The translations under genes were made by a program, and so were the position numbers. From Eledone cirrhosa (lineage: Eukaryota): DNA of 64,000 bases. Under the pieces are notes generated by a model. That model did no database searches. It was not told the DNA's origin and saw nothing but the letters and a program-made list of their open reading frames with translations. Positions 1 to 64,000 of this stretch are shown here, one piece after another (position 1 is the first letter of the stretch; the number at the start of each line of letters is the position of its first letter). The stretch covers positions 366,110,001 through 366,174,000 of the forward strand of contig OZ024743.1 of NCBI GenBank assembly GCA_964016885.1, written 5' to 3'.

Positions 1-21536: not shown

Positions 21537-21758
21537 CTAATGGGTACAATTTGTACTACTAGAACGTTTGGGTTTATAATAAAAGTAAGAATTAGAAATA
21601 GTGTGGGGACAAGAAGAGAATATCTCAGACTTTCTATTAAGTAAGGATACGCTAGAGAAAATTATAGAGTGTCTCTCAAGGATACAGAGATTACAAAACT
21701 TAGTATGTGTAGAAAGTTGGTTAGAGCGTGCTACTAAACGCCAGTTAAGGCTATATGG
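21537..21758 (-). pseudogene. C-terminus of PLE GIY-YIG endonuclease
   Basis: [11 protein letters not shown]...[12 protein letters not shown]...[14 protein letters not shown] matches the W..CxLCxxE..LLNxxSE..CxH ending of one PLE group (possibly Naiad; clade call uncertain). Confidence 0.75.
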
Positions 21759-21798
21759 TAAAAACTTTTGATGTGTGTATATATATATATATATATAT

Positions 21799-21849
<51 letters not shown>

Positions 21850-22014
21850 TATATATATATACACATATACACACACATATATATATATACACATATACAC
21901 ACATATATACACATATACACACATATATATACACATATACACACATATATATATATATACACATATACACATATATATACACATATACACACATATATAT
22001 ATATATACACATAT

Positions 22015-22061
<47 letters not shown>

Positions 22062-22087
22062 TACATATACACACGCATATATATATA

Positions 22088-22242
22088 CTGTAAACGTGGT
22101 TGGTGTTAGGAAGGGCATCCAGCCGCAGAAAACCCGCCAGACAGTCCTATGCGAGCAAGACAACCACTCTTGCCTCAAGTGGGAAAACTCCCGTCCAAAC
22201 CCATGCAAGCGTGGAATATGGACGTTAAACAATGATGATGAT
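22088..22242 (+). mobile_element. 3'-terminal fragment of an RTE-related element
   Basis: GGTTGGTGTTAGGAAGGGCATCCAGC...CCCGTC.AA.CCCATGC.AGCGTGGAA...GGACGT..AAC..(TGA)n, colinear with 16436-16611 but with a different middle; flanked by TA tracts. Confidence 0.8.
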
Positions 22243-22250
22243 ATACACAC

Positions 22251-22479
<229 letters not shown>

Positions 22480-22485
22480 CATATG

Positions 22486-22536
<51 letters not shown>

Positions 22537-22567
22537 GTATATATATATATATATATATGTATATATA

Positions 22568-23794
22568 AAGGCCTTTGACAGGGTTGATCATAACATTCTA
22601 CTGAGAAAGCTGTCCAATATTGGTGTCACTGGAAAGCTGCTGCAGTGGATCAAGAGCTTCCTGTCAAACAGAACCCAACATGTTGTAGTTGAGGGAGTCA
22701 AATCCAGCCCAGCCAAAGTCAGTAGTGGGGTCCCACAAGGCACTGTGTTGGGCCCACTTCTCTTCATCATCTATATTAATGACATCACTGACATCATCAA
22801 ACACAGCAACATTAAAATTTTCGCTGATGATTCCAAGCTCCAAAAGGTCATCAATGGCGTGGATGACCGGATAAGCCTTCAGTCAGACCTACTGGCTGTT
22901 ACCCAATGGGCAGAAAAGAACAACATGTTACTGAACGAAGACAAATTCGAACTGATCCACTTTGGAAAAGAGGATGCTCTGAAACTCCCGTACTCCCTTC
23001 CCTCCGGGGAAACTCTCGTGGCATCTAACAACATCAGAGACTTGGGAGTAACCGTGGACAGCAACATAAGCTGGACCACGCATATAAGCAGCAAAGTTGA
23101 CATGGCCCGCAGAATGTGTTCCTGGATCCTCAGAACCTTCCAGTCGAGAGATTCCCGCACCATTATCCTTCTCTTCTCTACTTTCGCCCGACCACACCTT
23201 GAATACTGTTGTCCACTGTGGTCTCCCCACACGAAACAAAGTATCATGAAACTTGAAACTCCTCAAAGGGCAATCACGAAAAAGATAGATGGCATGTCAG
23301 ACCTTGACTACTGGGGTCGATTGGAAAACCTGAAACTTTACTCACTCCAACGTCGCCGTGAGCGTTATATTATCTGCATGATGTGGAAAATGTTCCATCA
23401 TCACTGCCCAAATGATGTTGGCATCGCCTTCAAGATACACCCAAGGCTTGGGCCCCGTGCTATCCGTCCCATTCAAAAATCTAAATCGCAACTCATAACA
23501 ACAATACGGCACAATTATTTCACCTCAATCGGCCCTGCTCTCTTCAACATCACACCAGGACACGTCAAAACAGAAACTGACCACACAAAATTCAAGAAGT
23601 CTTTGGACAAATTCCTCCAAGTAATCCCGGACAAACCACCCACACCCGGATATGTCTCCGCAAACAGTAATTCTCTTCTCGAATGGGCCATGGTGCCCAA
23701 ATCCTGAATTGAAAGACTTCGCCAGGTGGTGCTATTAAGTTAGACATGGCCTGGGCCAATACTGGCCAAAACATTTCAAAGTTATTCAAAGTTA
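22568..23794 (+). mobile_element. 5'-truncated CR1-group LINE (RT and C-terminus, open to stop at 23707)
   Basis: [58 protein letters not shown]; 3' end (TTCAAAGTTA)2; both ends in (TA)n. Confidence 0.92.
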
Positions 23795-23850
23795 TATATA
23801 TGTATGTATATATATATGTATGTATGTATATATGTATGTATATATATATG

Positions 23851-23893
<43 letters not shown>

Positions 23894-24182
23894 GTATATA
23901 TATATGTATATATATATGTATATATATATGTATATATATATATGTATATATATATATGTATGTATATATATATATGTATATGTATGTATATATATATATA
24001 TGTATGTATATATATATATGTATGTATATATATATATGTATATATATATATGTATATATATGTATATGTATGTATGTATATATGTATATATGTATATATG
24101 TATGTATGTATATATGTATATATATATGTATATATGTATATGTATGTATATGTATGTATGTATATGTATATATATGTATATG

Positions 24183-24213
<31 letters not shown>

Positions 24214-24328
24214 GTATATATATGTATGTATATATATGTATATATATGTATGTATATATGTATATATATGTATGTATATATGTATATATATATATGTATA
24301 TATGTATATATATGTATATATATGTATG

Positions 24329-24363
<35 letters not shown>

Positions 24364-24380
24364 GTATATATATGTATATG

Positions 24381-24427
<47 letters not shown>

Positions 24428-24602
24428 GTATATATGTATATATATGTATCTATATATGTATGTATATGTATATGTATATATATATATATGTATATGTATA
24501 TGTATATATATGTATCTATATATGTATGTATATGTATATGTATATATATATATATGTATATGTATATGTATATATATATATATGTATATATATATGTATA
24601 TG

Positions 24603-24653
<51 letters not shown>

Positions 24654-25070
24654 GTATATATGTATATATATGTATCTATATATGTATATATATGTATATA
24701 TATATATGTATATATATATATGTATATATATATATGTATATATATGTATATATATATATGTATATATATATATGTATATATATATATGTATATATATGTA
24801 TATGTATATATATGTATTTATGTATATATATGTATCTATATATGTATATATATGTATATATATATGTATATATATATATGTATATATGTATATATATATG
24901 TATATATGTATATGTATATATTTATGTGTATATGTATATGTATATATGTATATGTGTATATATATATATGTGTATATGTATGTATATGTATATATATATG
25001 TGTATATGTATATATATATATGTGTATATGTATATATATATATATGTGTATATATATATATATGTATATG

Positions 25071-25101
<31 letters not shown>

Positions 25102-25118
25102 GTGTATGTATATATATA

Positions 25119-25149
<31 letters not shown>

Positions 25150-25248
25150 GTGTATATATATATATATGTATATGTGTATATATATATATATGTATATGTA
25201 TATATATGTGTATATGTATATATATATATATATATATGTATATGTATA

Positions 25249-25281
<33 letters not shown>

Positions 25282-25288
25282 GTATATG

Positions 25289-25319
<31 letters not shown>

Positions 25320-26049
25320 GTATGTGTATATGTATATATATGTGTATATGTATATATATGTATATGTATATGTATATATATATATATATGTATGTGTATA
25401 TGTATATATATGTGTATATGTATGTATATATATATATATGTGTATATGTATGTATATATATATATATGTGTATATGTATATATATATATATGTGTATATG
25501 TATGTATATATATATATATGTGTATATGTATATATATATATATGTGTATATGTATGTATATATATATATATGTGTATATGTATGTATATATATATATATG
25601 TGTATATGTATGTATATATATATATATGTGTATATGTATGTATATATATGTGTATATGTATATATATATATATATGTGTATATGTATATATATATATATA
25701 TGTGTATATGTATGTATATATATGTGTATATGTATGTATATATATATATATGTATGTATATATATGTGTATATGTATGTATGTATATATATGTGTATATG
25801 TATGTATATATATATATATATGTGTATATGTATATATATATATATGTGTATATGTATATATATATATATATGTGTATATGTATGTATATATATATATATA
25901 TATATGTGTATATGTATGTATATATATATATATATATATGTGTATATGTATGTATATATATATATATATATGTGTATATGTTTGGGTGCGGATGCATTCA
26001 TGTATATATGTGTGTGTCCGCATGTATCTGTGTTTCTAAATATATATAT

Positions 26050-26083
<34 letters not shown>

Positions 26084-26464
26084 ATATGTGTATATGTATA
26101 TATATATATGTGTATATGTATATATGTATATATATATATGTGTATATGTATATATATATATATATATATATGTGTATATGTATATATGCATATATATATA
26201 TGTGTATATGTATATATGCATATATATATATATGTGTATATGTATATATATATATATATATATGTGTATATGTATATATATATATATATATATATGTGTA
26301 TATGTATATATATATATATATGTGTATATGTATATATATATATGTGTATATGTATATATATATATGTGTATATGTATATATATATATATATGTGTATATG
26401 TATATATATATGTATATATATATATATGTGTGTATATGTATATATATATATATATGTGTATATG

Positions 26465-26497
<33 letters not shown>
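23795..26497. repeat. (TA)n/(TATG)n tract
   Basis: Directly visible; short non-repetitive patch at about 25980-26040. Confidence 0.95.
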
Positions 26498-26719
26498 TTC
26501 GTTTCTGAATTTGTTTAGCAAGATTCTTTATCTGAAATCGTGTGTTGAAACCGATATTATTATACTTTGGGAGGGTCATGTTGCCAATGAGAAACACACT
26601 CACCAGTTGCTTTCACTTCAATTTATTATATATTTATAAATTTACAAATCTACAAACTTATAAATTTATAAATTTCTGGTTGGTTGGTTGGTTCCACAAC
26701 CAGATAGTTGTTTATATAT

Positions 26720-26764
26720 AGTCATAGTCCTTTCGTCACACACTCTGTGACCTCTTCAGTGACT
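26720..26764 (-). ncRNA. Minimal type I hammerhead ribozyme (family H3)
   Basis: Minus: AGUCA-CUGAAGA-g GUCACA gagug UGUGAC-GAAA-GGAC-UA/UGACU; 5-bp stem I, 6-bp stem II. Confidence 0.85.
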
Positions 26765-26964
26765 GGGGATTCCTTTCTTTGTTTCTGTGCCTTTCCTTTC
26801 TTCTATCCTACGCCATTTTGTTTCTCTGTGTGTGTTGTGTGCTCAGTTTGCGCATGCGCCACATCCGGGTGTCTGTGTGTGTTTGTGTTCATTTATCTAT
26901 TTGTTTATTTATTTATTGTTGGTTGGTTGTTTGTTCTATGTGTGTGTGTGTTTTCATTTTGTCC

Positions 26965-28149
26965 TTAATTGTAAGTTGTGATGTTGCTGTTCCACTCATA
27001 TTTTCTATTTAATTTTGGTTGTAATTCTTTTATGCTTACTGCCTCTGTAATTTGCCTAAACATTGCATCTTTTCTGTGTGTGGATTCTATTTTTATTTCT
27101 ATGTTCTCTAATCTACCCCTGTGCTCTATCTTAGCATGTTGGTAGAGCACAGATGATTCTTTATTATCTTGAAGGTCTCGCCAGTGTTCATTTATTCGTT
27201 CCCCTATACTACGAACTGTCTCACCTATGTACACTATATTTTTGTTTCTAGATTGTCCTTCAGTACATCTTATACTATACACTACATTTTTAGTTTTACA
27301 GTTAATATGGGGGCTTATTTTACAGGTTATACATTTCTTATCTATACATGAGGGTCTTTGGAACGGGTATGTCTTGCTAATAAGTGTTTTTACGGAGGTA
27401 CCTGGTCTTTCTACTATCTTAATATTGAGTTTATGTTTATTTAGGGCCCTTCTAAATTTGTAGGCTAGTTCGCCTCTAGGGGTTGTATTGATGAACATTA
27501 CACTCTGGTATTTATTGCTATCATACCATGCGTTTATTCTATTGGCCTTGTTCCTAGTTCTTTCCATTCTATTCCAAAATTTGCTCCTATACAAGGGGCA
27601 ATTGCCATTTATGTCATTATTTACCATTTTTTCCCATTTGGTTCTGGCTCCTCTATACACTCTGATTCTATCTCTCTGATTGTAGCCAGAGAACTGCATA
27701 CGGTGGATGAAGTGTTGTATGTGTCTCTCTAGTTCTTCGGGGTTGCACATGCGGGACACATTTCTCATCACCCGTACCAAATCCGCAATCAGTATGTTGA
27801 TTTTGGTATGGTCCTAAATGGCCGAGTTTCGGTGGATCAGATGTTTGGAAGTCATGGGTTTGGCATAATGGCAATGGAGGATTTGTTTTTGGTTGTTAAT
27901 GGTATCTAACCAGAGCTCTGTGTCTAGTACAGGTAATCGATGGTTGGGGTGTCTACTTGGGTAGTCTATAATAACTCTAATGCTCTGGTGGATGGAGTTT
28001 GCTATTTGCTGGATGCTTTCCATAGTGTTTTTCTCTAGTTCCTGACTGTTCTTTAGTGGGGGTGTCTTAACTACGATGTTTATATCATCTACGTAGCGGG
28101 AGTACATTATCAGGGTTAAGCTGTCTTCTAATTGTTCTTTAAGAAATTT
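26965..28149 (-). pseudogene. PLE RT C-terminal half + Cys linker + GIY-YIG endonuclease; one in-frame TAG at 27814-27816
   Basis: YSRYVDD, LPVLD, HYAKPM, SGY, CIDKKCITC linker, NVVYSIRC...YIGET.RSIGERINEH, EAVSI...LN; ORFs 27814-28107 and 26965-27780 are in the same frame. Confidence 0.9.
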
Positions 28150-28262
28150 GTTAGTTTGTAGATTTGTAAATTTATAAATTTATAAATATATAATAAATTG
28201 AAGTGAATGCAATTGGTGCGTGTGTTTCTTATTGGCAACATGACCCTCCCAAAGTATAACAA

Positions 28263-28735
<473 letters not shown>

Positions 28736-28841
28736 GTGAATATAGACATAGAATATTCGAAAATATTCTGTATGTTTATAATAAACATTTTGAAGACCTA
28801 ATCGCTATAGAATAGAATACGTCACGTATTACAATTAGATA

Positions 28842-28924
28842 CTCGATAAAAGCAAGGGAAGTAATCTACGCGTTTCATTCTCGTTAGAAATCATCAGGAC
28901 TACATATCCAGTGCTTTTATCGAG
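28842..28924 (-). ncRNA. Type I hammerhead ribozyme (family H4), unit 1
   Basis: Minus: CUCGAUAAAAGCA..GUAGUC-CUGAUGA-u UUCU aacg AGAA u-GAAA-CGCG-UA/GAUUAC..UGCUUUUAUCGAG; predicted cleavage between 28867 and 28866. Confidence 0.9.
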
Positions 28925-29151
28925 AATGACACAGCTAGAGACTTATAGAATACTTAGCTGTGTACAGGAACTGGTTTGAAAGAGCGGTTGCCGGTCCGGC
29001 AGAAATTAGAAATTGGAATAAATGCTCTGAAATAGCGATATATATGTGAATATAGACATAGAATATTCGAAAATATTCTGTATGTTTATAATAAACATTT
29101 TGAAGACCTAATCGCTATAGAATAGAATACGTCACGTATTACAATTAGATA

Positions 29152-29234
29152 CTCGATAAAAGCAAGGGAAGTAATCTACGCATTTCATTCTCGTTAGAAA
29201 TCATCAGGACTACATATCCAGTGCTTTTATCGAG
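29152..29234 (-). ncRNA. Hammerhead H4, unit 2 (stem III UGCG variant)
   Basis: As unit 1 but plus strand reads CTACGCATTTC. Confidence 0.85.
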
Positions 29235-29461
29235 AATGACACAGCTAGAGACTTATAGAATACTTAGCTGTGTACAGGAACTGGTTTGAAAGAGCGGTTG
29301 CCGGTCCGGCAGAAATTAGAAATTGGAATAAATGCTCTGAAATAGCGATATATATGTGAATATAGACATAGAATATTCGAAAATATTCTGTATGTTTATA
29401 ATAAACATTTTGAAGACCTAATCGCTATAGAATAGAATACGTCACGTATTACAATTAGATT

Positions 29462-29544
29462 CTCGATAAAAGCAAGGGAAGTAATCTACGCGTTTCATTC
29501 TCGTTAGAAATCATCAGGACTACATATCCAGTGCTTTTATCGAG
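29462..29544 (-). ncRNA. Hammerhead H4, unit 3
   Basis: As unit 1; the ATTCTCGAT variant lengthens the distal stem I. Confidence 0.9.
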
Positions 29545-29771
29545 AATGACACAGCTAGAGACTTATAGAATACTTAGCTGTGTACAGGAACTGGTTTGAA
29601 AGAGCGGTTGCCGGTCCGGCAGAAATTAGAAATTGGAATAAATGCTCTGAAATAGCGATATATATGTGAATATAGACATAGAATATTCGAAAATATTCTG
29701 TATGTTTATAATAAACATTTTGAAGACCTAATCGCTATAGAATAGAATACGTCACGTATTACAATTAGATT

Positions 29772-29854
29772 CTCGATAAAAGCAAGGGAAGTAATCTACG
29801 CGTTTCATTCTCGTTAGAAATCATCAGGACTACATATCCAGTGCTTTTATCGAG
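29772..29854 (-). ncRNA. Hammerhead H4, unit 4
   Basis: As unit 3. Confidence 0.9.
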
Positions 29855-30081
29855 AATGACACAGCTAGAGACTTATAGAATACTTAGATGTTTACAGGAA
29901 CTGGTTTGAAAGAGCGGTTGCCGGTCCGGCAGAAATTAGAAATTGGAATAAATGCTCTGAAATAGCGATATATATGTGAATATAGACATAGAATATTCGA
30001 AAATATTCTGTATGTTTATAATAAACATTTTGAAGACCTAATCGCTATAGAATAGAATACGTCACGTATTACAATTAGATA

Positions 30082-30164
30082 CTCGATAAAAGCAAGGGAA
30101 GTAATCTACGCGTTTCATTCTCGTTAGAAATCATCAGGACTACATATCCAGTGCTTTTATCGAG
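30082..30164 (-). ncRNA. Hammerhead H4, unit 5
   Basis: As unit 1. Confidence 0.9.
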
Positions 30165-30427
30165 AATGACACAGCTAGAGACTTATAGAATACTTAGCTG
30201 TGTACAGGAACTGGTTTGAAAGAGCGGTTGCCGGTCCGGCAGAAATTAGAAATTGGAATAAATGCTCTGAAATAGCGATATATATGTGAATATAGACATA
30301 GAATATTCGAAAATATTCTGTATGTTTATAATAAACATTTTGAAGACCTAATCGCTATAGAATAGAATACGTCACGTATTACAATTAGATATATATATGT
30401 ATATATATATATGTATATGTATATATG

Positions 30428-30496
<69 letters not shown>

Positions 30497-30515
30497 GTAT
30501 ATATATGTATATATG

Positions 30516-30550
<35 letters not shown>

Positions 30551-30579
30551 GTATATATATGTATATATATGTATATATG

Positions 30580-30682
<103 letters not shown>

Positions 30683-30707
30683 ATATATATATATATGTAT
30701 ATATATG

Positions 30708-30742
<35 letters not shown>

Positions 30743-30753
30743 GTATATATATG

Positions 30754-30804
<51 letters not shown>

Positions 30805-30805
30805 G

Positions 30806-30836
<31 letters not shown>

Positions 30837-30849
30837 GTATATATATATG

Positions 30850-30882
<33 letters not shown>

Positions 30883-30975
30883 GTATATATATGTATGTAT
30901 ACATATGTATATATATATATGTATATATATATATAATATAATAAATAACAAAGAACGCCTATAGCATATGCATAT

Positions 30976-31033
30976 CTTTACTTGCTAACATTGTTTCATC
31001 CGCACTATAAGTGGGACTCATCAGAGCATAAAG
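30976..31033 (-). ncRNA. Type I hammerhead ribozyme (family H5)
   Basis: CUUUA UGCU-CUGAUGA-GUCC CAC uuaua GUG c GGAU-GAAA-CAAUG-UU/AGCA ag UAAAG. Confidence 0.85.
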
Positions 31034-32528
31034 GTTAATTACATACCACACAAGCAATAACAAATCCAAGACATTGAAGAATGAAAAATAATAAAAGATA
31101 AAGGATATTAAGGAAGTAAAAATAAAAATAAAAATAATAAAATAATAAAATAAACAATGAAAAATAATTGAAAAATAAGGGGTGCTATCAGTCACAGTTG
31201 GGCGGGGTGCTGTCAACATATAGTTACATACAAGCATACACATGGATAAGAGAACAGACAAGAGTAGATAAGATAGATAGGATTAGGTAAGAGTAGGTAA
31301 AAAATAGGTGAAAAATAGGTAAAAAATAGACTTATAATATATATAAGAAAATATAAAAAAATATAAAAAACATACATATAAAATATAAAATATACAGATA
31401 ATAGTGATACAGGGTAAGGAATGAAATAAAATAATATAAAATTAAAATTAAAATTATATAAAATAGAACATAATATAATATAATCATAAAATAAGATAAA
31501 ATAAGGTAAACTAAAATAAAATAAAATAGACTAAAATAAAATAATATAATATAAGATATAATTAAATAAATAAATAAATAAAATTAAATAAATAAATAAA
31601 ATTAAAATTAAATAAATAAATAAATAAGTAAATAAATAAATAAATGAAATTAAATAAATAAATAAATAAAATTAAATAAAATGAAATGAAATGAAATAAA
31701 ATAAAATAAAGTAAATTGAGATAAGATATATATTTTTTTAGAATATATTTCTTGAATATATCAGGGGCCCACGAAGGCACTAAGTGTCACAGTTATCAGT
31801 ATCACTTGACCATTTTTTTAGAATATATTTCTTGAATATATCAGGGGCCCACTTAAATCGGGCAATGGCACGTGCGGACATGATTATCTCCGTAGGAATT
31901 CAATTTTATTTTACTACATCTCATCGTATGTATTTATTTTGAATGTATTATCCGTGGTGGTGGGTCTTGCCTAATGTGGTATTTCTGTGTTTAATATCAG
32001 CTTTGACCCGGGTGTCCTACGCTGTGTGTGTGTGCGTGTGTGTCTGTGTATACATTTATATGTGTATGGGTGTAGGTGGTTGTATATGTCTGTATATAAA
32101 AAAATATATATATATGTATACCGTCTCTGCATATGCATGTGGTGTGTATATGTGCATATACGTGCTGAGCATATTGGTGTGTATAATCTTGTGATGTCCC
32201 AATGCGGTGACTTCGTGATATTGGCTCTTGAAGCTATTTTTTATATATCTTTTGTTTTTTTATATAACTTTTGTATGCGCTCCAACTGTGTCTGCTTGCT
32301 TTGGCTAACCTGCCTGCACCTGCTTGCTTTCGGCCCAATTGTCTGCCTCTTGCTACTGCACGTGAATTCTCCTACCTTCCTTCGATGTACCTCTGTTTGA
32401 CCATTGGACTCCTGCCCGGGTGTGAACCGGTTTGTGATTACCCCACCGCTCAACTGTGTGGATACATACCCGTGACTTTCGAGTGAACTTTTGAGACTGC
32501 CCAACCTGGGACGCCTCCATTGCCTTGC

Positions 32529-32690
32529 AATGGTCAAGTGATACTGATAACTGTGACACTTAGTGCCTTCGTGGGCCCCTGATATATTCAAGAAATATAT
32601 TCTAAAAAAATGGTCAAGTGATACTGATAACTGTGACACTTAGTGCCTTCGTGGGCCCCTGATATATTCAAGAAATATATTCTAAAAAAA
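32529..32690 (+). repeat. 80-bp tandem duplication
   Basis: AATGGTCAAGTGATACTG...TTCTAAAAAAA twice; also present, inverted and partial, at about 31733-31852. Confidence 0.9.
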
Positions 32691-33417
32691 TATATATCTT
32701 ATCTCAATTTACTTTATTTTATTTTATTTCATTTCATTTCATTTTATTTAATTTTATTTATTTATTTATTTAATTTCATTTATTTATTTATTTACTTATT
32801 TATTTATTTATTTAATTTTAATTTTATTTATTTATTTAATTTTATTTATTTATTTATTTAATTATATCTTATATTATATTATTTTATTTTAGTCTATTTT
32901 ATTTTAGTTTACCTTATTTTATCTTATTTTATGATTATATTATATTATGTTCTATTTTATATAATTTTAATTTTAATTTTATATTATTTTATTTCATTCC
33001 TTACCCTGTATCACTATTATCTGTATATTTTATATTTTATATGTATGTTTTTTATATTTTTCTTATATATATTATAAGTCTATTTTTTTACCTATTTTTC
33101 AACTATTTTTTACCTACTCTTACCTAATCCTATCTATCTTATCTACTCTTGTCTGTTCTCTTATCCATGTGTATGCTTGTATGTAACTATATGTTGAGAA
33201 GCACCCCGCCCAACTGTGACTGATAGCACCCCTTATTTTTCAATTATTTTTCATTGTTTATTTTATTATTTTTATTCTTATTTTTATTTTTATTTTATTT
33301 TTATTTTTTATTTTTATTTTTATTTTTACTTTTACTTCCTTAATATCCTTTATCTTTTATTATTTTTCATTCTTCAATGTCTTGGATTTGTTATTGCTTG
33401 TGTGGTATGTAATTAAC

Positions 33418-33475
33418 CTTTATGCTCTGATGAGTCCCACTTATAGTGCGGATGAAACAATGTTAGCAAGTAAAG
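33418..33475 (+). ncRNA. Hammerhead H5, plus-strand copy
   Basis: CTGATGA at 33427, GAAA at 33454, predicted cleavage after 33464. Confidence 0.85.
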
Positions 33476-33621
33476 ATATGCATATGCTATAGGCGTTCTT
33501 TGTATTTATTATATCACGGCTCTGTCCTTAGACATCGAGCTAACCTTATACTGCCTGCTGGATAAGTGGAGTGTTATACACCCCTGATCCTCTCCCTAGT
33601 ATACTATATTATATATATATG

Positions 33622-33652
<31 letters not shown>

Positions 33653-33655
33653 GTA

Positions 33656-33686
<31 letters not shown>

Positions 33687-33697
33687 GTCTATATATG

Positions 33698-33728
<31 letters not shown>

Positions 33729-33844
33729 GTATATATATGAATATATATATGTATATATATATATATGTATATATATATTGTATATATATATGTATATATA
33801 TATATATGTATATATATATGTATATATATATGTATGTATATATG

Positions 33845-33897
<53 letters not shown>

Positions 33898-33914
33898 GTG
33901 TATATTATATATAT

Positions 33915-34142
<228 letters not shown>

Positions 34143-34290
34143 TGTATATATATATATGTGTATATATATATATATATGTATATATATATGTATATATATA
34201 TATATATGTATATATATATGTATATATATATGTATATATATGTATATATATATGTATATATATATGTATATATATATGTATATATATATG

Positions 34291-34321
<31 letters not shown>

Positions 34322-34411
34322 GTATATATATATGTATATATATAGTATATATATATATGTATATATGTATGTATATATATATGTATATATATATATATGT
34401 ATATATATATG

Positions 34412-34443
<32 letters not shown>

Positions 34444-34451
34444 TATATGTG

Positions 34452-34487
<36 letters not shown>

Positions 34488-34559
34488 TAATATATATATG
34501 TATATATATATTATATGTATATATATATGTATATATATATATATATGTATATATATATG

Positions 34560-34590
<31 letters not shown>

Positions 34591-34620
34591 GTATATATAT
34601 ATTATATGTATATATATATG

Positions 34621-34657
<37 letters not shown>

Positions 34658-34670
34658 GTATATATATATG

Positions 34671-34701
<31 letters not shown>

Positions 34702-34844
34702 GTATATATATGTATATATGTATATATATATGTATATATATATATGTATATATATATATAGATATATATATATATATGTATATATATATATGTATATATA
34801 TATATAGATATATATATATATATGTGTATATATAAATATATATG

Positions 34845-34953
<109 letters not shown>

Positions 34954-35104
34954 GTATATATATATATGTATGTATGTATGTAATATATATATATGTATGT
35001 ATGTATATATATGTATATATATGTGTATATATATGTATATATATGTGTATATATATGTATATATATATGTATATATATATGTATATATATGTATATATAT
35101 ATCG

Positions 35105-35135
<31 letters not shown>

Positions 35136-35164
35136 GTATATATATATATGTATATATATATATG

Positions 35165-35213
<49 letters not shown>

Positions 35214-35372
35214 GTATGTATATATATGTATATATATATATGTATATATATGTATATATATGTATGTATATATATGTATATATATATATGTTATTATATA
35301 TATGTGTATATATATGTATATATATATATGTATATATATGTATATATATGTATGTATATATATGTATATATG

Positions 35373-35421
<49 letters not shown>

Positions 35422-35538
35422 GTATATATATATATGTGTATATATATGTATATATATATATGTATATATATGTATATATATATATGTGTATATATATGTA
35501 TATATATATATGTATATATATATATGTATATATATATG

Positions 35539-35573
<35 letters not shown>

Positions 35574-35606
35574 GTATATATATGTATATATATATATATA
35601 TATATA

Positions 35607-35682
<76 letters not shown>

Positions 35683-35844
35683 GTATATATATGTATATAT
35701 ATATATATGTATATATGTATATATATATATATGTATATATATGTATATATATATATATGTATATATATGTATATATATATATATGTATATATGTATATAT
35801 ATATATATGTATATATATGTATATATATATATATGTATATATGT

Positions 35845-35949
<105 letters not shown>

Positions 35950-35970
35950 GTGTATATATATATATATGTG

Positions 35971-36048
<78 letters not shown>

Positions 36049-36078
36049 TATATATGTATATATATATATACATATATG

Positions 36079-36109
<31 letters not shown>

Positions 36110-36160
36110 GTATATATATATGTATATATATATGTATATATATATGTATATATATATGTA

Positions 36161-36191
<31 letters not shown>

Positions 36192-36200
36192 ATATATATG

Positions 36201-36254
<54 letters not shown>

Positions 36255-36311
36255 TGTAATATATATATATACATATATGTATATATATGTATATATATAT
36301 ATACATATATG

Positions 36312-36342
<31 letters not shown>

Positions 36343-36365
36343 GTATATATATATGTATATATATG

Positions 36366-36396
<31 letters not shown>

Positions 36397-36408
36397 GTAT
36401 ATATATTG

Positions 36409-36445
<37 letters not shown>

Positions 36446-36468
36446 GTATATATATATGTATATATATG

Positions 36469-36507
<39 letters not shown>

Positions 36508-36530
36508 GTATATATATATGTATATATATG

Positions 36531-36561
<31 letters not shown>

Positions 36562-36582
36562 GTATATATATGTATATATATG

Positions 36583-36635
<53 letters not shown>

Positions 36636-36636
36636 G

Positions 36637-36709
<73 letters not shown>

Positions 36710-36710
36710 G

Positions 36711-36741
<31 letters not shown>

Positions 36742-36755
36742 GTATAATATATATG

Positions 36756-36788
<33 letters not shown>

Positions 36789-36809
36789 GTATATATATAT
36801 ATATATATG

Positions 36810-37281
36810 TAACTTTGAATAACTTTGAAATGTTTTGGCAGTATTGGCCCAGGCCATGTCTAACTTAATAGCACACCCGGCGAAGTCTTTCAATTCAGAT
36901 TTGGGCACCATGGCCCATTCGAGAAGAGAATTACTGTTTGCGGAGACATATCCGGGTGTGGGTGGTTTGTCCGGGATTACTTGGAGGAATTTGTCCAAAG
37001 ACTTCTTGAATTTTGTGTGGTCAGTTTCTGTTTTGACGTGTCCTGGTGTGATGTTGAAGAGAGCAGGGCCGATTGAGGTGAAATAATTGTGCCGTATTGT
37101 TGTTATGAGTTGCGATTTAGATTTTTGAATGGGACGGATAGCACGGGGCCCAAGCCTTGGGTGTATCTTGAAGGCGATGCCAACATCATTTGGGCAGTGA
37201 TGATGGAACATTTTCCACATCATGCAGATAATATAACGCTCACGGCGACGTTGGAGTGAGTAAAGTTCAGGTTTTCCAATC
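36810..37281 (-). mobile_element. About 470-bp 3' fragment of the same CR1-group family
   Basis: Encodes the identical peptide [11 protein letters not shown]...WAMVPKS and has the same tail. Confidence 0.93.
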
Positions 37282-37882
37282 CATATATGTATTTTCCAAT
37301 ACATATATGTATATATATGTATATATATATATGTATATATATATATGTATATATATATGTATATATATATATGTATATATATGTATATATATATGTATAT
37401 ATATATGTATATATATATATGTATATATATGTATATATATATGTATATATATATATATATGTATATATATGTATATATGTATATATATATATATATGTAT
37501 ATATATGTATATATATATGTATATATATATATGTATATATATGTATATATATATGTATATATATATATGTATATATATGTATATATATATGTATATATAT
37601 ATATATATGTATATATATGTATATATATATGTATATATATATATATGTATATATATGTATATATATATGTATATATATATATATATGTATATATATGTAT
37701 ATATATAATGTATATATATATATATATGTATATATATGTATATATGTATATATATGTATATATATATGTATATATATATATATATGTATATATATGTATA
37801 TATATATGTATATATATATATGTATATATATATGTATATATATGTATATATATATGTATATATATATATGTATATATATATG

Positions 37883-37913
<31 letters not shown>

Positions 37914-38285
37914 GTATATATATATATATGTATATATATGTATATATATACTATATATATATGTATATATATGTATATATATATGTATATATATATATGT
38001 ATATATATATATATGTATATATATATGTATGTATATATATATGTATATATTTATATATGTATATATATATATATATGTGTATATATATATAATATATGTA
38101 TATATTTATGTATATATATATATATATGTGTATATATATATATATGTATATATATATGTATATATGTATATATATGTATATATATGTATATATGTATATA
38201 TATGTATATATATATATGTATATATATATTGTATGTATATATATGTATATATATATATATATGTATATATATAATATATATATTG

Positions 38286-38324
<39 letters not shown>

Positions 38325-38388
38325 TGTATATATATAAATGTATATATATATATGTATATATATGTGTATATATATATATGTATATATG

Positions 38389-38435
<47 letters not shown>

Positions 38436-38436
38436 G

Positions 38437-38483
<47 letters not shown>

Positions 38484-38725
38484 GTGTATATATATATATA
38501 TGTATATATATATATGTATATATATATATATGTATATATATATATGTATATATATATATATGTATATATATGTATATATATGTATATATATATATGTATT
38601 ATATGTATATATATATATATATGTATATATATATGTATATATATATATGTATATATATGTATATATATATATATATGTATATATATATGTATATATGTAT
38701 ATATATATATATGTATATATATATG

Positions 38726-38756
<31 letters not shown>

Positions 38757-38873
38757 GTATATATATATGTATATATATATATGTATATATATATGTATTA
38801 TATATATATGTATATATATATATATGTATATATATGTATATATATGTTATATATATATATATGTATATATATG

Positions 38874-38908
<35 letters not shown>

Positions 38909-38916
38909 TATATATG

Positions 38917-38994
<78 letters not shown>

Positions 38995-39038
38995 TATGTA
39001 TATGTATATATATATTATAATATATATGTATATATATG

Positions 39039-39069
<31 letters not shown>

Positions 39070-39080
39070 GTATATATATG

Positions 39081-39113
<33 letters not shown>

Positions 39114-39123
39114 GTATATAATG

Positions 39124-39156
<33 letters not shown>

Positions 39157-39190
39157 GTATATATATGTATATATATATATATATATGTAT

Positions 39191-39228
<38 letters not shown>

Positions 39229-39263
39229 GTATATATATATATATATGTATATGTATATATATG

Positions 39264-39298
<35 letters not shown>

Positions 39299-39309
39299 GT
39301 ATATATATG

Positions 39310-39340
<31 letters not shown>

Positions 39341-39347
39341 GTATATA

Positions 39348-39388
<41 letters not shown>

Positions 39389-39407
39389 ATATATATATAT
39401 ATATGTG

Positions 39408-39463
<56 letters not shown>

Positions 39464-39543
39464 GTATATATATGTATATATATATATTATATATATATAT
39501 ATATGAATATATATGTATATATATATATATATATATATGAATA

Positions 39544-39576
<33 letters not shown>

Positions 39577-39667
39577 GAATATATATGTATATTATATATA
39601 TTATATATATATCAATATATATGTATATATGTATATATTATATATATATGAATATATTGTATATATG

Positions 39668-39705
<38 letters not shown>

Positions 39706-39708
39706 TGA

Positions 39709-39745
<37 letters not shown>

Positions 39746-40009
39746 TATGAATATATATATATAATTATGTATATATATATATATATTGAATATATATATA
39801 TATATATGTATATATATTGTATATATATATGATATATAATATATATTATGTATATATATATGAATATATATGTATATTATATATATATATATATATATAT
39901 ATGTTATATATGTATATATGTATATATATATATGTATATATGTATATATATATGTATATATATATATGTATATGTATATATGTATATATATATGTATATA
40001 TATATATAA

Positions 40010-40076
<67 letters not shown>

Positions 40077-40077
40077 G

Positions 40078-40113
<36 letters not shown>

Positions 40114-40156
40114 ATATATATGTATATATATTATATGTATATATTATATATATATA

Positions 40157-40299
<143 letters not shown>

Positions 40300-40300
40300 G

Positions 40301-40363
<63 letters not shown>

Positions 40364-40399
40364 GTATAATATGTATATATATATATATATATATATGTG

Positions 40400-40454
<55 letters not shown>

Positions 40455-40527
40455 GTATATATATATATGTATATATATGTATATATGTATGTATATATAT
40501 GTATATATATATATATATATATATGTG

Positions 40528-40560
<33 letters not shown>

Positions 40561-40599
40561 GTATATATATGTGTATGTATATATATGTATATATATGTG

Positions 40600-40630
<31 letters not shown>

Positions 40631-40667
40631 GTATATATATATGTATATATATATGTATATATATGTG

Positions 40668-40698
<31 letters not shown>

Positions 40699-40899
40699 GT
40701 ATATATATATGTATATATATATGTATATATATGTATATATATGTATATATATATGTATATATATGTGTATGTATATATATGTATATATATGTGTATATAT
40801 ATGTATATATATGTATATATATATGTATATATATATATGTGTATGTATATATATGTGTATATATATGTATATATATGTATATATATGTATATATATATG

Positions 40900-40930
<31 letters not shown>

Positions 40931-40938
40931 GTAATATG

Positions 40939-40969
<31 letters not shown>

Positions 40970-41033
40970 GTATATATATATGTATATATATTGTATATAT
41001 ATATATATAGTATATTATATATATATATGTATA

Positions 41034-41092
<59 letters not shown>

Positions 41093-41126
41093 GTATATAT
41101 ATATATTATGTATATGTATATATATG

Positions 41127-41157
<31 letters not shown>

Positions 41158-41257
41158 GTATATATATGTATATATATATATATATATGTATATATATGTA
41201 TATATATAATATATATATGTATATATATGTATATATATATATGTATATATATGTATA

Positions 41258-41376
<119 letters not shown>

Positions 41377-41446
41377 TATGTATGTATATATATGTATATA
41401 TATGTATATATATTATATATATATATAATTATATATATGATATATG

Positions 41447-41482
<36 letters not shown>

Positions 41483-41988
41483 TATGAATATATATATATT
41501 ATATATGTATATATATTATATATATATATATGAATATATATATATATGTATTATATTATATATTATATGAATATATATATATATATGTATATATATGTAT
41601 ATATATATGAATATATATATATATATATGTATATATATATGAATATATATGTATATTATATGTATATATATATGAATATATATATATATATATGTATATA
41701 TATATGAATATATATGTATATATATGTATATATATGTATATATATATGAATATATATATATATATGTATATATATGAATATATATGTATATATATATGTA
41801 TAATATATATGAATATATATATATATATATATGTATATATGATATATATATGTATATTATATATATATATATGTATATATGTATATATATATGTATATAT
41901 ATATATGTATATATATATATGTATATATAATAGTATATATATGTATATATATATATATATATTAAGTATATATAGTATAATATATATG

Positions 41989-42059
<71 letters not shown>

Positions 42060-42060
42060 G

Positions 42061-42141
<81 letters not shown>

Positions 42142-42143
42142 TA

Positions 42144-42176
<33 letters not shown>

Positions 42177-42179
42177 TAG

Positions 42180-42210
<31 letters not shown>

Positions 42211-42217
42211 GTATATA

Positions 42218-42311
<94 letters not shown>

Positions 42312-42358
42312 TGTATAATATATAGTATATATATTATATATATATATATATATATGTG

Positions 42359-42393
<35 letters not shown>

Positions 42394-42428
42394 GTATATA
42401 TATATGTGTATAGTATATATATGTATAT

Positions 42429-42462
<34 letters not shown>

Positions 42463-42646
42463 ATGTATATATATATGTATATATATATGTATATATATGT
42501 ATATATATGTATTATATATATGTATATATATGTGTATCTATATATATTGTTATATATATGTGTATATATATGTATATATATGTATATATATGTATATATA
42601 TATATATGTGTATGTATATATATATGTGTATATATATGTAATATAT

Positions 42647-42846
42647 NNNNNNNNNNNNNNNNNNNNNNNNNNNNNNNNNNNNNNNNNNNNNNNNNNNNNN
42701 NNNNNNNNNNNNNNNNNNNNNNNNNNNNNNNNNNNNNNNNNNNNNNNNNNNNNNNNNNNNNNNNNNNNNNNNNNNNNNNNNNNNNNNNNNNNNNNNNNNN
42801 NNNNNNNNNNNNNNNNNNNNNNNNNNNNNNNNNNNNNNNNNNNNNN
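42647..42846. other. Assembly gap (200 N)
   Basis: Run of N; the round size suggests a scaffolding placeholder. Confidence 0.99.
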
Positions 42847-43000
42847 ATATATATTATGTGTGTATATATATATATGTGTATATATATATTATATGTGTAT
42901 ATATATATATATATATGTGTGTATATATATATATGTGTATATATATATGTGTGTTATATAGTATATATGTGTATATATATATATATATATGTGTATATAT

Positions 43001-43059
<59 letters not shown>

Positions 43060-43097
43060 GTGTATATATATATATGTATATATATATATATTATGTG

Positions 43098-43131
<34 letters not shown>

Positions 43132-43223
43132 TGTGTATATATATATATGTATAAATATATATATATATGTGTATATATATATATATATATGTGTATATAT
43201 ATGTGTATATATATATATATATA

Positions 43224-43255
<32 letters not shown>

Positions 43256-44084
43256 GTGTATATATATATATATGTGTATATATATATATATATATGTGTG
43301 TGTTGTATATATATATATGTGTATATATATATATATATGTGTATATATATATATATGTGTATATATATATATGTGTATATATATATGTGTATATATATAT
43401 ATATGTGTGTATATATATATATATATGTGTATATATATATATATGTGTATATATGTGTATATATATATATATATATATGTGTATATATATGTATATATAT
43501 ATGTGTACATATATGTGTATATATATGTATATATATATGTGTACATATATGTATATATATATGTGTGTATATATATATATGTGTGTATATATATATATAT
43601 ATGTGTATATATATATGTATATGTGTATATGTGTATATATATATGTGTATATGTGTATATATATATATGTGTATCTATATATATATATGTGTATATGTAT
43701 ATATATATATGTATATATATATATTATATATGTGTATATGTATATATGTATATATATATGTATATATATATATATGTGTATATGTATATATATATGTATA
43801 TATATATGTGTATATGTATATATATATGTATATATATATATATATGTATATATATATGTATATATATATATATATATATGTGTGTATATATATGTATATA
43901 TATATATATATGTGTGTATATATATGTATATATATATATATATGTGTATATGTGTGTATATATATGTATATATATATATGTGTATATATATATGTGTATA
44001 TATATGTATATATATATATATATGTGTATATATATATGTGTATATCTATGTATATATATATATATATATATGTGTATATATATG

Positions 44085-44121
<37 letters not shown>

Positions 44122-44124
44122 GTG

Positions 44125-44159
<35 letters not shown>

Positions 44160-44273
44160 GTGTATATATATATATATGTATATATATATATGTGTATATA
44201 TATATACATATATGTATATATATATATGTGTATATATATATGTATAATATATATATGTGTATATATATATGTG

Positions 44274-44308
<35 letters not shown>

Positions 44309-44368
44309 GTGTATATATATATACATATATGTATATATATATATGTGTATATATATATGTATATATAT

Positions 44369-44408
<40 letters not shown>

Positions 44409-44483
44409 GTGTATATATGTATATATATATATGTGTATATATATATGTATATATATATATGTGTATATATATATGTATATATA

Positions 44484-44528
<45 letters not shown>

Positions 44529-44843
44529 GTGTATATATATATATATGTGTGTATATAATATATATATGTGCGTATATATATGTATGTGTGTATATATGTA
44601 TGTGTATCTATATATGTATATATATATGTGTATATATACTTGTATATGTATATATGTGTATATATATATATGTGTATATATACTTGTATATGTGTATATG
44701 TATATGTATATATGTGTATATATATATGTGTATATATATATATGTATATGTATATAAGTATATGTATATATGTGTTATATATATATATATGTACATATAT
44801 GTATATATCTATGTATGTATATCTATGTATGTGTATATATATG

Positions 44844-44874
<31 letters not shown>

Positions 44875-45154
44875 GTATATAAGTATATGTATATATGTGT
44901 ATATATATATATATGTACATATATGTATATATCTATGTATGTATATCTATGTATGTGTATATATACTGTATGTGTATATATATGTATGTATATATCTATG
45001 TATGTATGTATATATATATATGTACATATATGTATATATCTATGTATGTATATCTATGTATGTGTATATATATGTATGTGTATATATATGTATGTATATA
45101 TCTATGTATGTATGTATATATGTATGTGTATATATATGTATGTATATATCTATG

Positions 45155-45186
<32 letters not shown>

Positions 45187-45380
45187 TGTATGTATGTATA
45201 TGTATGTATATGTATGTGTATGTATGTATATGTCTGTATATATATATATGTCTGTATATGTATGTATATGTCTGTATATATATATATAGGTCTGTATATA
45301 TATATATGTCTGTATATGTATGTATATATATATATATGTATGTATGTATGCTATATGTATGTATATATATATATATGTAT

Positions 45381-45554
45381 GCTAGGGAAAGGATCAGGGG
45401 TGTATAACACTCCACTTATCCAGCAGGCAGTATGTAGGACAGAGCCGTAATATAATAAATAAATAACAAAGAACGCTTATAGCATATGCATATCTTTACT
45501 TGCTAACATTGTTTCATCCGCACTATAAGTGGGACTCATCAGAGCATAAAGGTT
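45381..45554 (-). mobile_element. 174-bp pLTR fragment of the H5 family
   Basis: Reverse complement of 33415-33600 with a ~20-bp internal deletion; TA tracts on both sides. Confidence 0.88.
45494..45551 (-). ncRNA. Hammerhead H5, third copy
   Basis: Identical to 30976-31033. Confidence 0.85.
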
Positions 45555-46418
45555 ATATATATATATGTATTGTATGTATATATATGTATGTATGTATATG
45601 TATGTATATATATATATATGTATGTATATATATATATGTCATGTATATATATATATGTATGTATGTATGTATAATGTATATATATGTATGTATATGTATG
45701 TATGTATATGTATATATATATATGTATGTATGTATGTATATATATATATATGTGTATATTATATATATATGTGTATATATATATGTGTATGTATATATAT
45801 GTGTATGTATATATATGTGTATGTATATATATGTGTATGTATATATATGTGTATGTATATATATGTGTATGTATATATATGTGTATGTATTATATATGTT
45901 CATGTATATATATATATGTGTATGTTTATATATGTGTATGTATATATATGTGTATGTATATATATGTGTATGTATATATGTGTGTGTATATATATATGTG
46001 TGTGTATGTATATATATGTGTGTATTATATATATGTGTGTATATATATATATGTGTGTATATATATATATATGTGTGTATATATATATGTGTATATATAT
46101 ATGTGTATATATATATATTATGTGTGTGTAATATATATATATGTGTGTATATATATATATGTGTGTATATATATATATGTGTGTATATATATATATATAT
46201 GTGTATATATATATATATATATATGTGTGTGTATATATATATGTGTGTGTATATATATATGTGTGTGTATATATATATATATATATGTGTATATATATAT
46301 ATGTGTATATACATGTGTATATACATATACGTGTATATACATATATGTGTATATATATATGTGTGTGTATATATATATTTGTATGTATATTTATGTATAT
46401 ATACATATATATATATAT
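45555..46418. repeat. (TA)n/(TG)n compound tract
   Basis: Directly visible. Confidence 0.95.
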
Positions 46419-47355
46419 GAATGAAAAATGGCGAGCTTGGTTGTTGCAAAAAGGATATATATAATAAATGAAGAATTAGAAATATCCGTCATCAGTGGTC
46501 TAGTAGCCATCATAGGTATTTCTCGCATTACAGACCATATACCCCCGGCTAGGGCGATACAATAACTAAATTAAGTTATTGGGATAAAAAGAGTTGGGTG
46601 GAGAAAGAGAGACAGGTAAATAAACACCAATGGTGAGGCAACGTAAAGAGAGGAAAAAATGAGAAAATCAAGTCAATAATCCATTTTGAACATAAGACCT
46701 TGCGACTATTGACGAGAAGGCAAAGACACATCTTGGCCGTGCGGATGTGAGCGAGGAAAGAATCTCGTACGGTGTGGGACGATGGAGGAAGTGAGAGAGA
46801 GGGTGAGTAGCAGAGAGTGAGTGAGTGAAAGTGTGAGGAAGAGGCTAGCCGAGAGAGGGTGACTAGCAGAGGGGGTGAGTGAAAGTAAGAGGGAGAAGGA
46901 GAGGGAAAGAGGATAGCAGTAAGGAAAGAGAAAAGAACAGGTCACAGCGAAGGGGAAAGCATATATGAATGAAAAATGGCGAGCTGTGTTGTTGCAAAAA
47001 GGATATATATAATAAATATAGAATTAGAAATAGAAGCCAGGAATATCCGTCATCAGTGGTCTACTAGCCATCGTAGGTATTTCTCGCATTACAGACCATA
47101 TACCTCCGGCTAGGGCGATTATTGACTTGATTTTCTCATTTTTTCCTCTCTTTACTTTGCCTCACCATTGGGGTTTGTTTACCTGTCTCTCTTTCTCCAC
47201 CCAACTCTTTTTAGCCCAATAACTTAATTTAGTTATTGTATCGCCCTAGCCGGGGGTATATGGTCTGTAATGCGAAGAAATACCTATGATGGCTAGTAGA
47301 CCACTGATGACGGATATTCCTGGCTTCTATTTCTAATTCTTCATTTATTATATAT
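46419..47355 (-). mobile_element. Non-coding element: 548-bp unit + partial second unit + inverted arm (47117-47355)
   Basis: GAAAAATGGCGAGC at 46423 and 46971; 47117-47355 is the reverse complement of about 46457-46681; GAT microhomology at the inversion junction. Strand inferred from architecture. Confidence 0.75.
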
Positions 47356-47366
47356 ATATATATATA

Positions 47367-47739
47367 CGAGGGTAATCCCAAAAGTAAGGTCTCCAAAGCG
47401 ATGGGGACGCAGAGAAACTGTTCGCACGGCTGTTGGCAACGCTGTTGTGATTGGTGCTTCCTTTACTCCCAAACAATGCGCGCGCTTCGCTGGGATGCTC
47501 AATCTTGGCTTGGTAGCCGTTGAGAATGGAGCTCCCGTTGAACGCTACCGCCAAGTGCGAATTTCGCGCAGTTATTAAATAGAGGGCAATCCCAAAAGTA
47601 AGGTCTCCTTCCGAGGAAAACATGCGTAAAGATCGGCGGATCACTCTGGATGCTCTCTACATTTTGGTTCCTGAGGTTTCCCGAAGCACCATCCACAGGA
47701 TTTTATCGGAAGGGGACCTTATTTTTGGGATAGCCCTCG
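47367..47739 (+). mobile_element. Internally deleted mariner-family element (MITE)
   Basis: 28-bp imperfect TIRs CGAGGGTAATCCCAAAAGTAAGGTCTCC / GGGGACCTTATTTTTGGGATAGCCCTCG flanked by TA; transposase remnants EFRAVIK and DRRITLDAL...SRSTIHRILSE. Confidence 0.85.
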
Positions 47740-47829
47740 TACATACATATTTATATATATATATATACATACATGCGGTGCCCCAGCATGGCTTCAGCCG
47801 GATGGCTAAAACATGTAAAAGAGTATACA

Positions 47830-48750
47830 TCTGTATATATATAAAATTAAGTGTGTGTGTGTCTGTGTATTACCTATAGGGACCTACATCTTACGACCGA
47901 TTTTCATGAAACTTTACAGGCTCATAAGATTAGTCATCGGGGAGTGTTTTCTTTATATCAGCGTATTGTTTTTTTTATTCCGGGGTCATTCTGCAGATAA
48001 AAATCGATAGGGGAGGGGTCACCTTTTTTTAGGTATCGAAAAATAAGATTTTGGGCTCTAGGTCCCACATTTTGCGACCGACTTCATTCAAATTTTAAAG
48101 CAAAATAGAATTTATCATTGCACATCTTATAATGGCTTTATATTTTGGATGTTCAGGGACGGCGTGGCAGCCGCTTAAATATTCAAAAATACCACTTTTA
48201 GACTCAAATTTTTTTCGGCTCTAGCTCCCTCATTAATCAACCTACTTTGTTCAAATTTTACACTACGCTAGATCTGATTATTTCACGTCTTAAAGTGGCT
48301 TGACATTTTGGATTTTTTGTTCAGGAACGGCGTGGCAGCCGCTTAAATATTAGAAAATACCACCTTTTCGCTCAAATGTCCGCCTTTTCGGCTCTAGCTC
48401 CCACATTTTTCAACCGATTTCGTTCAAATTCGAAACTTCGGCTCCACCTCACACATAAATCAATTTATTTGGTTCAACTTTTATACTACGATAGAACCTA
48501 TCATTGCACATCTTATAGTAGCTTTACACTTTGCATTTTTTTTTGTTCAGGGACGGCGTGGCAGTCGTTTAACTCTTCAAAATACGATTTTTTCCACCTC
48601 CCACATATTCCATACGATTTCACTCAACATTTCGCCATTTGCTACACCTTACGACCGATTTTCAAGAAACTCGCAGTCGCTAAGATCAACACCTTTTCAT
48701 TAAAGCAGATATTATTTTACCTACCCAGGCGACGCTGGGTACTGCTGCTA

Positions 48751-48751
<1 letters not shown>
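47830..48751 (+). mobile_element. Non-autonomous Helitron-like element
   Basis: A|TC...TATATATAAAA start, 3' hairpin ACCCAG-gcgacg-CTGGGT (48723-48740) then CTAG|T; internal GTTCAGG.ACGGCGTGGCAG repeats at about 48151, 48319, 48545. Confidence 0.75.
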
Positions 48752-48782
<31 letters not shown>

Positions 48783-49432
48783 CTTTACTAAACATATTTA
48801 TCTCATCCAGCCCACCTCCCTCTTAACCCTAGCTGTCTGTCTTGCCTCCTCAGACAAAGAAAATAAAAATATAACAAAGTCTTCTCTCGCACCTTCCTCA
48901 TTCAACAACCACTCATATTAAAAGCACCCGAATTACAAATGTGCGCCAATAAATTATCACTCTCTATTACCTTATCTTCCTTTTTTTATTTCTTCTATTC
49001 TTTCTTTATTTCTTCTATTCTTTCTTTATTTCTTCTATTCTTTCTTTCTTAAATTCTCTATACATTTTTATCATTCTTTTTCTTATTCATATTCATAACT
49101 TACTATTTTCACTCAAAGCACACATTTCCTTATTGCCCGAATGAAAAACAGTTGCTATCCCAGTGGATAAACAGCTTACCTTACCTAAAACTTTTTTTTT
49201 TTTTTTTCATTACACACTTGTTTTGCTACGAATGCAGTTCCATCCGCCTGGTTTCTCTGCAACTACCATTACCATATTACAATTCTCTCTACACATATGT
49301 GTGTAAAGGAAAGAAAAGCTTAATCAACTAGGTCTCTCTTAACATGATCTGAATTCGAATATAACTCGTTAAACACGCATATATATATATATATATAAAT
49401 AAATATATATTCTGTTTTTAGGCTGGCTGAGT

Positions 49433-49483
<51 letters not shown>

Positions 49484-49519
49484 ATATATATATATATTTA
49501 TTATATATGTATATGGTGG

Positions 49520-49722
49520 TTTCTTATATAGGCACAAGGCCAGCAATTTTGGGTGAGGAGAAAGTCGATTAAATCGACCCCAGTGCATTACTGGTACTTT
49601 ACTTTATCGACCCCGTAAGGATGAAAGGCAAAGTCAACCTCGGCAAAATTTGAACTCGTATCATAAAGGGCCGTAACTATGCTGCAAAGCATGGCGTCCG
49701 ACCCTCTGCCAATCCACCGTCT
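49520..49722 (-). mobile_element. SINE family A
   Basis: GGCACAAGGCCAGCAA...TTTATCGACCCCGTAAGGATGAAAGGC...TTTGAACTC. Confidence 0.85.
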
Positions 49723-49803
49723 CATATATATATATATATATATATATGGTGATATGGACTTATCTCTATGTAAGAGAGATACTGTTGATTGAGCAGGTGT
49801 ATA

Positions 49804-50420
49804 TAATAATAATGATAATGAAATTATTGTGTACAGTGCTCAGGTGCACTACAACTCATCAAAGGTGCATGTATAGTACATAGAATAATGTACAAATGTC
49901 AGGAAAATGAAGTGTACGAGTCATGATATACATGTGTGCGTGTATATGGAGGGGGAATATTAGGTGTAGTGTTGGCGAATCTCAGGAAGCATGGAGGTTT
50001 TAAAGGATGCAGTGTCTCGACAGCTAACAACTGATGCAGGCAGTTTGTTCCAGGCTTCAGCAACTCTGAGCGGGAAAAAATGTTTCCGAAAGTCATGGGA
50101 GCTGTGCTGCTTTCTGACTTTGTGGGCATGCCCACGTGTGTTAGACACATGGAATTCAAAAAGGTACTCAGGGTTGTTGTTGGCAAGATGGTTAATAATT
50201 TTGTGGGTGTTTACCAAGTCAGTTGCCAGACGTCGGAGCTTCAATGTATCCATGCCCAGGGAAGCAAGGAGTTCAGAGTATGGTAGATGCCTGGTGGAGA
50301 GTATTCACTTGGTTGCACGTCTCTGAAAAGTTTCCAGGCAGTCAATGTTCTGAGCAAGATAGGGGTTCCAGACTGGTGATGCAAATTCTAAGTGTGGCCG
50401 CACCATAGCTATATACAGCT
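49804..50420 (-). mobile_element. CR1 LINE 3' fragment (different family), (ATT)n tail
   Basis: RPHLEFASPVWNP, LKLRRL..DL, TRGHAHKV, RKHFFPLRVAEAWNKLP motifs; one stop codon. Confidence 0.88.
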
Positions 50421-50451
50421 TTAAATAGACAGCTGGAGAGCGGCTGACAAA

Positions 50452-50531
<80 letters not shown>

Positions 50532-51314
50532 GTGAGAGAGACTCAGCCAGCCTAAAAACAGATTAAAACAAAGCTTACTCAGAATCAAACATCTTCGGTG
50601 TACTTTTACAAAACCAAGGTGCTGTTGTTTCATCATAGTAAAATAGGATAGTCTAGGTGCTAAGTATTTTCTGTTCGTTACACGTTTTTATTTTTTCGTT
50701 TTCTCAAGAGGAGCGAATGGCAAACGATTAACATCGCCAGAAAACATCGACCTAATTTTAGGAGAGAAGCTATCAAATTTCCAATGTAAATGAGCTGGTT
50801 TAGTCCCTTCTTATTGTTGAATGCTTATTTTTATTTATTTATTCATTTTCGTCTCGCTCTTCTGACTGTTGTCTATTGTCGGGTGCTAAAAGTATTAATT
50901 AACAAGCGTTGTGTTAATTAAAAATACATATGTTGTGTAAAAACTTTTGGGGCAGCCTTTTAAACCTAGAAAAGAAGATGAATGAATCGTGTATCTTTTG
51001 TGTATTCATTTGTCTTTCAGTGAATTTGTTGTTGTTTAGCCCTAGGTCAACCGTGATCGAGCGGACCCACTGTAAAAGAAAGGTATTTCAGCGTGGCGTT
51101 AATTAAAAACATGTTGCGTAACCTTCTGGAACAGCTTTAAACAGCGAAACAGCTTTAATGTACTCATTTGTGTTTCAGTGAATACGTTGTTTAGCCATGG
51201 GTCAGCCCTGGTAAACTAAACCTATGAAGAAATATTCCAGCCGTAACCATCCCATTTTCTAGGCGTGTGTTTGTGTGTGTATATGGTGCATCATTATTTA
51301 ATATTTTCGATGGA

Positions 51315-51497
51315 TTGGCAGTATCGGTAGAGGGTCGGACGCCATGCTTTGCAGCATAGAGTTACGGCCCTTTACGATCTGAGCTCAAATCCTGCCGAGA
51401 TTAACTTCGCCTTTCATCCTTATGAGGTCGATAAAATAAAGCACCAGTAATGCACTGTGATAATTGCTGGCCTTGTGCCAAAAGTAGAAACAATTAT
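51315..51497 (+). mobile_element. SINE family A
   Basis: Near-identical to 1997-2165. Confidence 0.85.
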
Positions 51498-52789
51498 TTA
51501 ATGTTTTCATCTTTTAGATTTTACTGTTATGATATGAAGGAATTTTGGTTATTATTTGCAGGTCAAGGGACTCCGTAGAGACTTCCCCTTGGCAGAGGTG
51601 TCCGCTTACCACGTCCAGTATTTGTTTTTCGACAATAACGAGGTGCTGCGTTCACCACGTTCACTTAACTATAATTATATCTTATGAGTTAGTACAACTC
51701 GCCGTTGAATAAGCAAAAACATTGTTTGATTGTTGGCTTTCTTCTGCCAAGTTGACAATCTCCACTGTATCTTCCTTGAGACTATCCATGAATTTAGTAC
51801 TAGTGACTAATATGGATTAGCTACAACACTTGTAAGACTTTGATGAACTGGAGGTTATCGTAGAACACACTTTGGAATTTGCCAAAGTACTGCTCTGAGA
51901 TAGAACCAGGAAGGAACCACGTGACTCCAAAGTAAACATCCTAATCATATAACGTTTACTTTTAAAGCTAAACAACAAACACATCAATACCAATAGCAAT
52001 TACTCGACAACATTTTCCAATGCATTTAATTTCCACACGCAATATATAAACAACCTTGCCCGGACTTGCGCCTCGTAGGTGTAAATCCCATGGTCATTTG
52101 TGACTGAAGGGGGTCTTTACCCATTATAATTGTGTGTGTATGTGTGTGTGTGGTGTGTGTGTGTGTGAAATTATAACTGAAGAACTAATAGACAAAAACA
52201 CCTAATTTTTCTTCGTAGTCCCGACTGCGCAGTTTCGCCGACTGGTGTGCAGTTAAAGTGCTCCTAAGTGGTGAAGTAGTCGGCTTGTCAAGGACAGATT
52301 CCCCGAATTGACCGCTACCAGTTACAATTATCAAAAGGGTGGCTTTATGGTTAACAGAGGGGTAGTAAAGGGTAGACTGTTGGTGAGTAACAGAGTTGCT
52401 AGAAAAAGCAGTCTGTTATACGAGAGTTAGGACAAATTATAGATAATACATATACATATCGATACATAGGTATAAACACATATCCGTGGGGTACATCCTT
52501 TACCAGTTTTGCTCGGTGATATAATATATATAAAACATCAACAAAAACAATGTCATCATCTCAGCGAAACAGAATGATTATTGGAGAGGTTGTGGTGATG
52601 ATGATGATGATGATGTTGATGATTGATGTAATGATGATATAGTAAGAGGAGGGGGAATGGCGACTGACGTTAGCTCCGACAGACACACATGGACAGATGT
52701 ATGAACCCAGTGAGCAGCGTAATTCCAATTGATTTTCGTTAGACAGTATGTATGTGTGTATGGATATATGCATGTATAGGTGTATTTGT

Positions 52790-53355
52790 ATAGATATGCA
52801 CGTGCATACATGTATGGATGTGTGTGTGTGTATGTGTGTGCATATGTGTATCTAGATATGTACGTGTGAGCATGTATGGATGTGTGTGTGTGTGTGTGCA
52901 TATGTGTATCTAGATATGTACGTGTAAGCATGTATGGATGTGTGTGCATATGTGTATCTAGATATGTACGTGTAAGCATGTATGGATGTGTGTGTACATG
53001 TACGTGTAAGCATGTATGGATGTGTGTGTGTGTGTGTGCATATGTGTATCTAGATATGTACGTGTAAGCATGTATGGATGTGTGTGTGTGTGTGTGCATA
53101 TGTGTATCTAGATATGTACGTGTAAGCATGTATGGATGTGTGTGTGTGTGTGTGTGTGTGCATATGTGATCTAGATATGTACGTGTAAGCATGTATGGAT
53201 GTGTGTGTGTGCATATGTGTATCTAGATATGTACGTGTAAGCATGTATGGATGTGTGTGTGTGTGCATATGTGTATCTAGATATGTACGTGTAAGCATGT
53301 ATGGATGTCTGTATGTGTGCATATGTGTATCTAGATATCTACGTGTGAGCATGTA
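52790..53355. repeat. Minisatellite, ~50-65-bp unit GCATATGTGTATCTAGATATGTACGTGTAAGCATGTATGGAT(GT)n, about 10 copies
   Basis: Directly visible; unit length varies with the GT run. Confidence 0.9.
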
Positions 53356-53902
53356 TTACATGAGTGTTCGTATATAAGTATGTGCGTATAAGGATATGTT
53401 TATGCGTGTATATGGATGAGCGTGAGTATGAATGTATTCGTATGTAATTATGTATAAATTGGAAAAGTGCCAGCTGCTGCAGAGAAATCTGAAGAATTAA
53501 GGTATTCATATGTATTTGCTGTTCCCACAGATAAAAAAAAAACCCTTGGTATTGTGAATTGTTTATAATTCTTACTGTCAGATATTTCTTGGTTGATAGA
53601 AGACAAAGGCTATGTGGATATATCATTGTATAGATACATCGTTGTACGTGGATATATCGTTATATGTAGATACATCATTGTATGAACGTGTGTAGATGTA
53701 TTATTTGGTTGGAGACGAAGGGGGGGGGGGGGGGGGGGGGTATCCTCCCCCCTAAAATTGTGACAATTGCAAAATTATCGTTGTCTGTGCATGCGTGTTA
53801 TTATATATATATGTATATGTATGCTTGTGTGTATCGATATATATGTATGCATGTGTGTATATATGGATATGTTTGGATGTCAGTATTGTATGAATGAATC
53901 TC

Positions 53903-53962
<60 letters not shown>

Positions 53963-53965
<3 letters not shown>

Positions 53966-54146
53966 TGTTTCTACTTTTGGCACAAGGCCAGCAATTATCC
54001 AGTGCATTACTGGTACTTTATTTTATCGACCCCGGAAGGATGAAAGGCAAAATTAACCTCGGCGGGATTTGGACTCAGATCATACAGGGAGGTAACTCTA
54101 TGCTTCAAAACATGGCGTCCGACCCTCTACCGATACTGCCAATCCA
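53963..54146 (-). mobile_element. SINE family A
   Basis: Full colinear match to family A. Confidence 0.85.
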
Positions 54147-54425
54147 CGTGTGTGTGTGTGCGTGCATATATATATATATGGATATTAGTGTTGTGTGTAT
54201 GTATATGTATGAAGGTGTCTACATGTAATTATATTTTGTTGTTTACTTCAGTTGTAATCACTTTTGTCTATTTTTTGTATAAAAATGGCAGAGAGAGTTG
54301 GTAGGAAATAGAGGTTGATTTAGGGGCAGAGGGTAATTTGGTGCTGCTGAAAATATTCCGAATAAAAAACAGTTGTTATAAAACAAAAGTTGCAAACCAA
54401 ATAAATTGAAGCTACAGACAGATAG

Positions 54426-57400
54426 TCTGGGAGTATATATAAAGTATGTGTATGTAAGGCAGTATATATAAAGTATGTGTATGTATGGCAGTATATATAA
54501 AGTATGTGTATGTAAGGCAGTATATATAAAGTATGTGTATGTATGGCAGTATATATAAAGTATGTGTATGTATGGCAGTATATATAAAGTATGTGTATGT
54601 ATGGCAGTATATATAAAGTATGTGTATGTATGGCAGTATATATAAAGTATGTATATGTCTGGGAGTATATATAAAGTATGTGTATGTAAGGCAGTATATA
54701 TAAAGTATGTGTATGTAAGGCAGTATATATAAAGTATGTGTATGTATGGCAGTATATATAAAGTATGTGTATGTAAGGCAGTATATATAAAGTATGTGTA
54801 TGTATGGCAGTATATATAAAGTATGTATATGTCTGGGAGTATATATAAAGTATGTGTATGTAAGGCAGTATATATAAAGTATGTGTATGTAAGGCAGTAT
54901 ATATAAAGTATGTGTATGTATGGCAGTATATATAAAGTATGTGTATGTAAGGCAGTATATATAAAGTATGTGTATGTATGGCAGTATATATAAAGTATGT
55001 GTATGTAAGGCAGTATATATAAAGTATGTGTATGTATGGCAGTATATATAAAGTATGTGTATGTAAGGCAGTATATATAAAGTATGTGTATGTATGGCAG
55101 TATATATAAAGTATGTATATGTCTGGGAGTATATATAAAGTATGTGTATGTAAGGCAGTATATATAAAGTATGTGTATGTATGGCAGTATATATAAAGTA
55201 TGTGTATGTAAGGCAGTATATATAAAGTATGTGTATGTATGCCAGTATATATAAAGTATGTGTATGTAAGGCAGTATATATAAAGTATGTGTATGTATGG
55301 CAGTATATATAAAGTATGTATATGTATGGCAGTATATATAAAGTATGTGTATGTAAGGCAGTATATATAAAGTATATGTATGGCAGTATATATAAAGTAT
55401 GTGTATGTAAGGCAGTATATATAAAATATGTATATGTATGGCAGTATATATAAAGTATGTGTATGTATGGCAGTATATATAAAGTATGTGTATGTAAGGC
55501 AGTATATATAAAATATGTATATGTAAGGCAGTATATATAAAATATGTATATGTATGGCAATATATATAAAGTATGTGTATGTAAGGCAGTATATATAAAG
55601 TATGTGTATGTAAGGCAGTATATATAAAGTATGTGTATGTATGGCAGTATATATAAAGTATGTGTATGTAAGGCAGTATATATAAAGTATGTGTATGTAT
55701 GGCAGTATATATAAAGTATGTGTATGTAAGGCAGTATATATAAAGTATGTGTATGTATGGCAGTATATATAAAGTATGTATATGTATGGCAGTATATATA
55801 AAGTATGTGTATGTAAGGCAGTATATATAAAGTATGTGTATGTAAGGCAGTATATATAAAATATGTATATGTAAGGCAGTATATATAAAATATGTATATG
55901 TATGGCAGTATATATAAAGTATGTGTATGTATGGCAGTATATATAAAGTATGTGTATGTATGGCAGTATATATAAAGTATGTGTATGTATGGCAGTATAT
56001 ATAAAGTATGTGTATGTATGGCAGTATATATAAAGTATGTGTATGTATGGCAGTATATATAAAGTATGTGTATGTATGGCAGTATATATAAAGTATGTGT
56101 ATGTAAGGCAGTATATATAAAATATGTATATGTATGGCAGTATATATGAAGTATGTGTATGTAAGGCAGTATATATAAAGTATGTGTATGTATGGCAGTA
56201 TATATAAAGTATGTGTATGTATGGCAGTATATATAAAGTATGTGTATGTATGGCAGTATATATAAAGTATGTGTATGTATGGCAGTATATATAAAGTATG
56301 TGTATGTATGGCAGTATATATAAAGTATGTGTATGTAAGGCAGTATATATAAAGTATGTGTATGTATGGCAGTATATATAAAGTATGTGTATGTATGGCA
56401 GTATATATAAAGTATGTATATGTCTGGGAGTATATATAAAGTATGTGTATGTAAGGCAGTATATATAAAGTATGTGTATGTAAGGCAGTATATATAAAGT
56501 ATGTGTATGTAAGGCAGTATATATAAAGTATGTGTATGTATGGCAGTATATATAAAGTATGTGTATCTATGGCAGTATATATAAAGTATGTGTATGTAAG
56601 GCAGTATATATAAAGTATGTGTATGTATGGCAGTATATATAAAGTATGTGTATGTAAGGCAGTATATATAAAGTATGTGTATGTATGGCAGTATATATAA
56701 AGTATGTATATGTCTGGGAGTATATATAAAGTATGTGTATGTAAGGCAGTATATATAAAGTATGTGTATGTATGGCAGTATATATAAAGTATGTGTATGT
56801 ATGGCAGTATATATAAAGTATGTGTATGTAAGGCAGTATATATAAAGTATGTGTATGTATGGCAGTATATATAAAGTATGTGTATGTAAGGCAGTATATA
56901 TAAAGTATGTGTATGTATGGCAGTATATATAAAGTATGTATATGTATGGCAGTATATATAAAGTATGTGTATGTAAGGCAGTATATATAAAGTATGTGTA
57001 TGTATGGCAGTATATATAAAGTATGTGTATGTAAGGCAGTATATATAAAATATGTATATGTATGGCAGTATATATAAAGTATGTGTATGTATGGCAGTAT
57101 ATATAAAGTATGTGTATGTAAGGCAGTATATATAAAATATGTATATGTAAGGCAGTATATATAAAATATGTATATGTATGGCAGTATATATAAAGTATGT
57201 GTATGTAAGGCAGTATATATAAAGTATGTGTATGTAAGGCAGTATATATAAAGTATGTGTATGTATGGCAGTATATATAAAGTATGTGTATGTAAGGCAG
57301 TATATATAAAGTATGTGTATGTATGGCAGTATATATAAAGTATGTGTATGTAAGGCAGTATATATAAAGTATGTATATGTATGGCAGTATATATAAAGTA

Positions 57401-59100
57401 TGTGTATGTAAGGCAGTATATATAAAATATGTGTATGTAAGGCAGTATATATAAAATATGTATATGTAAGGCAGTATATATAAAATATGTATATGTATGG
57501 CAGTATATATAAAGTATGTGTATGTATGGCAGTATATATAAAGTATGTGTATGTATGGCAGTATATATAAAGTATGTGTATGTATGGCAGTATATATAAA
57601 GTATGTGTATGTATGGCAGTATATATAAAGTATGTGTATGTATGGCAGTATATATAAAGTATGTGTGTGTATGGCAGTATATATAAAGTATGTGTATGTA
57701 TGGCAGTATATATAAAGTATGTGTATGTATGGCAGTATATATAAAGTATGTGTATGTATGGCAGTATATATAAAGTATGTGTATGTAAGGCAGTATATAT
57801 AAAGTATGTGTATGTATGGCAGTATATATAAAATATGTATATGTATGGCAGTATATATAAAATATGTATATGTATGGCAGTATATATAAAGTATGTGTAT
57901 GTATGGCAGTATATATAAAGTATGTGTATGTAAGGCAGTATATATAAAGTATGTGTATGTATGGCAGTATATATAAAGTATGTGTATGTAAGGCAGTATA
58001 TATAAAGTATGTGTATGTAAGGCAGTATATATAAAGTATGTGTATGTAAGGCAGTATATATAAAGTATGTGTATGTAAGGCAGTATATATAAAGTATGTG
58101 TATGTATGGCAGTATATATAAAATATGTATATGTATGGCAGTATATATAAAGTATGTATATGTATGGGAGTATATATAAAGTATGTATGGGAGTATATAT
58201 AAAGTATGTGTATGTATGGCAGTATATATAAAGTATGTGTATGTAAGGCAGTATATATAAAATATGTATATGTATGGGAGTATATATAAAGTATGTGTAT
58301 GTAAGGCAGTATATATAAAGTATGTGTATGTAAGGCAGTATATATAAAGTATGTGTATGTATGGCAGTATATATAAAGTATGTGTATGTAAGGCAGTATA
58401 TATAAAATATGTATATGTATGGCAGTATATATAAAGTATGTATATGTATGGGAGTATATATAAAGTATGTATGGGAGTATATATAAAGTATGTATGGGAG
58501 TATATATAAAGTATGTGTATGTATGGGAGTATATATAAAGTATGTGTATGTATGGCAGTATATATAAAATATGTATATGTATGGGAGTATATATAAAATA
58601 TGTATATGTATGGGAGTATATATAAAGTATGTGTATGTATGGCAGTATATATAAAGTATGTGTATGTATGGCAGTATATATAAAGTATGTATATGTATGG
58701 GAGTATATATAAAGTATGTGTATGTATGGCAGTATATATAAAGTATGTGTATGTATGGCAGTATATATAAAGTATGTATATGTATGGCAGTATATATAAA
58801 GTATCTATATGTATGGCAGTATATATAAAGTATGTGTATGTATGGCAGTATATATAAAGTATGTATATGTATGGCAGTATATATAAAGTATGTGTATGTA
58901 TGGCAGTATATATAAAGTATGTGTATGTATGGCAGTATATATAAAGTATGTGTATGTATGGCAGTATATATAAAGTATGTGTATGTATGGCAGTATATAT
59001 AAAGTATGTGTATGTATGGCAGTATATATAAAGTATGTGTATGTATGGGAGTATTTATAAAGTATGTATATGTATGGGAGTATATATAAAGTATGTGTAT
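54426..59100. repeat. 29-bp satellite GGCAGTATATATAAAGTATGTGTATGTA(T/A), about 160 copies
   Basis: GGC at 54458, 54487, 54516 gives period 29. Confidence 0.97.
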
Positions 59101-59471
59101 GTATATATGTGAGTACGTTTGTGTATATAATGTATGTGTATGTGCTTACATGTGTGTAGCGTATATGTGCGTGCGTACATATATGCATTTAATCTATATG
59201 TCCGTGCATGCGCATGGTTCTGTGTGTGTGTATTTGTGTATGGACGTATTTATGTATGTGCGTGTGGGCGCACGTATGTAAGTATGTATATGTGTGACAG
59301 GCAGATAGATATAAAGCAGATATGCCAAACTGAATAGCTGGAATTATTTGAACAATATTTTATAATTACCGAATGTATTTTAAAATATGTTAAGTTTAAT
59401 TGAGAGGCCAACCGAAAATTCTACAAATTGTCCAAATACCATTTATTATTCACTATTTTAAACAACAGTAA

Positions 59472-59652
59472 TAATTGTTTCTACTTTAGGCACAAGGCCA
59501 GCAAATACCCAGTACATTACTGGTACTTTATTTTATAGACCCCGTAAGGATGAAAGGCAAAGTTAACCTCGGCGGGATTTGAACTCAGACTATAAAGGGA
59601 CGTAACTATGCTAGAAAGCATGGCGTCCAACCCTCTACCGATACTGCCAATA
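59472..59652 (-). mobile_element. SINE family A (further decayed pieces follow to about 59850)
   Basis: Near-identical to 20374-20563. Confidence 0.85.
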
Positions 59653-60419
59653 ATTTCTCGAATTTAGGCCGGGGGCCAGTAATTTGAGAAGTGGGGAAGT
59701 CGATTATATCGACCTCACATTTGACTAGTTTTTTTAGTTTAGCTGCACCTTTGCCCTTTATCCTTTCAAAGTCGATAAAATAAAGTTCCAGTTCAAGGCA
59801 TTGGATTGACGGACATTTTAAACCGTTGGACTGGATGCCTAGCGGTATTTGTTCCAGTTCGTGGTTCTTGGTGAGTAGACATAATCCGTCACCTGGTTTA
59901 ACATTACCACTTAGCTCTTTGGTTAATTTGTTAAATTTGTAATCTGCTGCAAGCACTCGAGTTAAGTCTCTGGTTTGAAGATAATGTCTTCCTTTGCTCC
60001 TTTTGGGGGTCCTGAGAAATATAATGGGTATTAGGCGCTGCCTTCTCTCTGTCACTAAACTTTTGTTTCTGCAACACACTGTAACTTATAGACATCTTGA
60101 GCTGCTGACGAGGAAGTCTCACTGTGATCGCTCGAGAGGCTAGAAACAGTATCCAAATCTTCTTTCCATCAACACTGCCACCATTGTAAAAAGAAAGATT
60201 ATGTATAACATAATACACACTCACACGCATGCACAAAGCAGATAGTTATGGCTAGGACTTTTTTTTATCATAGGTTTGCTCAATTTGGTCTATAAGATTA
60301 CAACAACGACTTGATAAAAATATTACTAAGTATTACATAATATTAAATAAAGCAGCCTTTATACTTGTGGCTTAATGGTCGTAATGCCGGGCGTCGTCAC
60401 TCCTGTCCATTCAGCTGGA

Positions 60420-60605
60420 AAAAATGAGCTGTATCTAACTCAAAAGGTTTGTCACATAATGTGTCACTCTGAATGACCATGAGAATTTTGTTAAGGGTAC
60501 ACATGTCTGTGAAAGGCTCAGATACTTTCTTGTTAATTTCATGAGTAGACTGTTCTATTTCGATGACATAATTAAAACACACTTCGTCGGAACCGATGGA
60601 AGTCC
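60420..60605 (+). mobile_element. Decayed SINE family C fragment
   Basis: GTTAAGGGTACACATGTCTGTG...GTTAATTTCATGAG similar to 3940-4045. Confidence 0.55.
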
Positions 60606-61380
60606 AACACAAATTTGTAGAATGTTAAATACAAATGCCGTCTTATGTGTGAGACACTTACTACATGACTATCAGTCAATATTCTCATGTGACCTAAATA
60701 TATAAACTGGAACACTAATAGTCGAAGCTGACGGAGATCCATCATAATTCTATGGAATGTTAAATGCTGTCTTATGTGTGGGACATTTAGTACGTGACTG
60801 CGCCAGTTAATATTCTCACTTTGACCTGAATATATATTATATATCTGAACAATTCATAAGTTTCCCCGATGACAAATCAAATATTGTAGGCAGATGTTTG
60901 GTTCATATATTTTTTACTTCGATATGTTTTTGAATGGACTTTTCTAACGAATTCGAAACCTAGAGAGACAGACAATAGTTTTCAGAAAGTTAAGATACCG
61001 ACCTTCAGATTTCTATTGAAAAATAACAATATAAAAAAATAAAAACTAAATAACTTATTGAATGCAATGGGTGCCGCCCACTAGTTTATTCACAAAACGT
61101 ATAGTAATAATAACTTGTAAGGTTAAGTATTGAATTAATATTCAACTAGTAGGACCTACAGAAATGCTATGGTTATGCGTGTGTGTATGTGTGTACAAAA
61201 CCGTTCATGAAAGTAAAACATTTTTTCGTCACTTTCTGATTGAAAATAAAACTCTCTCTCTCTCTCTCAATATTCGTCAAGGGTTTCCGGCCTTGTTTTT
61301 TTTTCTATGGACAGTTGTAAAGGAATGAAGAATGGATAGCAATCTGCACTTGCCAGGGGCTAATTTTAGCATTCGCTTTA

Positions 61381-61383
<3 letters not shown>

Positions 61384-61462
<79 letters not shown>
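61384..61462. repeat. (TG)n microsatellite
   Basis: Directly visible. Confidence 0.95.
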
Positions 61463-61465
<3 letters not shown>

Positions 61466-61737
61466 GAGTTGGGAGCGGAAAAAATTCAACTTCCTTTCCT
61501 CTAAGTATATTTAGGCTTCAATGTTTTATCCGAAGAATGTTATAACTAGAAATTTCTTTACCGAAATATTTGTAAGATTCTATGCATGCCTCGACTCGCA
61601 GGAATACCGTTGTGACATACAACATGTCCATACATCTCTGGGTTTGAACATAGTGGTAAGAAATTCTCAGGAGAGCTGGACAGCAGAAGGTCTTCAGAAA
61701 AGAAACCCACCTCAAGCGAGTGTTTCCGCCCTTAACA

Positions 61738-61779
<42 letters not shown>

Positions 61780-61799
61780 AGAAATCGTTAAGAAGAATC

Positions 61800-61955
61800 A
61801 TCTCTAGTATTGGACTAGTAATTATCTACTTTGAAAGGATGAAAGACAAAGTTGACCTCGGCAGAATTTGAACTTAAAGCGCAAAAAAAAGCCGGAATGA
61901 ATAACGCAAGGCAGTCTCTCTAATGTTTTAACAACTCTGCTAATTCGCTGCCTCC
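61800..61955 (-). mobile_element. Decayed SINE family A
   Basis: GAAAGGATGAAAGACAAAGTTGACCTCGGCAGAATTTGAACT...CTCTGCTAATTCGCTGCC. Confidence 0.65.
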
Positions 61956-62697
61956 AAAGATTCTATGACAAGAGTTTAAACAAAGTACCGATATTTTTTT
62001 CAGAGTGTTTGTGTGACAGATAACGCTTGCAGAAGACATGAATATGTATAAGAAGCCATATTAATATGTATTCAGTCACACTGTGGAATTAGACCGTGTG
62101 GGTAGATCACAGAAGAGATTAGGCTGGTGTACTTTTTTAAAAGTTCAATTCTTCCCAGAATCGTCATTAATAAATACCAACCCGATAAATATTATACTTG
62201 CTCTTTGTTTCTCTGCCATGCCCAGCAATTCTTTATACAAAAAATGATCTATATAAATAAACAAGTAAAGCGCACATCCTCTAATATGAATATATCTGTA
62301 TACTATTGTATACATATACACACACACAAATTATGCAGATACGCCTAGGTAGGGTAGGGTAAGGTAGTAGCAGCAGCGGGGACAGGGCTGCCTGTGGTGA
62401 CTTGTGTCGGACGAATGTGTGAATGTTTGTATGCACACACACACATGCCTAAATATGTGTGTGTGTGTCATTAACGTACGTACGCAATAAACCAAATATC
62501 TTAATCTCATCTGTTTTTCTCGCTGTACTATCGATCAGAAATAGGTCGAGGGCGAACTCCTAAATTACTTCTTACTACCGACGATAATAATAATATTAGT
62601 AAAAGTAGTCAAGTCGCTTTTCTTTTGAAGTCGGAAGGTATATGAAGGACATGGATTGGTGGAGAGAACCAAATAGTTGTATTGGTAGGTAGTGTTA

Positions 62698-62830
62698 GCA
62701 TAGCCGAATAGTTAAGGAGTTCGCTTCACAATCCTTAAGGTCCCAGGTTCGATCCCATTGTGTAGTATCTTGGGCAAGTGTCATTTAAAATAGCTTCAGG
62801 GTGACCCCTGCCTTGTGAGTGAAATGCTGT
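62698..62830 (+). mobile_element. tRNA-derived SINE head
   Basis: A-box TAGCCGAATAGTTAAG, B-box GGTTCGATCCC, then TTGGGCAAGTGTC...CCTTGTGAGTGAAAT. Confidence 0.65.
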
Positions 62831-63202
62831 CAGTAGGGTGAACGGTGTGGCCACGTTAGTAGGTAGGGTAGTGTTAGCAATATAGACTGGGGTATCTGTG
62901 CTGACGTGTGTCGGATGAACGGGCAATATGGAAAGAAGAAAGAAAGGTCGGCTTGTATATATTTATTATACAGGGACGTTGTTCTTGTATCATGTCTGTA
63001 AACTTCCCTTAAAAACCAACTAACAGTTGTTGTTGGTTATTACAACTTAAACATAGTTTGACAGGTATTGTTGTTATGGTGTCTATTATTAGTTCTTATT
63101 GATGTTATATCGTTTGTTGTTTGCCGTTGATGTTTATATTGCAACTGGTATTTTGTTTGTTTAATATTTATTATGTACATGGCTACACTCGGGTGCACGT
63201 AC

Positions 63203-63252
<50 letters not shown>

Positions 63253-64000
63253 ATGCGTACTTTGTGTTTACTCTAGACGAAAATGTATTAACGTTTCGCA
63301 CCATGGAGTGCTTTTTGAACGCCTCAAACAATCTGATTGCTATCTGCTCTACTGCGGCTACAACATCGATTTATACTTAATATAAAGAGTCTCTTGTTTT
63401 GCCTTTAAACAAATGCATTTAACCCGTAACCATCCCGCTTAATTCCTGTGCACAGAAAACACGGGATCACTTTATTCAACTTGTCGTTTTTAAGGGTTAG
63501 AGTAGATTTTAGTGAGATTTGGCTGCTTTGTCTAACGGTCGAGGCTTCTTCGTTGACCTGTGAGGTGTCTTTTGTTCGCAGAGTTTTGTTTTAGGGAGAT
63601 TTAGTTGCCTTTTCTAACATGTCAAAACTCCCTCACTGGCTCATAAAGGATTGTATGTGCGCATGGCGTCATGTATTGTGTTTAGGCAAGATTTGCAATC
63701 TTCTTTGCTCGAAAAGAATAGTTAAAAAAAGACAAAAATGAGGAAAAGATTTTTCGGTGGCCGCGAGCTGAAAAAACTTAATGAGAAAATGATGAGTTGT
63801 TTGATGGTTTTACATTGCCCTGATAAAATCCTATCACTCGAGAATGACGAATCAACAGAGTGTGACTGTCATATTCGTTCGGTTCGTATCTCTCTTCATT
63901 GTCTGTAACTGTAAGTTAGATTGAATATGTGTCGCCTGCCTGTTGTCTCTGCATGTCCTTCCCCGCCTTTATATATTTATCTCTCCTCTTATCTCTCGAA

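Follow-up and report, generated by a model that had tools for sequence, protein, structure and literature searches.

The hammerhead ribozyme was divided by Eckert et al. (2023; PMC10085705) into three blocks, S, G and C, which can be joined in six permutations, each block being assumed uninterruptible. Type SGC cleaves in vitro and is represented by 583 sequences from metatranscriptomes, and type CSG is known from only two sequences. In the available portions of that paper, octopus and metazoa are not mentioned in the supplement, and the strings octopus, cephalopod and mollus do not occur in the text; the term "type-SGC" was found only there in a literature search with subscription journals outside its scope. 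For Penelope-like elements (PLEs), the available sections of Craig et al. (2021; PMC8557442) give partial tandems, inversions, a one-sided tail and (TA)n targets as traits of Naiads and other PLEs, describe Naiads as having no canonical hammerhead but only a "core" or "half core," treat cephalopod Naiads as old remnants, and read the missing hammerheads as pointing to a dispensable or parasitic ribozyme. The non-LTR retrozymes of Li et al. (bioRxiv 10.64898/2026.07.22.740005) are non-coding, tandem, hammerhead-bearing elements proposed to be non-autonomous PLE derivatives; in the accessible part of that preprint, Naiad is named only as a clade, and SGC or permuted hammerheads go unmentioned. 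No split-core hammerhead and no permuted hammerheads in Naiads were found in the literature searched, subscription journals again being outside the scope.

Here, we report a repeat family of Eledone cirrhosa that has three motif copies in a 64,000-nucleotide stretch of contig OZ024743.1 (hereafter the window). Taken as a whole and judged from the modeled fold, the repeat is likely a non-autonomous Naiad-type PLE whose RNA would fold to a hammerhead core, with a predicted self-cut after position 47260. Like type SGC (HRIMA-1 and the SGC variant, in the part of Eckert et al. available), it has the S-G-C order, all core bases and a linker of 3-4 nt between stems I and II, and its helix I' has the strand partners of Eckert's helix "I", again set off by a one-base spacer. 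The difference lies in block C, which in the Eckert RNAs described in that part is continuous (CUGAUGA, an optional U, stem II) with the chain ends outside it, whereas in the present repeat the 5' end holds the stem II 5' strand and the I' partner, and A9/10.1, the step with a bulged U in Eckert's RNAs, is the insertion point of two further helices, T and H. The fixed letters of the Eckert SGC descriptor (stem II after CUGAUGA(U), CGAAA) are present in 10 of 166 motifs of the family and in none of those in the window. Unlike types I-III, the S-G-C order is not a circular permutation of C-G-S; type CSG, as presented in the same part of that paper, is the same strand circle opened at another point, with its block C intact and without T or H. 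The preliminary description had proposed a new strand order, which does not stand, since Eckert et al. had already described type SGC and validated it in 2023 (PMC10085705); what appears to be new, and was not seen then, is the leader-made stem II, the four-way core junction and the link to Naiads.

By eye, the window element has the RNA layout seen at the 3' ends of published Naiad consensi (on the coding strand in the octopus record; PMC8557442, as far as available) and, unlike Naiads, has no ORF. It resembles the non-LTR retrozymes, as described in the accessible part of the preprint, in being non-coding, tandem, hammerhead-bearing and a proposed non-autonomous PLE derivative, and differs from them in its units of 550-800 nt, mostly in 1-2 copies per site.

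Layout of the insertion

The part of the window under study is a single insertion of a non-coding repeat with three hammerhead-motif copies, composed as follows.

33600..46418, no strand: (TA)n-type microsatellite, about 12.8 kb, left target of the insertion
46411..46968, minus strand: full family A unit, non-coding, 558 nt, with its 3' end into (TA)n
46961..47119, minus strand: partial tandem copy upstream, 5'-truncated (unit 411-556), in a pseudo-LTR arrangement
47117..47357, plus strand: inverted 5'-truncated copy (unit 288-514), joined head to head, with its 3' end in a TA run
47349..47366, no strand: TA run, right target of the insertion

The full unit (46411..46968, minus strand) includes a 44-nt tail that is present at one end only, and the predicted cut lies 127 nt from the 3' end of the unit, where a distance of about 120 nt had been estimated for the motif. 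The tandem copies are spaced by 548 when measured at the unit ends and by 561 when measured at the motif, a difference due to 13 nt missing from copy 3. Exactly three S-G-C matches came from a descriptor scan of the entire window; the sequence and positions of the motif copies given in the preliminary description hold, as do its reading of a hammerhead core in non-circular order and its tandem plus inverted-arm, Penelope-type structure. When the 558-nt unit was shuffled 3,000 times with its dinucleotides preserved, no SGC match arose. Rfam (gathering threshold and E<=10) gave no hammerhead match in the window or the element, and a repeat finder run on 14 kb was dominated by TA repeats. In a public DNA sequencing run, both reads and contigs cover the motif and bear out the family as well as the A/C variation at H17; the motif is therefore not an assembly artefact.

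Directly to the right of the insertion lies a short element with terminal inverted repeats (47365-47740), which we take to be mariner-like. Elsewhere in the window, a canonical type I hammerhead core is found in three copies of a single repeat family, at 45542 (minus), 31024 (minus) and 33427 (plus), the last two facing each other as inverted arms. A PLE ORF remnant with a GIY-YIG-like end (27813-26968, minus; weak tblastn match, E 5e-6, no Pfam match) is followed by a type I hammerhead core at 26759 (minus). The window also holds a broken LINE with endonuclease and RT domains (13196-16101, plus), presumably RTE-like, a 310-nt tandem repeat between TA runs (28728-30391; 5.4 copies, 99% alike), and a 29-nt minisatellite (54428-59104; 162 copies).

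The predicted fold and its genome-wide family

A six-helix fold, deduced by comparing sequences, is very probably conserved in this family. From 5' to 3', the chain would run through T, H, the stem II 5' strand, I', III, the cut and I, then through a 3-4 nt linker, the stem II 3' strand, GAAA, III, I', I, CUGANGA and T; all six helices are mutually compatible. Wired in this way, the RNA would be a circular permutation of Eckert's type SGC whose opening lies within block C, between A9 and stem II, with a four-way junction (closed by T and H) in place of the A9-to-stem II bond, helix T being presumably stacked on H and stem II on the core. The parts assigned to the three copies are listed below.

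47213..47315, plus strand: ribozyme copy 1, all six helices
47213..47216, plus strand: helix T 5' strand, pairing with the tail at 47312-47315
47217..47238, plus strand: hairpin H, 7-8 bp
47241..47244, plus strand: leader, forming the stem II 5' strand (4 bp with 47272-47275)
47246..47251, plus strand: helix I' 5' strand (equivalent of Eckert's helix "I"), pairing with 47291-47296
47255..47267, plus strand: block S, with the stem III 3' strand (47255-47259), U16.1 (47259), H17 (A47260) and the stem I 3' strand (47261-47267)
47260/47261, plus strand: predicted cut of copy 1
47272..47284, plus strand: block G, with the stem II 3' strand (47272-47275), A47276, GAAA (47277-47280) and the stem III 5' strand (47280-47284)
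47291..47310, plus strand: helix I' 3' strand (47291-47296), stem I 5' strand (47297-47303) and CUGAUGA (47304-47310)
47311..47315, plus strand: spacer C47311, then the helix T 3' strand (47312-47315)
47045..47119, minus strand: ribozyme copy 2, U16.1 at 47100, predicted cut 47099/47098
46483..46586, minus strand: ribozyme copy 3, U16.1 at 46539, predicted cut 46538/46537

Copy 1 has one mismatch in helix T, and its position 11.1 (A47276) has no standard partner. Copy 2 retains the leader, I', III, I and the core and is broken off 5' of the leader, without H and the T 5' strand. Copy 3 is the most complete, with six helices, a 5-bp T, stem II flush with GAAA, and one mismatch ending I'. Hairpin H (47217-47238) and helix T were absent from the preliminary description, whose cut after 47260 agrees with the position predicted here. 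The G-U to Watson-Crick changes that it pointed out in copy 2 do extend stem III in that copy, but the extension is not kept in other subfamilies.

The 116-nt motif gave 2,034 first-look candidates in the 3.0-Gb genome. Three exact patterns matched 672, 8,458 and 714 times, against 5, 6 and 2 times in reversed controls; the three sets share some places, and 8,458 is a lower bound on pattern matches. These counts, with the shuffles of the unit, contradict the coincidence for which the preliminary description had allowed. A looser pattern (74 matches versus 23 in the control) opened the way to older families, and a relaxed descriptor applied to 262 loci yielded 166 distinct motifs in 29 clusters. 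The layout is kept in at least 23 sequence clusters with differing stems. Core elements CUGANGA, GAAA and UH are present, the invariance of the first two being partly built in, as they served as search terms; A15.1-U16.1 is invariant. At H17, the 166 motifs have A (86), C (77) or U (3) and never G, which the descriptor permits, and G is likewise found in none of 23 medoids; at N7, they have U (117), C (31) or A (18). Within the ranges permitted by the descriptor, the linker from H17 to GAAA is 15-16 nt in 160/166 motifs, and that from GAAA to CUGA is 23-24 nt in 156/166. When 30 loci of family B1 were picked by their tail alone, 17 had the whole core, the others being truncated or point-changed.

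Seven near-identical family D insertions (L401-L407; G000:C3:89.39-90.27 Mb) lie about 140-160 kb apart, a spacing that points to a large segmental tandem array. Both unit A and unit D have the 10-nt word CGCTGTGACC at their 5' start, and the word is also found inside the hairpin/leader of family F (L219).

In the family comparison, the bases before GAAA pair with the 5' leader and not with the bases after CUGANGA, the pairing letters being UCGC/GCGA in families A-C and GGCGC/GCGCC in family D. Swap tests were run on 23 of the 29 cluster medoids, six truncated or deleted singletons being left out, and bear on helices (leader stem II, I', H and T) that lie outside the criteria by which motifs were selected. 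Leader stem II reached -4.40 kcal/mol versus -2.99 kcal/mol for cross-family swaps, and helix I' reached -5.70 versus -3.20 kcal/mol (0/5,000 permutations in each case); for hairpin H, 0/200 shuffles were as good. The preliminary description had formed stem II from 2 bp (CG/CG) with the tail; this gives way to the 4-bp leader helix, the tail-made classical stem II being no better than swaps (3,354/5,000). Two further candidates were rejected: an Eckert-type I' made with the 3' tail was also no better than swaps (1,345/5,000), and an HDV-like topology does not fit the helix order. Helix T in its fixed register had 3.05 pairs versus 2.08 (0/10,000; 20 of the 23 medoids) and was not significant in a loose 18-nt window, where composition dominates; it is the weakest helix, with 78.6% paired in a 22-row alignment.

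That alignment comprised 22 copies of families A, B, C and E and older singletons, with family D excluded. The six-helix model paired 88.3% of cells versus 73.9% when shuffled, a control that leans in the model's favor, the structure having been drawn from the same, related sequences. Two-sided changes were found in 27/34 pairs, which 0/500 shuffles reached, and every helix has some (T, 3/4; H, 5/7; II, 4/5; I', 5/6; III, 4/5; I, 6/7), so that the pairing of stems I and III noted earlier is joined by covariation; in slid registers, pairing falls to 27-52%. The nested part (T, H, I' and III) was the minimum-energy fold in both family B copies tried, and single-strand folding z-scores (-1.57 to +0.56) are uninformative for a doubly pseudoknotted RNA.

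Carrier element and relation to Naiads

Copies of the repeat are 5'-truncated; their 3' ends fall at position 514 or 558 of the unit, in (TA)n. Partial tandems account for 103 family A junctions, and head-to-head inversions for 22 inverted junctions in 66 loci, some of which overlap. Partial tandem pseudo-LTRs, inverted truncated copies, a one-sided tail and a (TA)n target, all Penelope-like structural traits, are thus found together. The carrier is likely a non-autonomous Naiad-type PLE, and its mobility is probably Naiad driven: a Naiad RT/GIY-YIG protein would copy the unit RNA in trans into (TA)n.

Published Naiad consensi were compared by eye; 12 of 54 were reached by word searches in the accessible records, which amounts to neither a scan nor a frequency. 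Nine of these have the leader-type layout at their 3' end: two octopus records, three near-identical Acropora records, and four others, one of the latter with a stem I of only 2 bp. The leader supplies G10.1 in 9/9, and T and H are readable in most. Three nematode consensi read as intact type CSG. By eye, the hairpin loop and two linkers of the octopus Naiad records, in the portions available, recur in families A and B; the exact octopus-Naiad hairpin motif has no match in the genome.

As the unit is non-coding, with no ORF in the window element, it lacks the Naiad frame of GIY-YIG (N-terminal) and RT (C-terminal). No Naiad ORF with EN before RT was found beside any motif in the genome using Neptune/Hydra-like queries, which decayed Naiads could escape, and a Neptune-like RT protein search gave none recognizable as Naiad among the 120 of 593 matches listed. 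Candidates for an autonomous partner were rejected: 30 GIY-YIG loci and 20 further PLE-ORF loci do not have the motif as their own terminal repeat, and the motif matches at L179, L188 and L190 and the ORF pieces in L133/L134, L156, L162 and L206 look like neighbors or nested insertions. At L133/L134, two motif copies of a family B tandem lie 2.9 kb apart; between them, on the opposite strand, is a decayed RT/GIY-YIG piece that looks like a nested insertion or capture. Neptune-like PLEs with RT and GIY-YIG frames of 844-1096 aa between stops (L173:1988-4519, L174:5622-2809 and L175:1275-4562) are probably young; a type I descriptor found no hammerhead in these three loci.

We consider it fairly probable that the motif represents a natural topology outside the six block permutations, in which the chain enters and leaves the core by a four-way junction, and that it is a clade-wide Naiad ribozyme, from corals to octopuses, with nematodes using the CSG opening. 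If so, the view that Naiads have no hammerheads would be overturned, and permuted layouts at Naiad 3' ends would explain the "missing" ones. Non-circular hammerheads, with thousands of copies here, would be common in animal genomes and not just rare environmental RNAs. A split core would break the uninterrupted-block-C assumption of the six-permutation scheme and would offer, at the A9/10.1 junction, a naturally occurring point at which helices could be grafted onto a hammerhead core. A conserved ribozyme that had been rewired would also argue that self-cleavage matters for Penelope-type retrotransposition.

Predicted cleavage and alternative readings

Judged from the model, intact members of the family quite probably form an active ribozyme, and the window's own copies have a somewhat better than even chance of cutting. 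Self-cleavage, possibly with re-ligation, would release RNA of unit length from transcripts that read through or are tandem. Were the template's 5' end set by cleavage, partial copies lying upstream would be expected to end at the cut. Of the 103 family A junctions, 90 were examined; 69 of these 90 upstream copies start at or 3' of the cut, and 6/23 at-risk starts lie within 4 nt of it, one being a spurious alignment; the cut site in this family is TATA, which can join TA targets by microhomology and confounds the 5'-end excess. Family D, which is free of the TA confound, has 57 junctions, of which 47 were left after five near-duplicates and five unalignable ones were dropped; 1/21 at-risk 5' ends lies at the cut, and 20/47 copies run through it. 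The 5'-end test gives no support for cutting, and its outcome is compatible with templates that are circular or partly cleaved, or with weak activity.

It is also conceivable, though unlikely, that the hammerhead-derived fold is real but kept as a signal for the retrotransposase (template recognition or priming), with cutting poor or absent. The missing pile-up of family D 5' ends at the cut and the many copies that read through it agree with this, as does the mispaired 10.1-11.1 position of the window's subfamily; read-through is, however, expected from circular or slowly cleaved templates too, and the avoidance of G at an H17 that alternates between A and C, the free N7 and the invariant U16.1-A15.1 form the pattern that catalysis demands.

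Position 10.1-11.1 is the weak point of the window's subfamily. Perreault et al. (2011; PMC3088659), in the part available, rejected matches mispaired at 10.1-11.1 and had core insertions of only one or two bases. Most family A copies have A at 11.1, opposite a leader A or a tail C; in the minus-strand copies of the window, a U-A pair closes stem II because one A is missing. A 4-bp leader helix is present in 143 motifs; a partner for 11.1 is available in the leader in 39 of them, at the first tail base in 85, and in at least one of the two in 110. The junction may therefore shift by one base between families, the single 10.1-11.1 pair perhaps coming from the first tail base in some subfamilies. 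In family D, 10.1-11.1 is G-C, supplied by the leader.

The tail pairing at 11.1 in 85 of the 143 motifs, as opposed to 39 for the leader, would suit an ordinary type SGC with a very short tail-made stem II, the leader, H and T pairings being inactive regulatory alternatives. The bulged U at the same step in Eckert's SGC, in the part of that paper available, and the old copy L202, which can form a 3-bp classical stem II, are in keeping with such an RNA. We regard it as very unlikely: a tail-made stem II performs no better than swaps, the six helices are compatible with each other, and in family F and the coral and other Naiad records (Naiads by eye, in the records available) the first tail bases are unable to pair 11.1, whereas the leader gives 5-6 bp from G10.1-C11.1.

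Instead of forming within one chain, the helices might join two copies of a tandem or inverted transcript into a strand-swapped dimer. Tandem copies are common, as the family A junctions attest, and the single-chain fold requires two pseudoknots; a precedent exists in Penelope hammerheads that cleave as dimers, reportedly described by Lunse and colleagues in 2017. The tightly kept linker lengths fit a compact single-chain fold instead, and the available part of Eckert et al. (PMC10085705) measured SGC kinetics in cis, which leaves a dimer highly improbable next to the single-chain fold that we favor. A chance motif in one repeat, passively amplified, has a negligible probability and is refuted by the compensatory changes: copies within a subfamily are not independent, but the motif recurs in clusters with differing stems, no shuffle of the unit matches it, and the same layout is found by eye in the Naiads of other phyla.
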